Of a stretch of DNA of 64,000 nt, positions 1-64,000 are shown piece after piece. Origin of the DNA: Neophaeotheca triangularis. Taxonomy: Eukaryota. The notes under the pieces are model-generated. The model did not search any database. It had not been told where the DNA came from and was given only the letters and a program-made list of their open reading frames with translations. Location: contig BAAIJX010000026.1 of NCBI GenBank assembly GCA_054600435.1, positions 62,001 to 126,000 of the forward strand, written 5' to 3'. Positions within the stretch are counted from its first letter, which is position 1. Each line of letters starts with the position of its first letter. The translations under genes and the position numbers were made by a program.

Positions 1-1
1 T

Positions 2-409
2 ATTCTCCGCAGCCCGGACAGCGAGAACGAAAGCAGCGGGTACGGCACTTTCCCCTCACCAACAGTGGCCTCCTCGCCTGACCCTTTGAGCGGTCCCGTC
101 ACCACACTGCCCCGGCCTCGCCATCATCACCACCGTCGAAAGCTCTCCCATCGTTCCGCCGGCTGTAGCAAAAGTGATCGCAGTTGTGCTTGCGACAACT
201 CTGGGGCCCTTGCAAAGCAGCGCGAGCGAAGCAAGCACTCGCCCTGGTTGTGGCTGAGATTCAGTCTTACGCTTGCTTTCGCCGTTGGCGCGGCTTTTAC
301 CCAGGGGCCGGGGAGTCTGCTGGCTTGTCCGGGTGGGATCGCAGGTGGTGGCAGGATATTAAGGGGCAGGGGATTGAGTGAAGAGGCGGATCGGGAGGTT
401 GAGGGGTGA
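2..409 (+). CDS. 3' end of a gene running in from the left edge; hypothetical protein with a C-terminal hydrophobic segment
   Basis: Frame 2 is open from the window start to TGA at 407-409. Ser/Pro-rich region followed by hydrophobic WLWLRFSLTLAFAVGAAF; GT-rich 3'UTR-like sequence follows. Confidence 0.5.
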   Translation: MLRSPDSENESSGYGTFPSPTVASSPDPLSGPVTTLPRPRHHHHRRKLSHRSAGCSKSDRSCACDNSGALAKQRERSKHSPWLWLRFSLTLAFAVGAAFTQGPGSLLACPGGIAGGGRILRGRGLSEEADREVEG

Positions 410-480
410 AGGGGTGCAGGGGTGATGCGTGGTGGCTGGGGTTTTGTGCGTGTTGGTTGGGGCGTTAGGGGGCGGCTTAT

Positions 481-516
481 GTTGTCGTTGTCGTTGTCGT
501 TGTTGTTGTTGTTGTT
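481..516. repeat. (GTT/GTC)n microsatellite
   Basis: gttgtcgttgtcgttgtcgttgttgttgttgttgtt. Confidence 0.8.
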
Positions 517-1191
517 TCTTGCGGATTTCTGAGGGGGTTGCGTTTGAAGCGGGTTTTTGTTCTTCTGACGAATTCAATTCCAGGATACCTCTGCGGCGGG
601 ACTTGCTATGATTATGTATGAGTATTACGGCCATTAGTTGCATCTGGGTTACATGCTTTGATCACGAATCATTGTTGTCGCGGGTTTTGTGTATTTTGCT
701 ATGTGATCGGTTCTACGCTCGCATCGAAGGGGGTACAGTAGTAGTTCCGTCAAAAAGTGGCTATTTCAAGGCAGCCGTTTCTCTAATTGCTAGTCGATAG
801 CGATGTTGTTGTTGATTGATGAGTCTGCCGAGACTGTAGAGACGTGCACGTCTGAGGCCCTACTCTATTCTTTTGATCCTCCACCAATCAAGCCTAGTCC
901 TCCGCTAACTCACCAAACACCCGTAGCCGACGACTAGCACCCAAAGGAACGCTCCGGTAACCCATTATTTATCGACCCAAGCGAACAGCCAAAGACAACG
1001 TTAAGAATGGTTGTCCTCACTCCCCATCCATTGCTCGACAGCCAAAACTCTAACCCTTAGTAGACTCTCCGTCACCCGCACGGACTCTATCAAACGACTA
1101 AGAAAGCTACAGCTAGTAAATCCCCACTGCTTGCTTCCTCAGCACGGGCCGAAAGAACAGCAAAAAGAGAAGAAAAAAAAAAGAGCAAAAA

Positions 1192-1310
1192 AGATACAAC
1201 AGGTGGGATTCCCACGTGGTCACCCACCGTAGTACTAATCACCCGCTTCAGTGCTTGAATATGGCAGAGCGGACGGGATGCCTTAGCTTCACTGAGCTGT
1301 GGTCGTATCT
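1192..1310 (-). rRNA. 5S rRNA gene, copy A
   Basis: Reverse complement reads AGATACGACCACAG...CATCCCGTCCGCTCTGCC...TTAGTACTACGGTGGGTGACCACGTGGGAATCCC...GTTGTATCT (119 nt). Terminal helix I pairs; T-run terminator follows; TATA-like element about 25 nt upstream. Confidence 0.95.
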
Positions 1311-1379
1311 GAAAGGTGCCGCTGCATTTGCGTTTATATACATTTTCAAAAAGAAGGTGCGATCGAGGAGATGGCTAAC

Positions 1380-1930
1380 AGCGTAGACATGTGTTAACTA
1401 ACTTAGCTCAAGATATACCGTGACTCGGACTCGAGTACTTAGTAGTAACCTTCAGCTGGCTAGCTACCAGCTCTCGAAGCACAAATTCCGCTAACCCACA
1501 AGCTCTAGCTCGCCGTCAAATAGCCCCTATAATGTAACTCCGAGTCCCCGGACCGTGTGGAAATGCGTTGGCACCTCTTACCGACCGCTTTCGCCTATAG
1601 TCGAGAGCTTGAAGGCTCGGCTATGGATTAGTTGTCTCCAATTGACGCTACTATACGGCTGCGTTTCCACGTTCCTCGGATCGAGGGTTTACTAGGAACG
1701 TCCCAAGCGCGAGTCGGGGCTAGACTTGGTTTAGACGACGCTGACCTCGAGTCGAGGTATACTTGAATACTCTAGCTAGACATCAGTAACCGCGAGGCAA
1801 AGTCTTTCGGTCTTTCTAGTTGATCGTGGCATCTATCAACGGAGTTTGGTCGAGACTAAAAGTATATGATTTCTCTCTACCTTGCCCTACGGCTTAATCT
1901 TTTAACTGAGCGAGTCTAATCTCTCACGAA
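1380..1930. other. TpA-rich, CpA/TpG-poor non-coding spacer between the 5S genes; possible RIP-mutated repeat relic
   Basis: Dense CTAG/TAG/TCGA words and no ORF of 60 aa or more. Judged by eye; RIP indices not computed. Confidence 0.45.
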
Positions 1931-2149
1931 CACCTCTTAACGTCCGTGGCCTATGAATATCATCTAAACCACCGTGTAATCACCGACCTATCGATCGAAC
2001 TCAACACTCAAAACATTTTGTTGATAGAGAAGACCATAGTATCCGCGACGCTCACACGTCCTACCTCCGCGCAACTGGATATCTGTCTGTGTTCCCTCCT
2101 CACCTTCGCCAAAATAGTGATTATATACAAACGCCAGGGAACGCCTATC

Positions 2150-2268
2150 AGATACGACCACAGCTCAGTGAATCTAAGGCATCCCGTCCGCTCTGCCATA
2201 TTCAAGCACTGAAGCGGGTGATTAGTACTACGGTGGGTGACCACGTGGGAATCCCACCTGTTGTATCT
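2150..2268 (+). rRNA. 5S rRNA gene, copy B
   Basis: Identical to copy A except position 24 (T vs G). TTATATA at about 2121-2127; oligo-T terminator at 2268-2273. Confidence 0.95.
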
Positions 2269-3163
2269 TTTTTGATGGAGGTTTTTTTTTGGCCGTTGCT
2301 GAGCAAGCAGTGGAGCTTTTTGCGGCGTTTAGTTGGTTTTAGCTTTTTTGATAAGAGTCCGTGCGTGGCTAGGGTCAGAGTTGTTGTTGTCGACCATCTC
2401 AGTGCAACTACCACAAGGCTCTCTGTTGCTCAGATTGTTTTTTAACAGGTTGCGCTTGATCGATAGGTCGGTAATTGTAATGTCGTTTAGGTGATTTCTG
2501 TCGGTGACGGTCGTTCAAGCTATTTGCGAAGGGCTGTATGATTTTTATGATGTACCTAGCGAATGTTCATAGGTGACGGAGTACAAAATGGGAATGTGTT
2601 GGTAATCGCAGCAAATTCCATCGACAAACACCATTCAATGCTTGTCTCGCAACCATTACTGTCTGACTGAAGTATAACGTTACTTCAGCCCAGCCTGAAC
2701 CAAGCCCAGTCCGACTCGCGCTCTGGACGATCACAGCATATCTTCGATCCGAGGAACGTGTAAACGCAGCCATGAGCTAGCGCCCATCAGAGACAACCAA
2801 TAGTGACGGCGACGAGCAACAGCAACATCACCTGTACTAAAGCAACATCTGGGATTTCCGATCAATGTTTCACCGCTGGTCTAGAATTCAAGGCAAATTG
2901 CAAAGCTTTAGGGTAGTTATGTGAGTCTTGGTATCATAATCGTAGTTTCTAGCTTGAGCCGTCTAAGCTAGAAAGAACCGCGGAAGGCCACTAGCCCTCG
3001 ACACTGCTCCGATATTTCGCCCGATGTAGTAGAAGTCATGTGCCTGTTTTGCCCGCCTGCTTCGCCCGCCTTCTCTCAATCCAGTAAGACTCCACTCTTG
3101 AAACCTCCACGTATCACCCTGTCACCACCCCGCAAAGCCATCAACCCTACCTCTCAGCCCCGC

Positions 3164-6100
3164 TCAAGACTCAATCGTGTTCACTACCTCCGCCCCCTGC
3201 CCCTGACTACCACCGCCATTCTCCAACCCTCCGCTCGCTCCCTCATTCGCTCCACCCTCTCCCTCCGTCTTCTTCGGCTTGCGAGGGCCCTTGGGAATGC
3301 CAGCGTCCTTGCGCTTGTGCAAATTCTTGCTACCCGGCGGCCTGCCCTTGCGCACCTGCGAGCCACCAGGGGTGACGCTGCGTTGGCCGGTAGCGGGCGT
3401 GGGAGTTGACAAACCATTGGTACCAGCGGCAGCATGGGTGCTTTCGCCGGTCGCGGTCGTAGTGTCGGTGTTCGCGCCGCCACCGCTCGAGGCCAGACCG
3501 GAAGGCGTGCCGCTCTGGCGCTTGAGCTCTTCGACGCGCTTATTGGCTTTGACGACGGCTTTGGGGACGTGGCCGGCCCATCGGCCTTTAGTGGGTGCCA
3601 CGTAGTCGCCGTAGACTACTGGTTGAGGCTGGGCGGCGTCTTTCCTGGCGACGGGTAGGACAGCCACGCTTGAGCCATTGCCGGAGGGTACAGCTGCGGC
3701 GACGGGGACAGGCGTGCTCGCACCGCTGTTACCGTTGCCGGTCCCGGATTTGCGTTTACGGCCGGAGTCTGCCACCACACCGTCGAAGCGGCTTACAGGT
3801 CTGACGGCGCGCTTGCCCGTGATCTTCTCAGGCTGACCGAACATACCAGTCTGCTGAACAGCTACGACGTCAGCGCCGTCGATGCCATTGAGGAGTTCGC
3901 CCGCAGGCCCCCTGACCCTCCTCTTCCTTAGCTCACGCCCGTCGGCGTCGCGCAGAGTTTTCTGGGCGTCTGGGTCCTGGTAGCCGATCTTGCGCTTGTC
4001 GAATTCGTAGTCGTAAAGGACGGCCTCCTTCTGATCCTCGTACATTTCGGAGTCAACTGGCAACCGGCCTCCTTTGGCAGGCTTGCGCGGCACCTTTGAG
4101 TGCGGAGCTACGATCTTGTCGAGTTGGAGATATTCGTCTTGCATCGCTTGCAATTGCGCTTGAGTATGCTTTGCGAGGGTATAGAGGTTACCCGTGCTGC
4201 GGACTGCAGGGTCGAACTTCTCCAGGGAAGCCACGATAGGCGCAAAGCCTGTGGTGGGTGAGTAATTGGCGCGGAGGTAGCGGTCCGCGGCATCAAGATG
4301 ATCGCCGGAAAGGACTGGATCCCAAGTGTCACCGTAGTACGAGGTCAACTTGTGGCTGAGGACGATGTCTTGTTCCGGCTCGAGCATCTGCGGCTTCGGA
4401 GTTGACGTCTTGGATGGTGCTTCGAATTGAGGCATCGATTCCCCGCCTCGGAGGTGCACGCGAGATGTTTTCTGAACTTTGCTCTTTCTGACCGGCGGTG
4501 ACTGTGTTCCGTTGGCGAACTCGGCGGTATTGCGCTCGGCTTCTTCGGTCTCGCGCTCCAGTTGCGCCTCTGCACCCTCAATTTCCCCTCTCCTCTTGCG
4601 CTTCGCACTCCCACGTCCAAGTTGCGCATTTCTGTCGGCAGTCTCTTTTGCATTCTTAGCAGCCTTCAGTCTATCGTACTCCTTCTTCTCCATCCTGCTC
4701 CACTTGCCGCCGCCGATGTAGTGCCAGGTGAATTGCGGCCACTGCTCGATTTGTGCCTTTACCATCAGTGTTGTAGCTCCTGGAACAGCCGTCGTACTGT
4801 CAAGGAAGTTGCCTATCATCTCGTTGTCGGAGTCTTCCTCGACCTCTTTGGTCGCCGCGGGCTCTTCAGCTTGACGACTGTCTCTGAAAGCAGCCCCGGG
4901 GCCTCTGATAGCAATCTTGTTGTAGTTGGGCGCGTTCCTATCGGGCATGCCCATCACCCACCGACCCTGGCCTTTGTGATGGAAGGTGATATCAGGATGC
5001 TTGTCGACATACGAGGTAGTAAACTTCTGATTCGGGTCGACAGCGGGCTCTGGCTGCACAGGAGGCGGCGTCGGAGCTGCCGGGGGAGCTATTGAGCGTT
5101 TCGGGCGAGGTCCCAGAGCGTAACGGCCTTGACCACGGTGATGGAACTCGATATTGGGATGAGCATCGACGTAGTCTTTGAAGAAGAGTTGATGTGGCTG
5201 GCTCTGATCGTTCTGTTCAGCATCATCGTGGTAATCCATCTCCTCGTCGGCCTCTTGCTCTTCCTCCTCTTCCTCCTCCTCATCATCATCATCATCATCG
5301 TCGACTGCAAAACCCGTGCTCTTGCGCCTACGCCTTAGACGATCACTGGGGTTCGTCTCGGGGATGAAGAGTGAGTCTTCGTCTTCGTCCTCAACCATCG
5401 AAGCCCTCGAGCGACGTGGCACAGTGGCGGCAAGTGAAGCGGGCGCCTCAAGCTGATCCTTGCGTCTGTATCGACCATTCCCACGGTGCTGCCACTCGAT
5501 GTGAGGGTATTGCAGGGTAGTCTCTTTATCGACGGTGCCTCTAGCGTCAAGCTCTGGCTCGGGTAGAGCTTGAGAAAGTGCTTGGCTAGCTCTTCGACCA
5601 GGTCCCGCTCCACGACGGTACCAGCCATTACCAACGTGATGGTACTCTTCACCAGGGTAGAGGCGCTGGATGTCTTTCTTTTTGTAAGTCAAAGTGTGAG
5701 GGTCGAGGGACGTTGAAGCTGCTGGAGCTGTAGCTGGAGTTGTGAATGCTGGAGGGTTTGCTGGGGTTTGTTGGGCACGAGTTCGCAGAGCAGGCGTAGC
5801 AGCAGTTGGAGCGGATGGTGTGCGGTCGTCGTCGCCGCCGCCGTATTCATTCGTTCCTCGACCTGCTCCCTTCTTTGCCCTTGGCCTGCGTCCTCGCTTC
5901 CACCAACTATTTCCGGTGTGGTAGAATTCCTGATTTGGGTAGTGATGCAAGATGACATCGACTACCTCCCTGCTGTAGGTCCTGACTCCATTTGGATCCT
6001 GAGAAATGTTAGTACATGCTGTCTGAACATTGCTCCTTTGAAGTTGAATCGAAAATTTGGTCGTGAACTGGTGGTAACTCACTGTGCTGACACCTTCTGA

Positions 6101-7738
6101 TCCCGCTGGGAATAGCTCATCACCGGCGTTCATGTTGTCGTTGGAACCGATATCGTTTTCTTCGTCGTCGATAGCTTCTTCATCGATCTCTGCGTGCCCG
6201 TCCGTGTTGCTGGACCGGGAAAGGCGCTGTCGAAGCTTTGGAGTTTGTTGTAAGGGATCAGTCCTTTCAACCCCTTCACCCTCGACTTTATCAGACACCC
6301 CTGCGGCCCGTCCCGCAGTTTGCTGCCGGTCAGGTGTCGTAGCATGTGTTTCAATGTCTACGCTCGTGAATGCCTGCCCTGTCGCCTCATCGGCAACTCC
6401 CGTACGCCTAGCACCAGTTCTCGCTGAACCTTCACGAGCTACTTTGTCATTGTTGATGTCTGAACCAGCCTCTGAATGTTCTTCTTCGTTATCAGAGAAT
6501 CCTTGCCATTCTTCAGACTCGCCTTCGTGGTCGTTGTCCTCCGGAGTCGCGGTGTCACAGGCTTGTCTCCGTGGTAGATGGTATCTTTCGTCGGCGGTAA
6601 GCTCCTTGGCTCGCACCAGGCTTCTGTCATCCACAAACCCCTCTTCGGCCACACCGGCGGAGTCGGTGTCAATACGTTGACGTCGGCTTGGCCGTTCTGA
6701 AGATGCGGGATCCGATATCGAAGCGACTTTCCTCTTCAGTCCACTTTGAGGTGCAAGGCTTCCGTCTGCAGCTTGCAGCTTTGTCGAAGTACCAGCAGCA
6801 TCTGAATCTGTGGTTTTGAAGCGCATGTGATCCGGCTGGTCGGTCCAAGAAACGGCCGCGTCGCCTCCCATTGCATATAGCGCGCGCCTCTGGGATGCAG
6901 AGTCTTCTAGAGTTCCTAGCATTTGTGATGTATCGCGGCTGGCCAGGTTTGGGTCTTGATTCGAATGCGTTCTACCGGTGGCGTCGGCATCACCATCGTC
7001 GAAAACATCGTCGCCATGCAGAGCCACTTGTTGGTTGAAATTGGAGGGGCCATCGGTAGGTTTGCTGAGATGTTGGCTTCCAGAATATATCGCATCGGCC
7101 GTCGCATCGGCGGGTCGTCCGCGCATTGAGCCACGCGGGTCGCGGGACATCGATCTTTGAGCAGAACCCTTTCCGATCCCGAAAGGTTCGCGCTGATGGA
7201 GTGAAGTGGTTGCACGGCCACTGGGTGTGCCAAAGGATGCTGGAGAAGCAGCACTACGTTCTGTTTTGAGACCCGGAGTTCGAACTGAAGCGGATGGCAA
7301 ATAACGGCCTTGACCGCGGTGGATCCAGGTGAACTCGGGATGTCGCAAAGTGTAAGCTTTTGAATAGGTTCCTCGATGATTTGGACCTTCTTCGTCGTCG
7401 ATGGGCATCGCTGGCGGTGCCATGTCGTTGACGTTGTTGACGTGTGCGTTCAGCGAAGCGGTGTCGCCAGCCGGGAATTGATGAGCTTTGAGGTTGCGGA
7501 TGACAAGGACACGTCTCTTGACTACAGCAGTCACGTGGCGTCGTCTCAAGCCTGGATGGGAGGTGGTGGATTGAACGGGAGTTGTGGTGTTGTCGCGTGG
7601 CGGTTGTGACCCCGAAGCGACTTGGATGTCAGACGAGGTTGATGAAATGTTGGAATCCGAACGTCTAATGCGACGACCTGAGGCAGCTTCGGGCATTTTG
7701 TGACGTCTGGAGAGACTGCGTCTGGCCGGAGACTCCAT
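3164..7738 (-). CDS. Large (~1500 aa) low-complexity, probably nuclear protein with 7 dispersed HP-x-x-[FWY]-x-H-x-G-x-G-[RWK]-[YW] repeats and a C-terminal AT-hook-like motif; probable intron 5999-6082
   Basis: 1538-codon ORF with first ATG at 7738; RKGRPPGSKN near the C-terminus; basic NLS-like tracts; in-frame GTGAGT...ACTAAC...CAG segment of 84 nt. Confidence 0.85.
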   Translation of the reverse strand: MESPARRSLSRRHKMPEAASGRRIRRSDSNISSTSSDIQVASGSQPPRDNTTTPVQSTTSHPGLRRRHVTAVVKRRVLVIRNLKAHQFPAGDTASLNAHVNNVNDMAPPAMPIDDEEGPNHRGTYSKAYTLRHPEFTWIHRGQGRYLPSASVRTPGLKTERSAASPASFGTPSGRATTSLHQREPFGIGKGSAQRSMSRDPRGSMRGRPADATADAIYSGSQHLSKPTDGPSNFNQQVALHGDDVFDDGDADATGRTHSNQDPNLASRDTSQMLGTLEDSASQRRALYAMGGDAAVSWTDQPDHMRFKTTDSDAAGTSTKLQAADGSLAPQSGLKRKVASISDPASSERPSRRQRIDTDSAGVAEEGFVDDRSLVRAKELTADERYHLPRRQACDTATPEDNDHEGESEEWQGFSDNEEEHSEAGSDINNDKVAREGSARTGARRTGVADEATGQAFTSVDIETHATTPDRQQTAGRAAGVSDKVEGEGVERTDPLQQTPKLRQRLSRSSNTDGHAEIDEEAIDDEENDIGSNDNMNAGDELFPAGSEGVSTVSYHQFTTKFSIQLQRSNVQTACTNISQDPNGVRTYSREVVDVILHHYPNQEFYHTGNSWWKRGRRPRAKKGAGRGTNEYGGGDDDRTPSAPTAATPALRTRAQQTPANPPAFTTPATAPAASTSLDPHTLTYKKKDIQRLYPGEEYHHVGNGWYRRGAGPGRRASQALSQALPEPELDARGTVDKETTLQYPHIEWQHRGNGRYRRKDQLEAPASLAATVPRRSRASMVEDEDEDSLFIPETNPSDRLRRRRKSTGFAVDDDDDDDEEEEEEEEQEADEEMDYHDDAEQNDQSQPHQLFFKDYVDAHPNIEFHHRGQGRYALGPRPKRSIAPPAAPTPPPVQPEPAVDPNQKFTTSYVDKHPDITFHHKGQGRWVMGMPDRNAPNYNKIAIRGPGAAFRDSRQAEEPAATKEVEEDSDNEMIGNFLDSTTAVPGATTLMVKAQIEQWPQFTWHYIGGGKWSRMEKKEYDRLKAAKNAKETADRNAQLGRGSAKRKRRGEIEGAEAQLERETEEAERNTAEFANGTQSPPVRKSKVQKTSRVHLRGGESMPQFEAPSKTSTPKPQMLEPEQDIVLSHKLTSYYGDTWDPVLSGDHLDAADRYLRANYSPTTGFAPIVASLEKFDPAVRSTGNLYTLAKHTQAQLQAMQDEYLQLDKIVAPHSKVPRKPAKGGRLPVDSEMYEDQKEAVLYDYEFDKRKIGYQDPDAQKTLRDADGRELRKRRVRGPAGELLNGIDGADVVAVQQTGMFGQPEKITGKRAVRPVSRFDGVVADSGRKRKSGTGNGNSGASTPVPVAAAVPSGNGSSVAVLPVARKDAAQPQPVVYGDYVAPTKGRWAGHVPKAVVKANKRVEELKRQSGTPSGLASSGGGANTDTTTATGESTHAAAGTNGLSTPTPATGQRSVTPGGSQVRKGRPPGSKNLHKRKDAGIPKGPRKPKKTEGEGGANEGASGGLENGGGSQGQGAEVVNTIES

Positions 7739-8832
7739 GGTGACGGTGACTGATACGTGTGGTATTGTCGCCCTGGACAATAGGATGAAGTGAAGTCGAT
7801 ATCAATGGAAGGGAAAGCTGTGAAGCAGCCTGCCCTGCCTCCTAGCAGGTCGCCGAATTGCTCGGGTAAAACTGCCCTGCAATCGCTAGCTCTCCATTTC
7901 CGACCTCTTGATTGGTTGCTGTTCAGCTAGTCCCGAAAAAGTGGGCTTTTTGTATATCAAACTCCTCCCTTTTCATAGGTACCTTGTATTATTTCAACTA
8001 CCTTACATTTCGACGACCGTAATCGCTCGACCAAACCTGCTGTCATCGCTTGATATTATTGCAGTGACTGATGAAGGACACACAACGATAGTACAGTATA
8101 GCTCGCTTCGATGTTGCCAGGTCACCTGAGACTGCCGCAGGCTTTCGTGTCTCAAATTGCGTGTGCGATGCACGGGGTCGATTGGGTGCATGGACGATCG
8201 ATCATGCTCATCATCGCAATGTTCGACGATACCTTACTCTATCATCGTCGCCGAAGAGACATTACAACCGCTCTCTGTTTCTACAACGATGAGCTATAAA
8301 ATGTCCTCATCTCTAGCGCTCAAGCATCATTGCTTTAGTGCCCCAACTATCAGCAATCACGAGGAGTTTGCGTTGTAGAAGCCAGAGGTCTGAATGAGCA
8401 AGCTAAGTATGGACGACTGCCCATATGTCGATGAAGTCAATCCGGGAACGGATCAATGCTCATAACAATAGTCAATGGAATATCAAATACTTTCAAAGCT
8501 GCCAGTTAGGTAGGCCCTGTCAACATCACCACAGGAATGCACTGTGGTGTTAAAGCTTAATGCGTTCCCCTTCTTATCGTAGAACGAGCATATTGATGAT
8601 GTTCAAGCCAGTGTAGTCGAACTAACTTCCTCCTGCCAAAGGCTTGTAATGAAGCTGCTGATAAACGATAATTGAGAAGAACCTTGAAAGTGAAACAAAA
8701 GTTCATCACCGCATTAGAAGGATCTTAACCCAGACAGGACCAACCATCCCACGACAATCAAGGCCATCCCCCCGACCTAAAATCTTACAAGAAACCCCAA
8801 GCACCCGAATGCCACTGCCTGGCAAAACCCGC

Positions 8833-10431
8833 TCAAATCACTCTAGCAGCCTCCCCACCGATACCCTCCTCCTCAGCCCTCCTCTTACCCCTACCTAACC
8901 CACCCTCACCCACCCCCATCCTCCTCGCCACATACTTTTGCGCTACAACACCTACGGCCAACTGCAGCGTCTCCTCCATCCACTCGGCAACCCACTCTCG
9001 CGGGTCCAGACCACCACTTTCCAGAATTTCGCGGATGGACTCGGGAAGCTCTGTGCCCTTTTCCGGCGAAGCGTCGAGCCAGTTGGCCCAGCGCTGCGGG
9101 AATGCTTGCGAAAGCGAATAGAAGGAAAGACTGTGGAGCGGGTCGTGGAGGTAGACGGCGAAGGTTATGAGCTCTTCGGCCTCTTCTTCTGGATCTTGCA
9201 CACCGCCGCTTTCCTTACTCTCTTGCCCCTCACGCGCATCCGCCGCGAAGAGGGAACCGTCCGCTGTATGCTGGATTGCCTGGATGGCGAGGAAGATGTC
9301 GCTTGAGCGCGTGGGGTTGCTCGAGTTCAGGGATTCAGTAGCCTTCTTGGCAGCCTCTTCCACGCCGCCCTGACGGTCGAAAAAGTCTTTGGCGTAGCTC
9401 TCGGCGCTCACGCGGGCTAGGCGACTGCCTTCTTTCAGGCCGGGAACCGCTCCTAAACCGCGTTCGGCGGTGCCTGAAGCTGAGTCTCGCCACCAGGGTC
9501 CGTCGCTCCATCCAGTGCCTGATGAGCCTAGCACGCCGCCGCGGTAGCCTTGCGCTTCTGAGGTCGAGCGGGCGCGGCTTTCGCTGCCGCGTTGGAGGAC
9601 GAGGAGTTCGCCGCCCTCGACTTGCGCCATGACGCGCTCGAAGGTGCTGTAGATGAGGGGGTCGAGGGATGGGTAGCCGTGAATGTCGTGGGTGGTGTGG
9701 ATTTGAAGACGTTCGTGGGCGGAGATTGGAGGGGCGATGTGCGAGATGATGTTGGTGAAGGTTGGCAAGGCTCGGGAGCGGAGATCGTCGGAGAGAGATT
9801 GGAGGTTATGGATGTTGAGGTTTGACTGTAGTTGTGAGGCCCATCGTTGCGCTTCTTCGTTGCTGCGGATGTCTTTGGCTATGTTCTCGGCTTGTTTGCG
9901 AGCCGCTGTCGCTACTGAAGCGAAGGAGCCCCACCAGCCTCCTCCACTGGACTGTGGTACTGCTGGAGGAGTCGCTTCAGCTTCAGCGGCGGACTTGCTG
10001 AACTCTGGCTTCTCCTTCTCTTCTGCGGCGGGGGTGACGCCCTCGTGATATCCTCGTGCGCTCTCCCCGCTCTTCCTGGCCTGCGAGCCGGTCCCAGCAG
10101 CTGCGGGATGTCCGGACAGTCTATCTTCGCTGTTCCTCGCACTACCTTGACCACTGGAGGCAGGGGTATGGCTCTTCGCAGCGCTGTTGGTCGAGCTCGA
10201 GAGTCTAGGTGTAGATGGCCGGGATGCGTTCGGGCGTGGTGCGAGCTGAGCTTGCAGGTCCGCGAGAGGGTCTTCTTCCTCTTGCTGAGCTGGCTTCTTC
10301 TCGCCATTCGATGTTTTTGATTTCGCCTTGGTTGTGGATTTGGCGCCCGTCTTCTGTGCTTGCGGCTGCTCGTCGACGCCGAGAGAGTCGAGCTGTGCTA
10401 AAAGGTCCTCGTCGTCCTTGCGTGGTGCCAT
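8833..10431 (-). CDS. MTC1: Maintenance of telomere capping protein 1 (Mtc1)-like
   Basis: MAPRKDDEDLLAQLDSLG start, GGGWWGS, APPISAHERLQIHTTHDIHGYPSLDPLIYSTFERVMAQVEGG, DPREWVAEWMEETL..AVGVVAQKYV. Recognised from family memory. Confidence 0.8.
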   Translation of the reverse strand: MAPRKDDEDLLAQLDSLGVDEQPQAQKTGAKSTTKAKSKTSNGEKKPAQQEEEDPLADLQAQLAPRPNASRPSTPRLSSSTNSAAKSHTPASSGQGSARNSEDRLSGHPAAAGTGSQARKSGESARGYHEGVTPAAEEKEKPEFSKSAAEAEATPPAVPQSSGGGWWGSFASVATAARKQAENIAKDIRSNEEAQRWASQLQSNLNIHNLQSLSDDLRSRALPTFTNIISHIAPPISAHERLQIHTTHDIHGYPSLDPLIYSTFERVMAQVEGGELLVLQRGSESRARSTSEAQGYRGGVLGSSGTGWSDGPWWRDSASGTAERGLGAVPGLKEGSRLARVSAESYAKDFFDRQGGVEEAAKKATESLNSSNPTRSSDIFLAIQAIQHTADGSLFAADAREGQESKESGGVQDPEEEAEELITFAVYLHDPLHSLSFYSLSQAFPQRWANWLDASPEKGTELPESIREILESGGLDPREWVAEWMEETLQLAVGVVAQKYVARRMGVGEGGLGRGKRRAEEEGIGGEAARVI

Positions 10432-11569
10432 GTTGATGGATTGAAATTGCAACTGGATATCGGGAGCTTCTCGAGGATCTCACTAATGGGCAAACTACTA
10501 GTACTCGAAAAGACAAGGAGAATGCCCGTTCAATGGCATCGCAGTCGCGCAGCTGGCTTGCTTGACGTTACACAGCTCCTTGAGGTCAAAGCTTCTTTCG
10601 GTAGGTGAAGCCGAGGTCAGTGTCACGGCCTTATCGATGCAAACGAAAAGATCTATTGTATCAATCAACTAACACTGAATTGATTCTGAAATCACCAGAA
10701 TTTTGTGGACGACATGCTGCAGGTCGAAAGCAACTTGCTCGAACCATGGTCCAACCACCCTGTAATGCAATCAGAGGCAGTGATCTTCAATTCGAAAGAG
10801 TCAACTTTCACGTTAAACAGCTTGCAATATAGATTCAAGTAGTTCAATCAACCATACCATTCTGCGAAAGCAACTCCAGGCCACTATTTAGTCTCGAAGA
10901 AACGCTGGAAAGTGGTCGCATCTGGGATTGACGGCTCTATGTTTCCTGGAGTGTAAGGAGGAGGAAACTATTCTAGACGAACTGCAGACGATGTGTGGCG
11001 ATTATACAGCGAAGCGAATGTAAGCCCGTCCTACCCGTAGAGCGTTCAATACAACATTCGTTCGATTCTCATGGCCGCTGAACAGCATGGAAGTCGTGAA
11101 AGATTGTTGTGAAATCCAGACGATCACTCAAGTGGAGAGGTCATGGCACCGTGATTGACTAGATAGAAGAGCCTGAACGATGCAACTTGGGGTGAGCCCA
11201 GGGTGAACATCGAAGACTGTACATTCGTCTTTGGCCGGGAAGCAATCACATCACTAAGCCTAGTATCCGCTCTACAGTTTCGGCCTCGCATCGAGCATGT
11301 AGACCGCGATTCTGGCGAACCTCACTCGATAGATATTACCTTCGCGAGCCTCTACAGAGCCTTTTCGCAAGCGAGGTAATTGATAGATATTCGATTGGCC
11401 CCTCTCGTTCGCTAAAGTTTCAAGGGTCTTGACTAAATGCTTTTGATGGTTCTGTCAGGCCAGAAAGCATTGGTTGCGGACAACAACAACCAATAGCCAT
11501 TTTTCCTATAGGAAGCAAAAGAATTAAAAGTGAGAGGGGTACAAAATAACAGCAAAAAAAAAGAGATGT

Positions 11570-11735
11570 TGAAGACGGTGAGACTCGAACTCACGAGGAT
11601 TGCTCCACTAGTAATCCATTTTCAGCACAGTTTGCATTGCCTGAAACTAGCGCCTAGGGGAAAGTTGTTAGCAACTTCCTAGTATGTGGCAATGAGATGT
11701 GGGGAGAAGTACCATAACCACTCGGCCACGTCTCC
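11570..11735 (-). tRNA. tRNA-Leu(CAG) with two introns: 59-nt GT-AG intron 11654-11712 (D-arm) and 26-nt canonical intron 11614-11639 (37/38)
   Basis: Spliced sequence GGAGACG TG GCC GAGTGGTTAT GGC G CTAGT TTCAGGT ACTAG TGGAGCAATCCTC GTGAG TTCGAGT CTCAC CGTCTTC A (81 nt). All stems pair; long variable arm; A73; A-box TGGCCGAGTGG; B-box GTTCGAGTC; T9 terminator at 11554-11562. Confidence 0.92.
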
Positions 11736-12563
11736 TGAGAGATAAGGTTGAGAGAATTTTGTGTTTTTGGTATATGATTGCTGAATTCTCTTGGGATAGA
11801 ACACGATACGCACGGATTCGAGAAGTGGACCATGGCAAGAAGTGGGTACAGTCAGTACCTCTTCAAAGAAATCAAAGCATCTTGGAAGCGTCCGATGAAG
11901 GATGACCCCCCAGACGGCTGGCCATGATACTACTATTGTACCTGATCGCTGGAAGGCTTCTAATGGGCTGTCTCTGTCCCACACGAATCCGAGACACGGT
12001 CAGTACCCGCTCACAGGTCACAACACATCGCATTACGTTTGCGCGGGGGAACGACTACCTACGTACGGACTACCTCCCCGGACAACCTCCCGTTCTCCCT
12101 TACATGCCTGTTCATCTTCATCTCACATCGCGGCTCGTCTGTGGTCTTTTCTCCTTTCGAAGCACCACTGCCATGCTTGTCAATTAATTGGTCCTTCGCA
12201 GCAACGAAAACTTTAGCGAGGACTAGCGAATAGAGATAAGTATGACCTGACTAGGCATATTTCCTGCCTTATCTCCAAAGTGGATTTTACCACGCCACAG
12301 GGTTGTCTGCTCTCTTTTTTTTTCGCGCAATGATCCTCGCTCATATACAGTGAGCTCTCATAGCTTTGATATTCCCAAGACACTTCTACAAATTATCCCC
12401 CAAGAGCTAGAAGGAGGTGTAGCCGGTCGCATCCTAACTCAGAGCTCCAACGTTATTAGGCGACGATCCAAGCTTGCGGCGGCGTGTCGTCTGACCTCCC
12501 AACATCAGCTGTGCAGCACAGTCTCAGATCCTAGGAGAGCTCAGGCCCCCACATCCAGCCATA

Positions 12564-14270
12564 ATGGCAATGTACCAACGAAGGTCGTCGACCGAATCAT
12601 TCGGCGGGCAATGGCGTTCACAATCTCCTACCGGTAGCGAACGGCGCAAGCTCTCTTTCAACCCAGCAGGAACATGGGACGGACCAGCGCGAGAGGAGCC
12701 TGTAGGAGCTTTTGAGGTTAGCAAGAACAAAAGAATATTGCAGGTTGGGATAGCAGTGCTATTCAATCTCTTTGCTGCCGGGACCGTTTTCGGTTACGCA
12801 GCTCTCAAACCAGTCTTGGTGGAAGAAGGGGTCTACAGGGACAGATGCACAAAGCAAGAGCTTGAGGATGGCGTTTGGGTATGCTATGAGCAGGAGCTAC
12901 GGCTGAACTTGATGTTCACGGTTGCGGCTGTTTCGACGAATGTTTGCGCCCTGCCCGTGGGCACGATACTCGATCTATTTGGACCCCGGATAGCAAGTCT
13001 TTTGGGAGTGGTCTTCATGACGATGGGAGCGCTCTTCATGGCTTTCGCAAATAGTCTGCCATTCGACGGCTACATCCCTGGCTACCTCTTCCTCGCTCTT
13101 GGCGGACCTTTCGTCTTCATTTCGTCTTTTCAGCTATCGAATACCTTTCCGCAGAATTCTGGTCTGATCCTTGCGCTCCTGACCGGCGCATTCGATACGA
13201 GTAGTGCGGTCTTCCTCCTGTACCGTCTCATTTACCAGGGAACCGACGGAGCATTCACACCTCGCAAGTTCTTCCTGGCATACCTCGTCGTGCCTGCCTT
13301 CATCCTCGTAGCTCAGATCTTCATCATGCCAGCCTCCTCGTACAAAACCGTAGGCGAACTAGTCAAGCAGGCTGAAGCCGACGACAATTCCGACACAGCA
13401 TCCGTCCATTCTAATCCCACTGGGGCACTCACCCGCCAACGCACGGCCACTTCGGAAGAAGTCACGAACCTCTTGGGCACCAAAACCGGCGACAAGCAAG
13501 CAGAGCAAGAGAAGCAAAAAGCCGAAACGTCCGGCGTCTATGGTGCCTTACACGGCAAGACAGCATCCCAGCAAATACTGTCGCCTTGGTTCGTGCTCAT
13601 CACGCTCTTCACAGTGATTCAAATGATCCGCATAAACTACTTCGTAGCGACCGTGCGAACCCAATACGACGCCATCCTCCCTCCAGGACCGCCTCCAGGA
13701 AACGCAGTGCGTCTGAACAACTTCTTCGACATCGCTTTACCGCTCGGCGGCGTTCTCAGTGTCCCCTTGATCGGGCTCGTCCTCGACCACACTTCCACAC
13801 CCTTCACGCTGGGCCTACTAGTAGTCGTCGCCACGATCATCGGCATCCTAGGAATCATCCCCGAGCTCTGGGCCGGGTACGCCAACATCGTGCTCTTCGT
13901 CCTCTACCGCCCGCTCTACTACACCGCTGTCAGCGACTACAGCGCCAAAGTCTTCGGCTTCGCGACGTTCGGCAAGGTCTACGGCTTGATCATCTGTCTA
14001 GCGGGCATCCTGAACTTCAGCCAACAAGGTCTGGATGCGCTGACGCATAGGGCTTTTGGAAATAACCCTCTTTTCGTAAACGTTGCGCTCTTGGCTGTGG
14101 CGGCCGTTATCGGCGTCGTGCTCGTGGGTTTCGTGTGGCGGAAGAGTTACACTATGCATCGGGAGAAGCTGGAGGAGGAGGCCGAGGATGCGCGGGAGAG
14201 GCTGATGCCGGGCGCGGATGAGGAGGAGGTTGAGCGCGAGCATGGACATCAGGGGTATGGGACGGCTTGA
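12564..14270 (+). CDS. MFS transporter, Fmp42/LAT3 (SLC43)-like
   Basis: Intronless 568-aa ORF with about 12 hydrophobic segments; AGTVFGYAALKPVL, GTILDLFGPR, QMIRINYFVATV, FGFATFGKVYG. Confidence 0.88.
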   Translation: MAMYQRRSSTESFGGQWRSQSPTGSERRKLSFNPAGTWDGPAREEPVGAFEVSKNKRILQVGIAVLFNLFAAGTVFGYAALKPVLVEEGVYRDRCTKQELEDGVWVCYEQELRLNLMFTVAAVSTNVCALPVGTILDLFGPRIASLLGVVFMTMGALFMAFANSLPFDGYIPGYLFLALGGPFVFISSFQLSNTFPQNSGLILALLTGAFDTSSAVFLLYRLIYQGTDGAFTPRKFFLAYLVVPAFILVAQIFIMPASSYKTVGELVKQAEADDNSDTASVHSNPTGALTRQRTATSEEVTNLLGTKTGDKQAEQEKQKAETSGVYGALHGKTASQQILSPWFVLITLFTVIQMIRINYFVATVRTQYDAILPPGPPPGNAVRLNNFFDIALPLGGVLSVPLIGLVLDHTSTPFTLGLLVVVATIIGILGIIPELWAGYANIVLFVLYRPLYYTAVSDYSAKVFGFATFGKVYGLIICLAGILNFSQQGLDALTHRAFGNNPLFVNVALLAVAAVIGVVLVGFVWRKSYTMHREKLEEEAEDARERLMPGADEEEVEREHGHQGYGTA

Positions 14271-15025
14271 TGTTGCCGTAGACAGATCGACAGAATCTAA
14301 AGGTGCGAGACTGGATTATTGAAGTATTATTGAAGTGGGATGGTTTTCTGAGTTTTCTCGAGCGAGGCGCTGGTGGGCTGATGTGCGGTTCTAAGCAGAT
14401 ACTGTACAGTTTTACAAACCTTCCAACTTACTCAAACCAACAACGCCCTAAGGAACAAATAATATACTCAACCTCCCGCCCATCTTTCGCAACGGAAGGA
14501 AGAAGATTTCGGCGAAGACTCCTACGAAACTAGGAGGACCCCCATCGAAGCGCGTTGGGATTTTGCTGCAAGAGGTAAAACAAAACGTTTGTCGCTGCGA
14601 TAGATTATTTGAGAGGTCAATCTACAATTGTGTATATTAGGACAATCAATGGGGGCCATCATGCAGCCCAGCCTCGAGCTGCGCTTGCACAACCAATGGC
14701 TGATGCAGAATCGACAACTTGCATGTGCTGTGCCTTGATTGTCGCAAAATTGAAATATCTATATCAGTCGACACCGGTCAAGATTAGAACTCACTCATCA
14801 TTGGTGCTTCTCTCGCAGCAGCATGTTGGTAACCGTCCTTTCCGCAAGCCAGGCGTTACCAGTCAGCGGCCTCAAGAAGCTGGCTGCGCCTACGTCTTTA
14901 CACAATCCTTGCAGTGCGAATCATGAGAAACCTTTTGTAGCTTTTCCATTCCCACTCAACGTTAGTCGAGTTCGGCGACGCAAACCTCAATTCGACCGCA
15001 CCTGCCAAAGGACGGGACCGACAAG

Positions 15026-15787
15026 ATGCGGGCTCACTTGACTTCCTACCTCCTCCGAGGCCTCCAAATTCTTTGCGGCTTTGCAGTCCTCGCACTTTCG
15101 GGCATCGTAATCAGCTGGCAACGAGTCGATGATATACCGAAGACGATATCCGTTAGCGCGGGCGCCGGCGTCTTCTGCGTGCTCGTTTCGTTGGTCGGGT
15201 TTACCAGTGGCTGGAGGTATTCGCTTCCCGAAATGGCCGTGTCTTGCTTGGACGGCTTGGCCGCGATATGGTTTGTTGGCAGCGCTGTCGTAAGTGTCGT
15301 GCTGCTACGGTTGGAAAGGCTGTTGTTGGGTCAATAATAACGGATGCCATTACAGTCGACGATTTTCAAGACGAATTTTTTGGATTGCGAAAACAATGAG
15401 CTCGTTCCCGAGCAGATGGCGAGCACTGCCCGTTGCACAACGATTAGAGCGAATTCAGCGGCCATGTTCCTAGGATTTGCCGTTTGCGCTGCCTGTGGAA
15501 TGCTTCCTCAACTCCGGGCTCTACTCAAGAACGAGAAGACCGAGCCATCAGAAGCGTCAAATTCGGAGAGATCTGGTGGAGCGGTAGTGGAGAAAGACAG
15601 CGAAGGCGAGAAGTATGAATTGGACTCCGAGGCCCTTCGAGCTGAAGTTCCGCAAAAGAATCAAATGGAGACGGTGGAACTGGAAGGGGACGTTGGCATT
15701 TATCACGAACTTGAGGGCTCGTCGAGAGCAAGCTGGCATAGCGATAGAAGAAGGGAGAGATTAGCAGAGTCGCTATCCTATAATTAG
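15026..15787 (+). CDS. MARVEL-like membrane protein; intron 15290-15355
   Basis: LLRGLQILCGFAVLALS N-terminal pattern and four hydrophobic segments. A GTAAGT...TACAG intron joins the two ORFs in frame. Acidic ELxG tail. Confidence 0.7.
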
Positions 15788-17037
15788 TCGATATCTTGCC
15801 GATGTTGCCCTCCTTCCTCGATCAAATCATCTACCTATATACCATGGTGGGCGTCGTCTTAGACATTGATGGAAAGTGTGACGATGAAGAAGTACTGTAT
15901 GTACTACTGTCTGTACTACCTAACTGTGTACTACTTACTGTCTGTACTACTTTGACTGTCTTGGTGCAACAGCGGCTGCAAAGTGTCTCGGCCAGCCAAT
16001 CAGCAGGCGTAGCAACGTGTCGTAGCGCGCTTCCGAAACTCGACTTCACTTCGCCGCCTTCGCCTTTGCCTTTGCCTTTGCCTCCTCACAACGGGACACT
16101 CCTTCACTCTTCTCCATGCGCCTACCAAAGACAACTTGGAATTTCTCATGATTGGCGCTCGTGGCTTGGAGCGCTTCTCATGGCACGCCATGCACAACGT
16201 TCGCATTCGAAACAAGCGCGAGAGGTGTATCAGGTACAACTGAACGACTTCACTTCGCGCCCTTCGACCAAAGTGAAGTGCCGGATGCGCTACAGACTCT
16301 GGGTACGGGAATGTTTTCTATTTGCGCCACCGACCTCTGTTCGCTATGGACGCTTCGACAACCCCAAAGACGAATTCTCTTGTGTTTCGCAGCAGACCGG
16401 GACCAAGTCTGCGAGAAAGGCCTCATTTGCTCATGGCGCCTCTTCCATCTTCGTCTTGAGGCCGAGTCTCTTCCGCGGATACCATAGACAACAATAACAA
16501 CAGGTGAGTCAGGCTCAGTTGAGCCTCAACAACAAAAAGGTCGCCGCCTCGCACCGCACAATACTATTGTCGATTGCCATTTGTGAAGCGCGAGTGACCC
16601 TTTGAGCAAGCACAAAGCCAGTCTCTTTTCTTTCTACCTTATTGTCCATACCTCTCTTCACTCTTCACTTCTATTGTCTGTCTCTACAATACCCATTGTT
16701 ACAGCAGCGCCGGTCGCTTTCCCTTTGTCTTGCCTGGCGCAGATATATGGACTTGATCTTCTAGTTACTATTACACTCTCTGCCTCGCGCATTCCACACA
16801 TTCCGTGACTACTTTTCTAACCGTCATATCAACGATTCCCTTACTTTCCAGCACTATCCGTACGAGGTCATTACACCACCAGTCACATCCAATACGGCTG
16901 CGCCGATTCTACAAAAAACCTATCCTCTCGAAACAACTTCCTCGAACAATCGATACCACCTCCGAGACATTTACCAGGCCATTTATACCAGATCTCACAA
17001 AACACACTTCCAACATCCATTATCCATCAACCTCACA

Positions 17038-18597
17038 ATGTTCGACACTCTAAACACTCTTTCCACGCTGCTAGCGCTCCTCGCTCTCGGCACGATTCCC
17101 ACCAACGCACACAGCTGGGTCGAGCAGATGCAGGTCATCTCTGACAACGGCACGTACGTTGGCGACTATGGCTACATGCGTGGATACCAGGAACGCGGCA
17201 CGTCCGGCGACCTGGACTACCTCATTCCTGCAGCTGGCACACGGATTACTCCCACCGACCTCCTTTGCCCACCTGAACAAAGATCGCCATCCTACACAGA
17301 GCAATTCCCGAAACTCAAGGCTCAGCCTGGTGACTTTGTCGCGATCAAGTACCTTGAAAATGGCCATGTGACTCTGCCACACAACCAGCCTGGCAAACCC
17401 AGAGCTGGCGGGACCGTCTTTATCTTTGGCACTACTCAGCCTGACCAGGAGGAGAAGCTTGCCGACGTGATGCAATGGACTGCTGACGGCAAAGGCGGCA
17501 ACGGAAACGGATACCTCATGACTGCTCAAAACTTTGACGACGGTCGATGCTACCAGCTCAACGATGGGTCGCCAATCTCCGCCGAGCGCCAGAAACTGTT
17601 CCCGGACCCTCTTCCAGGTCAGCCTGAATCTGTCTCGGAATCCTGGTGTGAGACCGACGTTCAGATCCCAGAGTCGCAAGGCACCGACAAGCCGCTCACC
17701 ATCTACTGGGTGTGGTCTTGGCCTACCGCTCCTGGTGCGCCTGGCATAGAAGGCGGCAAGGACGAATACTACACTTCGTGTGCAGACATCGACCTTGTTG
17801 ACGAACAGCCCGGCCGCGAGATCATCCACACCATCGGCCAGCAAGATCCGCGCACCGAGGCTCTCAAAGATTTCAAGTCGCGCTTCGCCTACACCACTAG
17901 CCCAGTCCTGACCCTGTCGGGCGGCGCAACCGTCCCTGCATCTGAAGCTTCACGGCTGAGTGAGGTACCCACAGGTGCCGTCGAGCTGCCAGCCTCTGAA
18001 TACTGGTCCGCCTTCTCTGCCTCGATCGACCCCGCGATCACGCAAATTCAACGCATCGCAGCCGGCGAAGAAGCAGCCCCAACACCACCGGTCAAAGCCT
18101 TCGCAGCAAACCCGCCCCAAGAGGCCAAGGCAACGCCCCCTCCCGCATCACCTACCAACGAAGCTCGCCCTTCGCCCGCTCACCCGGACACCGAAAACAA
18201 AGAAGCAGCGCCTCCAGCACAATCGGGCATGGACAACAAGAAAGCTCAGCCCTCCCCAGCAGAACCAATCACAAGCACCTCCACCATCACCGAATACACC
18301 ACCGTCTCCCCGAGCAACCTCGTAATCGTAACCCAACTCATCACTGTCACCGCGCTTCCCTCTAGCGCCGCGGCGCCCCCGTCAAACCCGCCGCCAGCGC
18401 CGCCAGCACCTTCCGCTTCCGCGCCCCAAATGCCATCCGGCGACGGCGTCGGTCTCACCTTCTCCACCATCGCGCGCCCGGCAGCTCCCACGCCTGCTTT
18501 GTCGGAAAGCGACGACCACTCCGATGCCAACGACGTCGCTGAGAGCAAGCGTTCCGAGCATGTGCGCAAGCACGCGAGGAGTTTCGGGGGCCACTGA
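17038..18597 (+). CDS. Secreted protein with predicted N-terminal His (LPMO-like histidine-brace candidate) and Pro/Ser/Thr-rich tail
   Basis: Signal peptide ...TNA|HSWVEQM; YLENGHVTLP; YWVWSWP; EYYTSCADI. Confidence 0.8.
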   Translation: MFDTLNTLSTLLALLALGTIPTNAHSWVEQMQVISDNGTYVGDYGYMRGYQERGTSGDLDYLIPAAGTRITPTDLLCPPEQRSPSYTEQFPKLKAQPGDFVAIKYLENGHVTLPHNQPGKPRAGGTVFIFGTTQPDQEEKLADVMQWTADGKGGNGNGYLMTAQNFDDGRCYQLNDGSPISAERQKLFPDPLPGQPESVSESWCETDVQIPESQGTDKPLTIYWVWSWPTAPGAPGIEGGKDEYYTSCADIDLVDEQPGREIIHTIGQQDPRTEALKDFKSRFAYTTSPVLTLSGGATVPASEASRLSEVPTGAVELPASEYWSAFSASIDPAITQIQRIAAGEEAAPTPPVKAFAANPPQEAKATPPPASPTNEARPSPAHPDTENKEAAPPAQSGMDNKKAQPSPAEPITSTSTITEYTTVSPSNLVIVTQLITVTALPSSAAAPPSNPPPAPPAPSASAPQMPSGDGVGLTFSTIARPAAPTPALSESDDHSDANDVAESKRSEHVRKHARSFGGH

Positions 18598-19358
18598 GGC
18601 CGGACTTGTACACTCTCTTTTTTGCAGCTTGCGGGTGGGTGGGGTGTTTGAGAAGTGTTTGAGCGATGATGGGAATGACATGTCTTTATCAAAATATGCG
18701 TCGGATCTGAAGGTGGAGGTTTAGGTTGCCTTGTGGTTGATGCTTCTTTGCACGCCGGCATTAGATCGCCGGCGAAGTCGTTATCCCTGGCGTTGAGGAT
18801 GGAGCGTTTTGGTTTGGCGGGACGGGAGTTTATAGATCCAGTGTATTTTTCTGTTTTGCAATGTCAATCTCCTCCCTGTACAAGCTGCTCGTTCTTGTTT
18901 CTCCAACGCTGACCCTAAGGCATGAGGCCCTTGGCATACAAGATCTTCATCCGTTTGGACAACAATGGCTCTTGGATGATGTCGTGCTTGTCCACTCTCA
19001 TGAGCTGATGGTCCGAATACTGTAGTCTGGAGGATATAGAAACGTCCGGCTTGCGAGAGAGGGCTACAGCGGATGTCGCACGATTGAGAGCGCCAGGCGA
19101 AAGTGGCGAGTGAGTCGCTACAAGATACAGCATTCAGCATGGAAGAAATCGACTCGAGTCAAAGACGATGTTATTTCAGTGTTTCATAGCATGCTCCAAA
19201 TCTATGGCGATTATACCTAATAGCCGCAGCATCAAAACGTGGTACGTACCACAATAGTAGTAAGCTACCAGCAACCCTCGCACTATTGTTGCCGTGATAT
19301 AGTACACTCCCCCCGTAAACCACCACCCTCAACCACCACAACCACAGCAAGCATTCGC

Positions 19359-21319
19359 TCAGAGGTCTTCATCCATAGCGTCATCGCCATCAGCCTGCAC
19401 GCCATTGCCATTCGCCGTTTTGCCATTCACAGCAGGCCCCTTGTCGATTGCGTCCTCCTTCTCGCTCGGCACGCAACTCTCCTTATCAATCATCTGCCTG
19501 CTGACACTGACAATATTGTCCTCAATCAGAGTCTGCCCGACGCTCTCGATATGCTTCTTCGGATCGACCTTGCCGACATATCTCGTGCGCAATTGCTCCT
19601 TGGTAAGCTCCGACTCCTCCTTGACGCGCTTCTCATAGCCCTCAGCGAGTTGGACCAGCTTCTCCAAGTTCTGGAGATTGCGCTCGCCCTCGGCGGCGAA
19701 ATCTGGCATCGTGAGCGCCTCGGTCCAGACGGTTTTGTGCAGGTTCATGAGCATGCCTTCCTCGAGGCCGGTTTTGCGGTAGCCGATGCCGATGCTGTAG
19801 TAGTGGCGATTGAGACCGTGGATCAGGGCTTGGATCGAGGGTTTGTTGAGGTGGCCCAGGTTGGAGGTTGTTTGGCGCGGTTCTTGACCCAGCATGAGTG
19901 TTTGCGGGTTGATGAGGCGGAAGGCGTCGATAACGACTTTGCCTTTGACGGATTGAATTGGGTCGACGACGACGGCGACGGCCCGGGGGGTCAGTTGCTC
20001 GAAGGATTGCTGCGTGTTGATGTCGACGGAGGAGAGCCAGCAGCCGAAACCCGGATGGGAGTGGTACCAGCCGACGACGGTCTCTGGTCTGTTTGCACGA
20101 GTTAGCTATGCGCTAATGTCTGTAGTGTTCGTGACGTTTGCCTACCTCCCCGTTTGCCGCAGCATGTCCATCATCTTGGTCTGGAAAACTGGATCCACCG
20201 CCTCGACCGACACACCGGTACCTGATTGCGGCATGGCGAAGACGTCTACAACGCGTACTGTGTAGTCATCCACAAACTCTCCCAGCATCAGACCCATAAC
20301 TTCCATCGGCACGCCGGCTCTTCCGTGTCGCAGCATCTTCAGCAAGGCAAGAGAGGAGATGTAGACGGTCTCGGCATTGTCGACGATGTTAGTGTCCTAA
20401 GCGGAAGAGTCAGCATGTCGCGGTTCAAAACCAGACCAAGCAAAGTGGCATGCATTGTCAGTGCGGAGTCTCCTGTGGGCTTCAATTTGGCGGACCCGGT
20501 CTCGCCATGCAGAAGATGGACCGCCAAGGTCTCGTAGCTCTCGCGCATTTGGTATCCTTTGCTCCCTTGTAGCGGTTGCCCATGGAGCTCGTGGATTGGC
20601 CCCTGACCCAGTGTTCGATCTCAATCGAGCTGTGGCGTGAGTGCGTCCTGCCGTGTCACTTGAATGCAGAACAGGGGCAGAACCGCGCCTGATGGGATCC
20701 TCGGTTTGGCCGTCGAGTAGCGGTGGGAGATCATCCTCGCTTTCATTCATCTCGCCTTGCGAGCTTGGTGTCGGTGTAGTTGACCCCGTCTCGTCCTCCG
20801 AGCTCGATGGGGTGGAAGGAACGCGTATCGGCATGATTGCGAACGACGTTGTATGGTTGGATAGCTTGTGGTGTTGGAATCGCCGTATTCATCGTACTCA
20901 GACCACAGAGCAGCGTTGTTGGGGAGGCGTGAAGTGCAGTGGCTCTTGCGGCAAGGCCAAAGTTGCGGTTGCCATTTGCCATGCTCGCCGCATCTTGACC
21001 GCTGCCATACCAACAGACGCCGGCGTCCAGTGGCAAGAGCCCATCTAGCAGCCTCCGAACAGCAAGGTGGCTCCACCCATGATTTGGTATTTCCGCGTAT
21101 CGTGCTCTTCCTCATGCGACGAAATGTGCATGTGCCACCCATATATCCATCCGGCTCTCGTCCATCCGGCTCTCGTCCATCCGGCTCCGGTTGACTTCCC
21201 ACAGGAGACTCTATCGAACATTCGGATGCGCTGCTTTCTCACGAACTTACCTGCTGTGGTCCACCTGCACCTCCGCCCATACCCTGCGCCGCCTGCAACA
21301 TCCTCTGTAACCGGTCCAT
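19359..21319 (-). CDS. RPN11: 26S proteasome lid deubiquitinase Rpn11; exons 21319-21251, 20396-20146, 20088-19359
   Basis: [15 protein letters not shown] start; [35 protein letters not shown] motif [23 protein letters not shown] introns of 854 and 57 nt. Confidence 0.95.
21147..21188. repeat. 15-bp tandem repeat (CCATCCGGCTCTCGT) x ~2.8 inside RPN11 intron 1
   Basis: ccatccggctctcgt ccatccggctctcgt ccatccggctcc. Confidence 0.85.
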
Positions 21320-21922
21320 GTTGAAGTTGGGAAGATGTGATCAAGCGAGTGTCGGCGACTGCAGCTGTTTGCTCGTCCAGTAGGTAGATTCGTAGGTGAA
21401 GTGTTGGGAATCGTCCGGGCTGTAAGTGATGGTATTTGTGGTAGGAAGTGGCGCCGTAGGTTGCTGATGGGGCTCGTTCAACAGTGGCCAGAGTGAAGGT
21501 ATGGGTGCTATGTAATTGCTGAAGCTCCCAGGCCGGGCCGTGAGCGTGAGAGGCGACAGGGCGGGCGTCGGAGTTAGGATGCCAAGGCCGCCCCAAATCC
21601 ACTCGTATCGGCCTTGAGCTTCATCCACGCTGGATGGGAGCTTCCCTCACATAGTAGTACTACCACACTCCTCCCCCAAAAGGACTCTTTTGTTTTCACA
21701 GTATCCCAGCGCTCAGACAACCAATGCATTGAACGTATAGTGCATACAAGTAAACTCCTACCGTCAAGTTTCCAATCTGTATCGGACTGGCGCATCAAGA
21801 TACCATTTGCGACAAGAGGCCCACCGCGAGAAGCCCAGCTTCTACGCTCACATTCGACCGCGTCGTCTGCCACTCGTCCACTCCTCGACCAGTGAAGGAC
21901 TTCCCCCATTTCGTCCGTCGCC

Positions 21923-23932
21923 ATGGCAAATCAATACGCTTTCGCGCCCCTCGACCCGGCCCCCACCACTTCGCAGCCCAAGAAGGTCGCATACTTCTAC
22001 GACTCGGACGTGGGCAATTATGCCTACAATGCAGGACACCCGATGAAGCCTCACCGCATTAGGATGGCCCATTCGCTCATCATGAACTATGGCCTCTATA
22101 AGAAGCTCGAAATCTACCGCGCTAAGCCCGCCAGCAAGTACGAGATGACCCAGTTCCACACCGACGAATACGTCGATTTCCTGCAACGCGTGACGCCGGA
22201 CAACATGGACGGTTTCGCAAAGGAACAGGGCAAGTACAATGTCGGCGATGACTGTCCAGTGTTCGACGGCCTTTTCGAGTTCTGTGGTATCAGTGCAGGA
22301 GGAAGCATGGAAGGCGCAGCTCGCCTCAATAGGAAAAAGTGCGACATAGCGGTGAACTGGGCTGGCGGTTTGCATCACGCCAAGAAGAGCGAGGCTTCTG
22401 GGTTTTGCTACATCAACGATATCGTGCTGGGAATCATAGAGCTGCTCCGCTTCCACCAGCGTGTCCTCTACATTGACATCGATGTCCACCATGGTGATGG
22501 TGTAGAGGAGGCTTTCTACAGCACAGACCGAGTCATGACTGTGTCCTTTCACAAATACGGCGAGTACTTCCCAGGTACGGGCGAATTGCGCGACATAGGA
22601 GTCGGTAACGGCCGCCACTACGCTATCAACTTCCCGCTCCGCGACGGCATCGACGACAAGTCGTACAAAAGCATCTTCGAGCCCGTAATCGGAGGGGTAA
22701 TGGAGTACTACAAGCCGACAGCCGTTGTCTTGCAATGTGGTGGAGACTCTCTTTCTGGTGACAGACTCGGTTGCTTCAACCTCAGCATGGGCGGCCACGC
22801 CAACTGCGTCAACTTCGTCAAGTCCTTCAACCTCCCCACGCTCATCCTCGGCGGCGGTGGCTATACCATGCGTAATGTTGCGCGAACCTGGGCCTTTGAG
22901 ACTGGCCAGCTCGTAGGTGCGCACATGCAGCCGGACCTCCCCTTCACCGACTACTACGAATACTACTCTCCCGACTTTGAGCTCGACGTGCGGCCCTCGA
23001 ACATGGACAACGGTAACAGCCGAGAATATCTCGAGCGCATCAAGACTCAAGTCCTCGAAAATCTTCGTCGAACACAGCAAGCGCCTTCCGTTCAGATGCA
23101 CGACGTACCCAATCACCCGCTCGGCATGACGGAGGACATCGACGAGCAAGAAGATCGGTTAGACGATGAAGAGGCAGATCAGGAAGACGGCAAGGACAGG
23201 AGATATCGACAGAGACTCTGGGACAAGAAGGTGGACCGTGATGAAGAGTTCAGCGACAGCGAGGACGAGGAGATGAACGATGCAAACGGCATCAAGAAGC
23301 AGCCCGGCAGACCGAGACGGAGACACATTACCGACTTCCAGAACCCGCATGCTCCTGCTGATCAAAGTGGCGCCAACACACCGATGGAGGACGACGCGCG
23401 AAGTTTGAACGGCGATCAAGATATCGAGATGGGTACTAATGGTGCTGCCGATGCCAAAGCGGCCGTTGCCGGCGAAGAGAATGCAGAGTTGAACGAGGCA
23501 ATCGTCGAGGCCAAGGCCAAGAGCAAGAGCAAGAGTCCGATGCCCCTGACTGCGGTCGAACAAACCCAAGCGGAAGAAGCCCGAGCAGAAGACGCCAGAT
23601 CTGACCAAAGTGAAGCCGCTGCTCCGGTTGCAGAGCCTGCAGACCCCGCGAACGACGAGATGGAAATTGACCCCGCTGCTACCGTTGCCACCGCAGCACC
23701 CATCACTACCCAGACCTCGACGCCTCCAGCGGAACCGGCGCCTACCATAGACACGAGCAACCCGATACCCGCTGCGGGCGCGGAGGGGCAGCAGGATGTC
23801 TCAATGACTGAGGATGCGGCCGAAGCCAAGAACGAGGGTATTGTGGAGCGTGAGAAGGAGGAAGCTGAGGGCGAGGCGGCGACGGAGATGAGTGGTGGTG
23901 GACACAACGTGGGCGGCGGACCAGTCGTCTAA
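21923..23932 (+). CDS. RPD3: Class I histone deacetylase Rpd3/RpdA, intronless, with long acidic C-tail
   Basis: [73 protein letters not shown]. Confidence 0.96.
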
Positions 23933-25017
23933 TGAGGTAGAAGATGCTTCACGATGGCGCATCTAGGCGTTTGGAGGGATGGACCAGCTATGAGTTACTA
24001 CAGGACGGGGAGAAAGCGATGGCGTTGTGGACGGTCTCTGCTGCTTCGACTGATGCCTTTGTAGATTAGGCTGCTCGATTTGTGGAAGAATATCTCCTTT
24101 CCCATTTACAATCAAACTACCTTCACCCCACATAACCGTCTTCTAGAGCTTGCCAACCAAGAGTCTTCCAACTTCCAAGACAGCGCACAGGGTAGCAGCG
24201 CACCTACCTTTAGTCCTGAACGCCCGGAGACTGTGACCCTAAGCAGCTAACAAACGAGCTCATAGATAGAACCTTGGTGGCTGCAGGTGGCTTCTACTGT
24301 CTAGACCAAACGGGGGGAGGTACAGCTCCTCCGCAGGGCTGAGGTGTGGTACTGTTGTTCCTGATCTTCCCGAGCTGCCACGGATGGTGTGCAGTGCGAG
24401 ACGTATCAGATGTGTTGGCGAGCCTGGAAGGTGGAAGGAGGTACCGGAGTAGATGTCTAGATACATGGAAGGTATCTTGCTTTGATGAAATGGTACAGTA
24501 GTACAGGTACCTTGGCTTACCTGCTGGACGTGATGAAGGAGGGGAGGTGGGAGGTACCTACCTATACCTTTGTCCCTCCAGCTTTGCGCCGAGGAAGGCA
24601 CCGAGCACGACGACGTCAACTTTCTGGCTCGAGCTCCCGACCTGCCAACCCCCACTTTGTGCGTTCCTGTGACTTCACTTGGGCTTCGCCGCTTGCTGGA
24701 GGATGCAGGTGGGTATGTATTTGCAAGGTCACGGTACAATAACGATACGGCAAAAGGTGGACTTTGGGTGATGAGGATCGGAAAACAAATGGTATCTTGG
24801 CATTGTTGAGCTGTACAATAATTATTAATGTCGATGAAGCAAAACACCGCCAGCCGGAGTGGCGCGGTTGTCCCAGGCGCGACATGATACACCCGGTACC
24901 TATCCCAATGGCCCCACTTCAGAGCAATGGGTGAGGGGCAGCCTGACGTTGTAGGAGGTAACGAGCAAACAGGCGAAAAATCAACATTAAAGTCTCCGGG
25001 AACGCTACCTACTTTAA

Positions 25018-25956
<939 letters not shown>

Positions 25957-27125
25957 AGGAGGATCAGTTGAGAGGTTTGAGAAGGAGAGGAAGCTGGGGA
26001 TGGCTTTGCGATAACATGGAGATGGTCATGCTTACCGTGTGTATCTAGAGGCATGCCCTGTTACGAAATGAAACCACATTATGATGCCAACTTAATGACT
26101 ATATCTTATTTCGTTGCGATGCGATGACTGATTGAAACCATCCAAAGATGGGTCGCTAACTATCTCGACAGGATGTTGCTGCGTGGCTGTGGAGAAAAAT
26201 AGCTCACATCTCTCACAAGAAGCTGCCTTCCTGTTGACAGAGCTTGGACAGGCTCTTCAACTTTATACGGCCGCTTTGCCCAGAGTACATCTTTTAGGCC
26301 TCAGCCCGCTATGGGGGGAGGATACACCGCAGAGCTTAGCTAGCAACTTGGTCGGGTCGAATGGGTCAAATGCAAGAAGTCTCAGCTCGAACCGTGGTCT
26401 TACCGCATGATGAAGTCTCGCATTTCAAGCCCTCTCATGGCAACAAGATCGATGTAGAGGCCCACTGGTGCAAGTAACATCCATTGTTGTAGAGACAGCC
26501 CGGGCGTGTTGATATGGTCAGACGTCATAGCCTGAGGCTCGCCACGTCCCGAGGTCCAGACTTTGAGGATTTCTATTTTCGTAGACATCTCTTCTTGGCA
26601 GGACAATCCGCGTGGCAACGGTAGGAAGCCGCAGGCAGTAGTCTAGCCCTGTTTGTGCAAATCTACGACGCGGCAGACCCCTTGCCCAGGTGGCTCGTGT
26701 GCATCTTCAACCCTGCCCACGCCTGCCCTGCGTCGAATCCCTACCCCTACCTTAGCACTTCCAACTTTCTCCATTCCACACTTCAATCTTCCATTATCAC
26801 CAAAGTTGTCTGTTCTGTTTTCTTGGCTCTCTTCTTCCCTTGCTGCACATACGGGTCGGCTTCATTCGCTTCCACCTGTGCTTTTTGACAGATAAAGGTC
26901 AAATCGCAACAGCACACTATTCACATACAAAGGGGTCTACAACTCCTCCGCACCTCCGTCGAACGAGCTTCTCGACGGTGTCAACAACAGCGCATTCCTC
27001 GCGCAGCGTCCTACAGCCTAGTGCCAACTCTCGTGCTCGACACGACCACTTCGAGCATCGAGCTCACCTACTCTCCCTTCACCACTTCCTAGCTGCTGGA
27101 TCGCCAGCAAGTACAGCTAGCAACC

Positions 27126-28620
27126 ATGAGACAAGCCTTTAGCGCCGCCCTCGCGCTCGCCGCAACCTTCTCGCTCACCCTCGCTCAAAGCAACATCCCT
27201 CAATGCGGTCCCAACAACCCTTGCCCAGCGGACACACCCTGCTGCTCGCAATACGGCCAATGCGGTGTCGGCGCCTATTGCCTTGGAGGCTGCGATCCCA
27301 TATTCTCCTACTCCCTCGACTCCTGCGTCCCGGCACCCATGTGCAAGAGCGAAGACTACAAGCTCAACAGCCTCGACGATGTCATCCGAAACACTGAATA
27401 CCTTGGCGATGCGAGTAAACATGGCTGGGTCAGCAGCGGGACGCCGGTGTCTTACAATGATGAAGCTATTCTGTTGACGATGCCGCCGGATACTGTTGGC
27501 ACGCTGTTGATGAGCACACATTACGTTTGGTACGGCAAGGTCAGCGCTACCATGACTTCTAGCCAGGGGGCAGGTGTGGTGACGGCTTTCATTTTGATGA
27601 GCGATGTGAAGGACGAAATCGATTTTGAGTGGGTGGGAACGGATTTGGAGCACGCGCAGAGCAACTACTACTTCCAAGGAATCACTGATTGTGAGTACAA
27701 TCTTTTTGCCTAACACTACGAGTTGAAAATGCTGACACTGCTACACAGACGAGAATGGAGGCAACCTCTCGGTTTCCAATACGGTGGAGAATGTGCACAC
27801 CTACTCCATTGATTGGCAACCAGACCACATCACCTGGTCTATCGATGGAGAAGAAATGCGCACAGTCAACCGTGACGATACCTGGAACGAAACCTCTCAG
27901 CAATACCATTTCCCGCAGACCCCCTCCCGCGTGCAACTCTCTCTCTGGCCCGGCGGTCTGCCATCCAACGGCGAGGGTACCATCGCCTGGGCAGGTGGCC
28001 TAGTGGACTGGAACAGCGACGCCATGCAAAACGGCTACTACTACGCCATGATCAACGACATTACCATCGAATGCTACGACCCTCCTCGCGGTTACGACAA
28101 CCAAGGCGACAAGAGCTACATATACACCGACGCAGCCGGCACAAACGACACCATCCGCACTGTCGACGAAGACGGCATTCTCGCAAGCTTCTACGCAACG
28201 GGCGAGAACAAGGACAAAGACCCCAACGCGCCTTCCCCTTCAAGCAAAAGCAAAACCTCTGCCGCCTCCAGCGGGTCCTCGGCCACGTCATCAGCGACCT
28301 CCGAACCCGAAACTGTGCCAGGAATCAGCGGTGGCGGTGCGCGCGGCGAAGATGGCGCTCCTCAAGGCGGCGCTGGCAACAGCAACAGCAACGGCGGTTC
28401 ATCCAATAGCGGCAGCAGCGGCGACCCTTCCAGCGACGACAGCTCATCGGATGACGACAGCGGCAGCAACATCGTCGGCAACCCCAACTTCTCGCAAGGC
28501 GAAGCCCAAGCCCAAGACAGCGGCAACGGCGGCACCAGCGACGGCACCAAGGCTTCTGCCAGTATGGCCGGGAGCGCAGTTGCGTTGCTTGGATTTATTG
28601 CCGTCGCTCTTATGATCTAA
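27126..28620 (+). CDS. UTR2: Crh-family GH16 chitin transglycosylase with N-terminal chitin-binding (CBM18-like) module, Utr2/Crh2-like, GPI signal; intron 27691-27748
   Basis: Signal peptide; CCSQYGQCGVGAYCLGGC; DEIDFEW catalytic motif; Ser-rich stalk; hydrophobic C-terminus. Confidence 0.88.
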
Positions 28621-29101
28621 TTTGAAATTTCCTTGGTCGGTTTCTGTTGAAAGTTACGTCGTTTCTCTCATCAAGAAGGTGCATGGCGGTTGTTTGAAGG
28701 AGGTAATACCCACGTGCTACCTGATCATTTGCATGGAGTGGTTTCTGTGGGTTTGGGGGGAGTCGGGCTTGGCTTTGAGACTGTGTATACTGAGCGTTTC
28801 GTAGCTTTTGGGACTTTTCAATCCACTCAGAGTCTGTTCTTCACCTCTTAAACACAATTGCCAATAAACTCACCCCCCTGCTGGATAGTCGAAAAGAGAT
28901 TTCGTCACGTGATGTCAACCAGCGCCAAGATTCACAACTCTTAGCGCGCGCACGTGCGCACGGTCCACCAGTCGTGAATCTCAATTTTGACCTCGACTTG
29001 TACCTCTGCAAGCCAGCGACGACGACAAGCAGTACCTCTAGACAAGCCCAACCCGTACCACTACCAAACCCTCCACAACCACTCCCCAAACACCACCAAC
29101 C

Positions 29102-29434
29102 ATGGAGAATGAACGCGGCGAGCTCGTCGACCTGTACGCCCTACCCCCACCACTCCACTACAAACCCCCGGGTACAAATATCTAACCTTCACTCTTCCCT
29201 CACAGCTACGTCCCCCGCAAGTGCAGCGCCACCAACCGCATCATCACGGCCAAGGACCACGGTTCCGTTCAACTGTCCGTCGGCAAGGTCGACGAGAACG
29301 GCCGCTACACGGGCGAGAACCAGGTCTACGCGCTTTGCGGTTTCGTGCGCGCCATGGGCGAGAGCGACGACTGCATGAACCGTTTGACTCAGAAGGATGG
29401 CTTTTTGAAGAACGTGTGGAGTGGGAGCAGGTAG
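29102..29434 (+). CDS. RPS21: 40S ribosomal protein eS21; intron 29134-29205
   Basis: [47 protein letters not shown]...[14 protein letters not shown]...CTAAC...CAG intron. Confidence 0.96.
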
Positions 29435-31371
29435 ATTGACGGATGGAGCGGAAGGGAGGAGGAGGAGATGTGGAGGGAGGATAGGGGTGTGATGGGTGAG
29501 TTTTGGGATATTCCTCTTTCTTTGTTGCGCATGGGGTTTGGAGGATCTTTCAAGGTGGTGCTTGGTTTGGGGTTTGAGGAGCTGGATTGCTGATTTCTGT
29601 GAGGATACAGTGGCCTCGAGGCTTTGAAGTGCGGACACGATGATGCTGCTTGATGGATTGGGGGGCTCAGGCTCCTTCTTTCTGCTTGCCTGCTTGCTTC
29701 CTCGGGCTCTGGCTGCGGCCAGGCCGTAGAGACTTGTACCACGTCAGATACCAGACCAAACGAGCTCATGCCACCAATTTACCCCGGCCGTTCCGCTTTC
29801 GCAAGTCTTCGATTTTGTTGACAAAGGGCCTGTGTAGATCTTGATGAGTTGGCCTTCAATGGGCACAAGTGCAAGAGTCGTGATCTGATGAAATAGGAGA
29901 ACTGCGATCTGACGGCATATTTCCTTAGGGACAGCGTCCAGCTATAGGAGGCTTGCCCACACAAACTTAAACCCCTTTACTAACACGACCCGAATGCACC
30001 GATTTTGCGCATTGCATGTTCCGCCCCACTCAATAGCTACAATAATTGTTTCCTTGACGCAAACCAGATTGACGCAACCAACGGAGTGGTTACGACCGAG
30101 CCGACCTTTATCACGAATTGGACGTCTCCAGTGCTGGACTCTGCTTGCGCCTGTGAGATTGTACTACTGGCCAAGAAAGCATTGGCGGACTAACTGCTTG
30201 CTTCACACCCTCTTGACACATACGGCCCACCCTCAAAGCACCAAACGCATGTCCCCCCCTTACCCGTCATAAGCAGCAGTAGCAGTAGCAGAAGCAGCAA
30301 GCACAGCTCTCCGATCGCCACCATCCTCATCCCCACCGTTAGCCGAAGACGCCCACACAACCAGCCGATCCCTTCTCTTCCCATCCCTCCACTCGCCTGC
30401 CCCCTCGATAGCAACACCCGGCTTCCAAACGGCCTGCTCCCTCTCCTCACTGAGGAACGCCATGAGGGAAACAGGAAAGGCAGAGCGGCGGGCGCTGCGG
30501 GGCTTTCGAGAACCCGGCGCTCTCCGCTCACTCTAGCCTAGAGCGATGTGGTCTTGTTTCGTTCAAGGTCTCTTCTCGCTGTTGAAAGTCTGCTGCCGTT
30601 GAGGTTACTGGGCTGTGGAACAGATACGAGCGGGACATTTTCTCTTTTCGTTGGCTTTTCAACACAGGGTTGGGTGGAGAGCGTAGCAGTTTGGTCATCT
30701 TTCCGCTGGCAACTCGTTGGGGTGAAGCGAGTTCACAAGTAGTTTAGTGGCATTAAGATGTTGCCCTACAGACCTCATCTATCAAATCAGAAAAAAGGTA
30801 TAAAGCATCCCGTCCGAGCGACTCAGATGGATTCGTGTCTTGAACCTCATCAGCTCCCAACAGTCGCATCGCTCGCCAATGACCCACCCAGACTCGAACA
30901 AGTAGCCTTCACAGGAAAAAAATAGAAGAATCTTTCCCATTCGGAATGCCATAGCAGGGTGAAAGGCCGGAAACGCCTTCCAGTCTGCTAGCACCGTAAG
31001 TATAACGCCGCAAGCCATGTACCCGTCGTCGCTGTCGAGCAGGTGCTGGAAATGGAGAAAGCACGCCACACTCCCAAGCAAGTAAGAAACCGCACCACCA
31101 TCGAAATTTTCCACCTCGTCACCCGAAGACCACAACCCCGAGCCTTTTATTCTGAACTTTCGTCGCCGTCAAAAGTAGGTGCAGGAAATGTAGAAGACAC
31201 GCAACACTCGCAAACAAACAAGCTAGAAAGGGGACACCCACACCCGGCACCTCAATCGAGAGTTTTCACCTTGTCGTCCAAACAGCCAGCCACTCCGCGC
31301 CCCCCTCTTCCCCAAAAACAAAAAGCCACATCCCCACACTTCTAACCCAAGCCCAGACCCAAGACCACCGC

Positions 31372-31880
31372 TCACGAACTACTCATCTCCCTCGTTCCCC
31401 TCTGCGGCGCAAACAACCCCCCCAACCCACTCTCTTCCGTCATAAAACTCGAAGGCGTCTCGGGCTGCAGCGAATCCTGGTCCCCGAACAATCTGCCATC
31501 GGTGTAATCGATCGGGCCCAGCTCGAAAGAGTGGTCGAATTTGGCCTCGCCGTGCTGGTGTTGTTGCTGTTGTTGATGCTGGAATTGTTGCTGCGCCAGG
31601 GCGAAATGCGGACGGTGTTGGAGGAAGGGTTGTTGTTGCTGTTGTGTGGGTTGCGGGGAGAGGGAGTTGGTGTTGCTTCCGCTGCCGCTGTGTAGGTTCA
31701 GGAAGTAGGGGCTGTCGATTGTGCCCGGCGGGGGTGGCGGGACGGGGAAGCGTTGTTGGTGCTGCAAAGGGAGGCCGTGGCTTAAGTGCGGCGAGCCGTG
31801 GAGACTGGATCCGGCTGACATTGGCGTCGGCATGCCTGGTGTCTCCCATCGACTGGAGGGAGGGCCGTTGAAAGCTGATG

Positions 31881-31911
<31 letters not shown>

Positions 31912-33665
31912 ATGGCCAACATAGTGCTGTTGACCCTGCTGCTGCATCTGATGCACCCGCCTCGCCCTCTCGCGCTCACGAACGGCGCTGCCACCACCAC
32001 CTCCGCCACGTGGGTACGATGTAAGCCCCTGCTGTTGCTGCTGCTGGCTCTCGAGTCGCTGGTTCCTGCGCGTGGCCGCTCGCGTGGCAGCACCACCCCT
32101 GGCGCCGCTGATCTGGCGCTTGAGAGCGGGCGCCGCGGATTTGCGCTCGGGCTTACGTTTCGGGTCTTTACGGTAGCGGGTGGTGCTTATGACGCCGCCT
32201 AGGGTGAGGGCTTCGTCTGTGAGCCGCCAGAGGGAGCCCTTTTTGCCTGAGGTCGACTCTGTCTGGGTCACGCGCTTGAAGGCCTAGTATACCAGGAAGA
32301 AAAGGGGTTAGGAGGGAGTGGGGTATTAGGGCTTAGGGGGAAAGGTCTTACAGCGTTCATGGAGAGGTTGTGGCGGACGCTGTTTTGCCAGCCCCGGTTG
32401 CTGGGGTCTTTGGCTTTTTGGCTGTGTTGCGAGACCCATTCGTAGAGCTCTTTGAGGGTGAGGGTGTGGTTTGGCGCTTCTTTCAGGCAGCGGTATAGGA
32501 GTTGAGCGTAGCAGGGGTCGGAGGGGTCGCTGTTGTCGCCGTCATCAGCCGGTGTGCTGTCATTCGCTGGCTGCCAAGCGTTGGTCTGACGTTCACGATA
32601 GGCTTCCATCGGCTCTAAAGGGGATTCCTGTGGAGATCGGTGGTAATCAGGTTGGAAGACGAAGTCTCCATTAGCAGGTTGTTGGAGATCAGGCTGCCAA
32701 CCGAACGACATCATGTTGTTGTTGTTGTTGTCTTGGTCATTGTATTGATGGGTTGCCTCCCAAGGCTCGTTCTCCATGATGGTAGGCTGATAGGACATTG
32801 AGGGTGGCTGGGTAGGGGTCCAAGTGGGTGGGTATTGCTGATGTGGGTTGAGCTGGGCGAATATGCAAGAGCCGGAAGAGGAGGAGCCACTCGAGGCAGA
32901 AGGCAAGGAGGTCATGTCGAGGGTCAGACGCCTATGGTCAAGAGACCCGCCAGGCTCGGCGAAGTCCAGATTTTTGTGTGTACGGCACTGCATTGTATTC
33001 TGCACTGAAGTTGCGTGGTCTTTGTGGGCGAAACTGTTGTGAGCGGCATAGAACAAGTTGTTAGGCACAGTCTCGGCGTGTTCATAATTCCGCTGATTGT
33101 CTCGTGTAGTACTCGATGTGCTGTCTATGTCGTTGTCGAGCGAGGTAGCAGCTCTACTGTGGAAGGGTTGGTGGAAGGAGTTGTTTCCGTTGTCGTCGAA
33201 GGAGTTGTCAAGTAGCCTGCTACCCCTACTAGCAAACGAATTGCCATAGGAGCTCACTGCGTTCGTAGAGCTGAGGGCGTTGTTCATGAAGCTACTTTGC
33301 ATGTTCGTGTTCATAGAATGCCGCTCACTACAAAGCTGGGTAGCAGAGTCGAGGGAATCGTTTACAGCGCCGCCTTGCATGTTTGCGTTCGAAGAATGCC
33401 GGTCGTTACAAAGCTGCATTGCTTCTTGGTCCGGAGATAGTGGAGTATAACCTGAGGAAGGGCTGTCTTCTCGAGCGTCGTCCTTTGCAATTTCGTCAAT
33501 GATGGAGATGAGATCCAGCCTTTCTTTATCTTCGGTAGGAGGCATCTCGGCGTCACAAGTTAATTCTGCGAGCTGGTGACTGGATTGCATCGCCAGGACA
33601 TGACCTCGTTCAGGCTCCAGCCACAGTGACTCGTCGGTTTCGTTGTCCATGCGTTCAGCGGTCAT
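31372..33665 (-). CDS. Forkhead-domain transcription factor with Gln-rich C-terminus; intron 32284-32351
   Basis: PCYAQLLYRCLKEAPNHTLTLKELYEWV...GWQNSVRHNLSMNA|AFKRV...KKGSLWRLT; poly-Q tracts. Start codon uncertain (33665 or 33650). Confidence 0.88.
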
Positions 33666-35580
33666 TCGACCACGGCCAGCCAAGGCTTATTGACCTAGCC
33701 AACAGTCACCGTCGACTCCTGCTTTGGGAACTGCAACTGGTTGAATGATATGATATGATGTCGTAAGCAATATCAACTGATGGGGTGAATGCGGCTAATT
33801 GCAAAGGGAGCAGGATAGATTGACGCAGATCCAGGTTCGACAGACGTTATGAGTAGGCAATGAGGAGGGGCGAAGCAGTTGTGGTACAGCGACGGCCCTG
33901 CTGTTCCGCCTCGTCAATATACGACAGCAATGGATTGGGTTGCGCTAGACAGCTCCCGCGCACGTGTATCGCTGCTTCGCCCGATGCGTATTGTCCGGAA
34001 TGCCGTGGTAGCGCAGAGTAGCAGTCCAACAATGATACTTGCCTGAGCGCAGAGACAAGCAAAGGGTAGATAGGAGTAACGAAAGCAGGGAGTCATGCCG
34101 CCGGAGTCAGTACTCCCTGAGCACCCCCTCTCCGCTGTCCAAACAGATAATTTGTAAGGGCTTTGAAGGCGACACAAAGCAAGCGCAAAGACGTATCCGC
34201 TGTCAGGCCTACCATAACTCCTGCGACACTATGCTCGGCCGTGCAGCACCGCGCATTGTTCGCTACGGCGGCTCTGCGAGATGCGCGGTGCTTGCGCCAG
34301 CGCATGTACCCATTGCACATGGCGCCATATACCCGCCTTGCCGACAGGCTCTGGCTGCCGGTCCCATGCCGGTGTGTCAATTGCCCGGCATGATAGATGG
34401 TAGGCTCATGGTACGTCAGACCTTTTGCTCTACCAAGCAAGCATTGAGGCGGGAGGGGAAGTAAACTTAGGTTAGCACCATGGGGCTGGTTGTTGGCTTT
34501 GTGAAAGGCAAAGAGACGAACTTCGGCGATTTTCATGAGAATGTGCAAGTCGGCCCGGACCCAACGCAGAGCACAAGCGGCGAGCATGCTGGGGGACAAT
34601 GGACAGTGCGTGGTGCCTGGTGGCAGCAATAAGAGCGAGCAAAAGGTCGGTGACGGCTTGCAGGGCGCTCGTGCACTGAATTGACGGGGGGAAGCCTTGC
34701 CAGTGGTTACATGGCGGGCATAATCGATTGGTTCTTCATTCCTGGGAGAATCCTGCTAGGAGCCCTGTATGCTGTCGCTATCCGTCAGCCGGGTACCGGG
34801 CGTCTGTCCCACGTCGCGGAGGGCCTTCATTCGGAATCTTCAGCCTAGGGTGTAATGCTTCTAGAATAGGGTTGACGGGCGCGAGCAGTTCGTGCCGAAG
34901 GGTGCTTTGCGCTTTTGTAACATGATCTGCTTCATGGATGGACATGGGGAGGTGTTGAGTTTGTCAGGTAGTAAAGGGCAAATACATCAGCGAGCAATAG
35001 TTAGCAGGGTCAAACGGTCTCCCGCCTCACCCTTTAGTGATGGCAATAGAATTGTTGAAAGACGATTGCATTCTGGCTATGAAAGAGGAACGAAGCTCCT
35101 CATGCTCGACGCTCTGAAGCTCGGTTCGGTTGTATGCCGCCAACCTTACTGATACGGCGACGGCAAGTGAACGCAGAATGCAGCTTTCCGAAATGTACCA
35201 GCTCATTTTGCACGATCTGCGACGTATGCAGTACGCAAGAAAGCTGTTTCAGATCGAATGCGCCACCTCAATGCTACTGGCAGTGCCCTGTGTCTCATGA
35301 CACCGCTGCCTGTCTGAATGAGGTACGGCATACTTTGACAGCTGTTGTAAGACACGGCTGTGCTTTTGTGGAAGGCGATTTGATGCCTTGATCCGTGTTG
35401 TCTGTCCTGAGATTCGTCAGTCATAGGCTTCTAACAGCGGCCGCACTAGGATTGTACATACCTTGCAAATGCTGTTAAACCATATCTGAAGTTGTTGAGC
35501 AGCACAGTGCTGCTGCGCGTAAAGGGGTATCTCTTGTGATGTCGCATGCTCCGAGTGCTGCTCCATGATCGTTCCCGTAA

Positions 35581-37053
35581 TCACTTTCTGTAATAGATCT
35601 AGTAGGGGCGGTCAGATCGAGTGCTTGAGAAGTCCGCACGCCTATCATAACTCACCCTCTTGAAGTTGAAGTGCAGAGAGAGAACGCCCTATAGTTATTG
35701 TCAGCGGTTGTGTTCGTTGCAAGGACGAGGAGGGACAGCTTATGTCGCAGATTGGCATCCACGAAAGTACTCTACCTTGTCAAACACGCTCTTGTACCCG
35801 CGCTCGCTCTTTGCACTGTAGTCCCACTCTTTGTCGACGATGCGGAAGGCGATATCCTCGTACGGCGGTCCACCGATGAAACGAATGATGCACGTGTCGG
35901 CTTCTCCAGCTGGTGCGTTGCTCTGGCCCCTGAGCCTGCCGTTCTCCCTCTCTACCTTGAAGTCCGGCGTCTTCATGGAGTCGATGAGGTCGGGGTAGAA
36001 AATGTTGAATTTGTATCCCTGAACGATCTTTGGTGGAGGGTTGTCATGGTCGTAGTGCGTCTGATTGTACTTGTTCCACTCGTAACCCATGTGAACCCTG
36101 TTGAAGTACTTTGGCTTACGAGGGCGATATTTGGTCGCCCACGAAGCTTGGCTCTTGTTCACAGACACCGGTGCTTCCGCAGCGAACATTTCCTCGCCTT
36201 CGGCCATGCCACGGGCGCGCTCACGCTTCAGAAGAGCATCTGTGGTTGCGCTTGAGACTTCGCTCTCCTCGACGCGTGCTTTCTTGGCCGCTGGTTGCAC
36301 GCTAGCAGTGCTTGCCAAGCCCTTCTTGGGGTGCTCGTACGCAGCGCCTCCCTCTTTGATAAAGCGGCTGAGGGCTCCGGTTTGCGATGCACTTCCGTTC
36401 GAAGTCTGTGTTTGAGTGGCGTTCGCGACAGTACCTCCACGCGCCTGAAGGAGCTTGTCCGAAATTTGCTTGAGCTTTGCCTTGCACTGTGCACCCTTCA
36501 TGCGCTCAAGGATACCGTTCCAGAAGTCGGGGTCCATGATGTCCCCGCTAGCAATCTTCTTCTTGACTCTGCCTTCAAGCTCGACGAGACCATCGTAGTC
36601 CTTCTTGGCAAAAATCGCGTCGATCTTGTCGGCGACATTGTTAATGTCGCGGTAGGTGGTCTTTGTGGGCTTGATAGCTTCCTTGCGGTCTTCACAGGCT
36701 TCCTTCATCGTCTTCCAGTACTGTTGGTTGCTGCGGCTCGTCTCAAGAGTGATGAACGTTTCAATCTCCTTCACCAACCCATCCAGACCCCTCTCGTCCT
36801 GCGCGTAGATGACTTCCTTGGGGTCTTTCACCTCCAACTCGGCAAGATCGATCCCATCATCGAGCTTGTTGTGCTCAGGGTTGATCACGATCACGACAAT
36901 GGCGAGCCAGTCGATTGTTTGAGGACGGTTAGCCTTGATGCGGATGGCGGCCTTCTTCTTGGTCTGCTGCAGCACGAAGCGGTCCTCGTCTGCGACCCAT
37001 GCCTCCTCCAACTCGTCGGCCGTGCGCTTCAGTGGATTGTTTGGCGCCGACAT
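35581..37053 (-). CDS. Cactin (splicing factor); exons 37053-35776, 35688-35656, 35598-35581
   Basis: EDRFVLQQTKKKAAIRIK, KYRPRKPKYFNRVHMGYEWNKYNQTHYDHDNPPPKIVQGYKFNIFYPDLID, GPPYEDIAFRIVDKEW; spliced end GVLSLHFNFKR|IYYRK*. Confidence 0.9.
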
Positions 37054-37502
37054 GCTTGCGCGTGGTGTAGAGGGCAGACAGTCAGTGGTAGGCAGATTAT
37101 GAAAGTGTTGGTGGTTGAGAGAGTGAGAGAGTGAGTATGAAGAATGCTGACCCGCCGAATATGCGAGTCGAGCTGGTGGTAAGAAGTGAAGCTTGGAAGT
37201 CGAGGTTCAGTCGCGTTTAAGCAAACATGGATGCATGTGAAGATATTCGTGTGGCACGTGCAGTGGCTGGGGCGACCATCGCGATAAGATGATGCGATAA
37301 GATAAGATCTCACCAGCACGAAACGCACCTCAAGCCTCCACAACGCCAGACGACAACGACCTGGAAGCTAACACTTGCTTTCGAGGCACAGTTGCCTTGG
37401 GAAGACGATGGTGACACCATGGCTGCTCCAAAGCCGTAGCATATCGATTATAGCTCTTTGGTAGGTATCCCGGCCACAGTTTATGCTATCGGCTTCTCCA
37501 AC

Positions 37503-39155
37503 ATGCAACGTCAAGGGCTTTGGAGACGCCTCGACTTTCAGCAAGACGGGTTGCCCACACTCTTGATCAGGGCTTCGTTCTCGAAGACGGAATATGAGGT
37601 CCACCTCTCCGACCTTAGTAGGGTCTGGGGTCATTCTCCATCACGCCGAGAGATCACTCGTCAAGCTTTGAATCGCGATTCTCCTATAGATCCGAGTGAA
37701 GACGCGGGCCAAATGGAGATGCTTTTAGGCAAGCTAGAAAGTGCCCTCAATCAAGCGGATGATACGAAGCTCAACATTGAGTCAAAGGCTGGCTCCGAAC
37801 AGGACCTCCTCATCCAAATCTCGGTCACTCTACCCTCGCCTCTGGCGACGCTCGAATGGACCATGGAATTACAGCAGCTTCCGCAACAGCACGTGAGCGC
37901 AGAGCTTGTCATCCCCTTGCTTATCGAGGCAGATCTTCTACGACGACAGATGAAGCAGCTCATCTCTGAAATCCAAGACAGGGATAGGGTGGTTTTCAAA
38001 CTCTCTGACAGGCTTGAGAACTCCGGCAACGACTTGACGGCCGTATTTCCGGGCGTGTCGAGCATCAAGAAATCACGTAAAATTACGCAGCGTGATCAGC
38101 TCGCCAGGCATGTCAAAGGACTCGGCGACTTCGACGAAACGGATTGGAGGGCTCGCAAAGCTGAAGAAAGCGCAGGCGACGCACTATCGCCCAAGGCTAT
38201 GGAGAATGTGCTTGCGCAGCTTAGTGTCCCTCGCCTGCCAGTGCATATCGAGGATACTTCTTCGGACTGGTGGCTGACTATGGATCATTCGATACCCACC
38301 AAACCTTCCTTGAGCAAGATTGACCAAATCATTGAGTTGGGACAAGGGGCATCCGCCGATCACGCGCCCGAAAACACCATCAGAAATGGCGATCAAGACA
38401 ACGGGTTTGAAAGACAGCCGACGCCCCCCAATCAACGTCAGGTACTGCTAGAGCGCGCGCCAGTCTTTTCAGCAAACAATGCGCTTGCTCAAACCAACAG
38501 CGCACCCATGGACGATGAAAGCACCGAAGGCGAGGACGATGATGATTTGGACGCCCCTCCGCGAAAGTCTGCTACTTCTTCGCAATCTCTACCGAAGAGA
38601 AGCCAGCCTTCAGCGAAGTCACCCAGCAAATCCCAGTCTTCTGAGCCTACAAACGCCACAACAGAGGAACCGGCTTCATCAGCGCCAAAACCGCGCAAGT
38701 TCGGAGTGCTTGGGGGCCGCAGTGCAACATCAAAATCGCCGCAGCCGTACGATCAGAACGCGCAAGCCAAAGCCACCAACAGCGGTCCTCCCAAGAAAGC
38801 AGCACCCAAGGCCAAACTCGGTACAATAGGTGGCAAAGCGAAGTCCACAACTCCAGCACCACCCGAACCAGCTACAAGCGAGCAGGTAACGCCATCAAAG
38901 CTTACAAAGCTAGGAACGATCGGTGGCAAGAAAGACAACTTCGCTGGCACACCGTCAAAAGCGTCTTCGGCTGCCCCTGAAACGGGAGACCAAGTCAATG
39001 AAGAGTCAGAAGATCGCACTCGGTCGAGTAAGCAGAGCACACCGCCTGCAGCCAGAGAGACGTCGCAGGAAAGAGCAGACAACAGGCGGGAGCAGCTGAA
39101 GCGAGAGCTGGAGGAGAAGGCCAAGGCGCCAGTCAAGAAGAAAAGGAGGTTTTGA
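37503..39155 (+). CDS. XLF/Cernunnos/Nej1-family NHEJ factor
   Basis: Head domain (SDLSRVW...SPIDPSED..QMEMLLGKL...LPSPLATLEW), coiled coil, disordered tail ending in basic Ku-binding-like KAPVKKKRRF. Confidence 0.8.
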   Translation: MQRQGLWRRLDFQQDGLPTLLIRASFSKTEYEVHLSDLSRVWGHSPSRREITRQALNRDSPIDPSEDAGQMEMLLGKLESALNQADDTKLNIESKAGSEQDLLIQISVTLPSPLATLEWTMELQQLPQQHVSAELVIPLLIEADLLRRQMKQLISEIQDRDRVVFKLSDRLENSGNDLTAVFPGVSSIKKSRKITQRDQLARHVKGLGDFDETDWRARKAEESAGDALSPKAMENVLAQLSVPRLPVHIEDTSSDWWLTMDHSIPTKPSLSKIDQIIELGQGASADHAPENTIRNGDQDNGFERQPTPPNQRQVLLERAPVFSANNALAQTNSAPMDDESTEGEDDDDLDAPPRKSATSSQSLPKRSQPSAKSPSKSQSSEPTNATTEEPASSAPKPRKFGVLGGRSATSKSPQPYDQNAQAKATNSGPPKKAAPKAKLGTIGGKAKSTTPAPPEPATSEQVTPSKLTKLGTIGGKKDNFAGTPSKASSAAPETGDQVNEESEDRTRSSKQSTPPAARETSQERADNRREQLKRELEEKAKAPVKKKRRF

Positions 39156-39659
39156 GAGGGGCATCAGACGCAATTGCTTTGAGATACCCATATCGCTTTA
39201 TTTACGGTCGCAGTGAGGAGTTGCGCTGGGACGGGTTGCTGTTAGACGGACGCATCCCCCGACAGCCTGTAGGGGCGGGAGGTGATATATTTACCACTAT
39301 GGATCAGCGTTAGGCGGTGTTTGGAGAGGATAAGCGGAAATTCTTCACATTGCTTCCCGGTGGTAATGCAACGAGATGCTACTTGCAGAGCAAATGTACA
39401 GATGAGGTGGGTATTCAAGCCAGGTGAGATTTCGCTCCTTCCTTCCTCACCCTCGCCGTCGTCATTGCGGGATCTTCCGCGTGTTTTCGAACTACCTGTC
39501 TCCCGCGTACCTGCAGTCACTGTCTCATTTTCCGCGTCCACCTTCCTCACCTCCCACTTGCGAAACAACACCAACACATCTGAGCATGTCTTGAAGACGG
39601 TCTGTCTATCGCTACTCGAATTGCTCAGTACCCCTGGTATCAATAGCAGCAACATCAAT

Positions 39660-42600
39660 ATGTGCTTCTATTCATACGATGTATACGGGCGGTGCGGCCA
39701 TTGCGAAATCGGCCTAGTTTCGTTTTGTGAGGACGCCGTGCCCATAGGCGACGACACCGCGACGCAGGAGCAGAAGGAGCCAGCGACCTCTCGCGGCGAC
39801 GACGACGACGACGACGACGACAACAACGACCCAGACCAGCCCGGGCCTCCTCGCCATGCATCCCAGGCTTCGCACTCTACACAACATCAACCATCAACCG
39901 GTCAGGATACCGCCAAGTCTTCACCGTCAGGATCATCCAATACATCATTTCATACCGCGACATCGACACCCCAGCATTCTACCGAGCACGAGCAGCCTTC
40001 TGGTCAGATGGATGCCGTTCGCCAATGGATGACTTCAGGATCGTCCACTGCTACCACTTCCCAAGGTACAGGAGAGTTCCACAAGGTCTGTAAACATTCA
40101 CAACCATTTTTGATCAGGCAGCCCGGCTAACACTTCACAGCAGTCCAAGGGTGAAGTCGCCGCCGCTGTCTCGGCTTCTCAACGTCAAGAACCCACTCGC
40201 AACCAAGAAGGGATTCGCGAACATAGCGAGGAAAGCTACAACTTACCTGACGGGTACGTGATGTGAACTCCTTTGTATGCTTCTCTCAACCTTACTAACA
40301 GTATCTGCAGAACCCAAGCTCTCGAGTATCTCGCCCGCAGTGCGCTCCTCGATCCCCAAAACGTTGGCCACGACAACGCTCGCTCCGCCTTCGTCGGCTC
40401 GACAGACATCAGCAACCTCGACGGCAATTTTGAACGTTCCTTGGACACTGGGAACACCGATGCCATGATCGCCATGATCAATAAGATGAAGGCGGAGAAC
40501 GCCGCGCTGCGGGCCCAAGCGGACCGCGGCAGGACCAAGCCCAAGACCGAACAAGAGTTGAAGATGGACGAGTACCTCAATACTCCCCTTGCTAAGATGT
40601 CCGACTTGTCGAAGGAGTCTGGTCAGACGGCTCAAGCCACTCTTGACAAGCAACAGGAGCTGTTCGAAGAGGCTTCCTCTCAAGCGCCTAAGAAGAAAAA
40701 GAAGAAGTCGAAGTCGAAATCGAAGCGTAAGAAGACTGCGGGTCAAGCTGTCGACGACCGCCATGATTCTATGGCTTCGGGAGCCGATGACGAGGACAGC
40801 GAAGTGTCGCAAGTGAATGCTGCCACCGATGAATCTGTGGTGGTGAGTGAGGACACCGCTCAAACCTCCCCCACACGCCGTTCGTTCGAGGGCGGCTCAC
40901 GTGAAGGCACTAACAGCCCGTCTCCCCCACAGACTCCTCTCCCCAAACGCACCGATGATCCCGAGATCACTCCTACGCAGGCCACCTTCAAAGGCAAGGG
41001 CAAGGGGAAGGCAGCCTCTGGAGACGCACTCCTCAAGCAGCCTTACAACGCACCCAAAGCCCTGCCCAGCTTCGCTCAACCAACTCAGGCGTATTCGATC
41101 AGAGCTGGCGAAACCGTTCGTCAGGAACATACGACGACTCCAGCTTCATCTCCGAAGACGACGCGCGGAAGCCCTCAGAAGCGCAAATCCATTCCAGGCA
41201 ATTGGCTGCAGGGTCCCTTCGTACAGCAGGAGAAGGAAGTCGAGCCTAAGTCTGCACCGGTGCAGAGCCTTGGAGCTATCGAGCACACTTCAGGCATACC
41301 AGCCGCTAAACTTGCCTCGACGCACTCACCAGGGGCAAAAGTAGAAGGCGCTGGAGGTCCTCACGCACACTTGGTGGCAGACAGGATTCAGGCTCAAGTG
41401 GATGCAGGAGAAGCTCCATCGGCCGGATCGCTTCGCAAAAAGCCCAGTGGTTACATGTCGCCCACTGCCGCCGCTACCCGACGCAACGTTGCCACCCTTG
41501 GCCAGGAAAGCGTCAAGCAGGTTTCACCAAGAGTCAAGATGGGCGCACTCAACATCGACACCTCGCAAGTCGGCAAGCAAGGGAGACCTAGCCCTCTATC
41601 TGCGGGCTCACCGTTGACAGCCTTTCCGAGCTATACTGAGCCGAAGCGTGCTGGCTCTATCTCACCCCACAAAAGTAAAACACATGGCTTAGATATGCGC
41701 TTCTCTGCGCCCTCTAGCCCAACCAAAATCCCACGCCCAGCTGACGGGCAAGGTGGACGTCTCAAAGCCCACAGGACAGCGACTTCTTCCCACAAGAGGA
41801 ATGAGTCAACGCTTGCCGCGCTACCGGAAATCGCAAATACGACCGCCAGACGCCGGACTTCACAAAGCCACCTTCTGACCCCTATCTTGAAGAAGCTAGA
41901 CAGCCTTAGTCTGCTAGTCGACAAGCATGGTCACCAGCAAAAGCCGACTGAAGCTACCTGTGCACCTACTCCCGCTGTTGAACAAGCCAGACTCAAGCCA
42001 CACGAACGAATTGCTGCCGCGGCGGCCGAGCAGGCAAGGCTCAACCCGCATGAGCGTAATCAGCTCGCCGTTTCTCCTTCTGGCTCAAATGATCCCAAAC
42101 TATCGTCTCGCTCGCTACATAGTAAGCATAAAGGCGGCAAGACAACGGCAGCCTCGCGCGAAATTCTCACCAGAACGCCTAAAGTTTTTAGTACTCGTAC
42201 GAATTTGCCGATTACTGACGAGACCCAAGAGACGAAAAGGAGCAACGACAAGAGAAAGACCGAGGAGTTAAGCCCGTCAAGGGCAGCCAGTGGTCCTTCA
42301 ACAGTCACAGACAAAAAGGAGAACTTGAGCCCTGGCGCGCTCGGGTCCAGACAGTCATCCGTGGCGATTCAATCCGCACTCCAAGGGCCATCGAGAGGCA
42401 TAAACAACGCACCCGTACCTCAGCCTCGTGCTTCAAGTGTCGATCGCCCTTCAGTTGCTTTGTACGACCCTGCAGTTATTGCCACCGGTCCTATCGTCCA
42501 CATGACTACACCGTCGTTCGCAACGACTGCTTCGAGCCGGTCGTCCCTCAGAGGCAACGCACCTGGTTTCACGCCTGCCAATTTCACGCCTGCACAGACC

Positions 42601-43836
42601 ACGCCTGCCCAGACCGTGAAGCCCTGGACTGAAGGGCAGATCCACGAGGAGATGGAGAAGCTCCACAACGAAGGTTGTTCCTTCCACAAGGGGGCGGATG
42701 ACCAAAGCAAGTCGAGAAAATGGCCAGCTAACGTGCGACAAGCAGTGAGGACCATCTCCACATACCGTAACAAGCAGCCTCAAGTGGAGAACCGCAACGC
42801 GGCGGGCGCGCTAGGCAATGTAGGTCACCTGATGAAGACAGACCTGTGGCCGAGGATCAAGGCGCTCGATATTCAAGTGAACCTGGCTAACGATCGCAAC
42901 AATCAGCGACAGGTCCCCGAGAACCACCACGCTGTCAACAAACCGCAAATGCCAGCGGTTCAGGCTTTGGCAGAGTCCTCAGGATTCTCCTCGGCCATGC
43001 CTGGAGTTGGCCACGTGAGTGTCGAAGACGGCTCCTCGCTCAGCGGCAATACTAACGAGACGCAGTACCCAGCGGGATCGAGTATTGACCTACAACAGGA
43101 GCACACGACCAGGGACGAGTACTCTCCACTCCCGACTGACGACTTCTTGACGGCATTCCACAAGGTCCGCGCCCGGCCCATCCCGGCAGAGTACAGCGGC
43201 CAGGACCCAAGTGCCCCTACGTATAATTCCACAATGCCTTTCTCCGACAACGCCGACCACCTTCCGAGCTCCTGGCGTATGCCCGAGGACAACTCCTCCG
43301 GCTCCGACAGTGCGAGTACTACTCCCACGAACTCAGTCAATCCTGCTGTCTCCCGTGAGAGCAGCCCCAACAAGGGCTGGACGGTGGACTCGGCCCATCC
43401 AACCCGCCAATACGGCTGGTCCGGTGGCGACGGCCGTGAGATCTCATTTTCCGGTTACGGTCCGCTCGCAGAGAGCAACCCCAATAGCCCCGTTAACTTC
43501 TCCACAGCTGAAGGCACCAAAGTCTTTCCCACCAACCACCTAACCCCAAAAGCACCCGCCACGGCTCCCACTGCTCCGAAGAAGATGGTCATGTCCGAGG
43601 AAGCCAAACGCAAGGACTTCAAGAGGCTACGCGATGCTGCTATCAGGAGTGGCTACCCAATGGTTCCGTGCGGCAACATGACGTTCGTGCGCGCACACGA
43701 GCATGTTGGCTATGGTTACCGCCCGGGCCTGGGATATTGCAACGAGTGCACGTCGAAAAGGCCGGAGTTGCTGGATATGCTGGATATGAGTGGCACAAGG
43801 CCGCCACCGGTGGAGATGGGGCGGTACATCTACTGA
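39660..43836 (+). CDS. Large disordered hypothetical protein with Cys motifs at both termini; introns 40086-40140 and 40254-40310
   Basis: ATG at 39660 (MCFYSYDVYGRCGHC). Two CTAAC-containing GT-AG introns join three segments in frame into the 1187-aa ORF. C-terminal PCG...YCNEC. Confidence 0.72.
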
Positions 43837-44541
43837 GAGTGAAGATGAATGACGAGGGGAGACTGAGAACACGTGAGCATACGGATATGAGAGATTCGCG
43901 AGACGAAGGGTGTGGAGTTGTCGACAGAATGCGAACAGAATGCGAACAGAATGCGGCGTTGGGTGCTTCTTTTTCCTTTCGTACGATGAAACGATGGACA
44001 CAGCGAGGCGTTGGGCAGATGGAATGAGCGGGCGAGCGAGTGATTCAAGCCCACTGAGAGATATCCACCTGATGCAGTCGTTCATGCGGTGCTTCTAGCA
44101 CTTCTTATTCCGTAGGTAGCACAGGTTTCGGACCAGAATGCTACAAATTCTTGACAAAATCCCTGTGAATGAGATCTCGAGCTCGATTCAAAGCGGGACA
44201 AGCCATCTAGTCTTAGCCCATAGGTTCAATCTGAGCCGTTCAGCCACGCTCGCTATAGTAGGAAATTCATTTAAGACTGATTTTGATCTTGTCCTTCTGT
44301 GAGTTGTCCGAATGTAATCCAGGCCAGAGGGCACCTGCAGCTTGCCAGCAGTGGCGGAAGCACGGATTAGATTACTCAGCGTTCCTTTCGCCAAAAGAAG
44401 TCCTGGGACACTTGCCCCAATGCTCGCTTGTCAAACAGACACACACCTGCAGGCAAGAAAGAACATTTCGATCGAGACAAACGGCACGAGATACAGCCCC
44501 TGACCGGCTACATAGCTAGGAACTTCAATTCTCCATTGAAC

Positions 44542-46501
44542 ATGGATGCAATAGTGGGGTACGTCCTCGAGAAGCTCCAAGACGACCTCACACGTTCCTT
44601 GGCCAAAACTGTCGCCATCACCTTGGCCATATTGATTCTTGGAACATGGCTGCTCTTTGTGCTCAACCGGGACGGCCCAGAGCCTGCAAAGACCTTTCGA
44701 TTACCACCGCCAGAACAGACGAAAGAAGGCTGGCAAGGCAGAGTGCTTAATGAGCCCTCGATCAAAGCACCTGGTTCTACTGCTATTCAGTGCTATTGTC
44801 CGGCTACGGGACAGTCCTTGGGCTTAGTGAACCCTTCTACACCAGATGGTATCGACCGAGTAATTGCAAAAGCCACACAGTGTCAATCGGGATGGGCAAA
44901 AACCCCCTTCTCAGAGCGCCGAACGGTCTTAAAAACCATTTTGAAGTGCGTTCGTCTCTTGACAACCCACCGAAAATTCAACGTCAGCCCCTACTGACTC
45001 CAACTTCGTCAGGTTCATTCTTGACAACCAGGACACGATCGTTCGAGTTGCTTGCTTGGACAGTGGCAAGACTCGAGTAGATGCCATCTTCGGCGAGATC
45101 CTTGTCACGGTTGAGAAGCTGAAATGGACCATCGACCACGGAGAACGTGCTCTCACGACCGAATTGCGGCCCACCAACTGGCTCATGTTCTATAAGCAGA
45201 ACGAAGTCCGCTACGAGCCTTTGGGTGTTGTTGCTGCTTGCGTCAGCTGGAAGTGAGTTTGTCACTGCCCTGGCACCAGTGCACATAGACTGACATGTTT
45301 TAGCTACCCATTTCACAACCTTCTCGGCCCAATCATCAGTGCTCTATTCACAGGCAATGCCATCATCGTTAAGAATAGCGAGCAAACCGCTTGGTCATCT
45401 ATATATTTTGCGGACATCGCACGATCTGCTCTGTCCACATGTGGCTACGATCCTGATCTGGTGCGAGCAATTTCCTGCTGGCCGCAAGCAGCGACTCATC
45501 TCACTTCTCACCCCGGTATTAGCCACTTGACGTTCATTGGATCAAGGCCCGTGGCCCTCAAAGTCGCCGAGAGCGCGTCGAAGACGCTGATTCCGTTATG
45601 CGTTGAGCTTGGCGGCAAGGATGCTGCGATCGTGCTCGACGACCCGGCCGGTACGCAAGAGGGCCTCAAGGAACTACAACGCGTCGCTAGCATCATCATG
45701 CGTGGAGTGTTTCAATCTGCAGGGCAAAACTGCATCGGTATCGAGCGTGTCGTTGCCATGCCCCAAGCCTACAACCGTCTCATGCCCATGCTCGAGAAGC
45801 GAATCAAGAACCTACGAGTCGGCTTTGATCTCGACAACAGCGAAGGTGGGGACGTGGACGTTGGTGCTATGATTTCAGACGCCTCTTTCAGACGACTTGA
45901 AGCGCTCGTTGCCGAAGCAGTGGCCCAAGGTGCGCGGCTTCTCGCAGGTGGTCATCGTCATAAACATCCACAACACCCTCAGGGCTCTTTCTTTGAGCCC
46001 ACACTTCTCGTCGACGTTACGCCTAGTATGCGCATCGCGCAAGAAGAGCTCTTCGCCCCGGTCTGCGTCGCCATGCAAGCGTCTTCCCTCGATGACGCAG
46101 TAAACATTGCAAACAGCACTTCCTACGGTCTCGGGGGCAGCGTCTTCGGTCCTTCCAACTCGGCGGACGCCGCAGACCAACTCGAATACGTGACGCAGAG
46201 TCTTAAAACTGGAATGGTGGCCGTTAACGATTTCGCTGCTTTCTACGCTGTTCAGCTACCTTTTGGAGGTACAGGTGGCAGTGGTTATGGACGCTTCGCT
46301 GCTGAAGAGGGACTCAGGGGGTTGTGCAACATCAAGAGCGTTTGCGTTGACCGGTGGCCGTGGCTTATCAAAACTTTTATACCGGGCAAGCTGGATTATC
46401 CAATGGGCAAAGGGGCTTATGGGATGGGTAGGGGCGTGGTGGAGTTGGGGTACGGGGAGGACTGGGATAGAAGGATCCAAGGGATCAGGAAGACGCTCTG
46501 A
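44542..46501 (+). CDS. Aldehyde dehydrogenase, Msc7-like with N-terminal TM anchor; introns 44946-45012 and 45253-45303
   Basis: IQCYCPATG, EPLGVVAACVSWN|YPFHN, FIGS, ELGGKD, AGQNCIG, QEELFAP, LPFGG..GSGYGRF. Confidence 0.9.
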
Positions 46502-47188
46502 TGGAAGGATACTTCAATGTGCCCTCGGCTATACGATAGTCTCCCACACTGATCCCTCGGGCCTAAGAAAACGCTTAGTTTTCTTCTAGCATCCAGAGTG
46601 GGCATCTGTCTCAGTCCGAAGCCACTACTGCGCCTGGTATAGACACTTGAACAAAACAGGTGGAGATATACCGAAGACGCTTCTACTCAAGCCGCTCCCT
46701 TATTCGCGTACACGCTCTCTTGGGCTAGCGGCCAGCGACTCGGGCTGCTCTATAAACCACATATATCGCATGCATAACGAAGTTCTGCCGCTGCCTTGTA
46801 GGAACCAGCGTACGCCTCTCCACTCACCCTAGACGCAAGACGACAGAAATCGGAAGCGCCGGAACGAGCATGAACACTGACTGGCAGGTACCAGCTGGTC
46901 ACCTCCGACTCGCTTCAATCATGGACCAACATACCCTGCATCAAGCTCCAAGCAAAGCTCTCACCAATCCCACCCAACTTCACGTCTCCACGAAGCGCGC
47001 TTGGCGCTCGAACCCGCCGCTCTCCTGCAGGCTTGCAGGCGTGATGTTTTGCTTTTGGGGAAGATCGCTACCGTGGAGAAACCACCCCACGTACTCTCGG
47101 CGCTACTTGTTGCAACCTCCAAGCATCCATAGGCGAGGGGCCATGGGCGTAGGTGGGAGGAGCGTGGACGAGGTAAGCTCGGAGCTGC

Positions 47189-47196
47189 TATAAGAA
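47189..47196 (+). promoter_or_regulatory. TATA box of the metallothionein gene
   Basis: TATAAGAA about 155 nt upstream of the ATG, followed by a CT-rich initiator region. Confidence 0.5.
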
Positions 47197-47346
47197 GACG
47201 GGGGGCCCTCAAGCTCCTCCTTCTTTCGCTTCTTTTCCATACACATCAAGCACCTCGTCTACGAACCAAGCGCTTCGATATCGATAAACTGCCTCTCAAC
47301 ACTTCCACCGACTTCTCACCAAACCTTCACCACCAAAATCATCAAC

Positions 47347-47478
47347 ATGGGCGGCTGCGGTGACTGCTCGAGTGCCAACTGCAACTGTTCAAAGGGCAGC
47401 TGCACTTGCGTAAGTCGTCTACCTTTTCCCATATGCCCTAATAAAAGAGCGAGACGCTGATTGTGGTCGTAGAAGTGA
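47347..47478 (+). CDS. Small fungal metallothionein, 22 aa, MGGCGDCSSANCNCSKGSCTCK; intron 47410-47472
   Basis: CAACATGG start context; six Cys in CxxC/CxC/CxC spacing; GTAAGT...GCTGAT...TAG intron followed by AAG TGA. Confidence 0.85.
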
Positions 47479-48108
47479 GCGAGCGATGTTCATGGAAGGC
47501 AATTGAGGGTAGCATGGGAGGTAGCAGGTGCTTGATTGAGGTGTTGCACACGCATGGACGGGACGGTCTTTGGCGGCATTGGCATTGATTGGAACGGAGG
47601 GGACACGACGGTCGTTTAATGTTGATGAACGACAGAACGAAAGCTGATGGGGAGGCCAAGTTGGATTGTTATTGTTACTGTGAATGTTCTGATTCGGTTA
47701 CAGTCGTCGTCGACGATCCATGTTGCCCATAATTTGTCCCACGTTAGCCCGTCATCATCTGAGGTGCCCCTCATTCGTGATATCCATGGTCATTACCTAG
47801 GCAGGTTGCAGGTGGTGACACCTCGTTGCCCCACCATCGCTTCCGGTGAAGTCCAGGCGTGCCCATGCGTCACTACCTAAGTTACAGTACCTACCTTACA
47901 TTAGGTACCCGACCTACCTACCCAACGGTGCTGACACCTACATAGCTTGCCAACCATCTACAGCCTCACCTTACCTTAGATACCTTGATATTATCTCAAG
48001 AATCAGTCTCACCCCAATCCATCCCCGGCAACCTAAACTCACCACCAAGTCGCAAACCCACCACCAAACCACCCCACCCACCCACCCAACCCATCAACAC
48101 CCGCAACC

Positions 48109-48423
48109 ATGCCCGCCCACCCCAAAGAAGAAAACACAGCCGGCAGTACGTCCGCCCGCGCACTCCCTTCTCCCCCCCAAAAAATAGCTAAAAAAGCCAC
48201 CGCAGACATCACGGACCAAATCGCCAAAGAGTCGGCCGACTCCAACGCCTCGTCGCACGCGCTGCACGACGAGGCCAACGACAAGGCCACCAGCGGCGGG
48301 CTGGCAAAGGCCGAGCACCACGCCGCGAACCCCGGGCCCGTCATGGCCGAGAGCGTGGGCCAGCAGCCTGTGGCGGGCAAGGAGGAGTTGAGGAAGCGGG
48401 CCGAGGAGTTGAATAAGAAGTAG
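48109..48423 (+). CDS. Small hydrophilic hypothetical protein (104 aa)
   Basis: CAACCATG context, C/A-rich 5'UTR, biased codons; C-terminal HHAANPGPV...KEELRKRAEELNKK. Confidence 0.75.
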   Translation: MPAHPKEENTAGSTSARALPSPPQKIAKKATADITDQIAKESADSNASSHALHDEANDKATSGGLAKAEHHAANPGPVMAESVGQQPVAGKEELRKRAEELNKK

Positions 48424-48962
48424 GGAGGGGAGGAGGTCTCTTGTAGGAGGTTCGGGGGAGCGGAGTGTGTCGGGGGGTTTGGGTTTGGGTTCTTGTTGTT
48501 GTTGTTGTTGTTATGGTATGAATGGCGTCGGTCTTGGTTGTGGTTTGTAGTTTACGGGGTTAAGAGTAGCAGAGAGTGGTGAAGATGGGAGTGAAGAGTG
48601 AGATTGTAAGGTTGAATAATGATATCGATTGCATTAGATAGTACCGTAATCCCTGTGTTTCTAACTGACTGAATACAGATCCCCTCTTTTGAGAGAAGGA
48701 TGAAAGCGAGCGACTTTGTGGGTATATCTGCCCGCCCAGTGGTGGAAAAAAAAAAAAAGAACAAAGCCATCCGTACATGCCCTCCCAATTGTTCCCAACT
48801 GGTTGAACCAAAAACACTTGACTGCCCACTCGTTCTATATAAGGTTGGTCATCATCAGTGTACTCTTTCGTGAGATGCAGATATTAAACGAGAGAAAACG
48901 CCGGAAAATAGCAATGCGTGAAAATGTGAAGTTTTCTGTCTTTCTCTTGTCGTTTCCGCTCT

Positions 48963-51790
48963 CTACCACGAAAAGGTCATCAGCGCCGGGTTGAGCGCGA
49001 TGGGGAGCAAGAAGTGGGAGACGACAATGGTCGCGAGCGGCAGGATGGCGATGAAGCTGGTGATGTTCCAGGAGTAAGGGATGAAGTCGGCAACGCCGAG
49101 GATGATCATCATGACGGTGCAGCCGAGGGTGAAGGCCATGGTGCCCTTGAACTTGCGCAGCACTTTGGGCACTTCGATGAAGAAGTTGGAGAACTCGAAT
49201 TCCTTGGCCGTCGCTCCCCAGCTCATGTCGATCTCGAACATGTGCGAGAGCAGAGCTTGCGAGACGTGCAGGGAGAGACCACCCAGGAAGATGGCGAGCA
49301 TCAGGACCCATTTGAAGTTTTCGAATAGCGAGCTGAAGAAGGATCGCTCGCCGATGCGGTAGCGCATTGTTGCCAGAGCAATGTTGCCGAGACCGTTGAA
49401 GATGATGACGATGGAGAACCACACCTTCCACGAGTCAATGTAGTACTTGTCGAGGTAGCCGTTGAACCAGCCGATGGCGAAGTAGTTGGCCAAGGTCAGG
49501 ATCCAGGCGGCGCCGATGGCGTAGTAGGTACCAATGTAGGAGATGATAGTGATCTTGGAGGTGAATCGAATGTTGGAGGTAAGGAAGCGGCGGAACAGGG
49601 GAGTGAAGGGACCCCTCCACAGCCAGGTCCTGATGGGGTGGAACAGAAGCTCGTTGCACCCGTAGGCGTACTTCTCCCAGCGTGCAAGCTCGTCGTAGAC
49701 GGTGAGTGAGACACCCTCGAGGAATTGGCCGTGGTCCCAGCTGGCAAGACGGATGATGTAGCCGGCGCATTGCAGACGGAGCGACATGTCAAAGTCTTCA
49801 GACACGTGGCTCTCCGACCAGAACTTCTCGTAGTTGTCCTCGTCGTAGTAGCTGACCTGCTGGATAGCAGCCCACCTCAGAATAGCGTTGTGGCCGACGA
49901 AAGGAGCAACGTCACCGTTGGAGACGGTGTACTTGATAGCGCTGTAGATAAGGTTGGTGAAGAATTCAATTCCGTTCTCGAAGAAGCTGCCGGTAACGTT
50001 CATGACACCAGAGGCGAATTGGATGATACCGACATCCTGGCTCTGTTCCATTTCAGATACGGCGTCGAGGAAGCAGTCGGCGGGTACACGAGTGTCGGAA
50101 TCGATCAGGAGGATGTAGTCACCAACGCGAACGTTGCCATCGGCCCAGGCACGACCATGCTCTTCGAGGACTTCGCGCAGGCACTTTTCGTAGGCGACAG
50201 CCTCCTCGTTTTGAGTCCAACCATCGTGACGCTCGATGCCGAGGAGTTTCTCTTCGACGTTGTTGCTAATCATCAAACCAAAGTTCATGTTGGAAGCCTG
50301 CGTCGTATTGGTTAGCATTGACCCGGCAGTGTGGTTGTCGGAACCTTGCGGAGAAGCGCCGCCGCCGCTGCTGACCAAAGACGGCAGACAACAGGGTCGA
50401 CGACAACTCTGGAGCAAGTGTTCCGTGGATCTGTACAACATACCTTCTTGAACTTGCCGCGCCTCTGGAAACCTTCGGAACCATGCTTGGGCCTGGCGGT
50501 CCAACCGATGCAGTGATCGGCGTAGAAGTCGATACGAGCTTGTCGCTCCTCCTCGTCGAGAAGCTGGAGACCGTCGTCGTTGATGAAGATGTTGGCGCTG
50601 CCACCTTGAAGCTCGTAAGTCGAGATAGCCTGCTTGATGGACTTGATCGTAGGAGCGATGACGGAGTAGAGACCTTCCTTGTAGACAGGGGCTTGAATTG
50701 TGACGTGGGGAAGCTCCTTTCCTTGGAGACGGCGGGGCTTCAATGCGGAGTAGAATCGGCTGTTCTCGTTGACTTGCTTGATTGGGCCGATGATCTGAGC
50801 AATACATCCGACAATAACTTGACCAAAGAACTGGGGTGATAGTGGTTAGTAACTGAAGGGCTAGAATGATGAGGTCTCGTAACTTACCAGAGTGAAGAAA
50901 ACCTGCACGGGAATCAGGATGAGGAAGAGAAGGCGGGTGTAGTCTGAGTCGACCGCGATCGAAACGGCAATCTCGCGGAAACCGGCGCCCAACATGACAA
51001 TGACGAGGATGAGCGTGAGCGAGACGAGGACGGTGTTTTGCAGATGCGTCGCCCTCTTCTCTGGCAGGACCTCGCCACTCTCGGGGTCAATCTCCTCGGC
51101 GACGACGGCAGCGCCCTTCTTCTCATCCGGCTCATCTTCCTCGACACCTTCCGGCTCGCCCGTCCTCCAGACCAATTGCATGAGATCAGCCTCGATAGCT
51201 TTTGCGCGAGGCATGAGGTTGTTGGCCTCGTCATCCCATACGACCAATAGTCCTTCGGAGGCGATGAATGCAGCAAACTGGTGTTTCCTGGCCTTTGGAA
51301 GTTCTTCCATTGTAGGTAGAACTTGGACTCTCAGACCGTTGGTGAGAGGAACGTCGGTCGCATCCGGTGACCAAGAAAGGAACGTCTTGATGACTCTGCT
51401 GTTGACGGTCATTGCGGAATGTGCGTTGAGGGCGAGGACACCCTGAGCGAAAACGGATTGAGTGAGTTGAGGCGGGCAGGCGAGGTAGCTGCCCTTTGCT
51501 TTGCGGACCATGACACCCTCCATCTGGCCGGTACCATCGCCAATCCACATGGTCGAGCATTGTTGTTGGAAGAGGTAGTTGACCATGACCTCGTGTCGAA
51601 TGTCCTCCATGAAGCCTGTGCTCCGCTGCGAAACGATTGACGGTGCGTAAGAGCCAGGTCTAAGAAGTCCAGGTGTAGAAGCACCAGATGGTTGTGGTAG
51701 GGCGTTGCCCTTCTCGGTCATCTGAGGGGGAGCATTGGGGGCATCCTTCTCGTCCTTCTTGCCGTTCTTGAAGTAGCTCTTGAGACCCAT
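48963..51790 (-). CDS. Multi-pass processive glycosyltransferase family 2 protein; introns 50831-50887 and 50298-50443
   Basis: LPHVTIQAPVYKEG, INDDG, FKK|ASNMN, LIDSD (DxD), VGHNAILR, VSEDF, ELARW, multiple C-terminal TM helices. Confidence 0.9.
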
Positions 51791-54700
51791 GATGATACTT
51801 TCGCAAGGCTCAGAAGCCTTGTTGTTGTTGTTTCGGGTACAGTACTACAGCTATCAGATAGCTGGATTTAAATGCAATTGATTAACGGTGAGGGTGTAGT
51901 CGATTGGCGAAAGTCGATTAGTATATAGAACGAATGTAATAGACAGCACGAAGCTGAAGGGAAGTGATTGAGGAAAGGAGCAGCGGCAGGCTACCTTGCT
52001 GCTGGAACGAATGTGGTGAGGTGGGTGGATGGGGTGGATAGGAAGGCAGAGAAACGTGAAGATGCGTGACGAGGAGGTATATGAAACCAGAGGAGGTAGC
52101 AACGGGGCAGCGTGGAGCAGCAGCGGTGCCAGTAGCATGACAGTAACAGACTTGCTACGGCTTTACCTTGGACTCGTCGAGACTCAACAACACCCATGGC
52201 GTATTGGCAGGCGATAGTGGCTTCAGGTTTGAGTTTGGAGGCACATGGCAGCCGTGACTGAAGATCCGGTAAACTTCGTGAGTTCGTAGGCCCCGAGGTG
52301 TGGGTCACCGGCTGCAGCTAAAGTCAAATCTCTAGCGCTGCTGAATGGAGATGCTTGGCGGTCGCAGAGGCTCGTGTTAGTAGAACGACTTCAGACTCTA
52401 ATGACCTGCAAGCGGCGAACTAGAGCTGGGAAACGCTGCCGGGATGGTGAATGAATAATCATGTCGTCGGCCGCAACATCCGAATGATCAATGCAGGCGA
52501 GGACATGATCGCTGCATGTCCTAGTGGTGAAAGCTAACGTTACGACCGCTGCGAAATAATAGAAACGATCAATAATACCGTGGAAAACAAACGCACGACG
52601 ACTCGCAAACTGCCTAGCCCTCTGACATTAGAGCAGCATCATTTCGGTGGAATAGCTAGCTAGCATGCTACATACCTTGGTTCCCTCGCTGCAACATCGC
52701 TTAAGGGTGAGGTCAATAATGAAAGTCACTTTGCGATTTGACTGTTCAATGCTCAGCCCCGCCGCCCAGGAGACTGGAAGCAGTGCTGGGCCGTGAAGAA
52801 GATGACATATTCCCGAGGCCTTGACCAGAATTTGGCAGCAGGCCAGAGTCTGGTTCGGTAATACTGGGGGAGGGGGCCCTGAGCGGTAACTGACAAAGTG
52901 ACAAAGCTGAAGTGTGAAGAATTTGTGGATTCGAGACCAGCGATGAGACGACCATGGAAAGTTTGGGTGAAGTCGGGAAAGGCGGGAGACGGGAGTGCTA
53001 CTGGCAGATCTCTAATTCTTCTATTCTGGTACTCGGCCCACCCCCCTGACCATGCTTTCCCAATCTGTAAGGTAGGTACCTTGTAGTAAAATAGGTAGGT
53101 TAGATATGCAAATACTGTACCGTGCAGACAGTAAAAGATAGCTGTAGTCAAACGCGGTCAACTAGTAGCATCCATGAAGATTCTCGCTACCTGCTATTAT
53201 TATTACTTACTATTGCACTTATTCATCAACGTTTCACCTAACCATACATTGCCAATACTACTACTAGGGTATTTTTCCTTCTCTACATACTGTACCCTTT
53301 GCTGCTTGGCGAAAGGCAGAAGCCAGGGTCGCTACCGAGTCCAGTGCGTAACAAAGCCCGTCTCGACCTATGACTGAGCTGTCTTTTTCGAGGCATCGCA
53401 TCTCATTAACCATGGAGTGATCGGTAATACAGCACGCCACGAGCATCATAATTATTACACCCAGCAGATCTGTACCATATCTTCAATATTAGCTATAACT
53501 ATCTCGGGCGGTGTCTATTTGCGGGCGATCGACAGCCTATAGCGATCAAACCTAGAAACTCCTCTCCTGCATTACAATCTAGGGGACGCCTATAAACGAG
53601 TGGCTTGCCTATCCTACTATGTGCTGAACAGTGAAAAGCCTTTCCAAACTCACCACAACCTTACCTCGACGGCCGGGCAGGTCTGAAGCCACATCCGTCC
53701 AGACATCCTGACAAAGGTGGCGCAAAGCCAGCACCAGCATTCGGTACTTCTACAATGGGTATCTTCGCAAATCGCAACAGCACGGTAGCATTCGCTAGCC
53801 CCAACGGCAGCGGCACCAACGCGGTGGTTTCTCTTCTCTCCTTTCTTCACGGGAGTCCAGTCCTCGGACTTTCAGAGTTCGACGTCGCCGTTGGAAGACA
53901 ATTCATCATCACTGCCGGGCGCGTACCGCCAAGGTCGTTGGAATGAATAATGGTGGGTTGAAGGCGTCGTTTCGCTTCATGAACCGCAAACGGCGTTTGG
54001 CGCAAGTCTCGAGTCGTGACAGTTGCGCTCGTCGCGTGCTGCCACCCAACGCCACCATTCTGCGAACGTTCTTTGGACTGTTCTTGTGGGCTCACGGGAG
54101 ATCTTGCCGGTTAGTAGGACGTCGTCTGGCTCATGGCGAGAAGGAAGAGATGCGTCCCTCAAGCTTGATTTGTGGATCTGGGAGCCCGCGATAGCCATTA
54201 TTGAGCACCCATTAGTTACTTGGTTTTCCGGTGAAGCACTACAGATCCCGTAAGGCCCAGGCATCCCGCATTATTGCTGCTTCAAGATCTTGCCGGCATG
54301 GAATTTTCCTTCTTTCACGGCAGAATTCATTGATTAATCTCCGATGAGTCCACCTGAAATCTCGCACTCGGTATCTAGCGTTGTGGGGCAAACGACGGGT
54401 TGTAGGGCGCTGTTCGATATGACACTTTATCTTCGAGCATGGCATCTACCGCGTGCAGGTCGCGGTTCGACGCCTTCAAAGAAAACGGTCGCAAGGTCTG
54501 GTCTCAGCGTTGTGTGTTTGCATCTACAGCGGTTCTACGACTGCAAACGAACGACCAGGAGGAGATGCGATGAAGCTTATAATTGCAATGCATCTAAGGA
54601 AGAATAGCCGCGCTACTAGCTAGGTACAGTACAGTGTACTTGATATGGCGAAGCTTAACCACGAACAATCTGATTCTGACCCACCTGGTTCCTGCTTGCC

Positions 54701-55793
54701 TGCAGGCTGCAGTGGTAGTGCGGACAGCATGCACGGAAGTGGATGGTAGTAGTAGTGCTGCAGGTACGACTATCTCCGGAAGCAGAAGCTGTGCACTACG
54801 ACAGGGCAGCTCGCCGAGTATCTTCGACCATGACGACTCTTTGACTAGCAGCATTGTTGACGACGACTGATGAAGTGCGCGAAGATGTCCTGTAGCAGCG
54901 ACGCTTTCGTTGCTACAGTGTCTGCAGTAGTCACCCTGACGACAATCGTTACGATGGGTTTGATGATGAAGTGGAAGTCTTCGGCCGCCGTTCGTGAGCG
55001 TAGATCTCCACCGTTGTCTTCGCGTGGCATCGGGCTCCAACAAGGGTGACGACTTGGCGGGATCTCGTGGTCTGCCGTGCCCGTAGCGATGATCATATAC
55101 GTTGCCGGGAAAAAGTCAACTACTTCCCTGTATGTAGATTGTAAATGCAATAATAATGCTTTCGGTTTGATTGTTATTATTGTTATTATTGCGAGGGAAG
55201 TGATGAGAAGTCGCCGAGAGGTGCGACGTTGAGAAGGGAACTACCGAACGAGCCGCCAGGCCGATTCTCGCTATAGAGGTACCGATAAGGTTGGCGCTAG
55301 GCCGGCACCACATGTCTCCAACCCTTCATCACTACTATTTGCGGGTGTATAAACCAAGATATTATTATTATCACTATTCTTCTTCTTTTCATCGCTTATG
55401 GGCCGAGCGACTCCACACCGTTCAATGGATTATTGTAGTCGCTGTCACTACGGGTCACCTACAACAATGACCACCAAAAAACCATGTTCACCCGTCCCGA
55501 GGCCAGTATCATCAAGCATCGAGCAGATACAAGATACGGGTGCTGCACATGTTCATGGACGCGGCCATGGCTAGACGCAGCCAGTGACTTCATCCGAGCC
55601 AATTCTTACCTCTATACTCACGGCCTACTTCGCCCTCGACCCTTACCTTTCCGACCCTGACTCAACCGGCCTAATCCGCTGGTTCCTACCAATGGAAGCT
55701 ATGGATAGAGTTCAACTCTGATTTGTCGGCAGGCTGGACCGTGCTCCTCCGGGTCATCGGTCAGGAAAAGCACAGAAGTAACAGAAGACCTGA

Positions 55794-55813
55794 GTAGTAG
55801 TAGTAGTAGTAGT
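55794..55813. repeat. (AGT)n microsatellite
   Basis: agtagtagtagtagtagtagt. Confidence 0.75.
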
Positions 55814-56208
55814 GTATCTGTAGATGTTACTGCTACTACTACAACTACTAGTTCAAGTGTAATACTAGTGTCCCTCGTCGGACGGGCTAGGGATAGGTGC
55901 GGTGCGGTGGAGTCTGCCCCGTGCTGGAGATGCAAAACCTTGACAAGTTTTACAATTCACAACGGCCCTGCCGCCTGCAGAACCTGCTTGCCTGCACGGG
56001 AGCCCTACCGAGCTCACCCACGATAGTCTACTATCAAAACAAGGTAGCCACTAGCGTTTGCGCTCCCGAGAGGTTCCTGAACTCTTGCCGCATCGAGAAT
56101 GGCTAGACAAACCTTGGTGAATGTCTTGTGAGTCGGGACGGCGGGAGACGTCCCAACCAAGCCCGATTTGGCAGCGTCTGGAGCTTCGTCCGGACATGAC
56201 ATGGCATG

Positions 56209-56258
56209 ACAATAATAATGACAATAATAATAACAATAATAACAACAATAAGAATAAT
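56209..56258. repeat. (AAT/AAC)n low-complexity tract
   Basis: acaataataatgacaataataataacaataataacaacaataagaataat. Confidence 0.75.
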
Positions 56259-56734
56259 GTGCTCACCTCGGCGCTCGCATGGAATTCGATTGAGACGTCC
56301 CAAGCCCGGCTGGATGGCGTCGCTGAACTCAAACCCAAAGTCAAGCCCAACCTTAGCCTCTGCAGATGCCAGGCATGCCGCATCTAGTACCAAAACTCCA
56401 CTCTTCTTCTACTCACTCGTCAACAGAGCAGCCGCAGCGGCCTTGGTTCAAAATATTGCTGGCCTCCCTCTCTCCACCCACCCTCCCTGCACTTCTGATA
56501 GAGCTCACATCACATCTCATCATCTACCCTCCTGGCCCCCCTCCCTTTCCTCCACCATCTCACAGCTTATCCCAAAGAACTACCTCTCGCATTCCTTATC
56601 TCAATAATTACTACCATCCTCCTACAACCATACCCACCTGTGCCTTCTATTCTCTTGTGAAGGCCCCTCACCAGCGAAAAGTAGCTTTTTGATACCCAAT
56701 CTCTTGCGCTTCGCGCGCTCATAATCACACTACA

Positions 56735-58238
56735 ATGGACTACCAGCAAGCTGGCTCGTCCAATGCCGCAGGAACGGAGCACAGAGCGAGCACACCAGAG
56801 AGCGACATGATCTCCCCACAGAGGCCCGCCACCAACCCTTTTGGCACTCCGTACGGCTCTGGAACCCCATATGGCTCTGTCCCCCCGTCACGAATGGCCT
56901 CTTCCTCGGCGCTGAACAGCCTGCCTCCACAAAAGTACTTCCACTCTAGGAGAGTGAAGAAAGGAGAGGTTGAGCGGCCGTGGCTTGACCGCAAAGACCC
57001 CAAGGAGAAATGGGTCACCATAATACCAATCATCGGCATCGTCATCGGTCTGGCGCTTACCGGTTTCCTGATTTACGATGGTCTATCGTCTGTCTCCAAC
57101 TTCAGCTACTGCGACGTCTTGGATGTCGACTTCTCCCAAAATGGCCTCGACAGCGACGTCTGGACCAAGGAAGTGGAAGTCGGTGGCTACGGGTAAGTTT
57201 GCTGGCAAACAATGTCACCTCCATCAGCGCTGACTCCAGCATAGCAACGGTCACTTCGACATGACGACCGCCGGCGACGAGAATGCATACGTCGAGGATG
57301 GCATGCTCATCATCAAGCCGACCCTGCAAGATGAAGACCTGATTGAGACAAACAACGTAATCAATTTGCTCAAGCAGGACTCCTGTACATCCGACGTTTG
57401 GTCCAACTGCGTTGCAGTCACCAACACCACCAATGGCACCATCGTCAACCCTGTCAAGTCCGCTAGACTAAACACCAAGAAGGGCGCCTCCATTAAATAC
57501 GGACGTGTCGAAGTCGAGGCTAAGCTTCCCATTGGCGACTGGCTCTGGCCCGCCATCTGGATGATGCCTGTCGAGAACACCTATGGCGCATGGCCTGCCT
57601 CGGGCGAGATCGACATTGTCGAGTCGCGCGGCAACAACTACACTTACCCTCAGGGCGGTAACAACATTGTCTCCTCCACCCTCCACTGGGGTCCCGACTC
57701 CAACAACGACGGCTGGTGGCAGAACAACGTCAAGCGCGAGGCGCTGCACGAGACGTACGGCGACAGCTTCCACACCTTTGGCATTGAATGGAGCGAGAAG
57801 TACATCTTCTCCTACATCGACACCCGCCTGCTCCAGGTCATGTACGTCAACTTCGACAAGCCCTTCTGGGACAAGGGCAACTTCCCCCCTGCCAACGCCA
57901 ACGGCACTTCGCTCGTCGACCCCTGGAGCCAAACCGGCGACGACGCCACCCCCTTCGACCAGGACTTCTACCTCATCCTCAACGTCGCCGTCGGTGGCAC
58001 AAACGTAAGTCACAAATTCCCTCAAACCGCAAAGTCAACAAATCACTAACACCCACCACAGGGCTGGTTCGAGGACGGCGTCAACGGCAAGCCCTGGGTC
58101 GACGGTTCGGAGACTGCCAGTCACGAGTTCTGGAAGGGACGCGACCAGTGGTACCCGACGTGGGAGAAGAACGGCCAGATGCAAATCAAGAGCGTGAAGA
58201 TGATGCAGCAGAGCGGTTTCAAGGGCTGCAACGCTTAA
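56735..58238 (+). CDS. Type II membrane-anchored GH16 beta-1,3-glucanase / glucan-binding-protein-like; introns 57193-57244 and 58005-58061
   Basis: YFHSRR before a single TM helix; KYGRVEVEAKLPIGDWLWPAIWMMP; catalytic GEIDIVESRGN; PFDQDFYLILNVAVGGTN|GWF. Confidence 0.92.
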
Positions 58239-59155
58239 GCGCCCGTCAACCCGTCTTGCCCTGCATCATCGCTGCTCCTCCATCTGTTTCTCGTTTTCTT
58301 CCCTTTTCTTTCCCCCTTTCTCTCTCGATAGATCGAAAGGCCGACTGCGCGCCTCCTTTCTTCCCGTCATACCCTCGAGTAACTAGCGTGTGCAGACGCC
58401 CGGTCGGCGTTTTTGGTGGCTGTGTCTTTGGGGGGTGTTTTTGTTTAGTACATTTTGTTTTGGCGAGAGATGCAACATTCCCGTCATTCTACCATCGCAG
58501 AGAACGGCTTCATGGGACAGGGTTCCGACTGGACTGCAAGCGGACGGATCATGTCTTTTGTGCGTCTCTGTCTGTCTGTCTGTCCTTTGCGATTAGCCTA
58601 CATATCCCTATCTATATATCTATCCATCTAATCCACGGAACAAACTCGTCCATCCGCTCGACCTCTTCGTCGTTGCTCGTTCGCCGCTCAAACAGCAGAC
58701 TCATCGTAGACCCAATACAATCGCCGGCCAGTCGTTTCGCCAGTTCCTGATCTACAACTCCTCCTCTTCCGCCTCACAACTCTCTTGCGCTTCACCCTCC
58801 CTCCCACTCCATCCACTAGCCACCCGCCCGTCCCCCGGCGTCTGATGACCTACATCAAATAACCAAGGCCACCCGGCTACCAAAGCCGCTTCCACAACTC
58901 GCGCCCAACCCCGACCCGAAAAAACACAAACAACGCTTGCCGAGCAAAGTGGAGGGGGGGTTTAAGGGTTCAGGGATGGGAAAGTCGCGTGGGCATTGGG
59001 GGAGAACGGTGACCGAAGGGGAGGTGCGCTGTGGATTTTATTTGCTTCCAAGTGCGTAGGGTGAGTGGTATGTATGGATGCATGCATGCATGCGTGCATG
59101 CTTGCCTTTTGCTCGACACGGTGCCTGACATGTAGACCTATTCGATGCTACCGCA

Positions 59156-59214
59156 ATGGATGGATGAATGGATGGATGGATGGATGAATGGATGAATGGA
59201 TGAGTGAATGAATG
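59156..59214. repeat. (TGGA/TGAA)n tetranucleotide microsatellite
   Basis: atggatggatgaatggatggatggatggatgaatggatgaatggatgagtgaatgaatgg. Confidence 0.85.
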
Positions 59215-59576
59215 GCAAAACCTTTCTATTGATGAGAGGTCGAGGGCCCCTCCGCTATCATGTCTATGTTGAAAAGCAAACGCCAACGCATGAACGAGCC
59301 GCAAACTCCTCCAGGCGAAAAATATGCTAGAACTTTTTGTTGCGGACGAACCGTCCATGACCGTCGAACGCCCAAGCGAGGAAAGCTGCATTTCCAAAAA
59401 AAGAAAAAAAAAAAGAAAAAGCGCAAAGCAGGCGAGAAATGGCGACGCGGCCGTTTTGATGCATCATTCTATTACCGCCCAGAAACCACCGCCATCCATT
59501 GCATATCAAACGCCGAGCCCATGCATATCTATCCATACCTCATAACCCCACCATCCCCATCTCTTTCTGACTTCGC

Positions 59577-62500
59577 TCAAGCATCATCATCGGTATCCGG
59601 CGGGTGCGGTGTGCCCTTTGGCGAGTTCAGCCACTCAATATGCCTCAGCCGTCTCCTAACCTCACGCTCCTTCTGCTGCGCGCGAGTCAACTTGGTCTTC
59701 TTCTTCTTCGCCTTGAACTTCATCTCGCCCTCATCGCCGCTCTGCGCCGGAGTGCCAGTGGCAGAAGAGACATTGGAAGAAGCGACAGCGCTGCTAGCAA
59801 GGCTGGGGGTGCCGGGAGCGCCGCGAGCGGGAGTGCTGGCGCCGCTGTCGCCGCCGTCACCGAAGCGGCCCGCGTCGATTGCGAGGTAGCCTTTTTGCGT
59901 GAGGCGGCCGTTGTCCACGTGCCACTGTTCGGGGCAGAGGGCGCCGACAAATTCTTCGTTGTGGGAGATCATGACTACACCGCCCTTCCAGTCGCGGATG
60001 GCGACGGCGAGACCGCCGAGGGAGTCACGGTCGAGGAAGTTGGTCGGTTCGTCCAAGACGAGGAGATGAGGGTTGTTCCTGATTGCGACGGTCAGTAACT
60101 TTCGAAGTCGGCGAAAAGTAGACAGATGGGAAAGACATACCACATAGCACCCGCAAGCACAACCTTGACCTTTTGTCCACCAGACAGACCGGAGATCTCG
60201 TTGTGGTTGGCAATCTCCGGGTCCAAGCCGACATCCTCAAAGTGCTTGGAGATGACCTTGGGCTCGAGAGTCCTGAAACCCAGACCCTCTCTGCTAGCCT
60301 CGTGGTCGTCAAACTCTTGAATCAACTTCTGGTAACCTTGCTCCATAAGAGTCTCTCTCGAGATCATGGTGTTGTTCTTGGGAAGGAGACCGATCCACTT
60401 GACCTCGTACTGGAAAGTCTTCTTGTACTTTTGACGACCGATGAGCGCCTCGATGCGCTTCGGGCCTTTGCCATCGCCGATGTCGATGTGCTTGTCCATC
60501 TGAGCTTGGTCTTCGCTAGTAAGGACACGCGTTTGCTTCATGAGCACTTCGCGGTCGTCACCGTTGGCGTAACGCCACTGGAGGTACTGGTTGGGCGTCT
60601 TCTCCATGTGCATTTCAACGTGCTCAAGCGCGTGCTGCTTAATGTAACCGATACGCAAGTTGGGATGCTTCTCGACCTTGCCAATCTGGGGCACGACCTC
60701 ACCGGTCAAGACCTTGATGAGGGTGGATTTGCCGGCACCGTTGGGTCCGATGATGGCGACACGGGAGGAGAGCGAAAGGTTGCAAGAGACGTCTTGAAGA
60801 TTAGGCTTCTCAGTGCCGGGGTAGGTAAAGGTGCAGCCCGACATGCGCAGAATGGAGCGGGTGTTGGACTTGACGCCGGTCAAGATACCCGGAGGAGGGA
60901 ACTTGAACTGCACCTGCGTGGCAGAGAGAGTGTAGTAAGATTTGGCTTCAGGCTTCTGCTTGACAAATTCGGACAAGTTACCCTTGTAGCGGATGAGCTT
61001 CTTCTGCTCGTAGTGGTAGATGTCGGTGCAAACTTCGTCGAGGAAACCGGAGTCGTGCGAGACGATAAGGGAGGTGATCTCGGTGTGAGTCTTGAGGTAC
61101 TCCTGCAGCCACTTGACATTGGCGACATCCAAATGGTTGGTAGGTTCGTCGAGCAAGAAGACGTCGGCGCGCATCAACATGGCGCGAGCCAAGGCGAGCT
61201 TCATCTTCCAACCACCGGAGAGAGAGCCGACCTTTGCGTGTTGGCGACCTTCAGGGCCGGAGGTAAAGCCGACTTGATCTAGAACGTCCGAGATACGGTC
61301 CTTGCCCTCATTCTGGAGCTCGGGGTCCTTAAGACAGTATTCCAAAATGGTGAGGTCGGCATCTTCGCCTTGGTTGTGCTCGACAAAGCACGTCCTGACT
61401 TCACTTTGAGGCGGGAAACCTTCAAGCTTGCCGTTGGCGATGGAGCGCATGAGCGTGGACTTGCCAGCACCGTTGCGGCCGACAAGTCCGTAGCGGTGAC
61501 CCTTTAGCAATCTCAGGTTGGTGTGCGACAGCAGAAGCATTCCTCCGTAACCGAGTGAGAATACAGCGTTGACAATCTCAGTCTCACCATCGTCGACCTT
61601 GATGGGCGCGCCGAATTTGCGGACATCCTCGTCCACGAAGAACTTGTGAATGGCCTCGCCCGTCGCCTCTGCCTTCTCGCTATCCATCAACGATTGCAGG
61701 TAGGGCGTGCTGTCGGACACGATCCGGTCAAGCTCGCGCTGGTTGACGACCTCAGCCACCATGTCGGAAATGTAGATCTTGGCCAACTTCCACACTTCCG
61801 CGTCGCCAGGGTAGTCCTGCATGCCGCCGTTCTGCTTGACCTCCTTCTCGAGCACGGCAAGCACGTCTTCGCGGGAAGTCTTGGAGACAGCGTTGAAAGT
61901 CTCCTTGTCGCCGTTCTGTTCCCCTTCGCCCATGGCCTTGATCATGACATCCAGAGCTCTTTGTCCAATCTCGCGCACTTCCGGGAGAGACGCACCGTCC
62001 TTGACAGCCTGAACACCAGGCTTCAACTTGGGCAAGAATGTGCGGGCTTCTACCGGGTCGTGGACAAGCTTCGTCAAGTTCTCGACCACAACGGCAGTCT
62101 GGCGCAAGACTTCTTGAGCGGTGGTAGGAGTGTTGAGGGCGCGCTCCAAAAGAGGTGTGAGGAGTGCGAGCACAGGGGAGGTGACGACAGTGACGAAGGT
62201 TGTCTGCGAGAGAGCGTGAATGGCCTTGCGCTGCGCCTCTGTGCTGGGATCTTCCATGCTCTTGACCAACAAAGGTATCCGCGGCTCAATATCGTCATTT
62301 TGTAGCAGAGTAGTCAGGCTGTTCATCGCCTTCACGGCCTGCTTAGAGACCTCAGTCTTCAAGTCGTGCATGCCTTGCTCGACTATGGGAATCAAGCTCT
62401 CGAGCTTCTTGCCCATGGCCTCACGCAGCACGTCCTTGTTCTTCTCAACTTCTCTGCTCTCCATTCCAATCTTCGCCTTGTCCGCCATGCGACCAATCAG

Positions 62501-63037
62501 CTCGAGCGCACCTACAGCACCCTGCCATTTGCCAGACTTCTTGGCGAGGTATTGCATGAGCACGGGCAAGAGAGCGTAAACTTTGGCTTCAGGTCGGAGG
62601 TGGTCGAAGAGCACGTCAAGCGCATACCTCGCGCCATCCTTGACCGCCGAGCCCTTGTCGGACAACAGATCAAGCGCGCAAGGTACCAGAGACTCCTGTT
62701 GTAGCAAGAAGACTACCTCGCTGATGGGGGCTTTTGGCGGGAACTTCTCGAAAAGCGCGCCAAGAGCGAACATGGAACCCTCTCTTTTCGCAGCATCCTT
62801 CTTGTTGGTGGCAGCCTTGACGATCTCTGGCAGAATGCCGTAGCTGAGCAGGCCACGGAAACCGACGGAGTTGAGCATGGCGTCCGTCAGCGCGTAGGAG
62901 CCGTCGAGAGACTCCTGGGAGGTCTTGGAGGAGTAGATTTGCTTTGTGAGGGAGGCGACATCGTCGGGAGAAGGGGCGGCGTCCTTGCCGGAAACCATAA
63001 CTGCGGGCGCCATGGGAGGAGATTCGTGGTGTGGCAT
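59577..63037 (-). CDS. NEW1: eEF3-like ABC-F ATPase New1/Elf1 (HEAT repeats, two ABC domains, chromodomain insertion); intron 60079-60140
   Basis: GRNGAGKST, LSGGWKMK, LLDEPTNHLD, GPNGAGKST, chromo-like GRQKYKKTFQYEVKW, LSGGQKVK, W|NNPHLLVLDEPTN; C-terminal WLNSPKGTPHP. Confidence 0.9.
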
Positions 63038-64000
63038 CTGGGGGGGTGTTTTACAGATGTCGACGCAGGTAATAGAGGTGGGAGAGTAGTCTGGCGCAAC
63101 AAGAAAACAGGAATGGGTATCTTCAACAACTTTTTTTGAAAATTCAACAAGCGCAGTAAGTAGGGTGGATAAGCCGCAGCTTCGTTCGGTCTAACCGGCC
63201 GAGATAGAGTATGGGCTGCGTCTTCTGCTTCACTAGGAGGCGCTCCCGAGCGACTCGTCGAGTGAATTAAGAAGAGGAGTGGAGAGGTTCCGCAAAGGGA
63301 AGAAGAGTGGTGGTGGTGTTGTTGTTGCAGGAGTAGTAGTAGTAGAGTAGGGGAGGGAGGAGGGAGAGATTATTAGGTAGCGAGGAGAACGGGCGGGACC
63401 AAACAAAAAGGCTGCTTATTGAATTTTGGTGAACATTTTCTGAGTACTAGCTCCGCTCCCTCCGCCACACCTGCCCGCCCGCCAAAGCCCGCCCACCAAG
63501 CTTCCATCGCCGCTCACCAAAACCTGGAAGCCAGCCCAGGGCTGGGACAGCGTCACAACAATGCCAGTGCACGTGCAAATCCGCCGGTCGCACCCGTCTG
63601 CCAATAATCTCATCCCGACTCCCTTGCACGCTCTCGACAACTTCATCTGCCAAAATGCCATACCTAGCTAGATCAAGGTACTGTGTAAGCAACAAAGGCT
63701 ACTCAGGTTGTGTATACTGCTTGAAAACCTCTCGCATAACTCATGCCAATAGCATCTCTCCCAATCCATCATGTCCCACTTTCCCCTCTCGTCGTTCTTT
63801 CGCGCCAGAGGCCTCTTGTCGGAAAAGTACCCAATTCCCTCATGGACCGGCCCCTTAAACCTCCCCTCTCTTGCACGGACACACCCATTTAATCTTCTTG
63901 CCAACACGAGCCAGACCAGAAGAGATATCACGCTCCGCGGCCTCAGTGTACAACTGTTCCCTCAACAACAGCGACTCCGTCACTGGACCAGCCCGATCAT

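What the first reader, a model, noticed from the sequence alone, without database searches (positions are those of the whole stretch)
11654..11712. Spliceosomal-type (GT-AG) intron inside the D-arm of a tRNA-Leu(CAG) gene
Seen: on the minus strand the tRNA reads GGAGACGTGGCCGAGTGGTTATG | gtacttctcc...aagttGCTAACaactttcccctag | GCGCTAGTTTCAG. The 59-nt insert has a GT donor, a CTAAC branch point about 13 nt from the end, a pyrimidine run and a TAG acceptor. Its length and layout match the mRNA introns in this window (mostly 51-87 nt). Removing exactly GT..AG restores the D-stem (GCC/GGC) and an 81-nt class II cloverleaf. The A-box lies intact upstream of the insert, the B-box and T9 terminator are intact, and the insert has no T-run that would stop Pol III. 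Established: nuclear tRNA introns are normally cut by the SEN/TSEN endonuclease; spliceosomal introns are known in some fungal snRNA and rRNA genes. I know of no description of one in a tRNA gene. Inference: a Pol III tRNA transcript is a spliceosome substrate, possibly after intron gain by reverse splicing or an introner.
Basis: partly seen in the sequence, partly recalled or inferred. Interest (0 to 1): 0.95.

Follow-up and report, generated by a model that had tools for sequence, protein, structure and literature searches.

The report
Spliceosome-type intron inside a fungal tRNA gene
A leucine tRNA gene of a fungus-like genome carries, besides its ordinary tRNA intron, a second intron with the hallmarks of messenger-RNA introns; related genes from other organisms share this, which suggests a tRNA precursor is cut by the spliceosome, something not described before.

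Summary
On the minus strand, 11570-11735 is a tRNA-Leu(CAG) gene broken at 11654-11712 by a 59-nt insert in the 3' strand of the D-stem. The insert starts GT, has GCTAAC with the branch A 14 nt from its end, and ends TAG. The 81-nt cloverleaf appears only after both are removed.

A metagenome scan anchored only on the two exons returned three more tRNA-Leu(CAG) genes. All 3 of 3 carry GT...CTAAY-like...AG inserts of 50-55 nt. Two sit at the same site, one of them in a syntenic locus, and one sits 5 nt upstream. One gene has a further GT-AG insert in the T-loop. The insert interiors are unrelated. The tRNA stems stay paired in 80 of 80 cells, and 6 pairs changed on both sides. Chance, an insertion-killed pseudogene and an assembly artefact are therefore very unlikely.

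Best reading: real spliceosomal-type introns in functional tRNA genes, probably in Pol III transcripts, as in fission-yeast U6. No RNA evidence of splicing was obtained. Ten literature searches found no description of this. Interest is high.

The parts
11570..11735 (-). Whole tRNA-Leu(CAG) gene: 166 nt made of 3 exons (23 + 14 + 44 nt) and two intervening sequences
   Evidence: Rfam tRNA 33.7 bits. ARAGORN calls tRNA-Leu(cag), 81 nt, after in-script removal of the 59-nt insert.
11713..11735 (-). Exon 1: acceptor 5' strand, D-stem 5' strand, D-loop, first base of the D-stem 3' strand. Contains the A box at 11728-11718.
11654..11712 (-). 59-nt spliceosomal-type insert. Donor GTACTT at 11712-11707, branch GCTAAC at 11672-11667, acceptor TAG at 11656-11654. 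The boundary can slide by +-1.
   Evidence: Identical in a second strain (X2) and in a 161-nt contig of run X3. Its 3' 39 nt are present in organism C.
11640..11653 (-). Exon 2: rest of the D-stem 3' strand, base 26, anticodon-stem 5' strand, and the loop with anticodon CAG and G37
11614..11639 (-). [quoted passage not shown]
   Evidence: ARAGORN intron call. Relatives carry 17-32 nt introns at the same place.
11570..11613 (-). Exon 3: base 38, anticodon-stem 3' strand, long variable arm, T-arm (B box at 11592-11582), acceptor 3' strand, discriminator A
11554..11562 (-). T9 run 8 nt past the discriminator, a Pol III terminator-like site. Its length varies in strain X2.
   Evidence: Insertions of one or two A (plus strand) behind 11553 in X2.
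11770..11776 (-). TATA-like CATATAC about 35-41 nt upstream of the gene (weak, seen by eye)
   Evidence: No test of significance was made.

Best explanation
The 59-nt insert is a genuine U2-type (GT-AG, CTAAC-branch) spliceosomal-style intron in the D-arm of a functional nuclear tRNA-Leu(CAG) gene. The same gene also carries an ordinary 37/38 tRNA intron.

Proposed pathway:
1. The gene is transcribed, most likely by Pol III from its intact A and B boxes, and stops at the T9 run. This is inferred.
2. The spliceosome recognises the donor, branch and acceptor and removes the D-arm intron as a lariat. This is inferred from the conserved signals.
3. The tRNA splicing endonuclease and ligase remove the 37/38 intron. 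This follows from established knowledge of introns at that position.
4. The ends are matured as usual.

This is not a one-off. Homologous tRNA-Leu(CAG) genes in at least three other organisms carry such introns at three different sites (23/24, 18/19 and 57/58 by my numbering). The gene has therefore been invaded repeatedly and has kept the introns under selection.
For: (1) Anatomy of the window gene.

(2) Relatives. A metagenome scan required only the exon anchors and a 45-75 nt gap. It returned 3 loci, and 3 of 3 have inserts that can be delimited GT..AG with a branch-like motif whose A lies 10-12 nt from the end. The 5' ends are GTGATT, GTGAGT and GTGCGT. L003 has a second insert, in the T-loop, starting GTCAGT.

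(3) Chance. Shuffle probabilities per insert are 0.003-0.012 for GT..AG and 0.0004-0.0017 with a branch motif. The products over the 5 inserts are 2e-11 and 1.5e-15.

(4) Insert interiors show no similarity above shuffles, with z from 0.1 to 1.4 in 10 of 10 pairs. No shared fold exists: z is -1.0 to +1.1 for the four non-window inserts. This is the pattern of spliceosomal introns, not of structure-recognised ones.

(5) After in-script removal of the inserts, 4 of 4 genes give tRNA-Leu with a canonical intron.

(6) Across 20 stem pairs in 4 genes, 0 of 80 cells are non-standard. Six pairs (acceptor 3, 5, 6, 7; T-stem 2, 4) changed on both sides. The genes have therefore evolved as working tRNAs.

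(7) L003 is the syntenic orthologue. Its divergently oriented MFS-like neighbour is 70% identical in DNA and about 79% in protein. The intron at this site has thus survived long divergence.

(8) Closer relatives. The insert is unchanged in a second strain (X2). A contig from organism C covers 11566-11692 with 2 differences in 127 nt, against 28 in 185 nt in a flank contig (Fisher p = 2e-5).

(9) The inserts are 50-59 nt with the branch A 10-14 nt from the end. Heuristic mRNA-intron candidates in the window span 46-93 nt (median 62) with the branch A 8-25 nt from the end.

(10) Precedent. The Pol III-made U6 snRNA of S. pombe has an intron removed by the spliceosome, and fungal U6 genes carry up to four such introns (passages of PMC5855946).
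Against: No RNA evidence exists. No contig in the 4 runs laid joins across 11654-11712. The one contig from a run guessed to be RNA (X3, 11569-11729) carries both intervening sequences unspliced.

The window's donor GTACTT and L001's GTGATT lack G at +5, so 2 of 5 donors are weak.

Pol III transcripts lack a cap and Pol II-coupled spliceosome recruitment.

The A box start to B box start distance is 136 nt, longer than in ordinary tRNA genes.

In L003 the T-loop insert splits the B box, which is awkward for Pol III.

The sample is four genes, chosen by a pattern that demanded an insert. How many uninterrupted tRNA-Leu(CAG) genes these genomes hold is unknown, because no whole genome is held.

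The window, L001 and L003 D-arm inserts may share one origin, so the five inserts are not five independent trials.
Confidence: 0.65

Rival explanations
1. Pseudogene. A short intron-like or mobile sequence landed in one copy of tRNA-Leu(CAG) and killed it, and intact copies elsewhere do the work.
For: The native sequence is not recognised as tRNA-Leu by ARAGORN or by Rfam at gathering settings over the whole window. The donor is weak, GTACTT. The number of intact copies is unknown. A contig in run X6 shows a 2-nt deletion in the acceptor 3' strand at 11575 at depth 3.9.
Against: 0 of 80 stem cells are broken and 6 pairs changed on both sides across four genes. The syntenic orthologue keeps an intron at the same site although the neighbouring coding DNA is only 70% identical. 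Splice signals are kept in 5 of 5 inserts while the interiors are scrambled. The gene is much better conserved than its flanks in organism C.
Confidence: 0.07
2. A real intron, but removed by the tRNA splicing endonuclease or another protein nuclease, like the ectopic BHB introns of Archaea and Cyanidioschyzon merolae. On this reading the GT-AG ends are incidental.
For: [quoted passage not shown] L003's three-intron layout looks alike. A permissive scan finds some 4-bp central helices in 4 of 5 inserts.
Against: In strict BHB geometry, 0 of 5 inserts have a 4/4 central helix in any register. The window insert has none even in the permissive scan, and that scan hits 48-63% of shuffles, so its hits carry no weight. 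The inserts share no fold. GT, a branch motif and AG in 5 of 5 inserts have no role in endonuclease splicing. Lengths of 50-59 nt match the local mRNA-intron candidates.
Confidence: 0.08
3. Spliceosomal intron, but the host RNA is a Pol II transcript. The tRNA would be embedded in a longer non-coding or upstream transcript, spliced co-transcriptionally, then released by RNase P and RNase Z.
For: This removes the difficulty of recruiting the spliceosome to Pol III RNA. It would also tolerate the split B box of L003 and the long A-B spacing. A gene on the same strand starts about 1.1 kb downstream.
Against: A T-run lies just after the gene in the window (T9), L001 (T4) and L002 (T7), and 23 nt downstream in L003 (T7). 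The A box is intact in 4 of 4 genes and the B box in 3 of 4. None of the 5 inserts has a T run of 4 or more, but this is weak, because only 4 of 25 local mRNA-intron candidates have one.
Confidence: 0.12
4. The insert is never removed. The RNA is a tRNA-like molecule with an extra arm, or has some other role.
For: The only contig that spans it (X3) keeps it. The 3' half of the window insert forms a stable hairpin, -9.3 kcal/mol with z = -3.35.
Against: The hairpin is not shared by the four other inserts. The interiors are unrelated. An insert inside the D-stem strand would abolish the D-arm. This reading does not explain the conservation of GT, the branch motif and AG.
Confidence: 0.04

Closest known systems
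mRNA-type (spliceosomal) introns in fungal U6 snRNA genes (S. pombe; Tani and Ohshima 1989/1991; Canzler et al. 2016, as reviewed in PMC5855946)
   Same: A small, structured, Pol III-made non-coding RNA gene is interrupted by short introns with canonical donor, branch and acceptor. The introns are otherwise unconserved, lie at several sites, and can number several per gene. Reverse splicing is the proposed origin (passages read).
   Different: The host here is a tRNA, which has no place in the spliceosome's active site, so the proximity argument for reverse splicing does not apply. The gene also carries a second intron of the endonuclease type. Splicing is shown for S. pombe U6 but not here.
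Spliceosomal introns in other fungal non-coding RNA genes: U3 snoRNA (PMC5832005), U1/U2/U5 snRNAs and rDNA of ascomycetes (cited in PMC5855946)
   Same: Normal splice signals sit inside structural RNA genes, including a Pol I product. Branch-to-acceptor distances average about 15 nt (passages read).
   Different: None of these hosts is a tRNA. The passages I read mention tRNAs only in other contexts.
Canonical nuclear tRNA intron at 37/38 (SEN/TSEN endonuclease plus ligase)
   Same: It interrupts a nuclear tRNA gene and must be removed to give a working tRNA. The same gene has one, at 11614-11639.
   Different: The 59-nt insert lies at 23/24 in the D-stem. It has GT/branch/AG signals, shows no BHB, and is 2-3 times longer than the canonical introns of these four genes (17-32 nt).
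Ectopic and multiple BHB introns of Cyanidioschyzon merolae nuclear tRNA genes (PMC3728597) and of Archaea
   Same: Nuclear tRNA genes carry introns in the D-arm and T-arm as well as at 37/38. tRNA-Ile(UAU) there has three, as L003 has here.
   Different: Those introns are defined by bulge-helix-bulge structure and cut by the tRNA endonuclease. The inserts here have no BHB in strict geometry and carry spliceosomal sequence signals instead.
Introner-like elements of fungi
   Same: Short intron-sized elements that bring their own splice signals and can create new introns.
   Different: They occur as many near-identical copies. No second copy of the insert is in the 64-kb window, and the five inserts are unrelated to each other. 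This could not be tested genome-wide.

Membership tests
U2-type GT-AG spliceosomal intron (short fungal type) | GT at the 5' end and AG at the 3' end | tested here: met
   5 of 5 inserts (window, L001, L002, L003 D-arm, L003 T-loop) have a register that gives GT..AG. Shuffles give 0.3-1.2% each.
U2-type GT-AG spliceosomal intron (short fungal type) | Branch-site motif (CTRAY-like) a short distance upstream of the acceptor | tested here: met
   GCTAAC (14 nt), GCTAAC (11), TCTAAC (12), ATTAAT (10), GCTAAT (10). The L003 D-arm motif is the weakest.
U2-type GT-AG spliceosomal intron (short fungal type) | Extended donor consensus GTRNGT (consensus recalled) | tested here: inconclusive
   Two of 5 donors fit GTRNGT in full (GTGAGT, GTGCGT). 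A third (GTCAGT) keeps G at +5 and T at +6 but has C at +3. The window (GTACTT) and L001 (GTGATT) have T at +5.
U2-type GT-AG spliceosomal intron (short fungal type) | Length within the range of the host's mRNA introns | tested here: met
   50-59 nt against 46-93 nt (median 62) for 25 heuristic ORF-joining candidates in the window. That set was pre-filtered on donor, branch and acceptor motifs.
U2-type GT-AG spliceosomal intron (short fungal type) | Signals conserved among homologues while the interior drifts; no conserved fold | tested here: met
   Interior alignments z 0.1-1.4 in 10 of 10 pairs. Fold z -1.0 to +1.1 for four inserts; only the window insert is structured.
U2-type GT-AG spliceosomal intron (short fungal type) | Removed from RNA as a lariat by the spliceosome | not testable with these tools
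   No RNA run on record and no joint across the insert in the contigs laid.
Canonical nuclear tRNA intron (SEN/TSEN substrate) | Located between positions 37 and 38 | tested here: not met
   The 59-nt insert lies between bases 23 and 24 (+-1). The separate 26-nt intron of the same gene does lie at 37/38.
BHB-type ectopic tRNA intron (Archaea, C. merolae) | Two 3-nt bulges holding the cut sites, separated by a 4-bp helix (definition from PMC3728597; cut position within the bulge recalled) | tested here: not met
   Strict geometry: best central helix 2 of 4 pairs for the window insert and 3 of 4 for any insert. The permissive scan finds none for the window, and hits elsewhere are at the shuffle rate.
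Pol III type-2 (tRNA) gene | Internal A box and B box and a downstream T-run terminator | tested here: met
   A box at 11728-11718, B box at 11592-11582, T9 at 11562-11554. The spacing is long at 136 nt. The B box is split in L003. Transcription itself was not tested.
tRNA pseudogene | Unpaired stems or free decay of the exons | tested here: not met
   0 of 80 stem cells non-standard and 6 pairs with compensatory change. The discriminator A and G37 are kept in 4 of 4 genes.
Introner-like or other mobile element | Multiple similar copies in the genome | tested here: inconclusive
   No second copy in the 64-kb window (best other match 11 nt). No whole genome is held.

The most novel reading that the evidence does not exclude
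In a lineage of ascomycete-like fungi, a nuclear pre-tRNA made by Pol III is a routine substrate of the spliceosome. Its gene has been colonised repeatedly by spliceosomal introns: at three separate sites, with up to two per gene in addition to the endonuclease-type intron, and one of them splits the B-box promoter. One small RNA would then pass through both eukaryotic nuclear splicing systems. It would offer a natural test bed for intron gain by reverse splicing into abundant structured RNAs and for spliceosome recruitment without Pol II.
Probability: 0.5. Interest if true: 0.92.

Novelty: new variant of a known kind. Interest (0 to 1): 0.86.

Why it matters
Current accounts treat spliceosomal introns and tRNA introns as separate, unrelated systems. 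[quoted passage not shown]

A tRNA gene that needs the spliceosome would break that separation and extend the U6 precedent to the largest class of Pol III genes. It would also bear on how new introns arise, because three insertion sites in one 81-nt RNA argue for reverse splicing into an abundant RNA.

There is a practical point too. Standard tRNA finders miss or mis-call these genes. ARAGORN calls them His or Phe or finds nothing, and Rfam at gathering settings missed the window gene. Fungal tRNA gene sets may therefore be systematically incomplete.

Tried and rejected
Whole genome: none is held. I could not count intact versus interrupted tRNA-Leu(CAG) genes or look for copies of the insert elsewhere.

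Sequencing runs: no RNA holder is listed. Of the 8 runs listed I laid 4 (X2, X3, X5, X6). No joint across 11654-11712 appeared in any laid run. These are contigs, which cannot show absence. X3 and X6 are only guessed to be RNA. X3 has no cover in the laid 1.3 kb outside 11569-11729. That is tempting to read as a transcript, but it is not admissible as evidence.

T runs: the lack of T4+ runs in the inserts, as a sign of Pol III transcription, is not significant. Only 4 of 25 local mRNA-intron candidates have such a run.

Second strain: 0 of 59 differences in the insert against 7 of 212 in the upstream flank in X2 is not significant (p = 0.35).

BHB: the strict test was negative. The permissive scan is uninformative, since 48-63% of shuffles hit.

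Insert copies: none in the window.

Other collections: the prokaryote genome scan with the same pattern gave 0 hits, as expected.

Earlier scan notes: nothing relevant.

"Fungus-like" rests on short CTRAC-branch introns, dispersed 5S genes and fungal-type neighbours (inference).

Assembly artefact: rejected, because the insert is present in independent runs and in three metagenome contigs.

First intron heuristic: one search was too loose (286 candidates) and was replaced.

Literature: ten searches of the held library found no description of a spliceosomal intron in a tRNA gene. The only phrase hit concerned "non-spliceosomal tRNA introns". Subscription journals are not covered.

Full report
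**1. The observation**

Read on the minus strand, 11735-11570 is a tRNA gene. Rfam's tRNA model matches it end to end at 33.7 bits (gathering score 29), with gaps of 61 and 30 nt in the D-loop and anticodon loop. When 11654-11712 is deleted by coordinates in a script, ARAGORN reports tRNA-Leu(cag), 81 nt, with a 26-nt intron at 37/38. The untouched sequence yields only a spurious tRNA-His with a 73-nt intron. ARAGORN without intron search finds nothing, and Rfam at gathering settings over the whole window misses the gene.

The gene therefore has three exons and two intervening sequences:

| Part | Window coordinates | Length |
|---|---|---|
| Exon 1 | 11735-11713 | 23 nt |
| 59-nt insert | 11712-11654 | 59 nt |
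| Exon 2 | 11653-11640 | 14 nt |
| Canonical intron | 11639-11614 | 26 nt |
| Exon 3 | 11613-11570 | 44 nt |

The insert begins GTACTT, has GCTAAC at 11672-11667 with the branch A 14 nt from its end, and ends TAG. Because a G flanks each end, the cut can slide one base either way. GT..AG is one of three equivalent registers.

By my numbering the insert sits between bases 23 and 24, in the 3' strand of the D-stem. The A box, the B box and a T9 run 8 nt past the discriminator are intact.

The gene lies in a 2-kb spacer between two divergent genes. One is a DUF5427-family gene (8836-10431, minus). The other is a weak MFS-like transporter gene (12564-14267, plus).

**2. More than chance?**

For the window alone, 200,000 shuffles of the insert in its exon context give GT..AG in 0.28% of cases. 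With a branch motif 8-20 nt from the end the figure is 0.037%.

**3. Relatives**

No whole genome is held, so I used the one metagenome scan. The pattern required only 11 bases of exon 1 and the 14 bases of exon 2, separated by 45-75 unspecified bases. It returned 3 loci, and all 3 are tRNA-Leu(CAG) genes with an insert bearing spliceosomal-type signals.

| Locus | Gene | Insert | Site (my numbering) | 5' end | Branch motif (A to end) | 3' end |
|---|---|---|---|---|---|---|
| Window | 11570-11735 (-) | 59 nt, 11654-11712 | 23/24 | GTACTT | GCTAAC (14 nt) | TAG |
| L001 | 1925-2091 (-) | 54 nt, 2015-2068 | 23/24 | GTGATT | GCTAAC (11 nt) | CAG |
| L002 | 1521-1671 (+) | 55 nt, 1538-1592 | 18/19, 5 nt upstream | GTGAGT | TCTAAC (12 nt) | AAG |
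| L003, D-arm | 1994-2200 (+) | 50 nt, 2017-2066 | 23/24 | GTGCGT | ATTAAT (10 nt) | CAG |
| L003, T-loop | same gene | 51 nt, 2134-2184 | 57/58 | GTCAGT | GCTAAT (10 nt) | CAG |

The L003 T-loop insert splits the B box. All four genes also carry a canonical 37/38 intron of 17-32 nt. After in-script removal of the GT-AG inserts, ARAGORN calls tRNA-Leu in 4 of 4 genes. For L002 it places the canonical intron one base off and prints caa.

The product of the per-insert shuffle probabilities is 2e-11 for GT..AG and 1.5e-15 with the branch motif. The three same-site inserts may share one origin, so these are not five independent events. In that case the argument becomes conservation, because the interiors are no more alike than shuffles (z 0.1-1.4 in 10 of 10 pairs). 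There is also no shared fold (z -1.0 to +1.1 for the four non-window inserts).

**4. Are these working genes?**

Across 20 stem pairs in the four genes, 0 of 80 cells are non-standard. Six pairs (acceptor 3, 5, 6, 7; T-stem 2, 4) differ on both sides.

The D-stem and the 5' strand of the anticodon stem were largely fixed by my search pattern, so their constancy says nothing. The acceptor and T stems were not constrained by the pattern.

L003 is the syntenic orthologue. Its neighbour on the opposite strand is the same MFS-like gene, 70% identical in DNA and about 79% in protein. L001 lies beside a phosphoribosyltransferase gene and is not syntenic.

**5. Closer relatives from sequencing runs**

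- X2 (second strain): covers the whole region. In its 382-nt contig over the gene, 1 of 8 substitutions falls in the gene, at 11621 in the canonical intron. None falls in the insert, and 7 fall at 11770-11793. This contrast is not significant.
- X5 (organism C): one contig covers 11566-11692, that is exon 3, the canonical intron, exon 2 and the last 39 nt of the insert, with 2 differences in 127 nt. Its 3' flank does not align but shows a similar T-run followed by GCTGTT. Another X5 contig, at 12116-12300, has 28 differences in 185 nt. The contrast is significant (p = 2e-5; worst case for the non-exon part p = 0.008). The table did not show where the two differences lie.
- X3 (guessed RNA): a single 161-nt contig equals 11569-11729 exactly and so bridges both intervening sequences unspliced.
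- X6: its contig reaches 14 nt into the insert and has a 2-nt deletion at 11575.
- No contig in any laid run joins across the insert.

**6. Mechanism**

The signals kept in all five inserts are those read by U1, U2 and the spliceosome's second step. Lengths and branch distances match the heuristic ORF-joining mRNA-intron candidates in this window (25 candidates, 46-93 nt, median 62).

The endonuclease route is poorly supported. In strict bulge-helix-bulge geometry, none of the 5 inserts has a full 4-bp central helix. The window insert has none even in a permissive scan, and that scan's hits elsewhere occur in about half of shuffles.

Pol III is the likelier polymerase, given the intact A box (4 of 4 genes), the intact B box (3 of 4) and the T-runs after every gene. 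Against this stand the 136-nt spacing between box starts and the split B box of L003. A Pol II host transcript cannot be excluded.

A precedent exists. The Pol III-made U6 snRNA of S. pombe is spliced by the spliceosome, and fungal U6 genes hold up to four unrelated introns (passages of PMC5855946). U3 snoRNA genes of fungi do likewise (passages of PMC5832005).

What is shown: the anatomy, the conservation of signals, the compensatory evolution of the stems, and synteny. What is inferred: transcription, removal of the insert, and the machinery that removes it.

**7. Weak points**

- Two of 5 donors lack G at +5, including the window's.
- Only four genes were sampled, and the pattern selected for genes with an insert.
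- There is no RNA evidence.
- The number of intact tRNA-Leu(CAG) genes in these genomes is unknown.
- The taxon was not determined.

**8. Comparison and novelty**

The closest known cases are spliceosomal introns in U6, U3 and rRNA genes, which have the same kind of intron in a different host. Next are the ectopic multi-intron tRNA genes of C. merolae, which have the same host and layout but a BHB and endonuclease mechanism (PMC3728597, abstract and passages).

Ten searches of the held library found no report of a spliceosomal intron in a tRNA gene. The tRNA review PMC10275265 mentions the spliceosome only as a contrast (one passage seen). A 2025 preprint calls the three nuclear intron types completely unrelated (passages).

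I rate this a new variant of a known kind: a spliceosomal intron in a new class of host gene. Interest is high, and the claim is directly testable at the bench.

Noticed in passing
L003:2134-2184 (+): A second GT-AG insert (GTCAGT ... GCTAAT ... CAG, 51 nt) sits in the T-loop of the syntenic orthologue. It splits the B-box promoter element, and the gene then has three intervening sequences.
   Followed up: partly
L002:1538-1592 (+): An insert with the best donor of all (GTGAGT) lies 5 nt upstream of the window's site, between the conserved G18 and G19. Its first G rebuilds the last base of the A box. This points to an independent gain.
   Followed up: partly
window 11654-11683 (-): The 3' half of the window insert folds into a stable hairpin (-9.3 kcal/mol, z = -3.35, 0 of 200 shuffles as good). 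The branch CTAA sits in the loop and the acceptor is paired at the base of the stem. The other four inserts do not share it.
   Followed up: partly
window 11540-11569 (-); L001 and L002 3' flanks; loose end of the X5 contig: The 3' flank shows a T-run followed by GCTGTT and more T in the window, L001, L002 and organism C. L003 has a variant (T7 then GCTTTTT). This may be a conserved double terminator or a shared flank.
   Followed up: no
window 1191-1310 (-) and 2150-2269 (+): Two full-length 5S rRNA genes (84.4 and 85.9 bits) lie about 840 bp apart in divergent orientation.
   Followed up: no
window 11575 (run X6): One low-depth contig (3.9) has a 2-nt deletion in the acceptor 3' strand. It could be an error, a damaged copy or an allele.
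   Followed up: no
window 11435-11476 and 11333-11594 (run X2): The second strain shows two contig forms downstream of the gene. One skips 40 nt (11435-11476) and the other has 23 substitutions. This looks like two haplotypes or copies.
   Followed up: no
acceptor pair 2:71 of all four genes: A G:T (G-U) wobble at the second acceptor pair is kept in 4 of 4 genes while neighbouring pairs co-vary. It may be an identity or processing element.
   Followed up: no
window 11570-11735; L001-L003: Annotation pitfall: ARAGORN calls the native genes tRNA-His or tRNA-Phe with long introns, or finds nothing. Such genes would be missed or mislabelled in routine tRNA annotation.
   Followed up: yes

Follow-up and report, generated by a model that had tools for sequence, protein, structure and literature searches.

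How many splicing systems does a single tRNA need in order to mature? In teaching, the introns of tRNAs are kept apart from those of mRNAs, as separate worlds each served by its own enzymes, and it is this separation that may be put in question by a gene for tRNA-Leu(CAG) within the stretch of DNA analysed here, a window of 64 kb. The gene carries two inserts, and a preliminary description had presented it as one tRNA that needs two different splicing machineries. As we read the sequence, we are rather probably dealing with a functional nuclear gene for tRNA-Leu(CAG) whose precursor contains two unrelated introns, one of them, in the D arm, being spliceosomal. The idea of two machineries has gained support by comparison, as the signals recur in four other genes, while the part of it that concerns the RNA itself is still something that we infer.

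[quoted passage not shown]

The gene is read on the minus strand, from 11735 to 11570, and is made up of three exons (23 + 14 + 44 = 81 nt) and two inserts (Table 1). A sensitive Rfam scan of the 701 bases between 11300 and 12000 matched the tRNA family RF00005 over the whole extent of the gene with 33.7 bits (gathering score 29, E 3.3e-05), in an alignment that accommodates 61 inserted nt in the D region and 30 in the anticodon loop. When the 59 nt of the D-arm insert were cut out in silico, ARAGORN called an 81-nt tRNA-Leu(CAG) with a 26-nt intron at 37/38; the extent originally given for the gene is exact.

Table 1. [quoted passage not shown]
Feature	Position	Strand	Remarks
Whole tRNA-Leu(CAG) gene	11570–11735	minus	166 nt; Rfam RF00005, and ARAGORN after in-silico removal of the insert
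Exon 1	11713–11735	minus	acceptor 5' strand, U8, G9, D-stem 5' strand, D loop, to G23
A box	11718–11728	minus	starts at gene base 8, in exon 1
D-arm insert, putative spliceosomal-type intron	11654–11712	minus	59 nt, between G23 and G24; from sequence signals
Exon 2	11640–11653	minus	G24, C25, G26, anticodon-stem 5' strand, loop to G37
Anticodon CAG	11641–11643	minus	in exon 2
Canonical tRNA intron at 37/38	11614–11639	minus	26 nt; ARAGORN intron call
Exon 3	11570–11613	minus	U38, anticodon-stem 3' strand, variable arm, T arm, acceptor 3' strand, A73
B box	11582–11590	minus	gene base 146, in the T arm, exon 3
T9 run, likely Pol III terminator	11554–11562	minus	7 nt past the tRNA 3' end

With both inserts removed in silico, the joined exons have the make-up of a eukaryotic nuclear class II tRNA-Leu, with four stems and a long variable arm of 13 nt, and the conserved U8, A14, G18 G19, U33 and T-loop bases are all in place. 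All 21 of the 21 stem pairs are standard, G2:U71 and G13:U22 included, in agreement with the earlier statement that no substitution in the exons disrupts a stem. The gene also has A35, G37 and the discriminator A73, which section 9 of one paper gives as the leucine identity elements (PMC11342251). To judge by its A box, its B box and the T run downstream, the locus could serve as a Pol III unit, and it is free of an internal terminator, the longest T run inside the gene being 3.

That standard finders would overlook or misname such a gene had been foreseen, and this is what happened. In its default mode ARAGORN reported no tRNA in the 64-kb window; with introns allowed, it miscalled the 166 nt as a tRNA-His(GTG) with a 73-nt intron. 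Whole-window Rfam scans, both at the gathering score and at E<=1, listed no tRNA at all, and a second tRNA was not found in the window by any scan.

Of the two inserts, the one in the anticodon loop is readily placed. Canonical eukaryotic tRNA introns lie at 37/38 and are removed by TSEN and Trl1, and an anticodon helix lengthened by the intron is the usual look of a eukaryotic pre-tRNA. The 26-nt intron is of this kind in both its position at 37/38 and its pairing with the anticodon loop: ARAGORN puts it after G37, exactly where it had been proposed, and in the minimum free energy (MFE) fold of the whole 166-nt precursor its CTGAAA (11620–11625), already noted as complementary, does pair with TTTCAG in the anticodon stem-loop, so that the anticodon helix becomes longer. 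Set against canonical 37/38 introns in general, the intron itself is ordinary, the only unusual point being the presence of a second intron beside it.

The gene sits within 2.1 kb of divergent intergenic sequence, upstream of a same-strand gene for an MTC1-like protein whose nearest Atlas clusters are mainly ascomycete. Elsewhere, the window encodes cactin, XLF, a forkhead protein, an EF3/New1-like protein and several intron-split ORFs, and its host is a filamentous fungus, probably an ascomycete. CUG makes up 114 of the 575 leucine codons in 11 long ORFs. When CTG was read as X in the EF3-like gene and the product aligned with yeast New1, leucine stood opposite 7 of the 13 aligned X, alanine opposite 1 and serine opposite none; CUG is an ordinary, well-used leucine codon in this fungus. 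A budding yeast of the CUG clade was also considered as the host and rejected, in view of the cactin, XLF and forkhead genes, the intron-split ORFs and a neighbour that is MTC1-like and not TRM1, and of CTG facing leucine, never serine, in the New1 alignment. That the gene might exert regulatory control over CUG decoding is pure speculation.

Two further observations concern the window and its host. The window contains two full-length 5S rRNA genes, at 1191–1310 on the minus strand and 2150–2269 on the plus strand, 840 nt apart and scoring 84.4 and 85.9 bits in Rfam. In a marine metatranscriptome (X4, with 0.07 of words shared), contigs with one difference each were found for 9731–10044 and 10351–10501; they match the MTC1-like gene together with the 70 nt that precede its start codon, covering parts of neighbouring genes only. 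X4 was the one RNA run that the search returned, and the tRNA gene is covered neither by its contigs nor by those of two further runs, X3 and X5. Their near-identity indicates that this fungus or a very close relative was present in that marine sample.

The D-arm insert and its counterparts in metagenomes

What, then, is the second insert? It interrupts the 3' strand of the D stem with a sequence that starts with GTACTT (11707–11712), carries the branch motif GCTAAC at 11667–11672, with the branch A at 11668, 14 nt from the insert end, and continues with a pyrimidine tract to a terminal TAG at 11654–11656. Owing to a GG repeat there are three equivalent cut registers, and only one of them, 23/24, yields GT..AG. 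The insert thus has the motifs of a U2-type GT-AG intron, namely GT, CTRAY near the end, and YAG. The usual base at position +5 of a U2-type 5' splice site is G; in the window gene it is T, and the site is weak. Plausible introns elsewhere in the window, obtained with a noisy ORF-joining heuristic (too noisy for a frequency table of 5' sites), are 51–68 nt long, start with GTRNGT and have CTRAC or CTRAT 6–24 nt before YAG; the D-arm insert seems to be like them in length, branch motif, branch distance and YAG end, and differs from them at +5. One of these introns was checked by homology: with 62 nt (60079–60140, GTATGT..CTGAC..TCAG), it coincides with a break in the EF3/New1 alignment.

Our comparison genes all come from one pattern scan of metagenomes, in which the A-box region up to position 23 and G24–G26 followed by YTCAGG were fixed, with 40–70 free bases in between. 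The pattern therefore prescribes the CAG anticodon and part of the exons; under the 24/25 reading described below, its GCG also fixes the last G of the insert, and the GT, the A of the AG and the branch motif are unselected. The scan returned 33 loci, most of which are 5' parts of bacterial class II tRNAs or coding DNA with a chance downstream match, and five of which resemble the 5' parts of eukaryote-type Leu(CAG) genes in which the D arm carries an insert. The full GT..CTRAC..YAG signature is found in 4 of the 33 (L019, L021, L031 and L033), which are the four intact-looking eukaryote-type genes, and is absent from the other 29 pattern matches. The inserts of the four start with GTACGT, GTTCGT, GTACGT or GTGCGC, carry ACTAAC, GCTAAC, GCTGAC or ACTGAC at 8–12 nt before the end and terminate in CAG or TAG. 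A search for the signature in full (end of exon 1, GTNNGT, CTRAY, AG, start of exon 2) had zero hits in a prokaryote genome collection and zero in viral contigs.

Three of the four genes, L021, L031 and L033, also have a non-GT intron at 37/38, of 58, 62 and 34 nt, respectively. Once the D-arm insert is cut out in silico, ARAGORN takes L021 and L033 for tRNA-Leu with the anticodon intron at 35/36 and hence the anticodon CAA, where the canonical placement at 37/38 gives CAG; L031 becomes a tRNA-Ser(cga) through the same kind of intron placement. L033 adjoins fragments of an AA14 lytic polysaccharide monooxygenase (LPMO), a family that we take to be fungal. The fourth gene, L019 (minus orientation, bases 736–950), is a circularly permuted tRNA-Leu(CAG) gene, in which the 3' half is followed by a 7-nt linker, the 5' half and, 15 nt after G37, a T7 run. 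Its variable arm and, at 24/25, its D arm each carry a 56-nt insert of the form GT..ACTAAC..TTTTCAG; once these two are taken out and the halves put back in order, ARAGORN recognises an 82-nt tRNA-Leu(CAG). Pfam and Atlas searches gave no informative match as to the taxon of L019.

All four genes have their GT-AG register at 24/25, shifted by one base from the 23/24 of the window gene, and in all five metagenome inserts (the D-arm inserts of the four and the variable-arm insert of L019), as in the plausible local introns, position +5 is G. Within a comparison that rests on five genes only, all of them pattern-selected, the D-arm insert would appear to belong to a recurrent class, of which no fewer than four diverged tRNA-Leu(CAG) genes from metagenomes carry a member at 24/25; given the one-base offset, homology between the window insert and the inserts at 24/25 is no more than a possibility. 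As the window gene has T at +5 and all five metagenome inserts have G, the window copy could be a decaying member of this class.

Some traits of these loci may be recorded in passing. The wobble pair G2:U71 of the acceptor stem (11734 and 11571 in the window) is common to all five tRNA-Leu(CAG) genes, and pairs 3–7 covary. Downstream of L021, L031 and L033, at 20–24 nt past the tRNA end, there is a GC-rich hairpin followed at once by T5. A further locus, L009 (minus orientation, at about base 1494), has the 5' part of a Leu(CAG)-like tRNA and, in its D arm, an insert of 42–44 nt that lacks CTRAC and in which the D stem was not restored by any GT-AG register, and the available contig DNA contains no 3' half; it may have arisen by decay from a gene of this class.

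Selection on the exons and competing explanations

Are the insert-bearing genes maintained as tRNAs? The closest pair, L021 and L031, is identical at 75 of 77 exon bases, compared with 32 of 46 in the D-arm insert and 47 of 62 in the anticodon intron (79 of 108 for both introns together; Fisher p 4.8e-06 for exons against both introns), and with 61% identity in the upstream and 75% in the downstream flank. Moreover, both exon differences fall into a single compensatory pair, C28:G42 to U28:A42. Between L033 and L021 the exons differ only by four compensatory acceptor-stem pairs and one change from G:C to G:U, and the flanks of L033 are unalignable with the others, at about 40% identity. Across the five genes (the window gene, L019, L021, L031 and L033), 10 of the 21 stem pairs show compensatory double changes, and non-standard combinations occupy 4 of 105 stem cells, all of them G13:A22, a mismatch that a passage of PMC11342251 describes as common in yeast tRNA-Leu. 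In the D-arm inserts of the four metagenome genes, GT, CTRAC and YAG are kept at an interior identity of 47–70%. The compensatory evolution of the exons in these four insert-bearing genes argues that they are kept as tRNAs, and that the insert must be removed.

This bears directly on the possibility that the window gene is a pseudogene: there would be several Leu(CAG) copies, this one having been put out of action by 59 inserted nt whose splice-like signals arose by chance or came along with the insertion, and it would be transcribed little or not at all and yield no mature tRNA. In eukaryotes, when an insertion is seen in the D or T arm, the gene mostly has many synonymous copies besides and is considered a pseudogene, according to a passage of PMC4090602; the window gene lacks G at +5 of its 5' site, and L009, with an insert in which no GT-AG register restores the D stem, indicates that decayed copies exist. 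Against a dead gene stand the 21 stem pairs, the identity bases, both boxes and the terminator, all of them intact, and against a dead class the compensatory changes in the four other genes, which would be unexpected there. A second strain (X2) speaks in the same direction: its tRNA gene has no indel and a T run 1–2 longer than T9, whereas the adjacent intergenic DNA has suffered indels and a 40-nt deletion. X2 differs by 8 substitutions over 11566–11947, a stretch wider than the exons. A contig joining across the D-arm insert, as would come from a paralogue without it, was not found in X2, in a search that short tRNA matches may escape. We therefore regard the pseudogene explanation as unlikely overall; for the insert-bearing class it appears unlikely from the covariation, and for the window's own copy it is possible.

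The X2 data have a further peculiarity. Over 11333–11594, X2 is represented by two different contigs, one of which carries the 40-nt deletion (11436–11475), with a T run that is 1 or 2 longer; this suggests two haplotypes or a mixture.

Could the D-arm insert be excised without the spliceosome, by the tRNA splicing endonuclease acting independently of the mature domain, or by another nuclease together with a ligase? Protein enzymes do remove D-arm introns in some eukaryotes, with RT-PCR on nucleomorph tRNAs among the evidence in passages of two reviews (PMC4090602, PMC3978253), and Table 1 of the latter lists a 56-bp green-alga intron without the central helix of the bulge-helix-bulge motif. 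We searched the junctions for this motif, defined as two 3-nt bulges around a 4-bp helix with a geometry that follows review text, and the 4-bp central helix was present in 0 of the 11 equivalent registers of the five genes, the best reaching 3 of 4 pairs. Furthermore, the conserved GT, the CTRAC at 8–14 nt from the end and the YAG would mean nothing to an endonuclease, and we consider such a route very improbable.

Little probability likewise attaches to the insert being a recent introner-like or reverse-spliced copy, neutral or harmful, or to the tRNA gene lying inside a Pol II transcript that owns the intron: short non-coding introner families are described for fungi and algae in part of PMC11146597, the divergent intergenic setting upstream of the same-strand MTC1-like gene would suit a Pol II transcript, and the D-arm insert of L033 holds a T5 run equal to that gene's presumed terminator, which fits badly with simple Pol III transcription there and argues against plain read-through; but neither the 64-kb window nor the 33 metagenome loci contain a second copy of the 59-nt insert (a weak test without the whole genome), the finding of such inserts at one and the same site in diverged genes speaks for age and not for a recent landing, and the T9 terminator and the A and B boxes of the window gene fit a Pol III unit.

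The explanation that we favour is thus a working gene with two unrelated introns, which suggests the following course of maturation. Pol III would transcribe the gene, using the A and B boxes within it, as far as the T9 run. The spliceosome would excise the 59-nt D-arm insert (GT..CTAAC..TAG, G23/G24) as an mRNA-type intron, and the tRNA splicing endonuclease and tRNA ligase would deal with the 26-nt intron at 37/38. A point against this scheme is that mRNA-type genes, when transcribed by Pol III, generally give RNAs that are spliced poorly. As to the order of the two splicing steps, we infer that spliceosomal excision probably comes first, because the D stem and the L-shape would be fully formed only after loss of the D-arm intron, and because Sen54 contacts the D arm as well as the acceptor stem and so positions the catalytic subunits, as set out in parts of PMC4090602 and PMC3978253.

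Relation to known systems and significance

By analogy, the closest known kind would be the mRNA-type introns in fungal non-coding RNA genes, with U6 of Schizosaccharomyces pombe as the Pol III precedent. The single U6 gene of this yeast is transcribed by Pol III and its intron is removed by the spliceosome, and mRNA-type introns also occur in the U1, U2 and U5 snRNA genes of Rhodotorula and in ascomycete rDNA, as related in passages of PMC5855946. Common to these cases and ours is a GT..branch..AG arrangement within a structured gene not transcribed by Pol II, in which the signals are kept and the interiors are not. Unlike U6 and the other snRNAs, a tRNA is no component of the spliceosome, and reverse splicing near the active site cannot explain how the intron originated. 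The tRNA gene is further set apart from the fungal non-coding RNA genes by a second, protein-spliced intron in the same gene, and by the fact that splicing is predicted from sequence here.

Non-canonical D-arm introns, like tRNA genes that contain two or three introns, are documented in Crenarchaeota, in Cyanidioschyzon merolae and in the nucleomorphs of cryptophytes and chlorarachniophytes, where they depend on, or are discussed by way of, the bulge-helix-bulge motif (passages of PMC4090602 and PMC3978253). Our gene resembles them in combining a D-arm insert with a 37/38 intron and in being overlooked by standard finders; it differs in that the motif is absent and spliceosomal features are conserved, and a fungal host for such introns is not described in those passages. 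The case most similar in size is the permuted tRNA-Ser(TGA) gene of Ostreococcus lucimarinus, with a 56-bp intron at 27/28 that is marked 'no H' in Table 1 of PMC3978253. It shares with the genes described here the short size class of mRNA introns and the lack of a bulge-helix-bulge helix, and with L019 also the permutation, L019 having inserts of 56 nt; tRNA, position and lineage are different, and the part of PMC3978253 concerned does not call the 56-bp intron spliceosomal. Finally, the Ascoideales, yeasts that read CUG as serine, retain an ancestral tRNA-Leu(CAG) with a D loop of 11–12 nt and mutated conserved bases (in the account given in a part of PMC11342251). The isoacceptor is the same and the D region is likewise odd, and the Ascoideales gene is conserved although its role is doubtful; but while only a few bases have been added there, the exons of the window gene are canonical, its 59-nt insert carries splice signals, and CUG faces leucine.

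A full-text literature search, with subscription journals mostly outside its scope, returned no report of a spliceosomal intron in a tRNA gene. If our reading is correct, tRNA is to be added to the few products of Pol I and Pol III in which mRNA-type introns occur, and this one provides a natural substrate on which to follow the action of the spliceosome on a Pol III transcript. Whether the genes compared here represent a conserved class of spliceosome-dependent tRNAs, which would extend over various fungi and, as a permuted gene, to another eukaryote, and be defined by an obligatory mRNA-type intron in the D stem beside an ordinary tRNA intron, we see as evenly balanced. In such organisms, a CUG-reading tRNA-Leu would depend on the spliceosome as well as on the tRNA splicing endonuclease. 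Where a genome annotation lacks a tRNA-Leu(CAG), it may hide genes of this kind, which would explain some of the 'missing' fungal tRNAs, and a tRNA that passes obligately through the spliceosome would join the worlds of tRNA introns and mRNA introns.
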